NCBI GenBank assembly: GCA_965204755.1
Contig: OZ242011.1
Location: forward strand, 2,528,001-2,592,000
DNA: 64,000 nt
Origin: Candidatus Marinacidobacterium sp.
GTDB lineage: Bacteria > Acidobacteriota > Vicinamibacteria > Marinacidobacterales > Marinacidobacteraceae
Direction of reading: 5' to 3'
The translations under genes were made by a program, and so were the position numbers. How positions within the stretch are numbered: the first letter of the stretch is position 1; each line of letters begins with the position of its first letter. Positions 1 through 64,000 of the stretch are shown here, in pieces. The notes below the pieces were generated by a model. The model had not been told where the DNA came from and ran no database searches. It saw nothing but the letters and a program-made list of their open reading frames with translations.

Positions 1-41
1 CGCCTCCTGCGGCGCCCCGCCCGCCAGCCCACCAACTCCCG

Positions 42-1421
42 ATGACCCGCGACCGCGCCGCGTCCGGCCGCTACCGGCGGGTGCGGGCGCTCTGGCCCGA
101 CCACCTCGGTCTCGCCCGCGGGAAGATCCTCGACGCCGGCGTCCTCGACAGCGCCGAACCGGCCACCGGGCACGCCCTCGCCCTGTTCTCGCTCGGCCTC
201 CACCGGGAGATGACCCCCTACGAAGGCTCCGGAGTCCTCGAAGGGCTGCCGGACATGCGCGCCGTCTTCGACCCGGCCGCTGTCCGCCCCGGCTGGCCCC
301 CGGCGCGAGACACCGGAGTCGTCGTCGCCGACCTCGAATCCGGCGGCGCGCCGCTCGCCCGCTCGCCGCGCCAGGTCCTCAAGAACGCCGTCGCCCGCTT
401 CACCGCCGACGACCTGCGCCCGGTGGTCGGGATCGAACTCGAGGCGTTCCTCCTCCGCCCGGTCCCCGCCCCGGACGAACCGGCGGCCCCGCCGGGCCCC
501 GCCTACCTCCCGCTCTCCACTCCCGGCCACCAGGTGTACGGCGCCGGCCCGCTGGCCGACCCCGCCGGGGTGCTCGACCGGGTGCTGGAGGCCGCGGACG
601 CCGCCGGGATCGTCGTCGAGTCGTTCCACGGCGAGTACGACAACGGCCAGTTCGAATTGACGCTCCGGAAGAAGGACGCGCTCGCCGCCGCCGACGAGGC
701 CTTCCTCCTCCGCCTGCTGGCGCGGGAAGTGGCCGCCTCCGCCGGCTTCCACCTGACCTTCCTGGGCAAGCCCTTCACCGACCGGGGCGGTTCCGGCCTC
801 CATGTGAACCTCAGTCTGGAAGCCCCGGAGGCCTCCGGCGCCGGGCCCGGGCCGCTCCCGGCGCGCCGGAACCGGTTCGACGACCCGCAGGGGCCGGGCG
901 GGCTGTCGGAGACGGCCTGGCTCGCCGTCGCCGGGCTCCTCCGCCACCACCGGGCGCTGGCCGCCGTCCTCGCGCCCACGGTGAACGCCTACCGCCGGCT
1001 CCGCCCGGCCCAGATGAGCGGCTACTACGCGAACTGGGGCCACGACCACCGGGGCTGCGCCGTCCGCATCCCCCCGGAGCGCGGCGCCGGGGCCCGGCTG
1101 GAACACCGGCTCGCCGACGGCGCCTGCGGCCCCCACATCGCGGTCGCCGCGGTCCTGGCCGCCGCCCGGCTGGGGATCGAGCGCGGCGAGGCGCCGCCCT
1201 CCGAGGAAACGGCCGACTGTCTGGCCACTCTTTCCCGGGCCGAGCCGGCGGCGGAAGACCTGGGCGCGGCGCTGCGGGACCTCGAAGCCGACCGGGAACT
1301 GTCCGCCGCGCTCGGCGAGGACTTCGTCCGGATGCACTGCGCGGTGAAGCGGGACGAGTGGGCGCGCTACCGGGCGCACACCTCGGACTGGGAACTCCGC
1401 GAGTACCTGCCGAACTTGTGA
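42..1421 (+). CDS. Glutamine synthetase family protein (GlnA-like / gamma-glutamyl-amine ligase type)
   Basis: Motifs GIELEAFL, HGEYDNGQFE, GKPF..GGSGLHVNLSL, PTVNAYRRL, WGHDHR..AVRIP, RLEHRLADG, C-terminal SDWELREY. Confidence 0.9.
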   Translation: MTRDRAASGRYRRVRALWPDHLGLARGKILDAGVLDSAEPATGHALALFSLGLHREMTPYEGSGVLEGLPDMRAVFDPAAVRPGWPPARDTGVVVADLESGGAPLARSPRQVLKNAVARFTADDLRPVVGIELEAFLLRPVPAPDEPAAPPGPAYLPLSTPGHQVYGAGPLADPAGVLDRVLEAADAAGIVVESFHGEYDNGQFELTLRKKDALAAADEAFLLRLLAREVAASAGFHLTFLGKPFTDRGGSGLHVNLSLEAPEASGAGPGPLPARRNRFDDPQGPGGLSETAWLAVAGLLRHHRALAAVLAPTVNAYRRLRPAQMSGYYANWGHDHRGCAVRIPPERGAGARLEHRLADGACGPHIAVAAVLAAARLGIERGEAPPSEETADCLATLSRAEPAAEDLGAALRDLEADRELSAALGEDFVRMHCAVKRDEWARYRAHTSDWELREYLPNL

Positions 1422-1716
1422 CCTCCGCCCCGCCTTCCCGTCGAACGCCAGCCCGTCGAACCCCGGCGCGACTCGCCCTCCTCGAACCCCGCGCCGCGCC
1501 CGCGCCGGCCTCCCGCTCCTCCGCCGGTTCCCCCGGCACCGGGCGGCCCCTCCCGGCGGCGGGACTCCGGGCGCGGCCCGGCAGGCCCGGCCGGCCCGGC
1601 AGCCCCAGGACGCCGCAGGGCGCGCGACCGGCCCGCCGGCCCGCCGCCCGCCGGGAAGTCCCGGAGGGGGCCTCGAAGTGCAATAATCGAACGCATGGCC
1701 TCGGCGGCGCCGTTCG

Positions 1717-1743
1717 CCCCCCCCCCCCCCCCCCCCCCCCCCC
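1717..1743. repeat. Poly-C homopolymer (27 C)
   Basis: Directly visible run about 190 bp upstream of the lipoprotein start. Confidence 0.9.
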
Positions 1744-1934
1744 ATCCGGTTGCAGGCGCCGAGGCGCCGGGCGGATGCGGGCGTTTGGGGACTTTCGCCC
1801 GATTCCCTTATACTCCGACCGAATCCATGTCGCAGATTCGACGCGCCCTCGGCGCCCCTCGAACTCCGCGGGCGCCCGCCGTAAACCGGCGCCGGCGCCG
1901 TTTCTCGCTCTCCACCGAACGGGAGATTGGTGAA

Positions 1935-4676
1935 ATGATGCATCTCCAGAGGTGGTCGGCCCCCTTTCGCGGGTCGGCTGTCTTTCTCGCCCTGCTGTTG
2001 GGTGCGGTCGTGTTGTCGGGCTGCAGCGACGACACTTCCAGCACCACGCCGGCCCCGGCGCCCGCGCCGGCGCCCGCGCCGGCCCCGGACCCGACGCTCG
2101 ACGCGCCGGGCGGGTTGCGCGTCTCGGCCACCGGCTCGGACTTCATCGAGTTCAGTTGGAACGCCGTGGAAGGCGCGAGCAACTACGAGATCCAGTTGAG
2201 CCTGACGGCCGGCGATTTCGGCTCCGTAACCACCGCCACCGTCTCCGGGACGATGCACCGGTTCGCCGTGGATGCGTCCACGACCGCCCACGCCCGGGTC
2301 CGGGCGATGGCGTCCGGCGTCCGGAGCGACTGGAGCGACACCGTGTCCGGCACGACGATGGCCGCGCCGCTGATGCTCGCCGCGCCCATGCCCGAAGTCT
2401 CCGGGACCGGGCCGGACCACATCGAGTGGAGTTGGGACGCGGTCGAGAACGCGCTCGCCTACGAGGTCCAGGTCGCCGCGACCGAGGCCGGCCTTTCCTC
2501 CGCCGAGATGACGCGGGTCGCCCGAACCACGCACCGGGTCACCGCCGACCCGCTGCAGACCATGTACATCCGGGTGCGGGCCGCCGCCGGCACGACCTCC
2601 TCTCCTGTCGTGAGCGACTGGAGCGACGCCGTCGCCGGGCAGAGTCTGGCTGCGCCGGGCGTCTTCACGGTTCGGATGAATCCGCCGGCCGCCGCCTCGG
2701 ACTCGGACTGCAGCGGCCAGGCCTTCTGCCCGGACGAGGGTTCCGACCCGAAGACCGCCCAGGCGGCGGTGAACACCCGGATGGTGGTGACCTCTTCCCG
2801 GCCGGCGCGCATCACGCCGATGTTCCTGACCGGAACGCCGGGGGCGGGGATCGCCGCCGGCAACAGCACCCCGTTCACCTACTTGGTCTGGTCGGCGCTC
2901 CAGGCCGACATCGCCAGGGACGGCGTGACCTTTCGTTTCGACCGGGTGACCACGGGCGCCGGACAGGAGCCGACGCCTACCGGTGAAACGATGTTCATCA
3001 CCTGCGGGCCGTTCCGGTGTTCGGACGCGGCCGAAGAGACGCCGCCGGCGCCGCAGATCTCCATCGAGGACTCGGCCGCATGCAGCGGGTTCGAGGCGGA
3101 CTTCCAGGCGGATGTGGGAGCGGTGCGGAACACCGCCCTGAACCTGCCGATGGGTGTGGATCTGGGCTGGAATTACACGACGACCGGTTCGGCGAAAGTG
3201 ACCCATGTGTTCGCCGGCGCCGGGAACCTGAAGGTGGACGGCGGAACCGTGAGCCGCACCTCGGCGCGCCGGGCGCTGCCGGTGCAGCGGACCGCGACGA
3301 GCGGCCCCGCCTTCGGCGGCAGTCTGGATGAGGACTGGGACAGCGTCGGCGCCGGAAACTTCGGCGTCGAGAATCTCACGGTGACCACCGGCGGTCCGGT
3401 CCGTAACGGCGAGGACGACTGCTTCTTCGCCACCGCCGCGGCTCTGGGCGAGCACGACGCCGTCGGCTGGAGGGCGGATGCCTATGTGACGGACTGGGGC
3501 AGTTACGCGACTTTCGGCGACCCGCGAACCAGTTCCGCCCTGCGCCGTCCCGAGTCCTGCATGCGGGTCATCGCCGACGACACTTCGGTTTGTGACAGCG
3601 CCTCCGGCAGCGGCTGCGAGGGCGCCACCCGCGGGAACTACCTCGCTGGGTATTCGCTCGAGATCCAGCCGGAGGCCAGCGTAACCTGGGCCGGCAGCCG
3701 CGTGAAATGGCCCAGCGGTCAGGATCCGTTCGAGGACTTCGACTGCGCCGGCGTGACCGTCGAGGCTTCCGACCAGGTGGATATCTGCGAGTTGTTCGAA
3801 GAGGAAGTGGACCGCTATTGGGGCCGGGGCCGCATCGCCGATCTCGGCCGCGCCGCGGATTGGGGCGAGGGAAGTTCCGAGTTCCGCGTGCGAGCGATCC
3901 TGCTGGAGGATTACGGCGCATACAGGAACTTGGTGGCGCTCCAGGTGGCGCGGAACCTGCCGCCGGTCGCTGCGAACGAGCGCCCGTCGCCGCCCACCGA
4001 TTCCCAGTACCTGTACCGCCCCGCCGGCAGCCGCTTCCTCAGCCTGTGGCTCTCGGAGCCGGGTCGGCCGCCCCAGCGGAAGGCGGGGGATCCCGCCAGT
4101 TTTGCGCGCCCTGCCGGCATCGATGACACCCAACAGGATCGTGACATCTATTACCCGGGGAAACTTCACGCCTACCAGCAGTGGCTGACCGTGGAGCCCT
4201 TCGGGTTCTTCGACCGCTCGAGCGGCAACCGGGCGACTGCCCGGTACGACATCGGTCGGCACGGGGACCACCTCCTGACCGAGGGTCCGGTCGCGCAGCG
4301 CGGGCTCGTCACCTTGGCTGTCCTGAACGCGGACGGCAACCCGATCCACGGCGACTTCGGCAAAGTGGACCTCAACGGGGACGGCGAGGCCGACAACTCG
4401 CACCGGGCGGCCTACCGCGAGTGCTCCGGCAGCGATGGCGGCGTCGCCGGTTCGGGGGGCGCGGGCGGCAGCCTCTGCGACGCGGAGGATGTCGAGTTGG
4501 AGGGCGAGGTCACCTTCGTAATGAACAAGGACTCGCAGACCTGTCCGGTCACTCGCGAGGTCGCCCTCACTTGCAACTGGGACGCCGATGGTGACCGACG
4601 GCGCTACATGCGGGAAGTCGCGGAACTCGACCATCCGGACGAAGTTCGCTACTTCCTGTCCTGCGAGGCGAGTTGA
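1935..4676 (+). CDS. Surface lipoprotein, paralog 1: two fibronectin type III domains plus a Cys-rich C-terminal region
   Basis: ATG 1935 follows GGGAG; lipobox VLSGC; PA linker; FN3-like repeats (IEFSWNAVEGASNYEIQ...ARVRA...SDWS); conserved CSGQAFCPD, ITCGPFRCS, GDFGKVD, CNWDADGD and CEAS. The track start at 1695 is judged too long. Confidence 0.85.
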   Translation: MMHLQRWSAPFRGSAVFLALLLGAVVLSGCSDDTSSTTPAPAPAPAPAPAPDPTLDAPGGLRVSATGSDFIEFSWNAVEGASNYEIQLSLTAGDFGSVTTATVSGTMHRFAVDASTTAHARVRAMASGVRSDWSDTVSGTTMAAPLMLAAPMPEVSGTGPDHIEWSWDAVENALAYEVQVAATEAGLSSAEMTRVARTTHRVTADPLQTMYIRVRAAAGTTSSPVVSDWSDAVAGQSLAAPGVFTVRMNPPAAASDSDCSGQAFCPDEGSDPKTAQAAVNTRMVVTSSRPARITPMFLTGTPGAGIAAGNSTPFTYLVWSALQADIARDGVTFRFDRVTTGAGQEPTPTGETMFITCGPFRCSDAAEETPPAPQISIEDSAACSGFEADFQADVGAVRNTALNLPMGVDLGWNYTTTGSAKVTHVFAGAGNLKVDGGTVSRTSARRALPVQRTATSGPAFGGSLDEDWDSVGAGNFGVENLTVTTGGPVRNGEDDCFFATAAALGEHDAVGWRADAYVTDWGSYATFGDPRTSSALRRPESCMRVIADDTSVCDSASGSGCEGATRGNYLAGYSLEIQPEASVTWAGSRVKWPSGQDPFEDFDCAGVTVEASDQVDICELFEEEVDRYWGRGRIADLGRAADWGEGSSEFRVRAILLEDYGAYRNLVALQVARNLPPVAANERPSPPTDSQYLYRPAGSRFLSLWLSEPGRPPQRKAGDPASFARPAGIDDTQQDRDIYYPGKLHAYQQWLTVEPFGFFDRSSGNRATARYDIGRHGDHLLTEGPVAQRGLVTLAVLNADGNPIHGDFGKVDLNGDGEADNSHRAAYRECSGSDGGVAGSGGAGGSLCDAEDVELEGEVTFVMNKDSQTCPVTREVALTCNWDADGDRRRYMREVAELDHPDEVRYFLSCEAS

Positions 4677-4740
4677 GGTCGGCGCCTTGCCTTTCCTCCC
4701 GTAACGCGGGTTAGTCGGCGCCGGCGGGCGTCGGCGGCGC

Positions 4741-4772
4741 AGCCCCGGGACCGAGGGGTCCCGGGGCTTTTT
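4741..4772 (+). terminator. Intrinsic terminator
   Basis: AGCCCCGGGACC-loop-GGTCCCGGGGCT followed by a T tract, downstream of lipoprotein 1. Confidence 0.85.
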
Positions 4773-5583
4773 GCGCGTACGCCGGGCTGGCTCGGCCACC
4801 TCAGAGGTTTCAGGCGCCGGAGGGCGGGCGACCGCGTGGCGTCCCGGCTCGCGCCGGCAGCCTCCCCCGCGAAATTCCTCACCGGCGCCGCCCGGCGGTC
4901 GCGAGCCCACCGACCTCGCGCGTCCGGCGGCAACGGTGGATTCGATCCTCGACAGCCCGTGGAGAAGTCCCGGGAGAGCGCCCGTCAACGCAGAGCGCCG
5001 TACGGAGTCGCTTCCGACCTCGGCCGGCCGCCGGCCTCGAGCCATGACCGACCGACGCGCGCGCCCCGGTCCCGGCCGTCGGTTCAGCGGGCCGGGCAGG
5101 TCCGAGAGGGCGCCGAAGCGGACCCCTCCGTTCCCTCCCCGTCGGCGCCGCGCGGCGCCCGATGCCCTTTCGGCCGGTCCGCCGACGCGCGGTAGCGCCG
5201 AGCCCGGGACGGCCTCGGAAGGTGCGGTGGGAGGAGCCCGAGCGGACGAAGCGGGAATGCCGAGGTCGAGCCCGCGGCGGGCTCCGCTCCGCCCCGGGGA
5301 TGGAGTGACCGTCTGCCGAGGTGGTCCGACCGGCGCGGGCTTCGCTCGGCCCGGTCGCCCGTCCGTAGCGGCCTGGCCGGGAGGCCGGCGCCGAGGCGCG
5401 TCTCTCCCGCTTCTCGTCCCCGCACGCCCGGAGGTTCTCGTCCGGTGGCCACCAGCCCGGCACCCCGGAGGGCCGGCCCCGCAACCGCGGTTTCCGGATT
5501 CTCTGCCCGCCGCGTTACCCGGCGGGGCGAAGATAGGGACCGGGGTCTTCGGTTCCGCGCTCTGCTCGGGAGGCCGAGAGGGA

Positions 5584-5671
5584 GCCGATCCCCGCTCCGG
5601 GGAGGGGCCCCGCTGCGGCTTGCCTGATCCGGTTCGCCGCGCTGGCCGATCCCCGCTCCGGGGGAGGGCCC
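5584..5671. repeat. Two near-identical 27-bp hairpin-containing direct repeats (REP-like)
   Basis: GCCGATCCCCGCTCCGGGG(G)AGGG(G)CCC at 5584-5610 and 5645-5671. Confidence 0.6.
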
Positions 5672-5997
5672 TCCGCCGCGGCCCTCGCCTCCTGAGCCCA
5701 ACGGCCCCCGTCCGGCGCGCGGCTTCGGCCTCCGGCCGCTCGGCGCCGCCCCCGGCGGCCTTCCCCGCCGACAGGAACCCGGTTGCCCGGCTGCCATCGG
5801 TTCGTCGGCCGGCCCCGGCCCCCACCTTCCGGGCGGCCGACCGCTGACGGCGTCTCGGTTGACTTCGGATTCCCGCGTGTGATTCACTTCGCAGCCTTGT
5901 GCGCGCTGCGCGGGTTGCGCGGGCGGGAAGGCTTGCCCGGTGTCTCCGGTTCTGCCTATACTCCGCCCCCGCCGGCCCCGCGCAGGGCTGCGCCGGG

Positions 5998-6026
5998 TTG
6001 ACACTTGCCGGAAACCGGTAGAAAAT
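5998..6026 (+). promoter_or_regulatory. Putative sigma70 promoter of lipoprotein 2
   Basis: TTGACA (5998-6003), 17-bp spacer, GAAAAT; RBS AGGAGG at 6081-6086. Confidence 0.55.
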
Positions 6027-6094
6027 CCCGCAGACGGCGCCCGCCGAAGACGGCCGGGGCTCCGTTCTTCACCGTCCTACAGGAGGTAGGCGAC

Positions 6095-8827
6095 ATGATG
6101 CAGATCACAAGGAAGTCGAGTCCGCTGCGCGGGCTGACTGTCCTTCTCGCCCTGATGCTGGGCGCCGGCCTCGTGCTGTCCGGGTGCGGTGACGACGACT
6201 CCACCACTACGACTCCGGCGCCGGCGCCGGCTCCTCCGGCGCCGCCGGCCCAGCCGGATCCGGTCAGCGTTCCCGGCGGTCTCACGGTCTCCGCCACCGG
6301 CGAGGACTTCATCGAGTTCAGTTGGGAAGCGGTCGAAGGCGCCTCCGGCTACGACATCCAGATGAGCATGACCGAGGGCGACTTCAGTTCGTCCATGATG
6401 GCCACCGTCACCGCGACGATGCACCGGTTCACGGTCTCGCCGTCCACGACGGCGTACGCGCGGGTGCGGGCCAACATGGACGGTCGCGAGAGTGACTGGA
6501 GCGGCGCGGTGATGGGGATGAGCATGGCCGCTTCGCTCACCCTCGGCACGCCGATGCCGGAGGTTTCCAGCACCGGCCCGGACCACATCGAGTGGACTTG
6601 GGATGCGGTTGCGGACGCCGCCGCCTACCAGGTTCGGGTCGCCGCCAGCGCGGACGGACTGGACATGGCGACCGCCGAGATCACCACCGCCACCAGTTAC
6701 CGGGTCACCGCCGCGGCGGAGACCACGATGTACATCAGCGTTCGCGCCGCGGCCGGGACGCCTACCTCCCCGGTCGTCGGCGACTGGAGCGATGCGGTGG
6801 CGGGGACGAGCGATGTGGCGCCCCTGCCGTTCGTGGTCAGCATGACTCCGCCCGAAGCGGGAGCGGACAAGGATTGCAGCGGCCAGGCCTTCTGCCCGGA
6901 TGACGGGACGGATCCGGAGAAGGCCCGAGCCTCCGTGAACACCAAGATGATGGTCGTGTCCTCGCACACTGCCCAAGTGTCGCCGGTGTTCCTCGAAGAC
7001 GCCGGCGCGGTCGCCTTGAGCGACGGCGAGAACACGCCGTTCGCCAATGTGAACTGGAGCGCCCTGCAGTCGGTGGTTGCTAACGAGGGCGTGACCTTCA
7101 TGTTCCAGCGCGTCGCCGCCGCCGCCGGGCAGGAACCGGCCGCGATGGGAGACGCGATGTACATCACCTGCGGCCCCTTCCGTTGCTCCGAGGCGATGGA
7201 TGAGGCCCCGTCCGCTCCGGAGATTTCCATCTCGGACTCCGCCGCCTGCAACGAGTTCGAATTGGATCTGAAACTGGACATCGGCCTCGGCTACAACGGA
7301 CGCAACGCCGACGATACGGCAGACGCCGCAGGCGCCTTGTACGATCGGAATGTCGGCATAGATGCGGGCTGGGTGTACACCTCGTCGGCCACCGCGACCG
7401 TCGTTCACGAGTTCGAAGGTGTCCCCGGTCCCACCGGAGGGAACCTGAAGGTCAAGGGGGCGGACATCAGCAAGACTTCCAGGCCGACGGCGCTCGTCAT
7501 GGCCCGAGGAACCGGGGACAAGAAAAAGGCGGTCAACTACTTCGGTGGAGCGAGCCAGGGGACCGAGTTGACCTCGACAGAGGCCGGGCCGGTCTGGAAC
7601 GGTATGGACGGCGGTGACTGTCTCGGGACAAATATCGCCACGTCCAACACTACTTCCTCGTATGGCTACAACAACATCGGCGGAACCGCCGGTGAGCGCC
7701 GCACCCTGCAGCGCCCGCAGGAGTGTTTCCGGATCATCACCGGCGGTCGCGACACCCCTGGCGCCGCCACGACGATTCGTCGGAACTACCTTCCCGGATA
7801 CAAGATCCATGTGTCTCCCAACGCCAGCGTGACCTGGGCCGGGAGCGCGGTCGCCTGGGAGAAGGGAACGGATCCCTTCGACGGCTACGACTGCGAACCG
7901 CACACCATTTCCGCAGCCGAAGAAGTGGACGACCAGTTGGGTTCCCTCTGCGAGAGTTACCAGGAACAGGTGCGTGGCTGGTGGGGCAACGGGCTCGCCA
8001 AGAGCAATGGATCGTTCACCTTCGAGTATGTGGTGACCAGCGCCTACGCCGCCGACGGCACTCGGACGGTGGATGCCCCGACTTTCCCTGTCGACAGTCG
8101 GACTGCCGCGACCGAGGTGGGTGCCGGCAAGAAGTTCGTCCGGATCAATGTCGTTGCGAAGTCGCCTACTTGGAATGAAGACTTCGCCACCACCGCCGCG
8201 GGAGACGAGACGGAAGTCCACAAGGCCAAGGACAGCAGGTGGACGAGCCTCTGGCTCGTGGACTCCACGGCAGTGGATGCCGGTGATACCCCCAGGTCGC
8301 GCGACGGCACGGCTCCGGACGCCGACATGTACCGCGTGCTCACCGGCGACGGCAGTCTGCGGGGCGCCTATGTCGGCGCCTATCCGACCTCCGGGGATGA
8401 CGACCGGTCCATCCGCTCCCACAGCGGCACCATCGTCGCCCCGCGGGCGGTGTTCACGGTGGATCTGCTGGACGACGACGGCGACCCGATGTACGGCGAC
8501 TTCGGCAAGGTGGACTTCCAGCACCTCGCACGCAGCACGAACGAGGAGAGGGGCAAGGCTGACAACTACCCGTCCACGAACCCGGATGCCTATGCGTGCT
8601 CCGACGACGACGGCACGCGGTGCGATTCCGAGCAGGAGTTCGAGGGGACCATCACCTTCACCCTGTATCCCGACACGAACGACTGCACCGAAGAGATCGA
8701 TGTCGCGTTCACCTGCACCTGGGACGCCGACGGTGACGAGGATCGCACCGGCGACGCCAGCGGCGCTACCGCGGGAACCTTCGGCATGACGAATATCGGT
8801 AACTTCGTCAAGTGCGAGGCCAGTTGA
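6095..8827 (+). CDS. Surface lipoprotein, paralog 2: two FN3 domains plus a Cys-rich C-terminal region
   Basis: AGGAGG RBS; lipobox VLSGC; colinear with 1935-4676 including CSGQAFCPD, ITCGPFRCS, GDFGKVD, CTWDADGD and CEAS. Confidence 0.88.
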   Translation: MMQITRKSSPLRGLTVLLALMLGAGLVLSGCGDDDSTTTTPAPAPAPPAPPAQPDPVSVPGGLTVSATGEDFIEFSWEAVEGASGYDIQMSMTEGDFSSSMMATVTATMHRFTVSPSTTAYARVRANMDGRESDWSGAVMGMSMAASLTLGTPMPEVSSTGPDHIEWTWDAVADAAAYQVRVAASADGLDMATAEITTATSYRVTAAAETTMYISVRAAAGTPTSPVVGDWSDAVAGTSDVAPLPFVVSMTPPEAGADKDCSGQAFCPDDGTDPEKARASVNTKMMVVSSHTAQVSPVFLEDAGAVALSDGENTPFANVNWSALQSVVANEGVTFMFQRVAAAAGQEPAAMGDAMYITCGPFRCSEAMDEAPSAPEISISDSAACNEFELDLKLDIGLGYNGRNADDTADAAGALYDRNVGIDAGWVYTSSATATVVHEFEGVPGPTGGNLKVKGADISKTSRPTALVMARGTGDKKKAVNYFGGASQGTELTSTEAGPVWNGMDGGDCLGTNIATSNTTSSYGYNNIGGTAGERRTLQRPQECFRIITGGRDTPGAATTIRRNYLPGYKIHVSPNASVTWAGSAVAWEKGTDPFDGYDCEPHTISAAEEVDDQLGSLCESYQEQVRGWWGNGLAKSNGSFTFEYVVTSAYAADGTRTVDAPTFPVDSRTAATEVGAGKKFVRINVVAKSPTWNEDFATTAAGDETEVHKAKDSRWTSLWLVDSTAVDAGDTPRSRDGTAPDADMYRVLTGDGSLRGAYVGAYPTSGDDDRSIRSHSGTIVAPRAVFTVDLLDDDGDPMYGDFGKVDFQHLARSTNEERGKADNYPSTNPDAYACSDDDGTRCDSEQEFEGTITFTLYPDTNDCTEEIDVAFTCTWDADGDEDRTGDASGATAGTFGMTNIGNFVKCEAS

Positions 8828-8893
8828 TCGAAGACCGACCTTCCGGGATGGCCTGAGGCGGGCTGACCGCCCACAGAGCCCTCCCACCCGAGT

Positions 8894-8921
8894 CCCGGGG
8901 CCTCAGGGCCCCGGGGCTTTT
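8894..8921 (+). terminator. Intrinsic terminator
   Basis: CCCGGGGCC-loop-GGCCCCGGG followed by GCTTTT; similar to the 4741 terminator. Confidence 0.75.
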
Positions 8922-9284
8922 CCCTTGTACGCGGAGACTCGCAGGGCGGGCGCCTCCGCATCGAGCGGCGTCTCGGTCGCACGCCCGATCCCTCGAGTCG
9001 CGCCGACCGCTCGCCCGTCCGCTCCCGTCCCTCATCCACCGGGACGGCGCGGCCCCTTCAACGCGGCGCGCTCCCGTTCGACGGCCGGAGCCCTCCTCCC
9101 CCTCCGCCATGCGCCTCCCGCGCCCGCGGGCGTCGGCCTCGGCCGGGAGCCCGTTCGCAGACCTCGCCCGGCCGACCGACCGCCGCCACTCCCCAGGGCG
9201 GGTCGTTTTCGAGGCCGGTTGACGCGGGGTCCGGCGCGATACGCTGAGAGGCGCTGTCGAGGCGCTGAGCCACACAGGAGAGGA

Positions 9285-9683
9285 GTGAGGTCGTCAGCCA
9301 CCCGGCGAACCGCCGCCGCACTCGAAGTCCCCATCCGGCGAGGGAAGCGCTGTCAGTCTGCGTTCATCGACAATGGCGCAGTCCAAGTTCGTTCCGACGG
9401 GCTGGGAGCGACGCTCAGTTTGACTCTGCTGCGCCGCGACCATGAATGGACCGGACTTCACCGATCCCATAAACCGGGGCCCGGTGCGGCCGTGGACCTC
9501 TACCAACTTCGGGGCCAAGATCGTGTGACCGAAGAGTTCGAGGCGCTCCTCGAACCACACGCCGCCTATCGGATCATGACCCGGATCCGTGACGCCCTCC
9601 GTACTCTTCCCGCGGAACAGCGCGCTCGCTACGCGTTGCCCGACGAGACGGATGCCCCCGACCCCTCCGACGACGATGTCTGA
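9285..9683 (+). CDS. Hypothetical protein, gene 1 of a three-gene cassette (possible chaperone/DUF3467-like)
   Basis: GTG 9285 after AGGAGAGGA; its stop overlaps the next ATG; beta-rich SAFIDNGAVQV..LSLTLLR core and acidic tail. Confidence 0.55.
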   Translation: MRSSATRRTAAALEVPIRRGKRCQSAFIDNGAVQVRSDGLGATLSLTLLRRDHEWTGLHRSHKPGPGAAVDLYQLRGQDRVTEEFEALLEPHAAYRIMTRIRDALRTLPAEQRARYALPDETDAPDPSDDDV

Positions 9684-10278
9684 CATCCGGATCTCCCTGA
9701 ACATGGCGCCGCCACCCGTGGCGTTGCCGTCCCGAGGGAATGTCAGCCGCCTGACCAACTCCCTTCGATGGAATCCCCATCCGATCGAATCGCTTTGCGT
9801 CGTGAGTCCGCAGTACGAGTCGCCGGACCTGATCGGCAGAGCAGTGATCGGTCTCCGGCCCGACGCGCCGGTTCAGGGAGGCTCGGCCGGGCCAGTCGTC
9901 GCCCGGGAAGAATCCCGCGCCGCTTGGGACGAGTCGTTCTCCGACCTGGACGAGATCGCTCGCGGAGTCGAACTGGACGGGCCCGTACCATCGAAACCAT
10001 CGCTGGGAACGGCGAAACAGTTTCTCTCCCTGTTCGCCGCTCGCGGACTGAGAGCGCCGGTCGTGGGCGAGGTGACCGGCCGGGGCGTGTCCATCGAATT
10101 CCCCGGAACGGGGGCGAGAACCCGACTCACCTTCGTAATCGAAGGCGACGGGTCCATCACCTACCACGAACTCATCGAAGGGCGCCGATGGCGCGGGCGG
10201 TTTCCGGACCTTTCGTCCCTGTTGCCGGTCGTCTGGCCCTCTTCCTTCCACCGCTCCCGGCTTCTTCCTCCTGCTTGA
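9676..10278 (+). CDS. Hypothetical protein, gene 2 of the cassette (antitoxin-like)
   Basis: ATG overlaps the upstream gene end; pattern DLDEI...DGPVPS...TAKQFL...P.V....RGVSIEF...LTFVIEGDGSITYH. Confidence 0.6.
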   Translation: MSDIRISLNMAPPPVALPSRGNVSRLTNSLRWNPHPIESLCVVSPQYESPDLIGRAVIGLRPDAPVQGGSAGPVVAREESRAAWDESFSDLDEIARGVELDGPVPSKPSLGTAKQFLSLFAARGLRAPVVGEVTGRGVSIEFPGTGARTRLTFVIEGDGSITYHELIEGRRWRGRFPDLSSLLPVVWPSSFHRSRLLPPA

Positions 10279-10294
10279 CCGGGGCCCCGCCACA

Positions 10295-10712
10295 GTGGAC
10301 GACCGGTCGCCGTTGGGCCGCGGGGTCTTCTCACGCCGCGATAGAAGCCAAGGCCGGCGCGGCGAGTTCCGTATGGAAGTGTTCCGTGATCCAACGGTCG
10401 CCCAGGTGGTCGGTGGATCGGCTGGAGCCGGCCGCGACGAAAATCCTGACAGGGATCGGAGATCGCCGCGGGGCAGAGAGGCGGCCGCCTCGTCGATTCT
10501 ACGGATGGGCAGTGGTCTCCCAAGCCCGAGCCGGAGCCGGAGGCCGTCGGGTCGAGATGACGCCGCAGCCGGACAATCCCTACCACGCCGATATCGTGCT
10601 GCCGGAATGGCCCGAAGGCCTGGAGGAACGGGACTCCATCTGCGACTGCCATGCTCAGGAACTGGCGCAGGCGGCGTCGTTCCGGGAGCGGCCGGTGGAT
10701 CGGCAGTCCTGA
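10295..10712 (+). pseudogene. Frameshifted toxin-like protein (putative ADP-ribosyltransferase fold), gene 3 of the cassette
   Basis: One frame gives VDDRSPLGRGVFSRRD...VFRDPTVAQV; after one extra G at ~10409 the next frame gives SVDRL...FYGWAVV...TPQPDNPYHADIVLP...HAQELA. Confidence 0.55.
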
Positions 10713-11333
10713 GCGGGAAGCGGAAGGAGGCGGCGCACACCCGCCGTCGGCGCCGGCGGGCGGGGGTTCTTCCCCGCCTTCGGCGCGGCAGACAACTCGG
10801 CGCCGGTCGGCGCGCCGGCTCGGGGACCGTCCGCTCGGCGGCCCGGCCGGGGGGCCGTGGTTTCCGGCTGCTCCCCGGGGTCGGGGAGGCGGACGGCCCG
10901 GCGGTCGGAGGGGCGGTCGGGGAAGAAGATCCGGCCCCGGCGGGGTCGGGCGCGCCCCGGCCCCGCCTCGGCCGTCCCGTCCCGGAGGGCTGCCGCGGTT
11001 GCGGGACGCCGCGACCGGCCAGGGCCGGCCTGGGCCCCGTCCCGGCCCTTCCCTCCGCCCCGGAACCCGAGAGTGTCCACTTTTCGCGTCCCATCGACGG
11101 GTGGGGAGGCGAGGCGGACCGGGGCGGCGCGGCGCCGGGGGCTGTCGGCGCGGCGCGGGGTCGGCGCGGCGGGGGCGGGGGCGCGGTACTATTCCCGGCG
11201 CGGGCCGCAGGGTCGGCGGGGGTCGGGCGCGGGTTCGGGCGGCGGCGGCGAGGGGCGGCCGATGGTGGTGGGCTCGCCCAGCCACCCCTAAAGTGATTTG
11301 TTAAGGGTCGGTTGCGGTGAGGGGGGTAATTTG

Positions 11334-11373
11334 TGGTAGCATGTAACCGCTCTTGTACTTGGAGCACGGTTAC
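11334..11373 (+). promoter_or_regulatory. Extended -10 promoter and 5' hairpin of lipoprotein 3
   Basis: TG-G-TAGCAT (11334-11342) in an AT-richer patch, followed by the inverted repeat GTAACCGCTC...GAGCACGGTTAC. Confidence 0.4.
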
Positions 11374-11423
11374 CAGCCGGGTGTCGCGCCCGGTCTTCAC
11401 CCACTCGATTGGGGGTTTTCGAC

Positions 11424-14000
11424 ATGACGAAGCCGAGCAGCCGTTCCTCCGTGGCCCGCGCCCTGTTCCGGGCCGCGCCGCTGGCGCTCATGCTGCTGGC
11501 CGCATTCGGCCTGTTCGTCTCGGGCTGCGGCGACGACTCGCCGACGACGCCCGCGCCGACGCCCACGCCGCCGCCGGCCCCGCCGGCGCCGACGCCGCCG
11601 GCGGTCCCGACCGGGCTCCAGGTGGCCTCGACCGGGCCGGACTTCATCGAGTGGAGTTGGACCGCCGTGGAGGGCGCCACCGGCTACGACATCCAGATGT
11701 CCCTGACCGCGGGTGACTTCTCCACCAATGTCCAGTTGACGCAGGTGGAGGCCGGGACCACCCGCCGCCGGTTCACGGTGGCCGCGGAGACGACCGCCTA
11801 CGCGCGGGTGCGGGCGAAGAACGCGGACGGCGAGAGCGACTGGTCCGCCGCCGTCTCCGGGACGAGCATGGCGGCGCCGATCGTGTTGACCCAGCCGGCC
11901 AACCTGCGGGCCACCGAGGAGGAGCCGCGCTCGATCACCTGGAGTTGGAACGCGGTGACGGGCGCGAGCGCATACGAGGTCCAATTCCGCCTGAACAACG
12001 CCAACTTCACCTCGCAGGACACGATCAGGACCGAGCCCGCTACGACCACGCCGCAGGCCACTTTCGCGGTGCAGCCGGAGCAGGTGGCCTATGTCCGGGT
12101 TCGGGCGGTCGCCGGGACCGGCGCCAACCGGGTGGAAGGGCCTTGGGCCGTTCCCGCGCGCGGCGAGAGCGCGCAGTTGCCGCTGACAGCGCCGACCGGC
12201 TTGGAAGTGTCGGGTCGGGGAGCGGACTATCTGGTGTGGGCCTGGAACGCCGTGGAGGGGGCCACCACCTACGACGCCCAGATCAGCCTCGATGACGACG
12301 ACTTCAGCCCGCCGAGCGACACCTTCCTCGGCCTGACCGCGAGGACGCAACGGGTGTCGAACCTGAGCGGGAACCGACGGGTGTACCTGCGGGTCCGGTC
12401 GGCCCGGGGCACGCAGCGGAGCGACTGGAGCGACTCCGTCGACGGCCGGACCGAGCCGCCGCCGGTCGTGCCGATCGCGACCCCGACCGGGCTCGCGACC
12501 TCGAATCCCCAGCGGACCTCGGTCTCCTTGGACTGGAATGTCGTGGACGACGCCGAGTATTACGAGGTGCAGCAGCGGGCGGCGGGCGGCAGTTGGGGCG
12601 CCGCGACCTGCCGGGACACCGATGACGACGAGCCCACCGACAGCGACTGCGTGGCCACCGGACTCGCAGCCGGCACCGAGTACTCCTTCCGGGTGCGCGC
12701 CGTGCCGCCGGAGGACGAGGCGCTCCAGAGCGCGAGCGAGTGGTCCGCCTCGGTGACCGCCCGCACGACCGGCCGCCAGAGCGTCGGCGGCGGCGCCGGC
12801 GCGCTGAACATCTCCTGGCGCTCCAACACCACGATCACCTGGAGATGGGACCAAGCCGGTGACGCCGACTTCGAGACCAAGATGCTCACAGGTGTCCAGA
12901 ACCGGGACGCGCCCTGCAACACCCGAGGAGGCGTGGAGGGAATCCAGTTGGCGAACTCCTTGGAGTGGAGGGCGCCGGACCCTTTCCGGAGCGTTACTCG
13001 CGTCCTCTGCGTGCGCACGAGGACCACCGACAACGAAGGCGAGATCACTCGCGGGGAGTGGTCCCACAGTTGGGCCGTCACGATGCCCGACCGGCCTGAC
13101 CAGCCGGACGCGGCCGACCTCGGAATCGAGAATGTCGCCGATACCCGCCATGCGCTCTTCGAAGACGACTACCAAGGCGTCCCCGAAGTCGGCGGCGTTA
13201 CTTCCAGCCTGCGTTGGAAGGTGAGTTACTCCAACCAGCCGGAGTTCGACTACGAGTTCCGCTTCCATGTAGATGAAAAGGAAAAGACGACCGACGACTG
13301 GCGCGCTCCCGCAACGGGTACTGAACAGCGACGGTGCGATGCCATGACGGTGAGCGACACGGTTACCCCCGGAGGCTCGGACGCGCCCAGGTTGTTCGAG
13401 AGCGAGATCGACTTGGCGCCCTATGCCGAATACCGGATGTGCTACCGGGCGATCAACGACGATGGACGCTCCGAGTGGGCGTACAATTTCGGCGACAGTC
13501 GCTATACGCGTCCGCTGAAACCGTCCGTAGGGAGCGCCCGCATAACGGACAATGTGGACGCCAACGGAGATTCCGATTCCTCGGGAACCAACTTCCGGCT
13601 GCTATGGCCGATCACGACTTCGACGGACGGGCCCAAGGCGGGCACCACGGTTAGCGCGATCGAAGAGGACTACAACTTCCTCTCGCTCCGGACGATCGGC
13701 GACAGCCCGCAAACCGCGGCGGACGCCGATGATGTGCTGCAGGCCTGCGAGGGCCACCAGTCGACCGGCGGAATACCCAGCAATCTCGAGCGCTTCCGAG
13801 TTGGCGATCTCATCATTAAGCCCCAGTCCACGGAGGGGACTCGATTCGATGTTTGGCTGCCTGTTCCGGACGACGCGCAGCAGAGGTACTACTACCTGTG
13901 TGTGCAGGCCGATGACGCTGGCGATCGAGGTCTCGTAAGAGGCGCCGGCAAGAGCACTTGGGGCGTCAGTTCGGGCAGCGGGCACCGCGTTCCCAACTAG
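11424..14000 (+). CDS. Surface lipoprotein, paralog 3: four or more FN3 domains with an unrelated C-terminal half
   Basis: Lipobox FVSGC; first FN3 domain nearly identical to paralog 2 (VEGATGYDIQMSLTAGDFS, TTAYARVRA, ESDWS); further FN3 repeats (TGLAAGTEYSFRVRA). Confidence 0.88.
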   Translation: MTKPSSRSSVARALFRAAPLALMLLAAFGLFVSGCGDDSPTTPAPTPTPPPAPPAPTPPAVPTGLQVASTGPDFIEWSWTAVEGATGYDIQMSLTAGDFSTNVQLTQVEAGTTRRRFTVAAETTAYARVRAKNADGESDWSAAVSGTSMAAPIVLTQPANLRATEEEPRSITWSWNAVTGASAYEVQFRLNNANFTSQDTIRTEPATTTPQATFAVQPEQVAYVRVRAVAGTGANRVEGPWAVPARGESAQLPLTAPTGLEVSGRGADYLVWAWNAVEGATTYDAQISLDDDDFSPPSDTFLGLTARTQRVSNLSGNRRVYLRVRSARGTQRSDWSDSVDGRTEPPPVVPIATPTGLATSNPQRTSVSLDWNVVDDAEYYEVQQRAAGGSWGAATCRDTDDDEPTDSDCVATGLAAGTEYSFRVRAVPPEDEALQSASEWSASVTARTTGRQSVGGGAGALNISWRSNTTITWRWDQAGDADFETKMLTGVQNRDAPCNTRGGVEGIQLANSLEWRAPDPFRSVTRVLCVRTRTTDNEGEITRGEWSHSWAVTMPDRPDQPDAADLGIENVADTRHALFEDDYQGVPEVGGVTSSLRWKVSYSNQPEFDYEFRFHVDEKEKTTDDWRAPATGTEQRRCDAMTVSDTVTPGGSDAPRLFESEIDLAPYAEYRMCYRAINDDGRSEWAYNFGDSRYTRPLKPSVGSARITDNVDANGDSDSSGTNFRLLWPITTSTDGPKAGTTVSAIEEDYNFLSLRTIGDSPQTAADADDVLQACEGHQSTGGIPSNLERFRVGDLIIKPQSTEGTRFDVWLPVPDDAQQRYYYLCVQADDAGDRGLVRGAGKSTWGVSSGSGHRVPN

Positions 14001-14024
14001 AGTCGGGCCCCGCTCCGACTTCGC

Positions 14025-14068
14025 GCGGCCGGCGCGTCCCGCCTTCGGGCGGGGCGCGTCGGTCGTTT
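14025..14068 (+). terminator. Long GC hairpin with UUCG loop (terminator-like)
   Basis: GCGGCCGGCGCGTCCCGCC-TTCG-GGCGGGGCGCGTCGGTCGT followed by TT. Confidence 0.6.
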
Positions 14069-14304
14069 CGCTCGTACGGCGGCCGGTCGCGTCGGGGCGC
14101 TGCTCGCCGACCGGGCGGCGGCGGGTCGGTTTCCGGGCCGGATTCGTCCCCGCGTCCGGCCCGAGCGCCGCGGACGGCGGGACGGCGCGCGGGCAGGTTC
14201 CCGCGGGAGGGCGGGGGAGGGGCTGCTGCTAGAATCCTCCTCCCTTTGGCCGGGCGCGGCCGGGGTTCCGGCGCGCCCTTCTTCCCCCGAGAGGCCCTTC
14301 GATC

Positions 14305-14661
14305 ATGAAGAAGACCTTTGCTCTCCTCGCTGCCCTGTTGCTCGTGGCCGGCTTCGTTTCCGCCGGCTTCGCTTCCCCTGTCGCTGCCGAGGACATGACC
14401 TTCACCGGCTGGGTGGCCGACGAGGCCTGCGCCAAGGACTACGCCAAGTCCTCGACCGCCGACCACAAGGGTTGCGCGACCGGCTGCCTGAAGAAGGGCG
14501 CGGTGGCGCTCTCGACCCCGGACGGCCTCCACCTGCTGGACATCACCTCGGAGAAGGCGCTGGAGCACCTGGGCATGGAAGTCGTGGTAACCGGCACGCT
14601 GAACGCCGACACGAACACCATCGCGGTTACCAGCATCGCCGCCTCCACCCCGACCGAGTAG
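14305..14661 (+). CDS. Small secreted protein (OB-fold-like, FTGWVADxxC / HxxCxxxC type)
   Basis: Signal peptide; FTGWVADEACAK, DHKGCATGCLKKG, VVVTGTL; upstream extended -10 TGCTAGAAT at 14227-14235. Confidence 0.8.
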   Translation: MKKTFALLAALLLVAGFVSAGFASPVAAEDMTFTGWVADEACAKDYAKSSTADHKGCATGCLKKGAVALSTPDGLHLLDITSEKALEHLGMEVVVTGTLNADTNTIAVTSIAASTPTE

Positions 14662-14903
14662 GAACCCCCTCCCCCCGGCGGGGCCCTCCCGGCTGGACGG
14701 CGGTCAGGCGGCGATCCCTTGCGCCGCCGACCGCGCTTCGGCCCGGAGGGCCCTCGCCGCTCGCCACTGTCGGGTCCCCTCCCCGGGGCGCCGGTCGGCG
14801 CGGTTCTTCCCGCCGCCGGCGCTCCGGTTTCGCGCTGCCCGCTGACGGCCTCCGCCGGTCCGCCCGCCCGCGCCGCCGGGAAGCGCCCGACGGGTAGTTC
14901 CCG

Positions 14904-16031
14904 TTGACCTCCCCCCCGCCGGCCGCCGCCCCGCTCCGGCGGACGCCGCTCCACGCGCTCCACCGGGACCTCGGGGGCCGGCTCGTCCCCTTCGCCGGGT
15001 GGGAGATGCCGGTGCAGTTCGCCGGGGTGGTCGCCGAGCACCGGGCGGTGCGGGAGCGGGCCGGGCTGTTCGATGTCAGCCACATGGGGCAACTCGCTTT
15101 CGAGGGGCCGGAGGCGGAGGCGCTGCTGCAGCGGCTGACGCCCAACGATGTCTCCCGGCTGCGGCCCGGCCGCGCCCACTACTCGGCGCTGACCACGCCC
15201 TCCGGGGGCTTCGTGGACGACCTGGTGGTGTACCGGCGGGGCGAGTCCTCGTTCCTCGCGATCACCAACGCGGCGAACACCGGGCGGGACCGGGAGTGGA
15301 TCCGGGAGCGGGGCGGGGCGGCGGCCGCCGGGGCGATGGCCGACCGGAGCGACGACTTCGCGCTGCTGGCGCTGCAGGGGCCCGGGGCGGAGCGGATCCT
15401 CGACCCGCTGACCGACCTCGACCTCTCCTCGATCCGCTACTACCGGTTCGCCGAAGGGCGGGTGCTGGATACCCCGGCGACGGTGGCGCGGATGGGGTAC
15501 ACCGGGGAGGACGGGTTCGAGATCCTCCTCCCGGCGGAGGGGGCGGAGGCCGCCGCGCGGCGGCTGCTCGAGGCCGGGGAGGGGGAGGGGCTGGTCCCCG
15601 CCGGGCTCGGGGCGCGGGACACGCTGCGGCTGGAGGCGAAGATGGCGCTCCACGGGCAGGACATCGGCGAGGAATGGACGGTGCTGGAGGCGGACCTGGG
15701 CTGGATCGTGAAGTGGAAGAAGGGGGAGTTCGTCGGGCGGGCGGCGCTCGCCGAGCAGCGGGAGAAGGGCGTCTCCCGGAAACTGGTGGGCTTCGAGTTG
15801 CGGGAGCGGGGGATCCCCCGGCACGGGTATCCGCTGCGGGTCGGGGGGGCGCCGTTCGGCGAGGTAACCAGCGGCGGGTTCGCGCCGACGCTGGGGAAGA
15901 GCATCGGCCTCGCCTACCTGCCGACGGCGGCGGCGGAGGTCGGGCGGGAGTTCGAAGTGGGCGTCCGGGGGCGGTTCCTCCGGGCGGAGGTGGTGGCGAC
16001 GCCGTTCTATGTCCGCCCGGACCGTCGGTGA
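14904..16031 (+). CDS. gcvT: Glycine cleavage system aminomethyltransferase T
   Basis: LRRTPLH, VPFAGWEMPVQF, GLFDVSHMG, GYTGEDGFE, GLGARDTLRLEA. Confidence 0.97.
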   Translation: MTSPPPAAAPLRRTPLHALHRDLGGRLVPFAGWEMPVQFAGVVAEHRAVRERAGLFDVSHMGQLAFEGPEAEALLQRLTPNDVSRLRPGRAHYSALTTPSGGFVDDLVVYRRGESSFLAITNAANTGRDREWIRERGGAAAAGAMADRSDDFALLALQGPGAERILDPLTDLDLSSIRYYRFAEGRVLDTPATVARMGYTGEDGFEILLPAEGAEAAARRLLEAGEGEGLVPAGLGARDTLRLEAKMALHGQDIGEEWTVLEADLGWIVKWKKGEFVGRAALAEQREKGVSRKLVGFELRERGIPRHGYPLRVGGAPFGEVTSGGFAPTLGKSIGLAYLPTAAAEVGREFEVGVRGRFLRAEVVATPFYVRPDRR

Positions 16032-16106
16032 CGGGCCCGGCGGTGAGGGATCGGCGGTGACGGGCCCGGCGGTGGCGGGCCTGCGGGTGACGGCCCGGCG
16101 GTGAAG
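16026..16106. repeat. Imperfect ~15-bp tandem repeat (CGGTGACGGGCCCGG) between gcvT and gcvH
   Basis: About five copies, starting in the gcvT stop region. Confidence 0.65.
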
Positions 16107-16168
16107 CGGGATACGGTTCACCGGGCGCCGGGCGCCGGAGACCGACCCTCGAAGGAGAGCATCGAACC

Positions 16169-16561
16169 ATGAGCCCCGAAGACCTGCTCTACAGCCGGGA
16201 ACACGAATGGCTGCGCCTCGAGGCGGACGGGGAGGCGACGGTGGGGATCACCGAGCACGCCCAGAACGAACTCGGGGACATCGTCTATGTGGAGTTGCCG
16301 GAGGACGGCGCCTCCTTCGAGGCCGGCGAGGCGATGGGCAGCGTGGAGTCGGTGAAGGCGGTGTCCGAACTCTTCTGCCCGGCGGGCGGCGAAGTGCTCG
16401 CCCGGAACGAGGAACTCGAAAACGCTCCGGAGCGGGTGAACGAGTCGCCCTACGGGGACGGGTGGCTGGTCCGGCTGCGGCTGGCCGACCCGGAGTCCGC
16501 CGCCGAGGGGCTGCTCACCGCCGCCGCGTACGACGAGTTCGTCGCTTCCGAGGCGGGTTGA
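16169..16561 (+). CDS. gcvH: Glycine cleavage system H protein
   Basis: YSREHEW, VGITEHAQNELGDIVYVELP, lipoyl site ESVKAVSE, NESPYGDGW. Confidence 0.97.
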   Translation: MSPEDLLYSREHEWLRLEADGEATVGITEHAQNELGDIVYVELPEDGASFEAGEAMGSVESVKAVSELFCPAGGEVLARNEELENAPERVNESPYGDGWLVRLRLADPESAAEGLLTAAAYDEFVASEAG

Positions 16562-16619
16562 TCCGGCCCGTTCGTTCCTCCGGCCCTTTCGCCCGCCTCA
16601 CCGACCGCCTCTTCGACCG

Positions 16620-19714
<3,095 letters not shown>

Positions 19715-19718
<4 letters not shown>

Positions 19719-21280
19719 CCGCGAACGGAAACGGCGGATCGTCGTCGGGCGGGTCGTCCGGCCGGTTGTCGGGCGGGTCGTCGTTCGGCGCATCGTCCGG
19801 GAAGTCGTCCGGGAAACCTGGGCTGCGGGCCTGCGCCGCGCAGGTCAGCCCGGTGTTCCTGGACAAGAAGCGGAGCGCCGAGAAGTACGCCGAGTCGCTG
19901 GTCGAGGCCGGTCGGCGGGGCGTGGACCTGGTCGTTACCCCGGAGACCGGGATCGCGATGTATCCGTACTGGCGGAACAACTTCGGGTACGCCGACCCGG
20001 AGTCGGCCCGGGCGTGGAAGGAGACGGTGGCCGCGTTCTACGACCAGGCGGTGCGGATTCCCGGGCCGGAGACCGAAGTCCTGGGGAAGGCGGCGCGCTC
20101 GGCGGGGCTCACCGCGGTCATCGGGGTGAACGAGCAGGACGACCGGCCCGGCTCGCGGACGCTCTACAACACCATGATCTTCTTCGGCCCGGACGGCGAG
20201 ATCCTGGGGCGGCACCGCAAGTTGATGCCGACCCACCAGGAGCGCATCTTCTGGGGCCGGGGGGACGGCAGCGACCTGCGGGTGTTCGAGACGCCGTTCG
20301 GGACGCTCGGCGGGCTGATCTGTTTCGAGAACCACATGACGCTGCTCAAGGCGGCGATGGCGACGCTCGGCGAGGAAGTACACGCCGCCTGCTGGCCGGG
20401 GTATTGGGCGTATGCCGGCGAAGGCGCCACGGTGCGGGACATGAGCGGGACGCGGCATCCGCTCCACCGGTCCGACCAGGACGCGGCGGTGCGTGAGTAT
20501 GCGTTCGAGACGCAGACCTTCGTGGTTTCGGCGTCCATGTTCTTCGACGAGTCGGAAGTGCCGTCGGACTTTCCGTACCGGGAGAGCGCGAACTGGAAGT
20601 GGGCGATGGGCGGGAGTTCCATCGCCACGCCGTTCGGGACCTACGCCGCCGAGCCGGTGTTCGGGAAGGAAGAGTTGGTGATCGCCGACCTCGACCTCGC
20701 CGACCGGACGGTGGCGAAGAATGTGTTCGACTGCATGGGGCACTACGCGCGGTGGGATGTGGCGCAACTGCGGCTGAACCGGCGCGGCGTCGGCCCGGAG
20801 GCGGAGGAAGGGGGATTCCTCGCCAAGTTGCCGTTGCTGGCGGGGCTCGCGGGATTGGGTTCGGGCGGCGGGATCGCCGGGCCGCTGTCCGGGCTGTTGT
20901 CCGGGTCGGGGTCGGGCGGGCCGGAGTCGGGCCGGTCGGATGCGGGCGGGGCGGAGTCGGGCGGGCCGGGGGACGACTCGGAAGGGGAGTTCGGGTTCCG
21001 GTTGCCCGGGAGCGGACGGGCCCGGGCGATCGTCGGCGCGGTGTCCCCGGAGGAGGCGAAGCCGCTGGTGGAGGCGCTCAGCCGGAAGTACGGCCCGGGG
21101 GCGGTGTCCGCGCACCGGGCGGAACTCGACAGCGACGACCTGGACGAACTCGCCCGCTCGCACGGGCTCTCGCACGAGGAGATGGTTTCCTTGCTCCACG
21201 ACTTCATGGACCTGATCCGCCGCCGCAGCGAACTCGTGGTGCCCGAACTCGAGGGCCCGGACGAGCCGACGGACGCGTGA
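19715..21280 (+). CDS. Nitrilase (carbon-nitrogen hydrolase) with a C-terminal extension
   Basis: ATGA overlap with the gcvP stop; catalytic E-K-C contexts TPETG, HRKLMPTHQER, GGLICFENH; FDCMGHYAR. Confidence 0.9.
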
Positions 21281-22491
21281 TGTCTTCGCGCGGAACCGGG
21301 GTATGGCCCGGAGGCCGGGTCGCGGCCGCCCTGTTCGCGGGCGTATTGGCGTTCCCCGCGCTCGGGTTCGCGTTCGCGCAGTCGTCGGGAGCGTCGCCTC
21401 CCGAAGCGTCGACTTCCGAAGCGTCGTCTTCCGAAGCGTCGTCTTCCGAAGGGGCTTCTCCGGTCGTTTCGCAGGCGGCGGAGGAGGCGCCGCTCGACGA
21501 GGTCTTCCACCACGACGCGCACTTCCATACGACGAACTACATCCAGACCGAGATCGCGTTGCCCCGCCTGCTCGAACTCATGGGCGACCAGGTGGGCCGG
21601 GCGGCGCTCATGGGGATCCCGCTGCAGCAGAAGTGGGACTCCTTCGTCTCCGGCGACCGCGCGCCGGACTACTACCTCCGCTCCGACGCGGCGCTCTACT
21701 ACTACTCCTTCGTGGACGCGATGACCGCCGAGGCGTACCGGGCGCTCCCCCCGGCGGACCGCGAGCGGTTCGACCCGATGATCGTGGGCTTCAACCCGAC
21801 GGACATGTATGCCGTGGACCACATCCGCCGGGCGCTGCTGCTCTATCCGGGCGTGTTCTCCGGGATCGGCGAGTTCTCGATCCACAAGGAAGTGGTTACC
21901 GCGAAGACGGCGGGGCATTCGGCGAGTCTGCGGAACGAGGCGGTGGGGCGCATCCTCGACTTCGCCGCGGAAGTCGGACTGGTGGTCTCGCTCCACAACG
22001 ATGTGGATGTGATCCTGCCCCGCTCCGGCGAACGCCCGACCTACCTGGACGACTTCGCCGCGCTGCTGCGCCGGCATCCGGGCGGGCCGGTGCTCTGGGC
22101 GCACGCCGGCATCGGCCGCTTCGTCGAACCGACGCCGGGCTACGCCGACGAGATCGAATCACTCCTCACCGACGAGTCGCTGCCGCACCTGTACTTCGAC
22201 CTGTCGTGGGACCTGGTGATCGACCAACTCGTCGCGGACGAGGCATCCCTCGCCGCCTGGGCGCGCCTGCTGAACACCTGGCCGACCCGTTTCGTCTTCG
22301 GCTCCGACGCGGTCATCCCGGCGGACGCCGAGGGCTACCGAAGCACCCTCCGCTCCTTCGCCCCCCTCCTCTCCCGCCTCACCCCGGAGGCCAGCGCCCT
22401 GATCCTCCACGGCAACTACGAACGCCTATTCGACCAAGCCCGCCGCCAAGTCCGCGCCTGGGAAGCCGCGCAGGCGGCAGGCGGGGAGTAG
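21280..22491 (+). CDS. Secreted amidohydrolase-family (TIM barrel) protein
   Basis: TGATG overlap; signal peptide; HDAHFH, FSGIGEFSIHKE, LWAHAG, DLSW, FGSD; SEASS repeat linker. Confidence 0.85.
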   Translation: MSSRGTGVWPGGRVAAALFAGVLAFPALGFAFAQSSGASPPEASTSEASSSEASSSEGASPVVSQAAEEAPLDEVFHHDAHFHTTNYIQTEIALPRLLELMGDQVGRAALMGIPLQQKWDSFVSGDRAPDYYLRSDAALYYYSFVDAMTAEAYRALPPADRERFDPMIVGFNPTDMYAVDHIRRALLLYPGVFSGIGEFSIHKEVVTAKTAGHSASLRNEAVGRILDFAAEVGLVVSLHNDVDVILPRSGERPTYLDDFAALLRRHPGGPVLWAHAGIGRFVEPTPGYADEIESLLTDESLPHLYFDLSWDLVIDQLVADEASLAAWARLLNTWPTRFVFGSDAVIPADAEGYRSTLRSFAPLLSRLTPEASALILHGNYERLFDQARRQVRAWEAAQAAGGE

Positions 22492-22576
22492 GGCCGCGCC
22501 GTTCGGCGCGCGAACGGCGCGAAGAAGGTGCGGCGGCGCTTCGAGATGGCGGGCAGCCTCTTCGGGGAGGTATTCG

Positions 22577-23722
22577 GTGCTCAGTCAGGTTGAGTTGCGG
22601 CTCTTCAAGTGCTTCGAGCACTTGCTGCTTCCGCTTGCCCCACTGACGCTGCTCACGGGCGCCAACGCGTCGGGCAAGTCGTCGGTTCTGCAGAGCCTCG
22701 TTCTGCTGCACCAGACCATTCGGGAAAACGAGAGGGCTTCGCGACTGGCGCTCAACGGCGCCGGAGTTCGCCTCGGGCGGGCGCCCGACATCGTGAACGA
22801 TGCGTCGGGGCGCGACCGATTCACCCTGGGACTGACGGACGGAGACGAACGAGTCGAGTGGACATTCGCCGGGGATCGCCACGAGAGGTCCATGGCCGTC
22901 GAATCCCTGAGCATCCGCGGTGAGCCGGTCGAGCCAGTTCCGGAACTTCGATACCTGCTTCCGGAGGACGAGTCCGCCCTGGGGCGCTTGGCCGGGCGCC
23001 TAAGAGGCCTGACCTATCTCACGGCGGCGCGGGCTGCGCCGCAGGGGACCTATGCCCTCGCCGATCCGCACTCGTCGGGTCTCGTAGGAGCGCAGGGGGA
23101 GTACGCGCCCGGCGTGCTGCACCGGAAGCGGGAGGAGCGAGTGGCGGGGGCGCTGGCGCTACCGGAGGGCCCGGAGGCGCTGTTTCCGCAAGTGGAAGAG
23201 CGAATGCGGACACTGTTTCCGGGTTTTCGGTTGGCTCTGGAGGAAGTTCCCGGAACGAGCGCGGTTTCGGTGGGGCTGCGGACATCGGAGGACACGGACT
23301 TCCACCGACCCGCGCACACGGGCTTCGGCCTCACGCGGTGTTTCCCGATCGTCGTGGCGGCGCTGGCAGCGGCAGACGGAGACCTTCTCCTGATCGAGAA
23401 TCCGGAACTGCACCTGCATCCTGCGGGACAGGCGCGGATGGGGCGGTTTCTCGCGGAGGTGGCGGCCGCCGGACGGCAGGTTCTTCTCGAGACCCACAGC
23501 GACCATGTGCTCAACGGCGTCCGGCGAGCGGTCAAGGATGGAAGGCTCGACGCGGAGGATGTCGCCGCGCACTTCTTCCGGCCCCGGTCGGAGGATCGTC
23601 CGCAGGTCGCGAGTCCGGCTCTCGACCGCGACGGGCGGATAGATCATTGGCCGCCGGGATTCTTCGACCAGTTCGACCGGGACGCCGGTTACCTCGCCGG
23701 GTGGAGCGACGGCGGCGCCTGA
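22577..23722 (+). CDS. ABC-type (AAA_15/AAA_21) ATPase with DUF3696-like C-terminus
   Basis: LTLLTGANASGKSS, GFGL, LLIENPELHLHPAGQ, ETHSDHVLNGVR, WPPGFFDQ. Confidence 0.88.
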   Translation: MLSQVELRLFKCFEHLLLPLAPLTLLTGANASGKSSVLQSLVLLHQTIRENERASRLALNGAGVRLGRAPDIVNDASGRDRFTLGLTDGDERVEWTFAGDRHERSMAVESLSIRGEPVEPVPELRYLLPEDESALGRLAGRLRGLTYLTAARAAPQGTYALADPHSSGLVGAQGEYAPGVLHRKREERVAGALALPEGPEALFPQVEERMRTLFPGFRLALEEVPGTSAVSVGLRTSEDTDFHRPAHTGFGLTRCFPIVVAALAAADGDLLLIENPELHLHPAGQARMGRFLAEVAAAGRQVLLETHSDHVLNGVRRAVKDGRLDAEDVAAHFFRPRSEDRPQVASPALDRDGRIDHWPPGFFDQFDRDAGYLAGWSDGGA

Positions 23723-23778
23723 CTTGGAACTCGTCTTCAACGAACTCTCCCCGCGCGGCCAGTTCTGAGGGGTCTTCG

Positions 23779-25035
23779 GTGAACCATCCGACCAGCCTGA
23801 CCTTGGACGAGGTGCGTTGCTTCAGCGGCGCCCGGACCGGACCGATCGGACGGATAACGGTTCTGATCGGGGACAACGGTACGGGCAAGTCCACCTTCCT
23901 CGGTTGTTACCGAGCCTTCGCCGAGTTGACCGGTTTCGATGACCTGCGAGACCGCAACTACTTCGACGCCGATCCGTTTCGGATGGGGAGGTTTCCCGAC
24001 ATCGCCCGCGACGGGGCCGGGGAGTTCGCCGTGGCGGGGGCTTTCGGCGGTCGCTGCCATGAGAGCGTGCGTATCGCGTTCGGTGACGGGGGCCGGGAGT
24101 ATCCGGAGGAACGCTCGATCTCGATCCGGCCGGCGAATGCGCCCCACCCGTTTCGCATCGAGAGGATTTGCGAAAGCCGGGAAGCGTGGAGGCTGGAGGG
24201 GCCCGGCTTTCGGTTCGAACTCGATGCCGCGGATGTGGACTGGCGGCAGATGACCACCTGGCTGTCTCTCCAGGTCCGCCACGGGCAGTTGCCGTTCCGC
24301 GGCGAACTCACGGAGTTGCGGAAACGGATACCGGGTATTTCCGCCGATCGACAAAACGCGTTCGCCGCGTTGGCCAACTATCTCGCGGGCCTGCCGTTCC
24401 CGAGGGAGTCAGCGCGCGTCGTCCCGCTCCAACCCGGTCCCGCCGAACGGCGCCGGCGCTACACGACGCTTCCGTACGCCGTGGACGATGGAGTCCTCGC
24501 CGAGCGCGTGGCAGCCATCGGCAGGGAGGTCGGCCTGTTCTCGCAGGTCGGGAGTTCCCCGCCGGGCCCCGACGGCGCGAGGGAAATCCGCGTCCGGACG
24601 CCGGACGGATGGCGGAACCTCATGGACGCGGGATACGGGGTCCATTCGGTCTTGGCTCTGCTCTTCGCCATCTGCGGACATGGCGATGACACGGCCTTCC
24701 TGCTGCAACAGCCGGAGGCCCGCATCCATCCGGGTGCGCAGGCGGCTCTCGCTACGGTCATGGCCTCGAGTCGCCAGCGTTTCCTGATCGAGACGCACAG
24801 CGACCACTTCGTGGACCGGTTCCGCATCTGCGTGATGGAGGGTGACCTGGAGCCCGAGGACTTGCAGATCCTCTATTTCGAGAAGGCGCAGGATGGCCGG
24901 GGTTCGACGATCCACGGGATCGGCGTGGATCGAAACGGCAACCTGGAGGGCGAGCCCCGCGAGTTTCGGAGGTTCTTCCTGGAGGAGATGGAGCGTCTCC
25001 TCGGCTTCGGTCGGTTGGAGCGCGAAATGGCCTGA
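23779..25035 (+). CDS. Second ABC-type ATPase (DUF3696-like)
   Basis: GTG 23779; VLIGDNGTGKST, DAGYGV, LLQQPEARIHPGAQ, IETHSDHFVDRFR. Confidence 0.85.
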   Translation: MNHPTSLTLDEVRCFSGARTGPIGRITVLIGDNGTGKSTFLGCYRAFAELTGFDDLRDRNYFDADPFRMGRFPDIARDGAGEFAVAGAFGGRCHESVRIAFGDGGREYPEERSISIRPANAPHPFRIERICESREAWRLEGPGFRFELDAADVDWRQMTTWLSLQVRHGQLPFRGELTELRKRIPGISADRQNAFAALANYLAGLPFPRESARVVPLQPGPAERRRRYTTLPYAVDDGVLAERVAAIGREVGLFSQVGSSPPGPDGAREIRVRTPDGWRNLMDAGYGVHSVLALLFAICGHGDDTAFLLQQPEARIHPGAQAALATVMASSRQRFLIETHSDHFVDRFRICVMEGDLEPEDLQILYFEKAQDGRGSTIHGIGVDRNGNLEGEPREFRRFFLEEMERLLGFGRLEREMA

Positions 25036-25053
25036 CCGGCGGCGGGGCGGCGG

Positions 25054-26250
25054 TCAGGACTTCGGGGGGCGGGTTCCGCCGTTTGCTCGGTAGGCCTCGA
25101 TGGCGAAGTAGAGGGCGTAGAGGAGGTTGGGGAAGCGGTAGCGGCCGCGGGCCTCCGGATCGGCTACGAGGGCCTCGAGTTTTCGCATGCGGCGGAGGAA
25201 GTTGTCGAGCACTCGCCGTTCGTGGGTCGTCAACCTCGGGATCAGTTCCGCCCGACGAAACTCGAACCGGGGTTCGTCGGAAATCTTCCGCAGGATGGAT
25301 CGGTACCTCTCGCTGCGGATCGCTTGGAAGACTTGGGGTTCGAGGAGTTTCGAGCCGACGACATCGGCCGCCAGAGTGATCCCGAGAGAAATGTCCCGAG
25401 CGGTGATCGTCGGGCCTGCCGCCGATCGCCACACGGCATCGCCGATCTCGTGGGCGAGCACCGGCAGCCCGCCGGAGAAATCCACGAGGGGTTTCAGGCC
25501 CCGGTCCTCGACCTGTGCGTCTCCGGCGGCGAACGACTTCCGGAAGAACTCAAGCGTTTCCGCCGGAGACCACGGTGCGATTTCGATCAGGTCGAAGACA
25601 CGGGCGAGCGAGGGCTGTTCCCGGATCATGCGTTGGCGGCGCTCTTCGATGCCCACGAGCAGGAGGCACAGGCGGGAGTCGTCGTAGGCGATGGCGAGTT
25701 CCTCCAGCGAACTCTTCAGCCAATTGGCGAATTCCCACGATTCGGCCAAGCCGTTGATGTCGTCGAGGATCAGCACGAGGGACTTCCGTTCGGGCTGGAG
25801 GCCCTGGACGATCTTGTGGACTCCTGGGACGAAGCGGTCGCGAAGGTCCGCCATTTCCGCCGGCCGAAGGGCGAGTTGGACGCCGAACATCCCGGCGGAC
25901 TGCACGCGTTCCCCGAAGATTTCCGCGATTTTCTGGAACCAGGGCCGCGTAGCGTTCTGTTCCACGAGGTGTTCCCAAGTGCGGGCGACCATGCGATTGA
26001 GGTCGGCGGCGCCTCCGAGCGGCACATAGCATCCGGCGACTTCGTCCAGGCTTTCGACGGCCTGCCGGGCGATCCGGGCCACGGTGCTCTTGCCCATCCC
26101 TCGCTCGCCGGTCACGAACCCGGCCACTACCTGTCCCTTGGCGCTCGCGCGCGCCAAGCCGCGAATCCGCTCGATGGCGTTCTCCCTGCCGACGATCGCC
26201 TCGGTCAGGGGGAAGCGACCCGGGCGGAACGGAGACGAGTCGGGGTTCAC
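25054..26250 (-). CDS. P-loop ATPase (AAA_16/archaeal-ATPase, STAND-like) with C-terminal winged helix
   Basis: SPFRPG..IVGRE, TGERGMGKST, LILDDI, SGGLP, GRYRFPNLLY. Confidence 0.85.
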   Translation of the reverse strand: MNPDSSPFRPGRFPLTEAIVGRENAIERIRGLARASAKGQVVAGFVTGERGMGKSTVARIARQAVESLDEVAGCYVPLGGAADLNRMVARTWEHLVEQNATRPWFQKIAEIFGERVQSAGMFGVQLALRPAEMADLRDRFVPGVHKIVQGLQPERKSLVLILDDINGLAESWEFANWLKSSLEELAIAYDDSRLCLLLVGIEERRQRMIREQPSLARVFDLIEIAPWSPAETLEFFRKSFAAGDAQVEDRGLKPLVDFSGGLPVLAHEIGDAVWRSAAGPTITARDISLGITLAADVVGSKLLEPQVFQAIRSERYRSILRKISDEPRFEFRRAELIPRLTTHERRVLDNFLRRMRKLEALVADPEARGRYRFPNLLYALYFAIEAYRANGGTRPPKS

Positions 26251-26497
26251 GAGCGGAGCGCGGACCGGCGATCCTGCGCATCGCGGCCCGGTGTGAGTTT
26301 ACGCCCGCCCACGGAGCGCCGCTCCGGCGGAGACCCCGGGGCGTGGAGCGGTCCCCGGGCGTCGGCAGACGGGGCTTCGGCCGAATACCGCCTCGGCGCG
26401 GCGTGCGCGTGCCGCAGGGGGCACGGGCGGCGCGGCGTGGACGGGCGTCCGGGGGCGGGCGTCTCCGTCGGCGCGGGGATTCGTACACTTCCGGGCC

Positions 26498-29299
26498 GTG
26501 CCGGGCCGTTTTCGTTTCGTTGTTCTCGCGACGCTTGCGTCGGTCGGGTTGGGGGCGGGGGGCGCGGTGGGCGGGCAGGCGGGGGGGCCGGAGGCGGGGC
26601 GGGCGGCGGAGACCTGGCATTGGGTGCAGAAGTTGCAGACCACCGGGTCGGTGCTGCAGATCACGGCGCATCCGGATGACGAGGACGGGGGGCTGCTGGC
26701 GCTGCTGGGCCGGGGGCACGGGGCGCGGACTTCGCTGCTGAGCCTGACTCGGGGGGAGGCCGGGGCGAACGCGATCGGGCCGGAACTGTTCGATGCGCTG
26801 GGGGTGATCCGGGCGGGGGAACTCGAGGTCGCCGGGCGGTGGTACGGGCTGGACCGGATCTACTTCACGCCGCTCGCGGACTACGGGTATTCGAAGAGTC
26901 TCGAAGAGGCGCAGCGCTCCTGGGACGAGGAGGCGGCGGTCGCGGATGTGGTGGAGGTGATTCGGCGGGAGCGGCCGCTGGTGGTCCACGCGCGGTTCGA
27001 CGGGACGCCCGCCGACGGGCACGGGCAGCACCGGTTCGCCGGGCGGGTGGCGGCGCGGGCGTTCGAGGCTGCGGGCGATCTCGCGGCGTTCCCGCCGCGG
27101 GAGGGGCGGCGCGGGTACTTGCCGGGGGCGCTGTTCGTCTCCGTTCGGGGCGGGGGCGAATCGGGCGGGGGCGAAGTGGCGCTGGATCTCTCGGGGTCGC
27201 GGCCTTGGCTCTCGCGGTCGTTCGCGGAACTGGGCGCGGTCGGGCTTTCGGTCCAGCGGTCGCAGACGCGGGGCGTGGTTCGGGAGGCCGGGCCGGGGGG
27301 CCGGCGGCGGGTGGCGCGGCTGCGGCGGGTGGACGACGGGGCCGGCGGACTGGCGGGCGGCGCCGGCGGACTGGCGGGCGGCGCGGGCGGACTGGCGGGC
27401 GGCGCGGGCGGGGTGGAGGGGGTTTCGGCGGACCTGCTCGGGCTTCTCTCGCCGGAGAACGCCTCGCTCTCCGCGCGGTTCGGGGCGGTGGTTCCGGCGC
27501 GGCTGGGGGAGGCGCTTCGGGAGTTGGACGAGGCGTTCGCCGGGATTGCGCGGGACTTCGACTGGACGGCGCCGGAGGCGAGCCTGCCGGCGCTGGGCGC
27601 GGCGCTCGCCGGGGCGCGGGCGCTGCTGGGGGAGCGGTCGCCGTCGGGGTTCTTCGATGTGCGGCGCGAGTTGACGGTGAAGGAGCGGCAGTTGGAGGCG
27701 GCGGTCCGGGCGGCGGCCGGGGCGCGGATCTCGGCGACGGCGCGGCCGGTCGGGGCGGGTGACGAAGGGGCGGGTGACGAACCGGTGGGGGCGTTCGGGG
27801 CGCCGGTCGCCCTGGGGCCGGTGGTTCCGGGGCAGGAGGTCGAGGTGGCGGTCTGCGCCTCGGCGCTCGCTCCGGCGCGGGTGGAGGCGGTGCTGGTCGA
27901 AGGGCCGGGGGAGGTGGTCGAGATCGCTCCGGGGGACGCCGGCGGGGATGGCGCGTCGGCTTGCGCGGGCTTTCGGGTCGCGGTGGCGGCGGACGCCGCG
28001 CCGTTCGCGTATCCGGTCCGGCGCGACTCCATCGGCGAGAACCGCTACCGGACGGTCGGGGACTGGAGCCGGGGGGCGCCGCCGGCGGCGTTCACGGCGA
28101 CGGCGCGGCTGGCGATTCCCCGGGCCGGGGGCGGGGAGGTGGAGGCGCCGCTGGTGGCGGCGGTGGAGCGGTTCGAGTCGAACCTGCCCTACGGGTACGA
28201 GCGGCGGACGCTCGAGGTGCTGCCGCCGGTGTCCGTCCGGTTCGAGCCGGACTTCGCGGCGCTGCCGGCGGGGAGGGGCGAAGCGGAGTTCGCCGCGGCG
28301 CTTACCGCTACGGGGCGCGCCGCCGGGGAGTACCGGGTGGCGCTCGCGGCGCCGGAGGGGTTCCGGGCGGAACCCGAGTCGCAGGTCGTCCGGTTCGACC
28401 GCTCCGGGGAGACGGCGCGAGTGGAGTTCACCGTATCCGCCGCCGGGCTGGCCGCGGGCGGGGCGTCGCCGGTGATCCGGGCGACCGTCGCTCCGGTCGG
28501 GGTGTCCGGCGGCGCTTCGCCCACCCCGGCGCTCGGCTATGCGCGGATCGCGCACCGCGACCTTCCGCTCGGCTACGACATCCGCCCGGCGGCGCTGCGG
28601 GTGGCGGTCGCCGACCTCGCCCCGCTGCCGGAGGGGTTGCGGGTCGGCTTCGTGAGCGGCGCCGGGGACCGGGTGGCCGAGGCGGTGCGGGCGCTCGGCG
28701 CGGAAGTCGTCCCGCTCGACGACGAGGACCTGGCGAGCGCGCCGCTCGACGGGTTCGACGCCGTGCTCCTCGGGACCCGCGCCTACGCCTTCCGGCCGGC
28801 GCTCCACGCCGCGAACCGGCGGCTGCTCGACTACGCCCGCGGCGGGGGGCACCTGGTCGTCCTCTACAACACCGAGGAGTTGGTTCCGGCGGAGCACGCG
28901 CCCTATCCGGGGACGCTGCCGCGCCGGTCGGAGGAAGTCTCCGAGGAGGACGGCGCGATCACGATCCTCGCGCCCGACCATCCGCTGCTGGCTTGGCCGA
29001 ACCGGATCGGGGAGGAGGACTTCGCGGGGTGGGTGGAACAGCGCGGCTCCAAGTTCTGGAGCGAGTGGGACGCCGCCTACACGCCGCTGTTCGAGGCGAA
29101 CGACTCCGGCCAGCCGCCGCAGCGGGGCGGGGCGCTGACGGCGGAGACGGGGAGCGGGCGGTACACCTACTTCGCCTACGCCCTCCACCGGCAACTGCCG
29201 GAGGCGGTGCCGGGCGCGTTCCGGCTGCTGGCGAACCTGGTCGCGGCGCGTCGGTATCCGGGTTCGGGGGCGGGTTCGGGGCCGGGGGGCGGGCGGTGA
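26498..29299 (+). CDS. PIG-L/LmbE family deacetylase, multidomain and secreted
   Basis: AHPDDED, LTRGEAGANAIGPE, DYGYSKS, DGHGQH; C-terminal GATase-like domain (GWVEQRG..F...WD); internal 21-bp repeat (GAGGLAG)x3. Confidence 0.9.
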   Translation: MPGRFRFVVLATLASVGLGAGGAVGGQAGGPEAGRAAETWHWVQKLQTTGSVLQITAHPDDEDGGLLALLGRGHGARTSLLSLTRGEAGANAIGPELFDALGVIRAGELEVAGRWYGLDRIYFTPLADYGYSKSLEEAQRSWDEEAAVADVVEVIRRERPLVVHARFDGTPADGHGQHRFAGRVAARAFEAAGDLAAFPPREGRRGYLPGALFVSVRGGGESGGGEVALDLSGSRPWLSRSFAELGAVGLSVQRSQTRGVVREAGPGGRRRVARLRRVDDGAGGLAGGAGGLAGGAGGLAGGAGGVEGVSADLLGLLSPENASLSARFGAVVPARLGEALRELDEAFAGIARDFDWTAPEASLPALGAALAGARALLGERSPSGFFDVRRELTVKERQLEAAVRAAAGARISATARPVGAGDEGAGDEPVGAFGAPVALGPVVPGQEVEVAVCASALAPARVEAVLVEGPGEVVEIAPGDAGGDGASACAGFRVAVAADAAPFAYPVRRDSIGENRYRTVGDWSRGAPPAAFTATARLAIPRAGGGEVEAPLVAAVERFESNLPYGYERRTLEVLPPVSVRFEPDFAALPAGRGEAEFAAALTATGRAAGEYRVALAAPEGFRAEPESQVVRFDRSGETARVEFTVSAAGLAAGGASPVIRATVAPVGVSGGASPTPALGYARIAHRDLPLGYDIRPAALRVAVADLAPLPEGLRVGFVSGAGDRVAEAVRALGAEVVPLDDEDLASAPLDGFDAVLLGTRAYAFRPALHAANRRLLDYARGGGHLVVLYNTEELVPAEHAPYPGTLPRRSEEVSEEDGAITILAPDHPLLAWPNRIGEEDFAGWVEQRGSKFWSEWDAAYTPLFEANDSGQPPQRGGALTAETGSGRYTYFAYALHRQLPEAVPGAFRLLANLVAARRYPGSGAGSGPGGGR

Positions 29300-30495
29300 G
29301 CGGCGAGGCGGCGGCGCCTCCGGTGCGGCGGGTGCGGCGCGAGGACTGGCCGGAGGGGCGGGAGGTGGTGCTGGTGGGGACGGCGCACATCTCGCCGGAC
29401 TCGGTGCGGCTGGTGCGGGAGACCATCGAGCGGGAAAAGCCCGACGGGGTGTGCGTGGAACTCGACCGGGGGCGGTTCGAGGCGCTCATGGACCCGGCGC
29501 GGATCGAGCGGCTCGACCTGAAGCAGGCGGTGCGGGAGCGGAAACTGCTTCCGCTGATCGCCGGGGTCGCGCTCGGGGCCTGGCAGGCGCGGATGGGGCT
29601 GCGGTTCGGGGTGGAGCCGGGGGCGGAACTGCGGGAGGCGGCGCTCGCCGCCCGGGAAGCGGGGATCCCGGTGCACCTGGTGGATCGGGAGGTGCGGGTG
29701 ACCCTGCTCCGGGTCTGGCGGCGCGCCGGGTTCTTCCAGAAGATGCGGCTGCTGGCCGGGGGGCTGGAGAGCGGCGGGGGGGCGGAGGCCGCGCTGGAGA
29801 CCGAGGAGGACCTGAAGCGGCTGGTCTCCGCCGATGTAGTGTCGCGGCTGGTCGCGGAACTGGGGGAGGCGTTCCCGACGCTGAAGTCGGTGGTGATGGA
29901 CGAGCGGGACGCCTGGATCGCGGACGCGGTGCGGGAGACCGGGGGCGGGCGGCTGGTGGCGGTGGTCGGGGCCGGGCACCTCGACGGGGTGGAGCGGCGG
30001 CTGCTGGGGGACGAGCCGGTGGACCGGGCGGAGTTGGCGGAAGTCCCGCCGCGCGGGCGGCTGGCGCGGTGGATCGGGGTGGCGATCCCGCTGGTGATCC
30101 TCTCCGCGCTCGGCTGGACCTGGGTGACCCGGGGGGCGGCGGCGGCGTCGGAGGGGGCGCTGTTCTGGGTGGCGGTGAACTCGATCCCGGCGGGGCTCGG
30201 GGCGGCGGCGGCGCTGGCCCACCCGCTGACGGTGCTGGCGGCGCTGGTCTCCGCGCCGTTCACCAGCCTCACGCCGGTGCTGGGGGCGGGGTATGTGACC
30301 GGGTTCGTCCAGGCCTGGGTGCGCCCGCCGCGGGTGTTCGAGTTGCGCGCGCTGCGGGAGGAGGCGCTGGCGCCGCGCAAGTGGTTCACCAACCGGGCGC
30401 TGCGGATCGCGCTGGCGTTCCTCCTGCCCACCATCGGGAGCGCCGTCGGCACCTTCGTGGGCGGCTCGCGGCTGATCGGGGGGGCGCTGGGCTGA
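29296..30495 (+). CDS. TraB/PrgY (pheromone shutdown) family membrane protein
   Basis: GTGA overlap; LVGTAHIS..S, VCVELDRGR, DERD, VAVVGAGH, C-terminal TM helices. Confidence 0.9.
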   Translation: MSGEAAAPPVRRVRREDWPEGREVVLVGTAHISPDSVRLVRETIEREKPDGVCVELDRGRFEALMDPARIERLDLKQAVRERKLLPLIAGVALGAWQARMGLRFGVEPGAELREAALAAREAGIPVHLVDREVRVTLLRVWRRAGFFQKMRLLAGGLESGGGAEAALETEEDLKRLVSADVVSRLVAELGEAFPTLKSVVMDERDAWIADAVRETGGGRLVAVVGAGHLDGVERRLLGDEPVDRAELAEVPPRGRLARWIGVAIPLVILSALGWTWVTRGAAAASEGALFWVAVNSIPAGLGAAAALAHPLTVLAALVSAPFTSLTPVLGAGYVTGFVQAWVRPPRVFELRALREEALAPRKWFTNRALRIALAFLLPTIGSAVGTFVGGSRLIGGALG

Positions 30496-30527
30496 ACGGG
30501 GTAGGGGCTGGGGCATTCAACGGAGGT

Positions 30528-30626
30528 GTTGACAACGGTTTTGTTGACAACAAGTTAGTTGACAACCATCGGGTTGACAACGGAGGTGTTGACAACTAAT
30601 ATGCTGACAACAAATCCGTTGAACGG
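30528..30626. repeat. Array of 9-bp palindromes GTTGACAAC with exact 15-bp period
   Basis: Perfect copies at 30528, 30543, 30558, 30573 and 30588; degenerate copies at 30603 and 30618; 6-bp variable spacers. Confidence 0.9.
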
Positions 30627-30635
30627 GAGGTCCCC

Positions 30636-31868
30636 ATGGAATCCAGAACGGGCAGTTGGGTAACCGGCGACGACTTTTTTGGGCGCGAGACGAACCTCAG
30701 GATCTTGGGGATGAAGGTTCGAGAGCAGAACCATGTGCTGCTCAGCGGCCCGCGACGCATTGGGAAGACGAGCGTCGCTCAAGAACTCGGTCGGCGCCTC
30801 GCCGAGGAGGGCTGGACTTTCCTGTACCTCGATGTGGAGCACGTCGGCACTCCGGAGGAGTTCGTTCTGGAGTTTGCCGCTCGGATGTGGGAGGCGCGTC
30901 CGCTCTGGAAACGCCGTCTGTTTGGAATCGGGCGATGGGTCGGCGCACAGGCGGGAAGAGTCAAAAAGGTGGGCGCCGCCGGAACCGCAGTCGAGTTGCA
31001 CCGCGAAATGGAGCGCGGGACATGGCGCCAGCGCGGGGACCGGCTGTTCCGGCAGTGCGTCGAGTCGGGCCGCCGGGTCTTTTTGGTGTTGGACGAGTTG
31101 CCTCTCTTCTTGAAGCGCTTGCTGGAGAGTGAAGGGGGCAGGGGTTCCGTGGAGTTGTTCCTCAGTTGGCTTCGGGGGACACTCCAGATGATTGAGCGCA
31201 ACTCGCCGGTCCTGTTGATCAGCGGCAGCATGGGGCTGTATCCGTTCGTGGAGCGGCTTCGCCTCACCGACCGCATCAACTACCTGTCGCCCTATCGCTT
31301 GCAACCTTGGAGTCGAGAGGAGAGCATCGAGTGTCTTGACGCCTTGGCCGCGGCTCACGGGATTACTTGGGCGCAGGGCGCGGCGTCCGACGCGTATGAC
31401 AGACTCGGTGAAGGGAATCCCCATCAGATCCAGTGCTTCTTCGCTGCGCTCCGGCAGTACGTGCTCGGACAGGAAGACTCTCGGATCACTTGCGAGGACA
31501 ACGCGGCCGTCTATCCGCAACTCCTGCTGCCGGGCGGTCAGAACGACTTGGCCCACTACCAGCACCGTCTGGAACGATCGTTGGACGCCGAGGACTTTGC
31601 CATCGCGATGGAGATCTTGGTCGAGACCGCGAACAAAGGCGTCTTGGGGAGATCGAGGCTCATGGCTTTGGTCGCCGGCCGGGACGGGCGCGAAGTGGAC
31701 GTGACGGAGCGCGTCCGCAGCGTTCTGGACATGTTGATGCACGACGGCTATTTGAGTCAGGATGAGGAGTACTGCCTTCGTTTCACTTCTCGGCTGCTGC
31801 AGGACTGGTTCTCCACGAGACCGGCTGGCCAGCGAGACCGCGACGCTTCGCGAGGTTCGACCCGATGA
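30636..31868 (+). CDS. STAND-like P-loop ATPase (gene 1 of an ATPase pair)
   Basis: GSWVTGDDFFGRE, SGPRRIGKTS, VLDELP, SGSMGL, HDGYL, LLQDWF. Confidence 0.85.
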   Translation: MESRTGSWVTGDDFFGRETNLRILGMKVREQNHVLLSGPRRIGKTSVAQELGRRLAEEGWTFLYLDVEHVGTPEEFVLEFAARMWEARPLWKRRLFGIGRWVGAQAGRVKKVGAAGTAVELHREMERGTWRQRGDRLFRQCVESGRRVFLVLDELPLFLKRLLESEGGRGSVELFLSWLRGTLQMIERNSPVLLISGSMGLYPFVERLRLTDRINYLSPYRLQPWSREESIECLDALAAAHGITWAQGAASDAYDRLGEGNPHQIQCFFAALRQYVLGQEDSRITCEDNAAVYPQLLLPGGQNDLAHYQHRLERSLDAEDFAIAMEILVETANKGVLGRSRLMALVAGRDGREVDVTERVRSVLDMLMHDGYLSQDEEYCLRFTSRLLQDWFSTRPAGQRDRDASRGSTR

Positions 31869-34408
31869 GCGAACCAATGGGTCGTGTCGTTCGGAAATTC
31901 AACCCGGGGACGCTCCAGAGTGACGAACATATCGTCGAGCAGTTCGTCGTTCGTCGCGTGGAGTTGCGACTCATCATGGAGACGCTTCGCAGCAACATCG
32001 GCTCTCCCTCCTGCCAGCACGCCGTCGTCGTCGGCCGGCGAGGCCTAGGCAAGACGATGCTGCTGGCGCGCGTGGCGGCGGAGATCCGCCGGACGCCGGA
32101 ACTTGCGACCGGGTTGTTGCCGGTCCGGTTCACGGAGGAGAACCACGAGATACTGGACATCGGTGACTTCTGGTGCGAGGCGCTCTTCCACTTGGCGCGC
32201 CAATCCGCGGAAGTCGCCCCCGACATTTCCCGTGAACTGCGTGAAGTCCATAGCGTGCTGGCGGCGCGCTGGCGCGGCGAGGAGATGGCCCTTCAAGCCC
32301 GGGCCACCGTGCTGGAAGCCGCGGACCGCCTCGGGCGGCAACTCGTTCTCATGGTCGAGAACTTCCAGACCCTGGCTCGCGGCGGACCTTCCGGCGATGA
32401 CTTCGGATGGAAACTGCGGGAGGCCCTGCAAACGGAACCGAAGATCATCTTCTTGGGGACCGCGACCAACCGCTCCTTCGGACAAGACGAATACCGGGCG
32501 CCGTTCTACGGAATGTTCCGTGTCCTGCACTTGGAACCGCTCGGCACGGAGGACTGTGCGGAGTTGTGGCGCACGCTTGCTCCGGACTCCGCGACTGGAC
32601 GGAATATCCGGCCGCTTGAAGTCCTCACCCGGGGTAATCCCCGTCTTCTCGCCATCGTGGCGCGGTTCGGCGCGCGGCGGTCGCTTCGGGCACTCATGGA
32701 GCAGTTGGTGGCGCTCGTGGACGACCACACCGAGTACTTCCGCAGCCATCTCGAAGGACTCGCCCGGACGGAGCGTCGGGTGTATGTCGCAGCGATCGAC
32801 CTCTGGCAGGCGTCGAGCAGTCAGGAGATCGCGGACCGGGCGCGGATGGACATCCGCGCGGTCTCGGCGTTGCTCGGACGATTGACCGACAGGGGGTTGC
32901 TGCTCGCGGAGAAAGACGGCAAGAAACGCAGGTACGCGCCCGCCGAACGGCTGTTCTGCATCTACTACAAACTTCGCCGGGAGCGCGACGAGGCGGCGGT
33001 CGTGCGCCAACTCATCCGCTTCATGGCCTCGTTTTACGCGGAGGAGGAACTCGCGGGCTTCGCGCGGACGATGTTGGGCGACGCATCGCGCGAGCCGGCG
33101 GCCGCGAAGTGGCTCGGTTGGGCGATGCAGGAACCGATGTTCGCCGAGGTCGCGAGCAAAGTCCTGTTCGACGAACTGCGGCAGGCGGTGACGGACGACC
33201 AGCCGGAACGGATCGAGGCGGTAACGAAACAGGTGTTCTCCCTGGAAGAGAAGACGGGCGTTCCTGACGACTTGTTGGCCCCGGCCTATGTGGCGAAGGG
33301 GCATGTCTTCTTCCAGCGGGATGACCCGGCGGCTGCCGAGAAGGCTTGCCGGGAGTGCCTGGAACGGTTCGGGGCGAGCGGGGACGACCGGGTGCTCGTA
33401 TGCGTGGCCGGGGCGATCGAAATGCGGGGGGAAGCGCTTTCGCGGCTGGGGCGGAACGACGAGGCGCTCGAGTGTTTCGAGGAAGTGGAGCGGCGGTTCG
33501 GCGGGCGGATCGAAGGGCCGTTCGTTTCGACAGTGCTGCAGGCGCGCCTGGATCGCGGTCTCCTGTTGTCCCGGCTCGGGCGGTTGGACGAAGCCGCCCG
33601 GGACGCGGATCGGGTGCTCGAGAGGACCGGGCGCGAAGACCTGCCGACCTGGCGGCGGCAGTTCACCGAGGCGAGTTTCCTGAAGGCCGCGGCGCTGCGG
33701 AACCGCGAAGGCGCGGACAACCGCTCGCTGGCGGAGGCCGCCGCGCTCTGCGACCGGGTCGTCGAGCGGCTGCGCGGCGATGCGGACGCGCGGTCGCCGA
33801 TCCGGGTCCGGGACGCGCTGCTGTTGAAGAGCGACCTGCTGGCCTTCGGAGGTCGGCCGGCCGAGGCGCTCGCGGCGCTCGAACGGGTGGACGCCATGGC
33901 GCCCGACGAATGGGACGACCGGGGGTGGGGCGACGCCCGGTTGGCCGACGCGGTACGGGCGGACGCGCTGTTCCAGATGGCCCGCCGCCCGGAGGCGGAA
34001 GCGGTGGTTCGGCGCCTCTACGGGGAGTTCAACCCCGATTTGCCGGAGGCGGAGTTGCCGAAGGCCATCGCGCGGCTGGTCGGGGACTGCATCCGGTTCG
34101 GCGCCGCAGGGGCCGGGCCCGGCGTCCTCGTCGGGATCCTCGAGGAGGACCCCGAGGACTTCCGCGAGGAGACGCGGAGGGAGCACCGGCGGAAGATGGA
34201 CGCCGTCGCGCCGCTCCTCGTCGCCCTCCGCCAGTTGGCCGGCCTCCCGGCGCGGGCGCCCGCCGAAGCCCTGGAAGTGGCGAAAGACCTCCGCAACGAG
34301 TTCGACCGCGAGCGGAAGCGGCGCGCGGGGTTCCGCAGCCCCTACGAACTCCCGGACGAAGAGCCCGCCGCCCGCGTCGCGGAGCCGAAAGCCGACTACT
34401 CCCCGTAA
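31865..34408 (+). CDS. STAND-like ATPase with wHTH and TPR repeats (gene 2 of the pair)
   Basis: ATGA overlap; FNPGTLQSDE...FVVR, GRRGLGKTMLL, MVENF, TRGNPR, ERLFCIYYKLR, then TPR-like helices. Confidence 0.85.
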   Translation: MSEPMGRVVRKFNPGTLQSDEHIVEQFVVRRVELRLIMETLRSNIGSPSCQHAVVVGRRGLGKTMLLARVAAEIRRTPELATGLLPVRFTEENHEILDIGDFWCEALFHLARQSAEVAPDISRELREVHSVLAARWRGEEMALQARATVLEAADRLGRQLVLMVENFQTLARGGPSGDDFGWKLREALQTEPKIIFLGTATNRSFGQDEYRAPFYGMFRVLHLEPLGTEDCAELWRTLAPDSATGRNIRPLEVLTRGNPRLLAIVARFGARRSLRALMEQLVALVDDHTEYFRSHLEGLARTERRVYVAAIDLWQASSSQEIADRARMDIRAVSALLGRLTDRGLLLAEKDGKKRRYAPAERLFCIYYKLRRERDEAAVVRQLIRFMASFYAEEELAGFARTMLGDASREPAAAKWLGWAMQEPMFAEVASKVLFDELRQAVTDDQPERIEAVTKQVFSLEEKTGVPDDLLAPAYVAKGHVFFQRDDPAAAEKACRECLERFGASGDDRVLVCVAGAIEMRGEALSRLGRNDEALECFEEVERRFGGRIEGPFVSTVLQARLDRGLLLSRLGRLDEAARDADRVLERTGREDLPTWRRQFTEASFLKAAALRNREGADNRSLAEAAALCDRVVERLRGDADARSPIRVRDALLLKSDLLAFGGRPAEALAALERVDAMAPDEWDDRGWGDARLADAVRADALFQMARRPEAEAVVRRLYGEFNPDLPEAELPKAIARLVGDCIRFGAAGAGPGVLVGILEEDPEDFREETRREHRRKMDAVAPLLVALRQLAGLPARAPAEALEVAKDLRNEFDRERKRRAGFRSPYELPDEEPAARVAEPKADYSP

Positions 34409-34412
34409 CCTT

Positions 34413-34487
34413 CCCCGCCGCCGCGCCGCCGCTCCCCGCCGCCGCACCGCCGCTCCCCGCCGCCGCGCCGCTGCTCCCTCCGCCGCT
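34413..34487. repeat. 21-bp tandem repeat (CCCCGCCGCCGCGCCGCCGCT), about 3.5 copies
   Basis: Visible immediately after the stop codon at 34408. Confidence 0.75.
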
Positions 34488-34501
34488 CCATCCGCCGTTC
34501 C

Positions 34502-36193
34502 ATGCCGCTCTCGCTGACCGACCTGGTCGTCTTCGCGCTGTTCCTCGGCGCGGTGATGTGGGTGTCGCTGCGGGCGGCCCGGCGGAGCGGGACCGCGAAG
34601 GGGTACTTCCTCGCCGGCCGCAGCCTCGGCGGATGGGCCATCGGGATGTCGCTGGTGGCGACCAACATCTCCACCGAGCACTTCGTCGGGATGTCCGGCT
34701 CCGCCGCCACCGACATCGGGCTCGCCATCGCCAGTTACGAGTGGACCGCCGCGGCGGCCCTCATCGTCATCGGCTGGGTCCTCCTGCCGCGCTACCTCCG
34801 CAGCGGCATCTACACCATGCCGGAGTTCCTCGAGCGGCGCTTCGACCGGGGTACGCGGACGATCCTCGCGGCGCTCCTGACCTCCGCCACCGTGTTCGTG
34901 GCGATGGCGACGGTGCTCTACTCCGGCGCGGTCGCGCTGAACGCGATCTTCGCGTTGCCGGAGCAGATCGGCGGCCGGCTGGGCCTCGACGGGGAGACCG
35001 CCGAGACCGCCGCCACCCTCTTCGGCGTCTGGGGCATCGCGGCGGCGGCGAGCGCCTACACCATCTACGGCGGGTTGAAGGCGGTGGTGTGGTCGGACTT
35101 CATCCAGGGGGTCGCGCTGCTCGGCGGCGGTTTCCTGGTGCTCTGGCTGGGGTTCGAGGCGGTCGGCGCCGGGGAGGGGGCGCTGGCCGGGGCGCTGGTC
35201 TTCTTCGCCGAGAACCGGGAGCGGCTGCGGGCGGCGCTGCCCGCCGACCACCCGGAACTCCCCTGGACGGCGGTGTTCGTGGGCGGGCTCTGGGTGACGC
35301 AGTTCTTCTACTGGGGCGTGAACCAGTTCATCACCCAGCGGACGCTGGCCGCCCGCAGCCTCGCCGAGGGGCAGCGCGGCATCCTCGCCGCGGCCTGGCT
35401 GAAGATCCTGGTGCCGTTCCTGGTCTGCCTGCCCGGGATCCTCGCGGTCCAACTCTACGGGGACCGGATTTCCCACCCGGACCAGGCCTACCCGGTGCTC
35501 GTCCGGGAACTGCTGCCGCCGGCGCTCCGGGGCGCGCTGCTGGCGGCGCTGGCCGGCGCGGTGATGAGTTCGTTCAACTCGATGCTGAACTCGGCCTCGA
35601 CGATGTACGCGCTGGACATCCATCCGCGGCTGGCGGAGCGGTGGGGGCGGCGGGCCCGGGGCGGCGCCCCGTCCGACCCCCAGTCCGACCCCCAGTCCGA
35701 CCCCCAGTCCGACCCCCAGTCCGACCCGGTGCGGGCCGCCAAGATCGCCTCGGCGGCGTTCGCGGTCGGCGCCTGCCTCTGGGCGCCGTTCATCGGCGGC
35801 TTCCCCGGCGTCTTCCGCTACATCCAACTCGCCTGGGGGTTCGTGACCCCGGGGATCGCCGCGGTGTTCTTCACCGGGGTCTTCACCCGGAGGGTCCCGG
35901 CGTGGGCGGCCCGCGCCGGGCTGCTGGCCGGGATCCCGCTCTACGGGCTGCTGCGGCTCGGCTGGCCGGAGACCGCCTTCGTCCACCACATCGGGATCAC
36001 CTTCCTCCTCGTCGCCGGCGGGCTGGCCTTCGCCGGCTGGAAGTGGCCGGCGGCGGACACCCGGCGGGACCGCGCGCCGGAGTCGGACCGGCTGAAGGAA
36101 CGGGCGTTGGACCTCACGCCGCTGCCCGGAGTGGCCTGGAAGGGGAGCGCGGCGCTGCTCGCCATCGCCTCGATCTACCTGGTCTTCCGCTGA
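34502..36193 (+). CDS. Sodium:solute symporter (SSS family, sugar-type)
   Basis: YFLAGRSL, SLVATNISTEHFVGMSGS, IYTMPEFLERRF, YGGLKAVVWSD, NQFITQRTL; internal 12-bp repeat (SDPQ) at ~35671-35727. Confidence 0.93.
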   Translation: MPLSLTDLVVFALFLGAVMWVSLRAARRSGTAKGYFLAGRSLGGWAIGMSLVATNISTEHFVGMSGSAATDIGLAIASYEWTAAAALIVIGWVLLPRYLRSGIYTMPEFLERRFDRGTRTILAALLTSATVFVAMATVLYSGAVALNAIFALPEQIGGRLGLDGETAETAATLFGVWGIAAAASAYTIYGGLKAVVWSDFIQGVALLGGGFLVLWLGFEAVGAGEGALAGALVFFAENRERLRAALPADHPELPWTAVFVGGLWVTQFFYWGVNQFITQRTLAARSLAEGQRGILAAAWLKILVPFLVCLPGILAVQLYGDRISHPDQAYPVLVRELLPPALRGALLAALAGAVMSSFNSMLNSASTMYALDIHPRLAERWGRRARGGAPSDPQSDPQSDPQSDPQSDPVRAAKIASAAFAVGACLWAPFIGGFPGVFRYIQLAWGFVTPGIAAVFFTGVFTRRVPAWAARAGLLAGIPLYGLLRLGWPETAFVHHIGITFLLVAGGLAFAGWKWPAADTRRDRAPESDRLKERALDLTPLPGVAWKGSAALLAIASIYLVFR

Positions 36194-36217
36194 CCCCCCG
36201 GGCGCCCCGCCGCCGGC

Positions 36218-40701
<4,484 letters not shown>

Positions 40702-40790
40702 CGGGGTTTCGGCGGGCGCCGGTCGACGCGAAGCGGGCCGGGAGGGGTTCCGCTTCCCCGGGAGGGAGGGCGGCGGGCAGGGCGGCGCGA

Positions 40791-40935
40791 TTCGGGCCGC
40801 CGGGTTAGGATTCCCGGCTCCTCGAGCGCCCTTGCGGTGGGCGCTCCGGGTGGATGTGAGCCGCGACTGCCGGCGCGAGCCGGCGGGAGGAAACCGGATG
40901 CCGGGCTTGGCGCTCGTGGACTACGACAACCTGAG
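40791..40935 (+). repeat. Copy 1 of a 145-bp duplicated leader (promoter, stem-loops, RBS and first codons of NYN)
   Basis: Seven mismatches by manual count versus 43819-43963. Confidence 0.9.
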
Positions 40936-41485
40936 TCCGCCTCCCAGGCCGGGCCGGGACACCCCTCGACCGGGCGTCCGGCAGGTCGTGGACGCGGTCG
41001 TCGTGACCTTCCGCCGGGCGTTTCGCGAAGTGCGGGAGTTGGACATTCGACTCTACGGAGGCTGGATCGACGAGGCGGGCGGCCGCAGCCGGGCGGCGTT
41101 GGGGCTCGACGCCGAACTTCCCCTGCTCCGGGGTATCGTTCGGGGAGTGGATGTCCGACCCGTGATCGCCACGACGATTTTTCGGGATCCCGAACTCGTG
41201 CTGCGGGGCACGGTGCGCCTGCGACCCAAGCGGCCGCGGCAGAAGATGGTGGACGGGATGCTCGGGTGCGACGCGATGTTCGCGGCCTCGCTGGGCATGG
41301 AGCGGGTCGGCGTCTTCACCGATGACGAGGACTTGGCGCCGGCGCTCCTGGCGGCCCGGGTCGGCTCCTCGGCGCCGGGGCCGGCGTGGATGAGGCGCCG
41401 CGCGACCGGGACCGCGCCGAACGACGGCCTGCTCGCCGAGCGGGGCGTCCGGATCATCTGCACCGGCGGGGCTGACCATGCGTGA
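40898..41485 (+). CDS. NYN-domain (PIN-like) nuclease, copy 1
   Basis: LVDYDN, RLYGGW, QKMVDGML, TDDEDLAP; RBS GGGAGG. Confidence 0.8.
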   Translation: MPGLALVDYDNLSPPPRPGRDTPRPGVRQVVDAVVVTFRRAFREVRELDIRLYGGWIDEAGGRSRAALGLDAELPLLRGIVRGVDVRPVIATTIFRDPELVLRGTVRLRPKRPRQKMVDGMLGCDAMFAASLGMERVGVFTDDEDLAPALLAARVGSSAPGPAWMRRRATGTAPNDGLLAERGVRIICTGGADHA

Positions 41486-43836
41486 CGCGCTCGAGTTCCG
41501 TACCCGGTGGAAGGGTCGTCTCGGGAGGGATCTCTTCTCCTTCAGCGACCCCGGATCCCTCGTCGAACTGGAGGACACGGAGCACGGTCTGCATGGGGCG
41601 TGGCAGGTGCGGGGGTCGGTTCGGGAAGCGGACTTCCACCTCCTGCCCCACGGGGATCTTCGGGTCCGGTGGAACGGGGATCGACTCACCTACGAGGAGT
41701 TCCTCGCGAGCGACCAGGTGGCCGATCTTCGGCGCCTGGCGAACAGGATTCTCCGGGACGGGCCGGCGCCGCGCTTCGTTTCCACCGAGGCGCGGCGCCA
41801 CGAGGACGGCGGCGCCGGTCATCGCGGACGGGCGGTGGAGTTGCTCCGCGGCCTCATCGAGAAACCCCACGGGACCGCCACCCGGGTCCTGGTGCTCACC
41901 GGGGATTCCGGCGCGGGCAAGACCACCGTGTTGCGCCGACTCACGGAGCATTACGCGGGGCTCTTCCTGGGGGGGGCGGGTCAAGCGAATGCTCCTGTAT
42001 GTCAACGCCCAGGGGCGCGCCCTCGGCCGCCTGCACGAGGCGCTGGCGACACGACTCCGGGATCTGGAGTCGCCGCTGACCTACCACTCGGTCAACACGC
42101 TGGCGCGGCGGGGAATCCTCGTGCCCGTGATCGACGGCTTCGACGAACTCCTGGGCGTCAGCGGGTACGAGGACGCGTTCAGTTCGCTCTTCGACTTCCT
42201 CGATGACCTCGAAGGAGCGGGATGCGTCCTGGGCTCGGTTCGTTCGACCTACTACGAGGAGGAGTTCGTGGCGCGCGCCGGCGCCGTCGTCGGTCGCGAG
42301 CGGGCGCGGTGGGTCCAGGTTCCGGTCCGGGTCGAAGGGTGGTCGGAAGACCGTCGTCGGCGCTTCCTGGAGAAGCGGGCCGCCGAGAAGGGGCTTTCGG
42401 CGGAGCGGGCCCGCGAAATCGGCGAACGAACGGCCGGGGTCTTCGCCGGACCGAGCGAGGCGCTGCGGACGCGGCCGTTCTTCTTCGCGAGGGTCGTCTC
42501 CCTGCTCCCGGAAGAGCCGGACTTCCGCGCCGGGGACGACCTCCTGGGGGAACTCGTCCGGGCGCGCCTCGACCGTGAATTGACCGAGAGACTTCTCGAC
42601 CGCCATTCCTCGCCGGTCCTGACGCCGGAACAGTTCGATCTCCTGGTGCGCGAACTCGCCCTGGAGATGTGGAACCTGCAGACCAGGGAACTCGACGGCC
42701 GGTCGGTTCGGGAAGTCGTCCGGTATGTCGCCGAGGCGGAGCGCCTTTCGGAGACGGCGGAGGCGGTCTTCCTGGAGAAGATGCCTTCGCTCGCGTTCCT
42801 GGCGTGCCGCGATCACCCCGGCCCGCACGCCCGGTTCGCCTTCGAGCACGAGGCGTTCTTCTTCTATTTCCTCGCGGAAACGATCGTTTCGCACTTCGGG
42901 TCACCGGACGCGGACCTCAGCATCATCCTGGGTCGGTCGGCGCTGCCCGAGGTCGTCGCCGAACGAGTGGCGCGCGCCCTCGGAGGCAGCGGCGCTTCCC
43001 GCGAGGGCCGGCAGTCCCTGTTGGAGCGGCTCGGTCGCGCCGACGCCACTCCGTCGCTGCGATCCGTGCAGATTCGAGAAAACGCCGGGCGGCTGGCGAT
43101 GGCGCTCCTTCGAGCGGGCGCCCCGGACGCCGCGTCCGGAGAACGCTCGCCGCAGGTCTCGAACATCGCCGTTCGCAACTTGACCTTTCCGGGGGGCGCG
43201 CTCGGCGGCGCGGTCTTCCGGAACTGTTCGTTCGAAGATGTCGAGTTCCGGCGCGCGGATCTCACCGGGACGCGTTTCCTGGGTTGCGAGGCGAAGAACG
43301 CGGTGTTCTTCCGGGAATCACGCATCGACCCGAAGACGACCCGTCTCGAGTTCCACGGCTTGGACGAAAGTCGTTTCCTGGGGCTGCGCCGGGTGGGTGA
43401 CGACGAAGGGATCCATGACCCCTGCGAGATACGAGCGACGCTGGCCGCGTGCGGTCTGCCCGTTCCCCGGGAGTCTCCGGAAGACGCGCCGACGGTCGAT
43501 CCGGAGGTCGTGGAGTTGCTCGAACGCTTGTTGCGAGCCTATCGGCGGGCCAATCCGGTGTGCCTGCAGGACGAGGCGCTCGGGAAACTCGTTTCGCATC
43601 CCGAGTGGGAAGGACTCAAGGCGCGGCTGCTGGAGTACGGGATCGTCAAGCGGGACCGGCGCGAGATCGGGGGCGAGAGGAAGGAGTTCCTTCGCCGCCG
43701 CTTCCGGCCCGACCAGATCATGGCCGGGCTTCTCGGCGGCGGCGCCGCCGATCCACGAGTCCGCAAGTTCTGGCGCTCGCTGGAGCCGCCGGCGAAGTCC
43801 GCGGGCCTCGCGACGCGGTTCGGGCCGCCGAGTTAG
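41478..43836 (+). pseudogene. NACHT NTPase with pentapeptide-like repeats, copy 1, frameshifted at a G8 tract (41969-41976)
   Basis: Walker A GDSGAGKT in one frame; Walker B VIDGFDEL and FAFEHEAFFFYFLA in the next frame; a G7 tract would restore colinearity with 44499-46841. Confidence 0.8.
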
Positions 43837-43963
43837 GATTCCCGGCTCCTCGAGCGTCCTTGCGGTGGGCGCTCCGGGTGGATGTGAGCCGCGACTGCCG
43901 GCAGGGGCCGGCGGGAGGAAACCGGATGCCGGGCTTGGCGCTCGTGGACTACGCGAACCTGAG
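43819..43963 (+). repeat. Copy 2 of the duplicated leader
   Basis: Offset of 3028 bp from copy 1. Confidence 0.9.
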
Positions 43964-44492
43964 CAGTCCCCGGGCTCAGCCGCCGGACCGGGACGCCTCG
44001 GCCGAGCGACTCCTGGAAGCGATCGTGGGCGGATTCCGTCGCCTCTTCGGGGAAGTGGACCCCTTGGAGGTGCGGTACTACGGCGGCTGGACCGACGAAG
44101 AGGGCCTGCCCGGCCCGGCGGCGGCGGAGGCCGCTGCGGTCCTCGCCGCGCTTCCCGATGAGGTCGCCGGAGTTCGGGTCCGGCCGAAGATGGCGACCAC
44201 GATGCTGCCTTTCCCCGAAGCCCTCCTGCAGGGGACGGTGCGGCTGGGCGTCCGTCCGCCCCGGCAGAAGATGGTGGACGGTATGCCGGGCGGGGACGCG
44301 GTCTTCGCGGCGTGGTCGGGCGTCGAGCGCGTCTGCGTGGTGACCGATGACGAAGACCTCGTACCCGCGATGCTGACCGCCCGGGCCGTCTCCCCGAACC
44401 GCCCGGTCTGGCTCCGGAGGCGCGTCCCGGGTTCCGGCCTGAACGACGCCCGCCTGCGGGAACTCGGCGTACGGATCGAAAGGCTCCGGTAG
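43926..44492 (+). CDS. NYN-domain nuclease, copy 2
   Basis: LVDYAN, RYYGGW, QKMVDGM, TDDEDLVP. Confidence 0.8.
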   Translation: MPGLALVDYANLSSPRAQPPDRDASAERLLEAIVGGFRRLFGEVDPLEVRYYGGWTDEEGLPGPAAAEAAAVLAALPDEVAGVRVRPKMATTMLPFPEALLQGTVRLGVRPPRQKMVDGMPGGDAVFAAWSGVERVCVVTDDEDLVPAMLTARAVSPNRPVWLRRRVPGSGLNDARLRELGVRIERLR

Positions 44493-44498
44493 CGCGCG

Positions 44499-46841
44499 AT
44501 GATGGATCGGAACGGGCGCCGCGAGTACTGGCGGTCGCGTATCCCGAGCGACCTTCGCTCGTTCGGCGACGCCGGGGAACTCGTGGAACTCGGCGATGCG
44601 GGGAGCGACCTGCGCGCCCGCTGGACGATGTTCGGGGAGGAGCGCGAGGCGATCTTCTCGTTCTCCGGAAACGGGAGCATCAGCGTCCTCTTCGACGGCA
44701 AGTCCTCGTCCTACGGCTCGTTCCTCGCCGGGCCCCAGGTGGGCGACCTCGAACAGGTGGCCCGAAGGATCGCCGTGGCCTCCCGACCGGAGCGCTTCGT
44801 CGAAACGGAGGCGGCGCTCGATGGTTCGAATGCTCCCGAACCCGCGGTCGAACTCCTTTCCCGGATGATCGAGACGCCGACGGCGGCGGCTACGCGACTC
44901 GTCATCCTGACCGGCGGCGCCGGCGCCGGCAAGACCACCGTCCTGCGCGAACTCGTTGCCCGCCAGGCGGACCGTTACCTGCGAGGCGAGACGAAACGAC
45001 TTCTGCTGTATGTGAATGCGCAGGGCAGATCGCTCGCCCGGTTCAACGAAGCGCTGGCGCTGGAACTCCGGGAACTGCGGGCGCCCCTCACCGGTCACTC
45101 GGTGGCCACTCTCGCCCGCGAAGGGTTGGTCGTCCCGGTCATGGACGGCCTCGATGAATTGTTGGGCGTCAGCGGTTACGACGACGCCTTCGCTTCGGTC
45201 TCCACTTTTCTCGATGCGATGGAGGGCGAAGGGTGCGTACTGGCGGCGGCCCGTTCGACCTACTACGAGGAGGAGTTCGTCTCGAGGGCGGCGGAGATGT
45301 GGCGCAACGAGCGCGCCCGGTGGCGGCAGGTCCCGGTCCGGCTGCGCGGCTGGGCCGAAAAGCAGCAGACCGGGTTCGTCGAACGGTGGGCGGCCGCGAA
45401 GGCCCTGACCGGTGACGAGAGGGATGCGGTGTCCGGGCGCCTGACCCGGCTGTTCTCCGGGAAAGGCGCAGAGTTCGGACGAAGGCCGTTCTTCTTCGCG
45501 AGAGCGGCGGAACTGGCGTCGCGCTCGACGGACTTCCGAAGGGGAGGCGACCTGCTCCGGGAAATCGTCGAGGAGTACCTGGAGCGGGATCGGTTGGAGA
45601 AACTCCCGGACCGGCATATCGCTCCGATGCTCACCCGCCGCCGGTTCCGCCTCCTGATGCAGAAGTTGGCCCTGCAGATGTGGCTGCTGGAGACGCGCGA
45701 ACTCGACGGCTCCTCGCTGCGAGGAGTCGTCGACGACCTGGCGGAGACCGAAGACCTCTCCGACGAAGACCGAAGAGCCCTGGTCGAACGGTTGCCGTCG
45801 CTCGCGCTCCTGACGCGCGGCAAGGGCCACGGAGGACGCCACCGGATCGCCTTCGAGCATGAACTGTTCTTCTTCCACTTCCTTTCCGATGCCGTCGTCT
45901 CGCTGTTCGCATCACCCGGGCAGGATGTGCAGGCGATCCTCGGTCGGGGGGCCTTGCCGGGCGAAGTGGCCTTCCGGGTGGCGAAGGGGCTGCGGGACGC
46001 GGGGCGCGAGGACGGTCCGACCGGCGCGCAGCGGCTGCTCGACCGCCTGCGCCGGGCCGGTTCGGGCGAGTGGCGGCGGGGGCCGCAGGTTCGGGAGAAT
46101 GCCGGACTGCTGGCCATGGCGATGTTCCGCGAGGGGGTCTGGGTCGAGGACACCCGGGACCACGGGCCGGCGGTGGCGCATCTCGTCATCCGCGGCATGG
46201 TGTTTCCCGGAGGGGACCTCCGCGGCGTGACTTTCTTCCGGTGCGCCTTCGAGGAGGTGACGATGCGCCGCACCGACCTGGCCGAGACGCGTTTCGTGGA
46301 ATGCGAGGCGAAACGGTGCGTCCTCGTGGCGCCGCGGCTGGATCCGGAGCGCGCGCGGCTCGACCTTCGCGGCCTTTCGACCGGCGATGTACACGGGATT
46401 CGCCTTCCCGGAACCGACCGGAGCGCCTATGCCCCGGAGGTCGTCCGCGAAACCTTGCGGCGTTGCGGCGCCGCGGTCGCTTACCAGGCGGACGGGTCAG
46501 CGCCGCGAGTGGATCCGGGCGTCGTGCTCCTGATGGAGCGATTGGCCCGGGCTTTCGGACGCGCGAACCCGGTGTGTCTGCAGGACGACGGGTTGCGGGA
46601 GGTCTTCGGCAGCCCCGAATGGGTCGAGGTGAAGCGGCGACTGCTGCGCCACGAGATCGCCGTTCCGGAGAGCCGGGAAACGCGCTCGGGACCGATGGAC
46701 TTCCTCCGCCGCCGCTTCCGGCCGGAGCAGATCATGGCCGGCCTCGACGGCGCTGCGGAGGTCGATCCGCGAATCCGGTTGTTCTGGAAGTCCCTGGAAT
46801 CCCCGGCGCGCGGCGACGGGCGCCAGCCGGAGGCTCGTTAG
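44499..46841 (+). CDS. NACHT NTPase with pentapeptide-like repeats, copy 2 (intact)
   Basis: GGAGAGKT, VMDGLDEL, IAFEHELFFFHFL, DLRGVTFFRCAFEEVTMRRTDLAETRF. Confidence 0.85.
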   Translation: MMDRNGRREYWRSRIPSDLRSFGDAGELVELGDAGSDLRARWTMFGEEREAIFSFSGNGSISVLFDGKSSSYGSFLAGPQVGDLEQVARRIAVASRPERFVETEAALDGSNAPEPAVELLSRMIETPTAAATRLVILTGGAGAGKTTVLRELVARQADRYLRGETKRLLLYVNAQGRSLARFNEALALELRELRAPLTGHSVATLAREGLVVPVMDGLDELLGVSGYDDAFASVSTFLDAMEGEGCVLAAARSTYYEEEFVSRAAEMWRNERARWRQVPVRLRGWAEKQQTGFVERWAAAKALTGDERDAVSGRLTRLFSGKGAEFGRRPFFFARAAELASRSTDFRRGGDLLREIVEEYLERDRLEKLPDRHIAPMLTRRRFRLLMQKLALQMWLLETRELDGSSLRGVVDDLAETEDLSDEDRRALVERLPSLALLTRGKGHGGRHRIAFEHELFFFHFLSDAVVSLFASPGQDVQAILGRGALPGEVAFRVAKGLRDAGREDGPTGAQRLLDRLRRAGSGEWRRGPQVRENAGLLAMAMFREGVWVEDTRDHGPAVAHLVIRGMVFPGGDLRGVTFFRCAFEEVTMRRTDLAETRFVECEAKRCVLVAPRLDPERARLDLRGLSTGDVHGIRLPGTDRSAYAPEVVRETLRRCGAAVAYQADGSAPRVDPGVVLLMERLARAFGRANPVCLQDDGLREVFGSPEWVEVKRRLLRHEIAVPESRETRSGPMDFLRRRFRPEQIMAGLDGAAEVDPRIRLFWKSLESPARGDGRQPEAR

Positions 46842-46959
46842 GTCAACGAGACTCGCCGAAGTTCGCGGGCAGTTTGCGCCGCTCGCTCGAAGTAACGCGG
46901 CGCGCCGCGATACTCCCGGGTAAGGGCGCGGGGATGCGGGGAGCGATGTTCCACCCACG

Positions 46960-48105
46960 ATGAGAGAAGCCGAAGGCCGGCCGTCGGCGAGCGGGGAGGG
47001 GCGGTACGCGACGGCGGCGAGTCGGTGGGCGGGGATCGGGCCGTACTACGCGATGTTTCCGAGCGTGTTCTCCGATGAAGTGGTCAGGAAGTTCACGGAA
47101 CGGGGGGAGGTCGTCCTCGATCCGTTCGCCGGGCGCGGGACGGCGGTTTACAGCGCCGTCATCCAGGGGAGGAAAGCGCGCGGGGTGGAGGTCAGTCCGG
47201 TGGGGTATGTCTATTCGAACGCCAAACTGGCCGGAGTGAGTCAGCAGGCAGTGGAGCGGCGGCTCTTCGACCTGTGCGAGAACGCGTCCGGTTACCGCTC
47301 GCGGATCGGTGAGGGCCCGGAGTTCTATCGGTGGTGTTTCGGGCGTCGCTCGATGGAGTTCCTGCTGGCGGCGCGGGACTCGCTCGAATGGAAGGACGAC
47401 GCGGTGGACCGGGTGTTGATGGCCCTCGCGCTGGTTTCGCTGCACGGGCGGCGGGGGGAGTCCCTGTCGAACCAGATGCGGCAGACGACCGCGATGTCGC
47501 CGGACTACTGCGTGAGGTGGTGGAAGGCCCGGGCGATGCCGGCGCCGGAGGTCGATGTGCGCGAGTTCCTGCTGAAGCGGATCCGGTGGCGTTACGCCCG
47601 CGGAAGACCTCGGGCCTACGGAGACCGCGTGCGGCTCGGTGACAGCCGGGCCGCGCTGAAGAAGGGCGGGTCTCTCCACCGGTCGTTGAAGGGGCGGGTG
47701 AAACTCCTGCTTACTTCGCCGCCGTACCACGATGTCACCAACTACTACTTGGACCAATGGCTCCGGCTGTGGCTGCTGGGCGGCCCGTGGCTGCCGAAAG
47801 CCGAGGAAGGTCGGCGCTACGGGGGAAAGTTCTCCGGGAAGCGCCGGTTCGTCGAGTTGATCGCCGAAGTGTTCGGGCAGTGCGCGAGCCTGCTGCGGGA
47901 GGACGGCGTCGTCTATGTCCGGACGGGCGCCGACGAGAGCACGCGCGGCGCGACCCGGGAAGTCCTTCGCGCGAGTTTCCCCGGCCGGCGGCTTCGGGAA
48001 GTCGAGACCGGGGAGGCGCCGGAGTGGCTGGAAACGGCGTACGGCCGCGGCGGGTCTCGCCACCGGAAGGGCGGCGAGGTGGACTTGGTGTTGGAACCGC
48101 GATGA
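46960..48105 (+). CDS. DNA amino-methyltransferase (N4-C/N6-A)
   Basis: GPYYAMFP; motif I VLDPFAGRGT precedes motif IV TSPPY. Confidence 0.88.
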   Translation: MREAEGRPSASGEGRYATAASRWAGIGPYYAMFPSVFSDEVVRKFTERGEVVLDPFAGRGTAVYSAVIQGRKARGVEVSPVGYVYSNAKLAGVSQQAVERRLFDLCENASGYRSRIGEGPEFYRWCFGRRSMEFLLAARDSLEWKDDAVDRVLMALALVSLHGRRGESLSNQMRQTTAMSPDYCVRWWKARAMPAPEVDVREFLLKRIRWRYARGRPRAYGDRVRLGDSRAALKKGGSLHRSLKGRVKLLLTSPPYHDVTNYYLDQWLRLWLLGGPWLPKAEEGRRYGGKFSGKRRFVELIAEVFGQCASLLREDGVVYVRTGADESTRGATREVLRASFPGRRLREVETGEAPEWLETAYGRGGSRHRKGGEVDLVLEPR

Positions 48106-48139
48106 GCGGGCCGGGGCCGGGTGCGAATCCCGGCGGGCG

Positions 48140-48805
48140 TCAGTCCCGGTTGTTGTCGTGCTCAGGAACCACGACGCCCAGCGAGATGATCATCTGCAGC
48201 GCCTGTTCCCGGGTCATGTCCAGTTCGGTGACTTCCTTCCGCGGCACGGTGAGCACGAAACCCGAAGTGGGATTGGGCGTCGTCGGGACGAATACCGCCA
48301 TGAGTTCGTCGCCGGGGTCGTCGGCGCCGGAGAGTTCGCCGGAGGCGCGGCGGCGGGCGCGCACCCGCTCCTGGACTTCGCCGAGGCTCCCGGCCATCTG
48401 GAAAGCCAGGCTGTACGCCCCCCGGCGCGGGTATTCGATGAGCACCACCTTGCCGAACGCCTCGCGCCCGTGGAACATCGCCTCGACCAGCCGCTTGACC
48501 CCGGTATAGACCCAGCGCACGCCGGGGATGCGCTCCAGCGGGGCGTCCACCATCCGGCGGAGGAGGACGGAGACCACGCGGAGGCGGGTGGCCACCCAGC
48601 CGGTGGCGACGAGCACCAGCAGGACACCGGCCAGCACCAGCAGGCGCGGCTCCCAGTCGAGCGACGGGAAGAACCACGAGCGGATCAGCGAGTAGAGGAT
48701 CCGCCCGACGAGGACCACCGCGGCGATGGGCAGCCAGACCGCGAACCCGGCGAACAGGTAGCGGCGCAGCCCGCGGAACGGATGCTTCCCCCGGTCGTCC
48801 GCCAC
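48140..48805 (-). CDS. DUF502 family membrane protein
   Basis: RRYLFAG, RIPGVRWVY, VVLIEYPRRG, VFVPTTPNPTSGF, IISLG. Confidence 0.9.
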   Translation of the reverse strand: MADDRGKHPFRGLRRYLFAGFAVWLPIAAVVLVGRILYSLIRSWFFPSLDWEPRLLVLAGVLLVLVATGWVATRLRVVSVLLRRMVDAPLERIPGVRWVYTGVKRLVEAMFHGREAFGKVVLIEYPRRGAYSLAFQMAGSLGEVQERVRARRRASGELSGADDPGDELMAVFVPTTPNPTSGFVLTVPRKEVTELDMTREQALQMIISLGVVVPEHDNNRD

Positions 48806-48895
48806 GGGCGCGGAGTGTAGGCGGGGCGCGGCGGAATCCGGCACGCCCCCGCGTCCGCCCCCGCCGGCGCGGCGGATACCATCCGCCCGCCCCCG

Positions 48896-49963
48896 ATGGA
48901 CATCCCGGTCGTCTGCCTCCCCGGCGACGGGATCGGCCCCGAAGTCATCGAGCAGGCCGAGCGGGTGCTCGAGCGGGTGGCCGCGCGGTTCGGCCACCGC
49001 CTGGCGGTCGAGCGCCGCGACTTCGCCGGCGCCGCGTGGGACCGGTCGCCGGAGGACGCCCGCACCGGGTTCCCCGACGACACCCGCGCCGCCTGCGACG
49101 GGGCGAAGGCGATCCTGCTCGGGGCGGTCGGCGACCCCCGCCACGATGTCCTCCCGGCGGCGGAGCGGCCGGAGCGGGCGCTGCTCGAACTCCGGCGGCG
49201 GATCGGGGCGTTCGCCAACCTGCGCCCGGTGCGGGCGGACCGCGTCCCGCCGTCGTCGCCGTTCCGCCCGGAGGCCATCGCCGGCGCCGACCTGCTCATC
49301 GTCCGCGAACTCACCGGCGGGCTCTACTACGGCGAACCGCGCGGGATCGAGGGCGCCGGCGCGGAGCGCGCCGGGTTCAACACGCTCCGCTACCGGGCGT
49401 TCGAGGTGGAGCGGATCGCGCGCGTCGCGTTCGAGGCGGCGTCGCGCCGGCGCGGCCGGGTGTGTTCGGTGGACAAGGCGAATGTGCTCGAGTCCTCGCG
49501 CCTCTGGCGGGAGACGGTGGCGGCCGTGGCCGCGGACTTCCCGTCGGTCGAGATCGACCACATGTATGTGGATCGCGCGGCGATGGAAGTCGTCCGCGAC
49601 CCGCGCCAGTTCGATGTAGTCCTCGCGGGCAACCTGTTCGGGGACATCCTGAGCGACGAGGCCTCGGTGCTCGCGGGTTCGCTGGGCGTACTGGCGTCGG
49701 CGAGCGTCGGCGGCGAGACCGGCCTGTACGAGCCGGTGCACGGCTCCGCCCCGGACATCGCCGGGCAGGGCAAGGCGAACCCGCTGGGCGCCATCGGCTC
49801 CGTGGCGATGATGTTGGACCTGTCGTTCGGGCTCACCGAGGAGGCGCGGGCGGTCGAGGCCGCGGTGCGTGCGGCGCTGGCCGGGGACGCGCGGACGCCG
49901 GACCTCGGCGGGACCGCGGGCACCGGGGCCGTCGGGGACGCGGTGCTCGCGGCGCTCGGCTGA
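48896..49963 (+). CDS. leuB: 3-isopropylmalate dehydrogenase
   Basis: LPGDGIGPEV, FANLRP, VRELTGGLYYG, VDKANVL, NLFGDILSDEA, YEPVHGSAPDIAG. Confidence 0.96.
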   Translation: MDIPVVCLPGDGIGPEVIEQAERVLERVAARFGHRLAVERRDFAGAAWDRSPEDARTGFPDDTRAACDGAKAILLGAVGDPRHDVLPAAERPERALLELRRRIGAFANLRPVRADRVPPSSPFRPEAIAGADLLIVRELTGGLYYGEPRGIEGAGAERAGFNTLRYRAFEVERIARVAFEAASRRRGRVCSVDKANVLESSRLWRETVAAVAADFPSVEIDHMYVDRAAMEVVRDPRQFDVVLAGNLFGDILSDEASVLAGSLGVLASASVGGETGLYEPVHGSAPDIAGQGKANPLGAIGSVAMMLDLSFGLTEEARAVEAAVRAALAGDARTPDLGGTAGTGAVGDAVLAALG

Positions 49964-49980
49964 CCGGACCGGGGAAGGCT

Positions 49981-51192
49981 TTATCGGCCCGCGCCGCGAG
50001 TTGCGGTGAGCGCCGCGCGGAGTTCGCGGCGGACCTCCGGGTCGGTCTCGCGGGCCAGGCGGTCGGCGAGGGGCGGCGCGGCGTCGGCAGGGGCTGCTTC
50101 GGCGAGCGCCCAGGCGGCGTGGCCGCGGACGAGCGGCTCCGCGTGGTCGAGCGCTTCGGACAGCGGGGCGAACGCGGCGGGGTCGCGGCCGTTTCCCAGC
50201 GCGACGGCGACATTCCGCAGGAAGCCCGCGTAACCGGCGCGGCGGATCGCGCTTCGCCGCGTGCGTTCGCGGAACTCGTCCCGCGTGAGGCGGAGCAACC
50301 GCGCCAGCGTCTCCGTATGGAGCCCGTCCCCGGTCGCGGCGAGGCGCGGCTCCTCGGTTACCGAAGCGAAACGGTTCCACGGGCAGACATCCTGGCAGTC
50401 GTCGCAACCGAAGATGCGGTTCCCGACGGCGCGGCGGAACTCGGTCGGGATCGCCCCCCGGAGTTCGATGGTCAGGTAGGAAATACAGCGCCGGCTGTCC
50501 ACCACATACGGCGCGACGATCGCGTCGGTCGGACAGGCGTCGAGGCAACGAACGCAACTCCCGCAGCGGTCGGCGGCGGCGTCGTCGGGGGGTATCGCCA
50601 GCGGCAGCAGCACTTCGCCGAGGAAGAACCACGAACTGCCGCGCTCGGCGATGACATTCGAGTGCTTGCCGATCCAACCGATCCCGGCCCGCTCGGCGAA
50701 CGCCTTTTCCAACAGCGGCCCGTGATCCACCAGCGTGGGCAGCCGGCGGCGTCCATTCGCCGCGCGCGGTTCGAGCAGGCCGGCGGCGACCGCTTCCCGT
50801 TCGGCGAAGTCCGCGAGTCGGCGCAGTTTGTCGTCCACCACCCGGTGGTAGTCCTCGCCCCGGGCGTATTGCGAAACCACCCCGCCTCCGGTCGGCGCGG
50901 CCGCGGGTTCCCCGGCGTAGTAGTTCAGGGCGCAGACGACGACCGCGCGTTCGACGCGCCGCCCCTCCGCCGCGCCCCGCCGCGCGAGCGAAGCGTCCGA
51001 CCGCCGCTCCGGCGCCCGCGCCATCCACTCCATCTCGCCGTGCCGCCCTTCCCGCAACCACTCCGCGAACCGCCGCCCCGCCTCCCGCGCCTCCGGCGGC
51101 GCGAACCCCACCGCCGAGAACCCCAGCCGGAACCCCTCCGCGCGGATCGAGTCGCGCAGAGCCTCCCGCGCCGCGCTGTCGGGTTCGGGCAC
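49981..51192 (-). CDS. queG: tRNA epoxyqueuosine(34) reductase
   Basis: YARGEDYH, GIGWIGKHS, GSSWFFLGE, CGSCVRCLDACPT, CISYLTIE, FGCDDCQDVCPWN; start uncertain. Confidence 0.95.
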   Translation of the reverse strand: MPEPDSAAREALRDSIRAEGFRLGFSAVGFAPPEAREAGRRFAEWLREGRHGEMEWMARAPERRSDASLARRGAAEGRRVERAVVVCALNYYAGEPAAAPTGGGVVSQYARGEDYHRVVDDKLRRLADFAEREAVAAGLLEPRAANGRRRLPTLVDHGPLLEKAFAERAGIGWIGKHSNVIAERGSSWFFLGEVLLPLAIPPDDAAADRCGSCVRCLDACPTDAIVAPYVVDSRRCISYLTIELRGAIPTEFRRAVGNRIFGCDDCQDVCPWNRFASVTEEPRLAATGDGLHTETLARLLRLTRDEFRERTRRSAIRRAGYAGFLRNVAVALGNGRDPAAFAPLSEALDHAEPLVRGHAAWALAEAAPADAAPPLADRLARETDPEVRRELRAALTATRGAGR

Positions 51193-51274
51193 GGCTTCGT
51201 CCGTCAGGTCTCCGCGTGGAGAAGGCCGAGGAGCGGCCTCCCGGTCCTTCTTTTCTCCGATCGGGCCGGATGAC

Positions 51275-51850
51275 TCAGCGATACCAAGCGGCGATCGCCG
51301 AAGCGACGGCGGCAAGAGCGGAGAGCCCGAGAGCGATCATGGAAGCGACGATCAGCCTTCTCGCGCTCGTGCTCTCGTACCACGCAGGCAACCGGTGGGT
51401 AACGAAGAGGCCGTAGCGGCCAAATCTCTCGTCGTCGCAGGCGCGGACGCTGACATAGGCGTGCGCCGGATGCTTCTTCTTGGCAGTGATCTTCCACTGC
51501 CAAAAGACATGCCCGTCCGATTTCGGGCCTTCTGTCAGATTCTGCATTTCCGAGAGTCCCTCACCGTGGCATTCGAGACTCTGGATCTTCGGGCTACTCG
51601 CACGGAAGTCCCAACTGCCATGTTCGTCGAGTTCATGCGCGCTGGCATGAATCCGAACACCGTGCTCCAGCGCCAAGGCGAGAAACTCGTCCGGGATCGT
51701 CGCGATCGCCGCCCCCAGTTCATCCCTGCTGCTGACCCTGAAGATCGCAATCGTGGACAAGTCCGGCGGAACGGTTGGTGGCATACCTGCCGAATGTGAA
51801 GTCCCGAAGGGATCGAGATAACCGGTCCAGTCAACTCTGATCTTCTTCAT
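51275..51850 (-). CDS. Hypothetical protein with C-terminal transmembrane helix (lower GC)
   Basis: GAGGAG RBS before ATG 51850; globular composition; hydrophobic C-terminus. Confidence 0.65.
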   Translation of the reverse strand: MKKIRVDWTGYLDPFGTSHSAGMPPTVPPDLSTIAIFRVSSRDELGAAIATIPDEFLALALEHGVRIHASAHELDEHGSWDFRASSPKIQSLECHGEGLSEMQNLTEGPKSDGHVFWQWKITAKKKHPAHAYVSVRACDDERFGRYGLFVTHRLPAWYESTSARRLIVASMIALGLSALAAVASAIAAWYR

Positions 51851-52002
51851 GTACTCCTCGTTTCGGCGTCCGGTCTCCGGGGACCGAACCCGGCGGGTCG
51901 GTGTTCGCGGAAGCATCCGAGCCGGACGCCGGGCTCCGTCCCGCTCCGAGGCCGTCGCGGAGGCCCGGCGTCGTCATCGCCAGCCCGCGTCGGCGCCGCC
52001 GC

Positions 52003-53034
52003 TTAGTCGGGATTCGCGGCGAGGGTCTCGTCGGGGGAGGGCCGGCCGCGGCGCGCCGCGCCTCGGTCTCCTCGGGACGAACTGCGGCCCTTCCACGCTT
52101 GGAGTTGCCGCGTGATGATGGAGCGGAGGTCGGCTTCGGGGATGTCCAGGACGAATTGGCGTCTCACCTCCAACGAGAATCGTTCGAGTTCCGAGAAACC
52201 GAGGCCCCGGAGGCGGGCGGCCAGGGCCTTCGGCGAAACGGGCAACGGTGAGCCGACTCCCTGCGCGAAACGGCGGAACCATTCCTCCGTCTGCGCCGGG
52301 GTCGGCGGCGGGAGGTCGAGGCGGACCTCGAAGCGGCGCCGCGCGGCGCGGTCGAGAAGTTCCGGGCGGTTCGTGGCGGCTACGACGACCACATGGCTCG
52401 GCAGGGCGTCGATCTGCAGGAGCAGCGAACTGACGACGCGCCGGTCTTCCCCGGTCGCGGGTTCGCCGCCGCGGTCCCTGCCGAGGACATCGAAGTCGTC
52501 GAAGAACAGGACGCACTCGCGCGCGCGGACTTCGGAGAACATCCGGTCGAGACGCCCGGCGGTCTCGCCGAGGAAACTTCCGATCACGGACTCGTATCTC
52601 ACGGTGAACAGGGGGTCGGCGAGTTCCGTGGCGAGCGCCTCGGCGAGCGAGGTCTTGCCGTTTCCCGGCGGGCCGGTCAGCAGCAGGCGGTGGCGCGGTT
52701 CGAGATCGTGGGCGCGCAGCAGGTCGCGGCGGCCGTGCTCTTCCAGCAGTGCGCCGATCGTTCGCGCCGCCGACTCCGGGAGGATGAGGTCGGCGAGCCG
52801 GCGCTCGGGGACCGACGAGTGGAAGAAGCGTCCGCCGCCGCCCCCGGAGCGGGGCGTCCGGCGCTCCGGGCCGGCATGGTTCGTCGCCAGGTGGGCGGCC
52901 AGCCGGTCGGCCAGGATGTGGTGCTGCTTGCCGCGCTCGTCCACGATGATGGCCTCGAGGGCCTTCCGGAACTGCGGCTGATCCCCCCCGGCGCCGGCGC
53001 GGACGAGATCGAGCAGGTGGTTGGCGCGGGGCAT
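52003..53034 (-). CDS. AAA+ ATPase of the IetA / S8-peptidase-associated type
   Basis: N-terminus [14 protein letters not shown]...[13 protein letters not shown]; [15 protein letters not shown]; Walker B FFDDFD; AATN; RRF. Confidence 0.85.
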
Positions 53035-53187
53035 GGCGAAGCGGAGGGGCGGCGGCGGGGGCGCGGCGGCCGATCGCGGCGGGGCCGGTGGTTATACAGT
53101 CTCGCGCCCCCCGGCGGGTGGGGCGCGCGGCCCTCGGCGGGAACGCCGGGAGTCCGGCGGAACCGGGGACGGAGGGAAGGAGAAGTG

Positions 53188-54384
53188 ATGACCGACGAGA
53201 TTCGGGCGGGGCTCGGGGCGGAACTCGGGGCGATCCGGGAAGCCGGGCTGGAGAAACTGGAGCGGGTGATCGCCTCGCCGCAGGGGGCGGCGATCACCGT
53301 CGCCGGGGACGGCGGCGGGAGCGAAGTCCTGAACTTCTGTGCGAACAACTACCTCGGCCTCGGCAACCACCCCCGGCTGCTCGAAGCGGCGCGGCGGGGG
53401 CTGGACGAGCGGGGGTTCGGGCTCAGTTCCGTCCGGTTCATCTGCGGGACGCAGGACCTCCACCGGCGGCTGGAGAAGGACCTCGCCGACTTCCTCGGCG
53501 CCGACGAAGCGATCCTCTACTCCTCGTGCTTCGACGCGAACGGCGGGCTCTTCGAGACGCTGCTCGGGGCGGAGGACGCCGTGGTCAGCGACGAACTCAA
53601 CCACGCCAGCATCATCGACGGCGTCCGGCTCTGCCGGGCGCGGCGGCTGCGCTACCGGAACCGGGACCTCGACGACCTGACCGCGAAACTGGAAGAGTGC
53701 CGGGACGCGCGGCGGATCCTCATCGCCACCGACGGGGTGTTCAGCATGGACGGCACGCTGGCGCCGCTCGACCGCATCTGCGAGATCGCGGACCGGTTCG
53801 GGGCGCTGGTGATGGTGGACGACTCGCACGCCACCGGGTTCGTCGGGGACGCCGGGCGGGGGACGCCGGAGCGGTTCGGGGTCGGCGAGCGGGTGGATGT
53901 CATCACCTCCACGCTGGGCAAGGCGCTCGGCGGCGCCGCCGGCGGGTTCACCGCGGCGCGGCGGGAGATCGTGGCGCTCCTCCGGCAGCGGAGCCGGCCC
54001 TACCTGTTCTCGAACACCCTGGCGCCGGCCATCGTCTCGGCGGCGGTGGAGGCGGTGGCGCTGCTCACTTCCAGCGACGAACTCCGGCGGCGCCTGCGGG
54101 AGAACACCGCCCGGTTCCGGGAGGGGATGACCGCCGCGGGGTTCCGGATCACGCCCGGTGACCACCCGATCGTGCCGGTGATGCTGGGCGACGCCCGGCT
54201 GGCCGCGAACATGGCGGACGACCTGCTCGAACGCGGGATCTATGTGATCGGGTTCAGTTTCCCGGTGGTGCCGAAGGGGAAGGCGCGGATCCGCGTCCAA
54301 CTCTCCGCCGCGCACACCGAGGCGCAGGTGGACCGGGCGGTCGCCGCCTTCGCCGAGTCGGCGCGCAAGTTCGAGGTGTTCTGA
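53188..54384 (+). CDS. kbl: Glycine C-acetyltransferase (2-amino-3-ketobutyrate CoA ligase)
   Basis: [61 protein letters not shown]. Confidence 0.96.
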
Positions 54385-54477
54385 CCGCCCGCCCCGGGGC
54401 GCGCGGCTACGGCGCTCCGGGGCGGGTGTCCGGGCGGGTCGGCGGTTCGGCGCCCGCCTCCCCGGGCGCCTCCACCG

Positions 54478-55668
54478 TCAGGTCGTCCCGGTCGTCGAGA
54501 CTTCCGGGCGGGTCGGCGGTTCCGGGGCCGCCTCGCCGAGCCATTCGAGCACGATCTCCTGGTGGCGGCGCACCGGGGCCTCGCCGAACCGGGCGGAGGG
54601 GCCGTGTTCGAGCCGCGGCGACCCGAGCGACTTCTGCTGCTGCTCGCAGACCAGGATGTCCTCCTGCATGAAGTCGCCGGAGGCGAGCGGGTCGCGCCGG
54701 GGGTCGCCGGCGACCTTGCCGCGGGGGCGCTGCCAGAGTGAGCCGGAGCGGAGCAGTCGGAGCGCCCGCTTCCAGCCGGGGACATCGGCGACCTTGGTGC
54801 GGGTGACCACGCGGGTGCGGTCGGGCGCGAGCGGCTCGACCAGGAACAGGGACCACGAACTCTCGCTCTCGCCGAGCCCGATGCCGGGGAACAGCATCGG
54901 GACCCAGGCGCCGAGGCGGTCCCGCGGCACATGGTCGATCAGCGGCAGCGGGGACTCCCGGTCGACGACCGCCTCGTACCAGGCGGCCAGCGGTTCCCGG
55001 AAGGCGAAGTGGGGGCCGTGCCAGCCGGACTCGATGCGGTCGTGGTCGTACATGGCGAGGGTGGCGGAGTGGAGGTGCTTCAGGTGGTAGGCGTCGATGT
55101 AGTTCTCGACCACGATCTTCCAGTTGGCGCGGACCAGATAGTCGGCGCGGAGGCGGGGGTCTTCGACCAACTCCTCGACCCGGTGGGGGCCGAGGTGCGG
55201 CTCGACCGGGCCGAACCAGTCCGAAAGCGACGGGGGGTCGGCGTCCGGGTGGACCCAGAGCATCCCCCGCCAGATGCCGACCGAGGCGGGGAACAGGCGG
55301 ACGCCGGAGGGGTCGAAGTCCGGGAATTCGCGGGCCCGGCGGGGGACGCCGACGAGGCGGCCTTCGAGGTCGTAGGTCCAGTCGTGGTAGGGGCAGCGCA
55401 GCGCGGCGGCCTTCCCGACAGCGCGGATCAACTGCGTGCCGCGGTGGCGGCAGAGGTTGTGGAACGCCCGGAGGCGGCGGTCCTCGCCCATCACCACGAA
55501 GAGGTTGTTCCGGCCGGCCTGGACGCTGAGGTATTGGCCGGGCTCGGTCAGGTCTTCGGCGAGCCCGGCGCAGGCCCAGGTGCGGGAGAAGATCCGGGCC
55601 CGCTCCCGGTCGAACCAGTCCGGCGAGGTGTAGGCCTCGACCGGGAGGATCGGCATTCCGGTGGACAT
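54478..55668 (-). CDS. Rieske non-heme iron oxygenase alpha subunit (choline monooxygenase-like)
   Basis: NLCRHRG...CPYHDWTY; NWKIVVENYIDAYHLKHLH; EDILVCE. Confidence 0.92.
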   Translation of the reverse strand: MSTGMPILPVEAYTSPDWFDRERARIFSRTWACAGLAEDLTEPGQYLSVQAGRNNLFVVMGEDRRLRAFHNLCRHRGTQLIRAVGKAAALRCPYHDWTYDLEGRLVGVPRRAREFPDFDPSGVRLFPASVGIWRGMLWVHPDADPPSLSDWFGPVEPHLGPHRVEELVEDPRLRADYLVRANWKIVVENYIDAYHLKHLHSATLAMYDHDRIESGWHGPHFAFREPLAAWYEAVVDRESPLPLIDHVPRDRLGAWVPMLFPGIGLGESESSWSLFLVEPLAPDRTRVVTRTKVADVPGWKRALRLLRSGSLWQRPRGKVAGDPRRDPLASGDFMQEDILVCEQQQKSLGSPRLEHGPSARFGEAPVRRHQEIVLEWLGEAAPEPPTRPEVSTTGTT

Positions 55669-55725
55669 CGGGGTCTCCTTTTGCGGTCGGTCGGATGGTA
55701 GTGGCGTCCGGCCGGAAGCGGGATG

Positions 55726-55778
55726 TGAGTCCGGGAGACTCAGTTATGTTGCGCGTTCCGGCTAATATTTGCTATGAT
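55726..55778 (+). promoter_or_regulatory. HAIR-like (HspR) operator and clpB promoter
   Basis: TGAGT-N7-ACTCA at 55726-55742; TTGCGC at 55749 and extended -10 TGCTATGAT at 55770-55778. Confidence 0.55.
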
Positions 55779-55813
55779 CCGCATCAGGAATCTTGACAGG
55801 AGCCTTCGCCACC

Positions 55814-58477
55814 ATGTCCATCCAGTTGACCGTACGGGCCCGGCGGGCGCTCGAGCGCGCCGGCGAACTCGCCGGGGAGGGGCGGCACGCGCAGGTCGCG
55901 CCGCTCCACCTGCTCGCGGCGCTCCTCGAGGACGACGCGTCCTCCGCGCCCGCCGCCCCGGCGGGGCAACGCCCGGTCGAGGGACTCGTCCCGCGCCTCC
56001 TCCGCCGCCTGTCGGTCGAACCGGCGGCGGCGCTCGCCCGCGTCCGCCGCAAACTCGGCGAACTCCCGGTCCGCGGCGGCGGCGGCCCCGACGAACCCGC
56101 GCCATCGCGGGAACTCGGCGCCGACCTCCGCCGGGCGGCGAAGGAAGCGGCCCGGCTCGGCGACGAGTATGTGAGCGTCGAGCACCTCCTCCTCGCCCTG
56201 ACCGACCGGCGCTCCGCCGCGGCGCCGCTCCTCCGCGAGGGCGGCGTGGAGCGCGAACCCCTCGAAGCCGCCGTCCGGGAGACCCGCGGCGCCTCCCGCG
56301 TCACCACCCCCGACCCGGAGGCCGCCCTCGCCCCGCTGGAGCGCTACTGCCGCGACCTCACCGCGCTGGCCGCCGAAGACCGGCTCGACCCGGTCATCGG
56401 GCGCGACGACGAGATCCGGCGCGTCATCCAGATCCTCTCCCGCCGCGCCAAGAACAACCCGGTGCTCCTGGGCGAGCCGGGGGTCGGCAAGACCGCGGTC
56501 GCCGAAGGGCTGGCCGTCCGCATCGTGAAGGGCGATGTGCCCGAAGGGCTCCGCGAGCACCGGGTGGCGGCGCTCGACCTCGGGGCGCTGGTGGCCGGCG
56601 CGAAGTTCCGGGGTGAGTTCGAGGAGCGGCTGAAGGCGGTGCTCTCCGCCGTCACCGACTCCGGCGGCAAGATCGTCCTGTTCATAGACGAACTCCACAC
56701 CGTGGTCGGCGCCGGGGCGACCGCCGGGCCGATGGACGCCTCGAACCTGCTCAAGCCGGCGCTCGCGCGGGGCGAACTCCACTGCATCGGCGCGACCACG
56801 CTCGACGAGTACCGCCGCCACATCGAGAAGGACGCGGCGCTGGAGCGGCGGTTCCAGACCGTCCTGATCGAGGAGCCGAGCCGCGAAGCGACGGTGACCA
56901 TCCTCCGGGGGCTGAAGGAGCGCTACGAGGTGCACCACGGCGTCCGCATCCGGGACGCGGCGCTGCTGGCCGCCGCCGCGCTCTCGGACCGCTACATCTC
57001 CGGGCGGTTCCTGCCGGACAAGGCCATCGACCTGGTGGACGAGGCCGCCGCCCGGCTGCGCACCGAGATGGACAGCGTCCCCACCGAACTCGACGAGGTG
57101 GAGCGGGAGTTGCTGTCGCTCCGCATCGAGCGCGAGGCGCTCAGGAAGGACGAGGACGCCGCCTCGGTGGCGCGGCGCACGGAACTGGCGGGCCGCGTCG
57201 CCGCGCGCGAGGAGGCCGCCCGGACGCTCCGCGCCCGGTGGCGGGAGGAGAAGGAGCGGTTGGCCGCCGTCCGCGGGCTGCGCGAGCGGATCGAGGAGAC
57301 CGACCGGCAGATCGAGCGCGCCGAGCGCGAGGCGGACCTGGAGCGCGCCGCCGAACTGCGGTTCGGGACGGCGCCGGCGCTCCGGGAGGAACTGGCGGCG
57401 GCGGAGGCGCGGCTGGCGGCGAACGGGAAGTCCGACGGGGAGACGAAGTTGCTCCGCGAGGAAGTGGACGACTCCGATGTGGCCTCGGTGGTCTCCCGGT
57501 GGACCGGGATCCCGGTGGAGCGGCTGCTCGAAGCGGAGCGGACGAAGTTGCTCCGGCTGCCGGAGTTGCTCCACCGGCGGGTGGTCGGACAGGAGGAAGG
57601 CGTCCGGGCGGTCGCCGACGCGGTGCTCCGCGCCCGGGCCGGGGTCGGGGACCCGGACCGGCCGCTGGGGACCTTCCTGTTCGCCGGGCCGACCGGGGTG
57701 GGGAAGACGGAACTGGCGCGCGCCCTCGCCGCCGAACTCTTCGACGACGAGAAGGCGATGGTGCGGCTGGACATGAGCGAGTACGGCGAGAAGTTCGCGG
57801 TGTCGCGGCTGGTCGGCGCCCCGCCGGGGTATGTGGGCTTCGAGGACGGCGGGCAGTTGACGGAGGCGGTGCGGCGGCGTCCGTTCTCGGTGGTGCTGTT
57901 CGACGAGATCGAGAAGGCGCACCCGGAGGTGCACACCGTCCTGCTGCAGGTGCTCGACGACGGGCGGCTGACGGACTCGCAGGGGCGGGTGGTGGACTTC
58001 CGCAACGCGCTGCTGATCCTGACCTCGAATGTGGGGAGCGCGGAGATCCTGTCGCTCGCGGAGCGGGGGGCGGGGTACGCGGAGATCCGGCGGCGGGTGA
58101 TCGCGGAGTTGCGGCGGGCGTTCCGTCCGGAGTTCCTGAACCGGGTGGACGAGACGGTGGTGTTCGAGAGCCTGTCGCGGGAGCAGGTGGCGGAGATCGT
58201 GGGGCTGCAGTTGGAGCGGCTGCGGACTCGGTTGGCCGAGCAGGGGATCGGGATGGGCGTCTCCCCGGAGGCCCGGCGCGCGCTGGCGGCGGCGAGTTAC
58301 GAGCCGGCCTTCGGGGCGCGTCCGGTGCGGCGGACGATCCAGCGGCTGGTGGAGACGCCGGCGGCCCGGCTGATCCTCGCCGGGGAGTTGGAGGCGCCGG
58401 GGACGCTGTCGGTCGTTGTCGGGGAGGGCGGCGGGGTGGCCCTTCGGGCGCTGCCCGCCGCGGAAGTCGCCGCCTGA
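55814..58477 (+). CDS. clpB: ATP-dependent chaperone ClpB
   Basis: [39 protein letters not shown], long coiled-coil middle domain, [26 protein letters not shown]. Confidence 0.95.
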
Positions 58478-58495
58478 GCGGGCGGGCGCCGGGGC

Positions 58496-59665
58496 TCAGC
58501 GGGCGGCGAGTTCCTCGGCGAAGGCGCGGAGGCCGATGACTTCGACGCCGTCGCGCAGCGGGTAGCGGTCGTCCCCGGGATAGACGACGAAGGTCCGCTC
58601 GGGGCGGAGCGCGGCGCGGGCCTCGTGGAAGCCGCGGGAGACGGTCGGGGCGAGACCCAACTTCGCCTCGACCGCCCAGCGCCCGCCGCCGGGGAAGTCG
58701 AGCGCCAGGTCCATCTCCGCGCCGGCCGCGGTGCGGAAGAAACTCGCTTCGGTCCGCTCCGGGGCGGCGGCGATGGCGTTCTCGATGACGAAGCCCTCCC
58801 AACTCGCCCCGGCGACGGGATGCCCGGCGAGTTCGTCCCATGTCTCCGGGCCGAGGAGGGCGTGGACGAGGCCGCTGTCGCGCAAGTACACCTTCGGCGA
58901 CTTGACCAGGCGGCGGCCGATGTTCGCGGTGAGCGGCGGCAGCCGCCGGAGGAACATCAGGTCGGAGAGCAACTCCAGGCAGCGGTTCGTCGTCCGCGCC
59001 GCGATGCCGAGCGCCGCGGCCAGGCGGGAGGAGTTCAGCAGCCCGCCCTGGGAGTGGGCGAGCATCGTCCAGAGCCGGGCCACCACGCCCGGAGCGGCGC
59101 GGGGCGCGAACCAGGCGATGTCCCGGGCGACGATCGTCCGCAGGAAGTCGTTCCGGACTTTCCGGCTGCGGGCGTCGCCCTCGGCGCGGTAACTCTCCGG
59201 GAACCCGCCGCGCAGCCAGAGCCGCCGCCGCGCCGCCGGATCGTCCTCGATTTCCAGCGCGTCGAGCGGGCCGAGTTCCACTTCGGCGACCCTCCCGGCG
59301 AGGCTCTCCCCGGCGCGGGCCAGCAGGTCGAGCGACGCCGAGCCGAGCAGCAGGAACCGCCCGGCGCGCGCGCCCCGCCGCCGCCCCCGGTCGATCAGGC
59401 CGCGCAGGACCCGCAGGATCTCCGGCGTCCGGTGGATCTCGTCGAGGACGACCAGCCGGTTTTCGAGGGGCTCGAGGAAGAGGTTCGGATCGCGCAGTTT
59501 CGCCAGGTCCGCCGCGTCTTCGAGGTCGAGGTAGAGCCCGCCCTTCGCCTCGGCGACGGCGAGCGCCAGGGTGGTCTTTCCCGCTTGCCGGGGGCCGAGG
59601 AGGAATACGGCCGGCTGTCGGTCGAGGGCTTCGACGACGGTCGCGAAGGTGCGGCGGGGAATCAT
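58496..59665 (-). CDS. AAA_14 ATP-binding protein with DUF4143 domain
   Basis: LLGPRQAGKTTLA, LDEIH, FLLLGSAS, ESLAGR, LRGGFP, KSPKVYLRDSGL, EMDL; start at ATG 59665, not the track start at 61390. Confidence 0.92.
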   Translation of the reverse strand: MIPRRTFATVVEALDRQPAVFLLGPRQAGKTTLALAVAEAKGGLYLDLEDAADLAKLRDPNLFLEPLENRLVVLDEIHRTPEILRVLRGLIDRGRRRGARAGRFLLLGSASLDLLARAGESLAGRVAEVELGPLDALEIEDDPAARRRLWLRGGFPESYRAEGDARSRKVRNDFLRTIVARDIAWFAPRAAPGVVARLWTMLAHSQGGLLNSSRLAAALGIAARTTNRCLELLSDLMFLRRLPPLTANIGRRLVKSPKVYLRDSGLVHALLGPETWDELAGHPVAGASWEGFVIENAIAAAPERTEASFFRTAAGAEMDLALDFPGGGRWAVEAKLGLAPTVSRGFHEARAALRPERTFVVYPGDDRYPLRDGVEVIGLRAFAEELAAR

Positions 59666-59781
59666 CGTCCTTGTATTTTCGGTACTTGGATGTCGGATAT
59701 TCAAGGATGTCGTGTTCGCATCCGGCGCCGGCGCGGTCTCGAAGGGGCCTTCGAGCGCGAAGGGACTCGATCCGCATCCGG

Positions 59782-59835
59782 TGTCAACCGGCGCCGAAAA
59801 TGTCCCACTTTTAAGCAACGAAAACGCCCCACCTT
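59782..59835. mobile_element. Isolated IS21-family-like terminal repeat (remnant)
   Basis: TGTCAACCGGCGCCGAAAATGTCCCACTT with a second internal box CGAAAACGCCCCACCTT; no istA/istB in the window. Confidence 0.65.
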
Positions 59836-59849
59836 GGGGAGTGGATGCG

Positions 59850-61890
59850 GTCGGTGGGTGAGGGGGTCGATCCGCGGCATCGAGCCGGTGAAGGGGCTCG
59901 ATCCGGGCGTCCTGCGGGTGCGAAGGGGGTCGATCCGCGTCGTGAGTCGGAAAGGGGGTCGATCCGCCGGTCGGCGGGTGAAGGGGTCGATCCGCGATGT
60001 CGAGCCGGTGAAGGGGCTCGATCCAGGTGTTCTGCGGGTGCGAAGGGGGTCGATCCGCGTCGTGAGTCGGGTAGGGGGTCGATCCGCCGGCCGGTGGGAC
60101 AAGGGGCTCGATCCGCGATATCGAGCCGGTGAAGGGGCTCGATCCGGGCGTCCTGCGGGTGCGAAGGGGGTCGATCCGTGTCGTGAATCGGATAGGGGGT
60201 CGATCCGCCGGTCGGTGGGTGAAGGGGCTCGATCCGCGATGTCGGGCCGGTGAAGGGGCTCGATCCGAGTGTCCTGCGGGTGCGAAGGGGGTCGATCCGC
60301 GTCGTGAGTCGGGTAGGGGGTCGATCCGTCGGTTGGCGGGTGAAGGGGTCGATCCGCGATATCGAGCCGGTGAAGGGGCTCGATCCGGGCGTCCTGCGGG
60401 TGCGAAGGGGGTCGATCCGTGTCGTGAGTCGGGTAGGGGGTCGATCCGCCGGTCGGTGGGTGAAGGGGGTCGATCCGCGATATCGAGCCGGTGAAGGGGC
60501 TCGATCCGGGCGTCCTGCGGGTGCGAAGGGGCTCGATCCGCGTCGTGAATCGGATAGGGGGTCGATCCGCCGGTCGGTGGGTGAAGGGGCTCGATCCGCG
60601 ATGTCGGGCCGGTGAAGGGGCTCGATCCGGGTGTCCTGCGGGTGCGAAGGGGGTCGATCCGCGTCGTGAGTCGGGTAGGGGGTCGATCCGCCGGTCGGTG
60701 GGTGAAGGGGCTCGATCCGCGATATCGAGCCGGTGAAGGGGCTCGATCCGGGCGTTCTGCGGGTGCGAAGGGGGTCGATCCGCGCCGTGAGTCGGGTAGG
60801 GGGTCGATCCGTCGGTTGGCGGGTGAAGGGGTCGATCCGCGATATCGAGCCGGTGAAGGGGCTCGATCCGGGCGTCCTGCGGGTGCGAAGGGGGTCGATC
60901 CGCGCCGTGAGTCGGGTAGGGGTCGATCCGTCGGTTGGCGGGTGAAGGGGTCGATCCGCGCCGTGAGTCGAGTAGGGGGTCGATCCGTCGGTTGGCGGGT
61001 GAAGGGGTCGATCCGCGCCGTGAGTCGAGTAGGGGGTCGATCCGCCGGTTGGCGGGTGAAGGGGTCGATCCGCGACATCGAGCCAGCGAAGGGGCTCGAT
61101 CCGGGTGTCCTGCGGGTACGAAGGGGGTCGATCCGCGTCGTGAGTCGGGTAGGGGGTCGATCCGCCGGTCGGCGGGCGAAGGGGCTCGATCCGGGCGTCC
61201 GGCGGGTGCGAAGGGGGTCGATCCGCGCCGTGAGTCGGGTAGGGGGTCGATCCGTCGGTTGGCGGGTGAAGGGCTCGATCCGCGACATCGGGCGGGCGAA
61301 GGGGCTCGATCCGGGCGTCCGGCGGGTGCGAAGGGGGTCGATCCGCGTCGTGAGTCGGGTAGGGGGTCGATCCGCCGGTCGGTGGGACAAGGGGGTCGAT
61401 CCGCGATATCGAGCCGGTGCAGGGGCTCGATCCGCGGGTCCTGCGGGTGCGAAGGGGGTCGATCCGTGTCGTGAATCGGATAGGGAGTCGATCCGCCGGT
61501 CGGTGGGTGAAGGGGTCGATCCGAGAGATGGGGCCGGTGCAGGGGCTCGATCCGGGCGTCCTGCGGGTGCGAAGGGGGTCGATCCGCGTCGTGAGTCGGA
61601 TAGGGGGTCGATCCGCCGGTCGGTAGGTGAAGGGGGTCGATCCGCGAGATAGGGCCGGTGCAGGGGCTCGATCCGGGCGTCTTGCGGGTGCGAGGGGGCT
61701 CGATCCGCGCCGTGAGTCGGCTGGGGGTCGATCCGCCGGTGGTAGGTGAAGGGGGTCGATCCGCGAGATGGGGCCGGTGAAGGGGCTCGATCCGGCTGTC
61801 TTGCGGGTGCGAAGGGGGTCGATCCGCGCCGTGAGTCGGGTAGGGGGCTCGATCCGCCGGGTGGCGGGTGCGAAGGGGGTCGATCCGTTC
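59850..61890. repeat. Higher-order tandem array: ~16 units of 120-121 bp, each of four ~30-bp subunits sharing the core AGGGG(G/C)TCGATCCG
   Basis: About 68 cores by manual count; core-to-core spacing 31/32/29/28-29 bp; four recurring spacer types. Confidence 0.95.
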
Positions 61891-61967
61891 GAGCGGAGGC
61901 CGGAGGGAGTTCGCGATCCCTCGCGCCGGGTGGCCGGGAGGCCGGTAGCGGGCGCGACCGGGGGCGG

Positions 61968-63251
61968 CTACCGGGGAGATTCCGGCGCGGCGCGATAGGC
62001 CTGCTCGACTCCGCGGGCGCCGACCGGGTGGCGGCGTTCGAGGAGTCCTTCTTCGGCCATGGGCCGGAGGTGGCGCTTCCGCAGGTTGCGCTCGTTCATC
62101 CCCAGTTGGGAGGCGAGTTCGGCGCGGGTGGTCCAGCGCCCCTCGCAGAGTCGCACGATCACCGCGCGAAGGGCGGTCTTGCGGGGCCGTTTGCCGAGGG
62201 CGGCGACGGCGGCGCGAAGGTCGTCCGGCAGTCGGGTCGGCGGTTCGGGAGCCGGGTCGGTCGGCTCGGGGCGGTCGGGGGAGTCGCGGCGGGGGGCGGG
62301 GGCGGGGGTGGTTTCGGTTGGCTCGGGCGGCTCGGGTTCGGGCGTGGCGGCGTCGGCGTCCGGGGGGGTCGCGACGGGCGGGGCGCGGGGCGGGGGTTCC
62401 GGGCTCGGCGCGGCGGTTTCCGCTCGGTCGTCCGGCGACTCCTCCGGTCGGCGGGTTCGGGGGCGGGCGGTTCGGGGGCGGGCGGTTCGGGGGCGGTCGT
62501 AAGGCGGGGGCGCCGCGCCGGCCGGCTCGGTGGACGGGGGAGGGGACGCGGGCGGCGGTTCCGGCGGCGGCTCGGGGGTCGGTGTCCCGACCGCGCCTTC
62601 GGCGGAAGGCGGCTCGGCGCGTCGGGTCGGGGGTTTCGCGGGAGTCCGCTTCCGGGGCGGGGCGACCGCGCGGGTGTCCGGCGCCGGCGGGGCAACCTCC
62701 TTCGGCGCCGGCGCGCGGGCGGGGGGGTCGGGCGGCGGCGCCTCGATGACCGGCTTCGGTCCCTCCGGGGCTTCGCCGGTGACGGCTTCGTGGAGTTCGC
62801 CGAGGGCGACGCCCACCCCGGCGGCGTCCCGCGCGGTGTCCGCCCAGCGGGCGCCGCCCTCGCGCATCTGCTTGCCGGCGGCGGCCAGTTGCCCGCCGAC
62901 TCGGCCCAGGCGGCCGCCGGATTCGCTCCACTTCCGCCCCACCCGGTCGAAGCGGTTTCCCATCTTGCCGACGCCCTGCGCGACCTTCGCGGCGGCGTTC
63001 GCGATCCGGGCGCCCCGGTAGGCCGACCGGCCCGCCACCCGCAGCCCCCGGCCGAGGTGGATGCCGATCCAGCGCGCCCAGAGCCAGGCGAACCGCGCCG
63101 CCGCGATGGGCTTGGCGAGCCACTGCCGCAGCCGGTCGAGCCCCGGCGGCTCGTCCGGGGAACGGAGGACGACGCCGGACTCCGCCGGCTCGGGGGACTC
63201 CGCCGGTTCGCGGTCGGGGCCGGGGGAGCGGGGGACGGTTCCGGACTCCAT
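61968..63251 (-). CDS. Proline-rich protein with C-terminal winged-helix domain (Fic-like C-terminal wHTH type)
   Basis: C-terminus LRAVIVRLCEGRWTTRAELASQLGMNERNLRKRHLRPMAEEGLLERRHP...QAY; long P/E/A linker; start uncertain (63251 or 63332). Confidence 0.7.
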   Translation of the reverse strand: MESGTVPRSPGPDREPAESPEPAESGVVLRSPDEPPGLDRLRQWLAKPIAAARFAWLWARWIGIHLGRGLRVAGRSAYRGARIANAAAKVAQGVGKMGNRFDRVGRKWSESGGRLGRVGGQLAAAGKQMREGGARWADTARDAAGVGVALGELHEAVTGEAPEGPKPVIEAPPPDPPARAPAPKEVAPPAPDTRAVAPPRKRTPAKPPTRRAEPPSAEGAVGTPTPEPPPEPPPASPPPSTEPAGAAPPPYDRPRTARPRTARPRTRRPEESPDDRAETAAPSPEPPPRAPPVATPPDADAATPEPEPPEPTETTPAPAPRRDSPDRPEPTDPAPEPPTRLPDDLRAAVAALGKRPRKTALRAVIVRLCEGRWTTRAELASQLGMNERNLRKRHLRPMAEEGLLERRHPVGARGVEQAYRAAPESPR

Positions 63252-63324
63252 CGGTGCGGGGGCTCTGCCTGCCGCCGAGACTATCCGACCCCGGCGGCGC
63301 CCGCCGGGGTACGGTTTCGGCCCG

Positions 63325-63696
63325 ATGCTCACCGCCCCGTTCTCTCGGCGGCCTCGGGCTGCCGGGCCGTACTTCTTCCTCGTGCTCGAGGAAGAGCACA
63401 GTTGCCGGAGCCGGCGGGAACTCCTGCCCGCCGTGCTCCGCGCGCTGGCGGCGCGGGATCCCGGTTTCCTCGAGCGGGCGGCGGCGCGACTCGGCGGCCG
63501 CGCGCGTCCCTACCTCGCCCGGGACCGCGGGGCCGTGATGCGCGGACGCCGGTGGCGGATTCCTCCCGCCCGACTTCCGGGAGGATGGTGGGTCCGCAGC
63601 CAGTTCAACCGCGAGAGTCTGGCGAGGATCCTCCCGCGAGTGGCCGAGGCCGCCGGACTGCGCTGGGGCGAAGACCTCATCGTCGACCTGGACTGA
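63325..63696 (+). CDS. Stand-alone SeqA C-terminal-domain-like protein (putative methyl-DNA binder)
   Basis: L..L...D..F...A...L.GR.R.Y.A.D...P..LPG.WWV..QFN resembles by eye E. coli SeqA-C (L.GRTRVYFAAD...P..VPGTPYWVITNTN). Confidence 0.6.
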   Translation: MLTAPFSRRPRAAGPYFFLVLEEEHSCRSRRELLPAVLRALAARDPGFLERAAARLGGRARPYLARDRGAVMRGRRWRIPPARLPGGWWVRSQFNRESLARILPRVAEAAGLRWGEDLIVDLD

Positions 63697-63709
63697 ACTC
63701 CCGCGCCGT

Positions 63710-64000
63710 TCAGCGGCCGGCGTTTCCTTCCAGGACCGGCAGCGCCTCCTCGCAACGGGCGATGGTCGGGCGGGCGTACGCCGCGCGAAGCGACAGCAGG
63801 TCCCGGTCTTCCGACACCAGGTAGTCGGCGTCCCCGTCGATCGCGCAGAGCAGGAACACCTCGTCGTCGGGGTCACTCGGCCGGGTCGGGGCCTCGGCGG
63901 AAACCAGCCGCACGCGCTCGAAAGCGGCGGAGAGGTAGGCGACCAACTCCTCGGCGCGCTCGATCGGGCTTCCCCGCGCCACCAACTTCCCCAGGTACTC
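63710..64000 (-). CDS. PIN-domain putative toxin (5' end outside the window)
   Basis: DPDDEVFLLCAIDGDADYLVSEDRDLLSL. Confidence 0.85.
   Translation of the reverse strand, partial: EYLGKLVARGSPIERAEELVAYLSAAFERVRLVSAEAPTRPSDPDDEVFLLCAIDGDADYLVSEDRDLLSLRAAYARPTIARCEEALPVLEGNAGR

Follow-up and report, generated by a model that had tools for sequence, protein, structure and literature searches.

Layout of the array and its neighbours

The analysed window, a stretch of 64,000 nucleotides from Candidatus Marinacidobacterium sp., contains a tandem array, here called A2, which lies between the gene for an AAA_14/DUF4143 ATPase and an open reading frame of 454 amino acids (Table 1). The ATPase gene points away from the G-rich strand of A2, and the reading frame on the other side reads towards it. 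Searches of Pfam, NCBIfam and PHROG assigned this frame to no family; its Atlas scores of 0.80–0.81 are a lead only. On the left, degenerate outlying units are separated from A2 by a short element (L), further copies of which were found at genome positions 585,812 (97% over 62 bp) and 1,410,107 (96% over 73 bp). An origin of the array by amplification of the segment from L to the element R was considered and rejected, as 456 and 261 of 500 shuffles aligned at least as well.

Table 1. Features at the A2 locus (window coordinates) and sister arrays (genome coordinates)
Feature	Position	Strand	Remarks
AAA_14/DUF4143 ATPase gene	58496..59665	-	start codon 202 bp from first tandem core
Degenerate outlying units	59735..59790	+	lone exact core at 59767-59773; L element between these units and A2
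L element	59782..59855	+	dispersed, ~75 bp; copies elsewhere in genome
Tandem array A2	59867..61886	+	non-coding; 68 cores (TCGATCC), 67 full units of 28-32 bp
A-B-C-B-C-B-C rearrangement	60863..61064	+	B-C pair triplicated; junctions within shared core
Missing D unit	61157..61217	+	C unit followed directly by A unit; D absent at about 61186
454-aa open reading frame	61968..63332	-	Pro/Ala-rich, winged-helix-like C-terminus; stop codon ~80 bp from last core
Array A1	genome 339,974-341,756		93 exact cores; bare 15-16-bp units without spacers
Array A3	genome 2,780,725-2,782,400		48 cores; homologous four-unit repeat, unit-by-unit paralogue of A2
Array A4	genome 755,758-755,999		5-6 cores
Array A6	genome 1,840,190-1,840,521		10 cores
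Array A7	genome 2,161,901-2,163,150		35 cores and 9 inverted; core spacing 24-35 bp

An earlier sequence-only reading had described A2 as a 2-kb higher-order array of about 68 GATC-containing cores with four spacer types in the order A-B-C-D, and both statements hold. The heptamer TCGATCC occurs without a mismatch in 68 of 68 units, always on the plus strand and never on the minus strand. Given its frequency in the genome outside the arrays, about 0.36 copies per strand would be expected over 2041 bp; the count is far above chance, and a lone extra copy (window 59767) lies outside A2. Tandem Repeats Finder (TRF) reported the region 59848–61887 with periods of 120/121, 241 and 362 bp and matches of 86–92%. 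The higher-order repeat consists of four units (D-A-B-C; 120/121 bp), and the units are arranged head-to-tail. Typing of the 67 units returned the same spacer types in the same order and gave eight times DABC, then DABC-BC-BC, DABC, ABC, five times DABC, and DAB with a hybrid last unit, by which both modular rearrangements described earlier, the repeated B-C pair and the dropped D, were located. Spacings between neighbouring cores are 29 bp (23 times), 31 bp (16), 32 bp (16), 28 bp (11) and 30 bp (once). The longer 14-mer AGGGG(G/C)TCGATCCG is matched perfectly by 54 of the 68 cores, and by 62 if its fifth base is treated as optional.

On the plus strand of A2, G accounts for 46.8% and C for 23.5% of the bases. 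A G-quadruplex array was tried as an explanation and rejected: 0 canonical motifs (loops of up to 7) and 14 with loops of up to 12 were found, the mean G4Hunter score was 0.82, and the G-run is absent from many units of A7. Each unit of A2 carries one GATC and one TCGA palindrome (68 and 79 in 2041 bp). Mismatches per eight units, counted from left to right, amount to 13, 11, 6, 9, 14, 18, 16 and 19. The decay that had been attributed to the right end is thus strongest there, but the left end also exceeds the centre.

Constraint on the core and further arrays in the genome

Within A2, none of the 28 core columns is variable, compared with 40 of 94 non-core columns (Fisher p = 4e-6), so that the outcome which the sequence-only reading had named as fatal to itself, a core no better conserved than its spacers, was not found. 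The reading had further stated that TCGATCC is invariant while spacers and G-runs mutate. The first part is correct; the second applies only in part, as variation is concentrated in the 5–10 bases right after TCGATCCG, and little more change than in the core is seen in the AAGGGG run and in the 3' half of the spacers. Between A2 and A3, the consensus units match one-to-one in order and length, with identity at 31 of 32 core positions, 20 of 24 G-run positions and 39 of 66 spacer positions (p = 4e-5). Both arrays derive from one ancestral 121-bp unit, the spacers of which have lost about 40% identity while the core was kept. A constraint on the core far beyond that on the spacers is therefore supported within A2 as well as between A2 and A3. 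This pattern fits a selected recognition site; part of the invariance could also be due to amplification, the core being the shared microhomology where units slip.

What is new here is that the same core builds a family of arrays across the genome, beyond A2. Following a G/T-rich run, TCGATCCG forms at least five more arrays in the 3.98-Mb genome, and A2 belongs to a lineage-specific family that comprises at least six arrays on one chromosome. Six arrays together cover 7,323 bp, and about 260 exact cores were counted genome-wide. TRF periods in A7 range from 32 to 218 bp, and many of its units lack the G-run yet carry TCGATCCG. A core placed opposite an inverted copy recurs in A2 (type D), A3 (type D'), A7 and A6. 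A2 alone has a strong strand skew between G and C; in A3 and A7 the skew looks weak by eye. As in satellites, distinct monomer types have been amplified together as a multi-monomer unit (A2, A3, and A7 by its TRF periods). Concerted evolution is also apparent, with internal matches of 86–92% in A2 versus 59% identity between the spacers of A2 and A3, and with more diverged edges.

Outside the arrays, TCGATCC was observed 1396 times versus 1385.8 expected under a Markov model (observed/expected 1.01), and the ratios for GATC and TCGATC are 0.98 and 0.99; TCGATCCG occurs 715 times versus 630.7 expected. A dispersed signal word of the Chi, uptake or restriction type was not found, TCGATCC being neither over- nor under-represented genome-wide.

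No gene or protein family is common to the neighbours of the arrays. For a Pfam scan, 62 open reading frames were chosen from 105 within 4.5 kb of eight loci, namely six TCGATCC arrays and two iteron loci, and no Par or Rep family was detected beside any of these. ParB_N genes are located at 1.818, 2.670 and 3.796 Mb and dnaA at 1.824 Mb. A shared neighbour protein was likewise rejected, as the only BLAST hits across loci were spurious open reading frames running through arrays.

Occurrence elsewhere and known repeat systems

No comparable array of the core was found in 40 relatives, in 400 genomes of the phylum, or in species-genome, metagenome and viral collections and plasmid or phage records. 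The source genome has 156 core matches versus 0–6 in each of the 40 relatives, and a congener has no array at any of the 4 syntenic sites. A query of three consecutive cores returned 29 species-genome and 28 metagenome loci, with a single match each, and 0 viral contigs. Inspection covered the 29 species-genome loci, and only repeats of 3–8 copies were seen there. Such short repeats with the same 12-mer occur sporadically in unrelated high-GC genomes.

Independent sequence data were available from four public runs of four studies. Contigs of all four runs enter A2 at both edges, array-internal pieces are present, and one internal piece was recovered from two runs with 0–1 differences; the suspicion of an assembly artefact, raised together with the sequence-only reading, is not confirmed by these data. 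The A2 flanks in runs X7 and X11 differ at about 3–6% of positions. The copy number of A2 rests on one assembly, as no contig of the four runs spans the array; contig joints skipping 31 bp (X11) and 536 bp (X7) come from short contigs in the repeat and were excluded as evidence.

Among known systems, the alpha-satellite DNA of eukaryotes is similar in architecture, with diverged monomers amplified together as a higher-order unit, a uniform centre and decayed edges. A constant short motif within diverged monomers, as in alpha-satellite with its CENP-B box, and several loci with different higher-order units are also shared. Alpha-satellite has 171-bp units in megabase arrays, whereas the arrays described here lie on a bacterial chromosome, and have units of ~30 bp and lengths of 0.3–2 kb. 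In plasmid partition centromeres and iterons (F sopC, R1 parC, pBtoxis tubC, pSM19035 heptads, P1 incA), a short core to which a protein binds is repeated directly ~7–20 times beside par or rep genes, and the repeats are bound cooperatively in rows or titrate a protein. A2 resembles them in that a short core is repeated directly, and inverted copies are interspersed in some cases; A2 differs by its 68 units, by the lack of adjacent par or rep genes, by its chromosomal position away from dnaA and parB, and by the lack of any match of the A2 segment in plasmid or phage records.

Mycobacterial MIRU/VNTR loci, pneumococcal BOX elements and REP/BIME clusters are likewise short non-coding intergenic tandem units, which are present at several loci and follow the orientation of adjacent genes. 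They usually comprise 1–10 copies of a whole conserved unit and vary between strains. To our knowledge, a shared core of 8–14 nt combined with array-specific spacers and higher-order periodicity is outside their descriptions, and no description of such core-sharing arrays in bacteria was found in those parts of the literature that the search reached. The pervasive tandem repeats of archaeal Borg elements are reported to have independent origins and to give rise in many cases to disordered regions in proteins (PMC9879509); they are similar in that many recent, lineage-specific repeat regions occur in one replicon, and different in that the arrays here share one core and are non-coding.

Intergenic tandem repeats of bacteria are usually short and are treated as typing markers or contingency loci. 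By contrast, one genome here contains about 7 kb of satellite-type higher-order arrays which share only a core of 8–14 nt, and this core survived ~40% divergence of its surroundings. The arrays permit testing whether long rows of identical sites serve as protein platforms or whether molecular drive freezes a short motif; the core provides a ready pull-down probe and the paralogous arrays built-in controls. Arrays of this kind are visible only in long-read assemblies, and every short-read contig here broke at the edges of A2.

Candidate explanations for the arrays

The preferred reading, to which we give a probability of roughly 0.45, is a lineage-specific satellite that grows by slippage and unequal exchange, with its core probably held by selection as a protein-binding site. 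Units are gained and lost as wholes at junctions that fall in the core, and the arrays are most uniform in the centre and decayed at the edges, the signature of slipped-strand and unequal exchange. Purifying selection would keep the core as the recognition site of a putative DNA-binding protein with sequence specificity, the gene for which would lie elsewhere in the genome. This binder may occupy the arrays in long rows, side by side in A1 and at intervals of ~30 bp in A2, A3 and A7, and units with a core facing an inverted copy might be dimer-type sites of higher affinity. As candidate roles, the bound arrays may organise or anchor the chromosome or serve as a reservoir that titrates the protein; the centromere-like platform and the titration sink of the sequence-only reading are candidates too, and no partition gene lies beside the arrays. 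The earlier proposal of selected protein-binding or methylation sites is thus retained in its first half, which the constraint on the core fits, but a methylation sink or restriction decoy is unsupported.

Several observations narrow the binding reading. The claimed distance of about three helical turns is not supported, since the mean spacing of 30.04 bp corresponds to 2.86 turns and the 121-bp unit to 11.5 turns. Helical phase is not conserved, given core spacings of 15–16 bp in A1 and 24–35 bp in A7, and the differences in spacing and phase among arrays (15–16, 24–35 and 28–32 bp) argue against one fixed protein lattice. As the motif occurs about as often as expected in the rest of the genome, the binder would have no dispersed regulon, and the absence of arrays at the congener sites makes any function dispensable at the genus level.

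By analogy with eukaryotes, the arrays might go further and be a free-standing bacterial counterpart of centromeric satellites, although we hold this to be doubtful. Fast-evolving arrays with a core resembling a CENP-B box would load a chromosome-organising or anchoring protein, and array and binder would co-evolve, each lineage with its own core. The bacterium in question is uncultured and sponge-associated.

It is possible, if somewhat unlikely, that the arrays are a functionless or selfish satellite, generated by replication slippage and unequal exchange, in which the core is uniform as re-copied microhomology (molecular drive) and is read by nothing. Whole-unit gains and losses with junctions in the core, such as the B-C triplication and the missing D, would be expected, as would the uniform centre and decayed edges of A2. 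The lineage-specificity of the arrays, the lack of a linked gene, the motif frequency at expectation elsewhere and the sporadic 3–8-copy repeats with the same 12-mer in unrelated genomes point the same way. However, the spacers of A2 and A3 diverged by ~40% while 31 of 32 core positions stayed identical across four independently evolving unit types, and the core persists in A6 and A7 despite entirely different spacers, even without the G-run. Given general minimal homology lengths, a match of 14 nt would moreover be short for recombination-based homogenisation between unit types, which would count against a functionless satellite.

A role at the level of RNA is improbable. The C-rich strand would be transcribed, and its RNA would matter as a weakly structured, C-rich leader or trailer that loads Rho or insulates neighbouring genes, as a sponge for an RNA-binding protein, or through R-loops of the G-rich non-template strand. 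This strand is co-directional with the adjoining gene on that side in 5 of 5 larger arrays, though the odds of this by chance are only about 1 in 16, and the 454-aa frame reads into A2. On the minus strand of L, a terminator-like hairpin (59845–59827) followed by a T-rich tail would then be located just 3' of A2, and the same hairpin is kept at another L copy. The polarity with which A2 follows L and A3 precedes R is that of L and R at two array-free loci, and RNA of the minus strand would be weakly folded (-72.6 versus -116.1 kcal/mol for the plus strand). Against this, no sigma-70-like promoter was found, Rfam gave 0 matches at E <= 1 in 59000–62600, folds of two higher-order units were no better than shuffles (z = -1.36 for plus, -0.45 for minus), and the strong strand skew is confined to A2. 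The invariant part holds both halves of two DNA palindromes (TCGA and GATC), which would have no obvious rationale in RNA. A CsrA-type RNA sponge was rejected, there being no CsrA homologue (PF02599) in the genome, and ARAGORN found 0 genes that would indicate a tRNA-derived repeat.

An array of methylation or restriction sites, with clustered GATC/TCGA or the asymmetric 7-mer as epigenetic mark or as decoy for restriction or defence, is very unlikely. Every A2 unit offers one GATC and one TCGA, and a homologue of D12-class adenine methyltransferases is encoded in the genome (E = 1e-29). But outside the arrays the counts of TCGATCC, GATC and TCGATC agree with the Markov model, none of the arrays has a restriction-modification gene next to it, and A2 holds 69 of 24,976 GATC sites genome-wide, far too few for enzyme titration; the restriction decoy of the sequence-only reading finds no backing in these counts.

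That A2 is an assembly artefact, a coding repeat or a degenerate CRISPR is largely refuted and scarcely credible: the number of units rests on one assembly, as no contig of the four runs spans A2, and all three minus-strand frames lack stops across it, but all four runs have contigs that reach into A2 from both sides and include pieces of its interior, the alternation of 120/121 bp in A2 and 15/16 bp in A1 would break any reading frame repeatedly, and stop-free minus frames fit the base composition (by estimate, a 121-bp unit should contain ~1.6 stop-forming triplets). The plus strand has 14–24 stops per frame, in line with the earlier exclusion of a coding repeat. The exclusion of CRISPR stands as well. 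A constant sequence alternating with segments of similar length and one AT-richer, leader-like flank are reminiscent of it, but the constant part has only ~14 nt (CRISPR repeats have roughly 23–47 bp and unique spacers), four spacers recur 15–18 times each in fixed order, and the sister array A1 is free of spacers. Guide-like spacers were rejected, as A to D gave only chance-level partial matches to their own genome outside the arrays (best E = 0.006).

A link to the replication origin was dismissed, dnaA being distant from the large arrays, and so was the idea that the separate 13-mer iterons could be read as DnaA boxes, with 0 copies of that 9-mer near dnaA. A2 and A3 were also considered as halves of one array split by inversion, and this was rejected because the A3 site indicates insertion: selB and an S51 peptidase gene, which flank A3, are 170 bp apart in the congener and ~5.5 kb apart here.

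Architecture of A2 and of its sister arrays

The tandem array A2 is an array of the satellite type, which changes by whole units at a shared core and is homogenised from its centre outward. The core is an octamer containing TCGATCC after a G/T-rich run. The genome background outside the arrays would give about 0.36 copies of TCGATCC per strand in 2041 bp, and a lone extra copy lies outside A2 at window 59767. The 67 core spacings range from 28 to 32 bp (29 bp in 23 cases, 31 and 32 bp in 16 each, 28 bp in 11 and 30 bp in one). Tandem Repeats Finder, a check proposed in the sequence-only reading, recovered the array at 59848-61887 with periods of 120/121, 241 and 362 and matches of 86-92%. Comparison of the 67 complete units with four prototypes gave a higher-order satellite structure in the order of eight DABC, DABC-BC-BC, DABC, ABC, five DABC, DAB and a hybrid. 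This confirmed the four spacers and their order as first described, together with the triplication of B-C (near 60863-61064) and the loss of one D (near 61186). The proposed spacing of three helical turns did not hold, as the mean is 2.86 turns, the higher-order unit measures 11.5 turns, and spacings in the sister arrays are 15-16 or 24-35 bp.

Of the 68 cores, 54 match the 14-mer AGGGG(G/C)TCGATCCG exactly. Mismatches to the unit consensus, counted per eight units, amount to 13, 11, 6, 9, 14, 18, 16 and 19. Divergence is thus at its minimum in the centre and greater toward both ends, the pattern expected of arrays homogenised by unequal exchange.

A search for other copies revealed that the same core builds five further arrays in this genome, a single contig of 3,975,858 bp with 71.7% G+C (see table). 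Together with A2 they cover 7,323 bp, and the core is the only element common to the whole family. Two more TCGATCC clusters with a period of 21 were coding heptad repeats unrelated to it.

Arrays, dispersed elements and further repeats of the genome
Feature	Location	Strand	Description	Neighbours
A2	window 59867-61886	+	68 exact TCGATCC, all on the same strand	ClpB, AAA_14/DUF4143 ATPase
A1	genome 339,974-341,756		93 exact cores; units 15-16 bp; cores with almost no spacer	
A3	genome 2,780,725-2,782,400	opposite to A2	48 cores; four-unit repeat of 121 bp	selB
A7	genome 2,161,901-2,163,150		35 cores and 9 inverted; units 24-35 bp; periods up to 218 bp	NQR genes nearby
A6	genome 1,840,190-1,840,521		10 cores; period 33	tetrapyrrole-type methylase, epimerase
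A4	genome 755,758-755,999		5-6 cores; decayed copy of A2 type	
L/R sites	window 59782-59855, 9107-9211, 10949-11094; genome 585,8xx-586,2xx, 1,410,1xx-1,410,5xx, 2,780,552-2,780,725			
CTATACACAATTC loci	genome 357,893; 756,030; 1,207,929; 1,659,915; 2,045,498; 2,895,447; 2,970,772; 3,119,130; 3,494,174		outside the window	
TGTGTCTTTAG loci	genome 245,536; 587,970; 1,046,796; 2,291,706; 3,356,813			
Very long tandem-repeat runs	genome 850,503-958,533; 513,168-538,331; 3,527,219-3,546,639		~108, 25, 19 kb	

A2 had been proposed to be neither a coding repeat nor a CRISPR, and both exclusions stand. With a higher-order unit of alternately 120 and 121 bp, any reading frame is repeatedly broken, and the plus strand carries 14-24 stops per frame; the minus strand has zero stops in all frames, which is explained by base composition. 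The constant part measures only about 14 nt, and there are just four "spacers", each recurring 15-18 times and without matches above chance in the rest of the genome. Tests of A2 as a CRISPR, a par-linked centromere, a coding repeat, a known RNA or a dispersed signal word were all negative.

Part of the window is present in 15 public runs from five studies, including sponge and marine metagenomes. Contigs at the A2 locus were compared in four runs, each from a different study, and in all four the left-flank contig ends at 59811 or 59839 and another begins at 61818 or 61864. As none spans the array, its unit number rests on one assembly. Internal pieces were also found, such as 60988-61148 with 0 and 1 differences in runs X1 and X3. 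In two other runs (X7 and X11) about 3-6% of flank positions differ, indicating that related strains carry A2 at the same locus.

Constraint on the core and distribution among genomes

Variation inside A2 affects 0 of 28 core columns (seven positions in four unit types), versus 40 of 94 other columns (Fisher p = 4e-6). The described invariance of the core was borne out, with the qualification that near-constancy in this array extends to the AAGGGG run and to the 3' halves of the spacers, variation being mostly confined to the 5-10 bases after the core. The comparison between A2 and A3 is the stronger test of constraint. Their consensus units align type for type in equal order and with equal lengths, so both descend from one 121-bp ancestor, and identity is 31/32 in the core, 20/24 in the G-run and 39/66 in the spacer (p = 4e-5). 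The spacers of A6 and A7 are unrelated and many A7 units have no G-run, with TCGATCCG still being kept. Units in which the core is paired with its own inverted form are found repeatedly, in A2 (type D) as well as in A3, A7 and A6.

The 13-mer GGGGSTCGATCCG occurs in 156 copies in this genome versus 0-6 in each of 40 relatives (three in the sole congener); one of the 40, G033, is unpublished, and the range also holds for the remaining 39. Three consecutive cores gave 217 matches in this genome. Of 400 further genomes from the phylum, 38 gave at least one match, mostly 1-4, and the only high counts came from G345 (213), G128 and G188 (16 each), where the matches listed were all 7-8-bp microsatellites. 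G345, from another family, carries dispersed GATCCTC heptamer microsatellites and variants at many loci (353 pattern matches; for example L045:1494-1759), a different and simpler phenomenon with fortuitous TCGATCC content.

A collection of species genomes yielded 29 loci with one match each, on inspection 3-8-copy repeats in unrelated high-GC taxa, and a metagenome collection 28 loci with one match each, a count only, as inspection covered the former 29. Viral contigs gave 0 matches, and plasmid and phage records none. Absence from these other collections is a weak negative because short-read assemblies collapse such arrays. In the congener G001, all four sites syntenic to A2, A3, A6 and A1 are without such an array, and the A1 site carries unrelated 15- and 24-bp repeats. 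The gene selB lies 170 bp from its neighbour in G001 versus about 5.5 kb here, so A3 came in with an insertion.

Possible role and genomic context

The core would be best explained as a recognition site under selection, since it outlasts about 40% spacer divergence, across four unit types that evolve independently, and also persists in arrays whose spacers are unrelated. In the favoured, still tentative reading (probability roughly 0.45), a putative DNA-binding protein encoded elsewhere in the genome would coat the arrays. Two DNA palindromes in the conserved part, the recurring inverted partner and the lack of an RNA-level signal point to such a protein.

Molecular drive without any function is the less probable next candidate. 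It agrees with the lineage-specific occurrence of the arrays, with the absence of a gene linked to them and with the ordinary frequency of TCGATCC outside them (1396 observed versus 1385.8 Markov-expected). The arrays are intergenic among ordinary chromosomal genes, and no protein family common to their neighbours was found. The genes dnaA and the main parB both lie at 1.82 Mb.

It is rather unlikely that the arrays encode a transcribed C-rich repeat RNA, a reading supported by the orientation of neighbouring genes, a terminator-like hairpin and the polarity of the dispersed elements L and R. The gene at the starting end of the G-rich strand is on the opposite strand, with its 5' end facing the array, in all five larger arrays, which chance would produce about once in 16, and A3 sits 41 bp upstream of the selB start. 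However, no sigma-70-like promoter was found for such an RNA. No Rfam family matched A2 at E <= 1, tRNA models gave no match in it, and two higher-order units, with both strands tested, folded no better than shuffles (z = -1.36 and -0.45). None of the 15 public runs is recorded as RNA. A methylation or decoy role of the arrays is very improbable.

Structurally, the family most resembles the alpha satellite of eukaryotes, which carries a CENP-B box. Plasmid centromeres and iteron arrays come closest to its possible function, and minisatellites of the MIRU, BOX and REP types are the nearest repeats of bacterial chromosomes. Tandem repeats that pervade archaeal Borg elements appear nearest in spirit (PMC9879509). 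Titles and abstract openings in the literature described no comparable family of arrays in bacteria.

Selenium-related genes adjoin two of the three largest arrays, A3 (locus L016) and A1, which may be coincidence. The ORF right of A1 (L015:8887-9354) matches a CYCXC (seleno)protein family below the cut-off (62.8 versus 90 bits). ClpB and the DUF4143 ATPase gene, neighbours at window 55793-59665, are 1.16 Mb apart in G001 (1.474 and 2.638 Mb), and part of the 454-aa ORF flanking A2 on the right is best matched in G001 at 2.519 Mb and some 5 kb downstream of ClpB, which places A2 in a rearranged, variable region.

Dispersed elements and other repeat families

A2 starts directly after L, a dispersed intergenic element of about 75 bp with two other copies and a terminator-like hairpin on the minus strand. 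A3 ends directly before the dispersed element R, which matches another copy at 94% identity across 174 bp, measures at least 170 bp and opens with a pair of GAAAAGTGGACA copies at a distance of 24 bp. Neither L nor R matched Rfam. At two array-free loci they lie about 100 bp apart with unchanged polarity, and the segment between them was rejected as a source of the repeat unit. L-like and R-like pieces at window ~9.1 and 11.0 kb are near the minimum of the cumulative GC skew of the genome.

A second repeat family consists of the AT-rich 13-mer CTATACACAATTC, with 104 copies (at most one mismatch) at nine intergenic loci. At every locus, 150-300 bp of non-conserved DNA is flanked by two clusters in the same orientation, of 4-9 copies each and with variable spacers of 6-17 bp, and A4 abuts one cluster. 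The surroundings of dnaA gave no support for reading this 13-mer as a DnaA box. In a third family of iterons, TGTGTCTTTAG, 38 of 39 copies fall into five loci of 6-9 copies each, and lone TCGATCC cores lie beside its clusters at the 245-kb locus. The very long tandem-repeat runs have periods of 342-405 bp and presumably belong to giant repetitive genes.

Follow-up and report, generated by a model that had tools for sequence, protein, structure and literature searches.

A tandem repeat array with a winged-helix gene and a stand-alone SeqA-like gene in Candidatus Marinacidobacterium sp. may represent two unrelated neighbouring units

In Escherichia coli, the N-terminal oligomerisation domain of SeqA underlies binding to paired sites. 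Direct-repeat arrays adjoining the gene of a winged helix-turn-helix (wHTH) protein are a hallmark of iteron and centromere systems, and plasmid modules of this kind include ParR-parC of R1, TubR-tubC, omega-heptads, and Rep-iterons. Fusions of SeqA with RAMA are noted in a passage of Iyer, Zhang and Aravind (2016; PMC4738411). The window (the whole stretch of DNA analysed, 64,000 nucleotides) contains a GATC-rich tandem array, a wHTH gene and, divergent from the latter, a 123-aa open reading frame (ORF) resembling the C-terminal domain of SeqA. A preliminary description had joined the three into one methylation-sensing module. The evidence presented below tips slightly toward a locus made of two unrelated things, a module of wHTH gene plus array and a defence island that holds the SeqA-like gene.

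The array (59848..61887, + strand) spans 2,040 bp and contains 68 TCGATCC cores; TRF and the core count bore out its earlier description as a real, non-random tandem array. TRF reported two overlapping rows, one with a period of 121 (11.2 copies, 90% matches, score 2155) and one with a period of 120 (6.4 copies, score 1083), and higher-order periods were found at 121, 241, and 362 bp. About 17 higher-order units of 120–121 bp each comprise four sub-units of ~30 bp (28–32 bp), in which a CCGAC-like box is followed by a terminal core GGGG[C/G]TCGATCCG. All 68 cores ([C/G/T]TCGATCC) are in + orientation, spaced by 29 (23 times), 31 (16 times), 32 (16 times), 28 (11 times), or 30 bp (once). GATC was present in 67 of the 78 TCGA anchors of the array, and the whole window held 418 GATC sites compared to 366 ± 16 in shuffled sequences. 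A CRISPR array was ruled out, as the “spacers” are four sub-unit types that return in a set order within a higher-order repeat; no cas genes were found among the scanned neighbours. Searching the array against Rfam gave no match at E ≤ 0.1, two-unit RNA folds had z-scores of −0.97 and −1.41, and no AT-rich stretch was found in the window array.

At the left edge of the array, in the reading direction of the wHTH gene, lies a terminator-like hairpin (CCCCAAGGTGGGG, then a T-rich tail; 59827..59839, − strand). It came from a consensus scan that gave 4 sites compared to 1.4 ± 1.3 in shuffled sequences and is a candidate terminator. In close strains, copy number and register of the array vary (contig joints at 59764 to 61180 in three runs); the contigs of these relatives are short and break within repeats, establishing only that the flanks are retained and that an array is present at an unchanged left border. 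Scanning genome contigs for a three-core TCGATCCG pattern gave, among the matches listed, almost only single background matches. The GC skew of the genome is weak and noisy, and dnaA is located at 1.82 Mb.

The wHTH gene (61968..63251, − strand) encodes a Pro-rich protein of 427 aa, delineated from the ORF, an AlphaFold2 model, Foldseek, and weak Pfam matches. Its 3′ end is 81 bp from the array, and since it is on the − strand it points into the array, as described before. The AlphaFold2 model shows three long helices at residues 38–157, a Pro-rich disordered linker of ~180 aa (residues 160–340), and a single wHTH fold at residues 343–421 (pLDDT > 90). The top Foldseek matches of the wHTH were the C-terminal wHTH of a Fic protein (4rgl), Zalpha, and ArsR/MarR regulators. 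While this Fic-family domain (PF21247, Fic-like_C) was the best match, the protein differs from Fic proteins in having no Fic domain, and its N-terminal helical region belongs to no known family. Pfam matches to HTH_20 and Fic-like_C (E = 0.023) were weak; one homolog, however, reached 30.5 bits for Fic-like_C, above the cut-off. An Atlas look-up gave only low scores (0.81), 22% of one cluster carrying Fic-like_C, and PADLOC has no model covering the wHTH or the SeqA-like protein. Two paralogs are present elsewhere in the same genome, and homologs were found in 17 of the 24 genomes of the same bacterial family. The recognition helix differs among the paralogs, reading NLRKRH in wHTH-A (the window paralog), SLSTRH in wHTH-B, and SLNRTY in wHTH-C. 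The proteins are best read as a lineage-specific, multi-copy family that combines a coiled coil, a linker, and a wHTH. A related-locus search of metagenome and genome contigs with the closest wHTH relatives (P0155–P0160) and SeqA-like orthologs (P0002–P0005) found none.

That the wHTH gene is linked to the array, as had been claimed, was supported by the paralog and homolog loci. In its own genome all three paralogs lie within ~130 bp of an array with its own motif: TCGATCC for wHTH-A, GAATTGTGTATAG arrays immediately upstream of wHTH-B (2,046 kb), and AAAGACACAGGC arrays ~100 bp upstream of wHTH-C (1,047 kb). Only 4.0% of the genome is within 200 bp of any array (at least 100 bp long, period up to 35; n = 80). 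Each motif recurs at 4–9 further loci. For motif A there are at least four other places with TCGATCC arrays, the large ones at 340 kb, 2,162 kb, and 2,781 kb; motif B has nine bipartite loci and motif C five. The C-type elements carry two repeat clusters around an AT-rich box of 35–40 bp in a genome of 72% G+C. At the centre of B- and C-type elements lie A-type cores, a hint of cross-talk among the paralogs, and these elements are located between ordinary housekeeping genes, not solely in islands.

In the sister genome G001, 109 units of CGGCGGATCGACCACCCTG form a 2.1-kb array at a distance of 1.3 kb from the wHTH ortholog (54% identity). In other genera, 11 of the 20 homolog loci had an array with a period of 32–33 (or 64) at 0–540 bp from the gene; these loci were hand-picked among the first entries in a list of 62 places outside genus g1, long contigs being favoured, and the relatives sampled for the pairing are not independent samples. 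The array was on the 5′ side of the gene in all 11, and the window array, 3′ of its gene, differs in this from 13 other loci. No array was found in the remaining 9 of the 20 loci; in tblastn, five of these matched only the C-terminal wHTH and one gave no match. The unit layout is common across genera, with GCCGACCCGG-TTATCGCACCC and AACCGACTCCGG-TATCGCACCC elsewhere compared to GCCGACCGCG-GATCGACCCC here. The regions around wHTH-family genes are repeat-rich and island-like, with IS elements, Fic, PIN, and restriction-modification (R-M) genes, and co-location with arrays could therefore partly reflect a shared habitat. The G001 ortholog is flanked by Fic genes, which are also present at three further homolog loci. 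No description of array-plus-wHTH modules was found in the literature on repeat arrays and winged helices or on SeqA-like domains and restriction, where the note on SeqA-RAMA fusions was the one pertinent passage.

The wHTH and SeqA-like genes diverge from an intergenic region (63252..63324) that, read from the sequence, measures 73 bp, as stated before. One core-like word, GAGACTATCCGACCCC, occurs in it, with GAGTATCCGACCC at the same spot in the sister genome, and may be regarded as a candidate operator. On the other side of the array is a DUF4143/AAA_14 ATPase gene (58496..59665, − strand; Pfam DUF4143, E = 6.6e-36; AAA_14, E = 1.8e-23) that also matches the PADLOC candidate PDC-S01 (E = 3e-83); the array is located ~180 bp upstream of the start of this gene. 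DUF4143 matches number 27 in the genome, of which three are within 1.5 kb of an array. While this ATPase was as previously reported, the flanking “PIN toxin” proved not to be a lone gene. The PIN_3-domain gene, whose 3′ part lies at 63710..64000 (− strand; Pfam PIN_3, E = 2.5e-7; 150 aa as a whole), overlaps at its start with the stop of a type III Res gene (1073 aa); ahead of Res, just past the window end, is a type III Mod gene (1097 aa). Mod-Res-PIN forms a type III R-M operon with the PIN_3 gene last (Pfam ResIII and N6_N4_Mtase; PADLOC MTase_III, E = 6.6e-149, and REase_III, E = 1.5e-13). The SeqA-like gene is convergent with this operon and not part of it.

The SeqA-like ORF (63325..63696, + strand) is 123 aa long, as described, and so is each of its four orthologs. 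Its likeness to the SeqA C-terminal domain was supported by a profile of five sequences, which matched SeqA in the PDB (3fmt, E = 1.8e-4), and by VIA-align of an AlphaFold2 model (pLDDT 77.9), in which SeqA took the top two ranks (Z 7.4 with 95 aligned residues and rmsd 3.2, and Z 7.1; next 4.6), although according to the tool a Z of ~7 is a frequent best score for models without a true match. Foldseek ranked SeqA first as well, but at E = 1.1 nothing was significant. Pfam SeqA (PF03925) stayed below threshold (E = 0.003; 18.1 bits compared to a cut-off of 25.5). By structure comparison the protein has the SeqA C-domain fold; residues 1–11 are disordered, and the domain begins at about residue 15. 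The GRxRxY.A.D and PG.WWV motifs (including WW..N) are retained and align with SeqA, and these positions are the most conserved in an alignment of 169 domains of the family, while the base-contact loop reads SQFN here, TNYS in the family consensus, and TNTN in SeqA. Among 66 scanned of the 342 representative relatives, five passed the Pfam SeqA cut-off (for example P0089 with 43.4 bits), and homology of the ORF to SeqA is therefore transitive. Taken from the sequence and the model, the ORF is a real though distant relative of the SeqA C-terminal domain, and the protein is probably a reader of DNA or modified DNA.

The SeqA proteins of E. coli and Vibrio (PF03925; 3fmt, 1lrr, 3sk7) were the best and the sole consistent match of the 123-aa protein in both profile and structure. 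In contrast to SeqA, it has no N-terminal oligomerisation domain, is sub-threshold in Pfam, and is set in a defence island instead of replication control, its relatives being mostly nuclease fusions. The caution given earlier, that SeqA-like domains also occur in restriction-associated proteins and that adjacency to the array may be coincidental, was well founded: HSDR_N-type nuclease domains were found in 24 of the 66 scanned relatives, HEPN_Swt1 in three, and Mrr_cat in one. In the closest long relatives, HSDR_N, Mrr_cat, or HEPN_Swt1 precedes one or two SeqA-like domains on the N-terminal side; of the 150 relatives listed, about a dozen are comparable to the 123-aa protein in length. A paralog of 495 aa in the same genome, nuclease-type with two SeqA-like domains and neighboured by an N6/N4 methyltransferase, a Fic gene, and an AAA_21 gene, shares the nuclease plus SeqA-like build of type IV-like restriction proteins. 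The 123-aa gene is likewise beside an R-M operon, here of type III, but its product differs from a type IV restriction enzyme in being neither fused to a nuclease nor encoded in an operon with one, and Pfam detected no nuclease or other effector domain in it.

According to the methylation-sensing proposal, GATC methylation of the array would be read by the SeqA-like protein, on its own or together with the wHTH protein, and the three parts would form one module for replication timing, segregation, or defence. The two genes are divergent neighbours 73 bp apart, the SeqA homology retains the GRxRxY and WW..N motifs, 67 GATC sites lie 28–32 bp apart, the genome has a D12-class (Dam-family) methyltransferase match (E = 1.1e-29), and the same gene order occurs in close relatives from other samples. 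In G001 remnants of the two, the 5′ end of the wHTH gene and the SeqA-like gene, again lie next to each other, and a functional tie between both genes may therefore exist. Nevertheless, we consider such a module very improbable. An array of at least 100 bp was found in none of the 18 SeqA-like loci of relatives, and outside genus g1 no listed SeqA-like place was near a listed wHTH-family place (six genomes with both). G001 holds 649 paired cores, yet its SeqA-like copy is frameshifted and the 18 kb around it are array-free. In the window genome, two flanks of the other TCGATCC arrays were scanned, and neither a SeqA-like nor a wHTH gene was present. GATC is not where the core is constrained: in the G001 array 24 of 95 units lack it, and the homologous cores of other genera read TATCGC or ATAGAC instead. 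The SeqA-like protein is without the oligomerisation domain, and the context of its family is restriction nucleases. The spacing is not kept at three helical turns, the distance cited earlier for SeqA, as the sister-genome arrays are spaced at 15, 19, or 32 bp. The idea of a unit in which a methyl-GATC reader coats the array was not supported, GATC being dispensable within homologous arrays, and GATC in the array is best explained as an accident of the site of the wHTH-A paralog, not as a methylation signal.

The arrays might also be neutral or selfish minisatellites, grown by slippage and unequal exchange in hypervariable islands where wHTH genes are co-resident and no protein binds the arrays specifically. 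The higher-order repeats, the variation between close strains, the neighbourhoods rich in IS, Fic, PIN, and R-M genes, and an IS21 element that splits one array in G024 would all fit, as does the lack of shared flanks. A common mobile element carrying the arrays was rejected, because no flanking sequence is shared by them. Minisatellites seem unlikely, however, as the core is constant across at least four unlinked arrays and two species despite changing flanks and spacing, three motifs each accompany a different paralog in one genome, the array is 5′ of the gene within 540 bp in all 11 positive loci of other genera, and B- and C-type elements also occur between housekeeping genes. A descent from integrated plasmids or mobile replicons, with the arrays as iterons or partition sites and the wHTH protein as a Rep-like or centromere-binding protein, would account for direct repeats adjoining the gene of the presumed binder (in the window, in G001, at two paralogs, and at 11 of 20 loci in other genera), for motifs that differ by paralog, for two clusters flanking a central region in some elements, with an AT-rich box in the C-type, and for the frequent mobile-element genes nearby. 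We give it little credence all the same. Pfam scans of the neighbours found no ParA, ParM, TubZ, or replication gene; in contrast to ParR/parC and TubR/tubC no motor NTPase is adjacent, the DUF4143/AAA_14 ATPase being of a different family. The protein has one wHTH compared to the two winged-helix domains of iteron Rep proteins, and none of ParR, TubR, and Rep shares its build of a helical region, a ~180-aa Pro-rich linker, and a single wHTH; unlike the C-type elements, the window array has no AT-rich element of the kind expected in an iteron replicon. The arrays are far longer than centromeres or iterons (up to 68–109 units), each motif has 5–9 dispersed copies, some between housekeeping genes, and the wHTH family is confined to one bacterial family, where it occurs in 17 of 24 genomes.

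The arrays are best read as cognate binding-site arrays of the wHTH family, the protein-to-array assignment coming from adjacency, and the pair in the window is most likely one of many of this kind in the bacterial family. Under the slightly favoured reading of two unrelated units, the motif of the window module would be the CCGAC-like box plus GGTCGATCC, repeated 68 times, and the wHTH would read the variable box of each unit. Many copies of the protein would occupy neighbouring units of the array, and likewise of the arrays with the same motif at other chromosomal positions, and the helical N-terminal region may hold these copies together or tether them. By analogy to a plasmid centromere or iteron set, loading of the cognate protein could serve autoregulation and form a large nucleoprotein block. 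The SeqA-like protein would be a free-standing form of a reader domain usually fused to nucleases, placed against the type III Mod-Res-PIN operon. A further, more tentative possibility is that the paralogs are mutually orthogonal operator-array systems, each coating the arrays of its own motif, with the nucleoprotein bodies tethering, insulating, or organising the chromosome. With up to 68–109 sites per array and 4–9 dispersed loci per motif, they would then be a motor-less chromosomal counterpart of plasmid centromeres.

The locus also calls for caution: a GATC-rich array beside a SeqA-like gene resembled a methylation module, but its GATC proves incidental once relatives are compared. With the stand-alone SeqA-like protein, a reader domain known mostly from fusions to restriction nucleases is also seen in a free-standing form. 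If the pairing is true, a single genome offers three orthogonal pairs of protein and site array with very high site numbers, which might be put to use as natural tools to label or tether DNA, and the wHTH family would provide a new example of the use of repeat arrays by bacteria outside plasmids.

The window (G000:C1:2528001-2592000 of the organism's own genome, a single 3.98-Mb contig with 71.7% G+C) contains one tandem array according to TRF, located at 59848-61887 and reported with a period of 121 bp (11.2 copies, 90% matches, score 2155) and then with a period of 120 bp (6.4 copies). The ~121-bp unit consists of four ~30-bp sub-units in fixed order, each ending in GGGG[C/G]TCGATCCG. All 68 cores of the array are on the + strand, with spacings of 29 (23 times), 31 (16 times), 32 (16 times), 28 (11 times) and 30 bp (once). 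A terminator-like hairpin was found at the left edge of the array (59827-59839) on the strand of the neighboring winged-helix (wHTH) gene; Rfam gave no match for the array, and folding of the array RNA revealed nothing unusual.

On the left, the array is flanked by a DUF4143/AAA_14 ATPase gene (58496-59665, - strand) that matched the PADLOC candidate PDC-S01, one of 27 DUF4143/AAA_14 matches genome-wide. On the right, the gene of the 427-aa proline-rich protein wHTH-A (61968-63251, - strand) has its 3′ end 81 bp from the array and is separated by a divergent gap of 73 bp from the 123-aa SeqA-like ORF (63325-63696, + strand). The arrangement of these flanking genes, as given in the preliminary description, was confirmed. 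The SeqA-like gene is convergent with a type III restriction-modification (R-M) operon, Mod-Res-PIN (L040:1713-8681, own genome 2,591,713-2,598,681, just past the window end), with 14 bp between the 3′ ends; the PIN_3 gene (150 aa, from 63710, - strand) has its start overlapping the Res stop. Mod (1097 aa) matched PADLOC MTase_III (E = 6.6e-149), and Res (1073 aa) matched REase_III and ResIII. The 3.98-Mb genome has 26 N6_N4_Mtase matches. Upstream of the DUF4143 gene, an 894-aa ORF (window 55793-58477, + strand) was read by eye as a putative ClpB-type chaperone.

The SeqA fold proposed for the 123-aa ORF held. Pfam returned SeqA as the sole match, below the cut-off (E = 0.003; 18.1 bits, cut-off 25.5), and phmmer against PDB sequences found SeqA chains exclusively (E ~0.2). 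A profile built from the ORF and four orthologs (P0002-P0005, 123 aa each, 67–86% identical) reached the SeqA structure 3fmt at E = 1.8e-4, the next unrelated chain following at E = 1.1. With the AlphaFold2 model (pLDDT 77.9), Foldseek ranked SeqA first at a non-significant E = 1.1, and an independent structure search ranked SeqA of E. coli and V. cholerae first and second (Z 7.4 and 7.1, 91–95 residues aligned, next 4.6). As Z ~7 is a common best score according to the tool's own warning, we gave more weight to the agreement between methods than to Z alone. The 123-aa ORF is a distant but genuine relative of the SeqA C-domain; the SeqA N-domain is missing, and SeqA YWVITNTN reads WWVRSQFN in this protein.

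An exhaustive search identified 342 representatives of SeqA-like relatives at E ≤ 1e-3. Pfam domains were determined for 66 of the 150 listed among them, the selection covering the highest-ranked and the longer proteins. HSDR_N or HSDR_N_2 restriction-nuclease domains were present in 24 of these 66, HEPN_Swt1 in three, HTH_17 in three, HARE-HTH in two, and Mrr_cat and Mrr_N in one each; another 24 were without any Pfam match. SeqA itself was matched at E ≤ 1e-3 in 11 of the 66, and five of these 11 reached or exceeded the cut-off. The most conserved stretches of an alignment of 169 domains, G-R-x-R-x-Y-x-A and G-W-W-x-x-T-N, correspond to SeqA GRTRVYFAAD and YWVITNTN. The own genome encodes one SeqA-like paralog of 495 aa (L039:5589-7076, ~493.6-495.1 kb), in which two SeqA-like domains in tandem follow an N-terminus of nuclease type; its neighbors are an N6/N4 MTase, a Fic gene and an AAA_21 ATPase. 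R-M-type architectures with SeqA domains have already been mentioned in the literature (PMC4738411). The 123-aa ORF is thus a member of a defence-associated reader family.

The preliminary description had tentatively joined array, wHTH protein and SeqA-like reader into a methylation-sensing module. The strict core GGGGBTCGATCCG (motif A) occurs 162 times in the own genome, with no occurrence of the reversed control, and forms further large arrays at 339,974-341,756 (period 15-16), 2,161,900-2,163,110 (period 32) and 2,780,725-2,782,400 (opposite strand, period 28-32) in addition to small clusters. Next to the 340-kb and 2,781-kb arrays, Pfam analysis identified a TonB-type receptor, a membrane protein, selB and an ABC permease, and neither a SeqA-like nor a wHTH gene in these scanned flanks. 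Paired TCGATCC cores numbered 254 in the own genome and 4–20 per genome in 40 relatives, except 649 in the sister genome G001 of the same genus; the relatives' tallies (TCGATCC cores, SeqA-like and wHTH places) include the unpublished genome G033, whose share in them is limited to background numbers. The best SeqA-like match of G001 adjoins a type I R-M system (HsdM, HsdS), and its 18-kb surrounding stretch is without an array. Here, a divergent pair like that of the window (L050:7804-8196 and 8640-9009) consists of a truncated wHTH N-terminal fragment, 73% identical across residues 14-80, and a SeqA-like gene with a frameshift that falls after the N-terminal strand and before the first helix. 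Across 18 SeqA-like loci of relatives (59,249 bases) no array of at least 100 bp was detected. GATC is not invariant either: in the G001 array beside the wHTH ortholog, TCGATATC or TCGATACC was present in 24 of 95 units, and the invariant part of the units is AGGGTGGTCGAT. These results speak against the array and a methyl-GATC reader forming one unit.

The wHTH gene offered a different association. In the model of wHTH-A, three long helices (38-157) lead into a disordered proline-rich linker (160-340), and the wHTH at 343-421 is modelled with confidence. Structurally, it comes closest to a Fic protein's C-terminal wHTH, to Zalpha and to ArsR/MarR regulators. Within the own family, homologs were detected in 17 of 24 genomes, against none of 16 in two sister families, and a single genome gave up to nine matches; no name for them was found in the sources searched. 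Their neighbors include Fic, PIN, DUF4143, R-M, Dnd-like, AlbA_2 and IS genes, with no partner gene conserved among the neighbors examined. The full-length ortholog in G001 (54% identity) is flanked by a Fic gene on either side and lies 1.3 kb from an array of 2.1 kb, whose 109 units of 19 bp carry the core GGTCGATCC as in the window. For other genera, 20 loci were fetched from the top of 62 places listed outside the genus, choosing genomes with long contigs. In 11 of these 20 an array with a period of 32-33 (or 64) lies 0–540 bp away, every time on the 5′ side of the gene; the nine loci without an array comprise five with only the wHTH part in tblastn, one without a tblastn match and three full-length genes.

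Two paralogs of wHTH-A are encoded elsewhere in the own genome: at paralog B (2,046 kb) GAATTGTGTATAG arrays (motif B) end at the gene start, and at paralog C (1,047 kb) AAAGACACAGGC arrays (motif C) lie ~100 bp upstream. All three paralogs are therefore no more than ~130 bp from an array; positions up to 200 bp from an array make up 4.0% of the genome. In gene sense, the repeat units are laid out alike, with a CCGAC-like box first and a variable box after it; in the window this second box reads GATCGACCCC and differs from TATCGCACCC of two other genera at three of ten positions. Paralogs A, B and C also have different putative recognition helices. On the basis of homolog adjacency, the 3/3 paralogs, the common unit layout and the differing recognition helices, we assigned the array to the wHTH gene, whose product would be its putative binding protein.

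Motifs B and C form 14 bipartite elements across the genome, each with two clusters of 4–9 direct repeats ~200–300 bp apart. Nine are B-type (357.9, 756.0, 1208.0, 1659.9, 2045.5, 2895.4, 2970.8, 3119.1 and 3494.2 kb) and five C-type (245.5, 588.0, 1046.7, 2291.7 and 3356.8 kb), the latter with a 35-40-bp AT-rich box containing AAGGA[GC]TTA. A wHTH paralog follows directly downstream of one B-type and of one C-type element; B and C elements are also found between ordinary genes (for example amidase, EPSP synthase, pyruvate kinase and histidine genes) and near DUF4143 genes. In the center of several B and C elements there are one to three A-type cores, which explains most of the "singleton" A cores of the genome. 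No flanking sequence common to the arrays was found; next to several repeat elements (e.g., 358.2, 755.7, 1207.9, 2895.8 and 2971.1 kb) stands a ~35-bp conserved word, GGTTGCCCCGCTTTCGTGGACGGGTCGTAG or its complement.

Other repeats were observed alongside. In G001, the wHTH ortholog has a CRISPR-like array at a distance of 3 kb (L051:43-4908, ~37-bp repeat GTCGCCGGGGCTTAGGCTCCGGCCTTCGTTGAGCG, period ~72-75), and a similar repeat occurs in the own genome at 3,176.6 kb. In G024, a relative of another genus, IS21-type copies (IstA, IstB) abut GCGTCTATCCC-type 32-bp arrays (L172:7350-10820, L185:7961-11536); at L172 the IS splits one such array in two, and at L185 it lies between a GCGTCTATCCC-type and a different 32-bp array. 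Tandem repeats of the own genome with periods of 342–387 bp and lengths of up to 108 kb (850,503-958,630; 513,168-538,331; 3,527,219-3,546,639) are presumably giant repetitive protein genes.

For the 1.8-kb wHTH and SeqA-like stretch (window 61900-63700), 26–62% of sampled words were present in sequencing runs labelled sponge or marine metagenome. Their contigs covered the DUF4143, wHTH and SeqA-like genes at roughly 93–99% identity, and in three runs the left flank (59764) was joined to another array register (61180). Close relatives therefore keep the architecture with an array of different size or arrangement, which is shared descent and not independent support. The compared relatives are few and mutually related, the genus comprising two genomes.

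The features first described at this locus were confirmed. Of the interpretation given to them, the SeqA fold and the link between wHTH gene and array are supported and the methylation-reader system is not. No description of a recurrent wHTH-plus-cognate-array module was found in the literature searched, and it is this module that makes the locus interesting.
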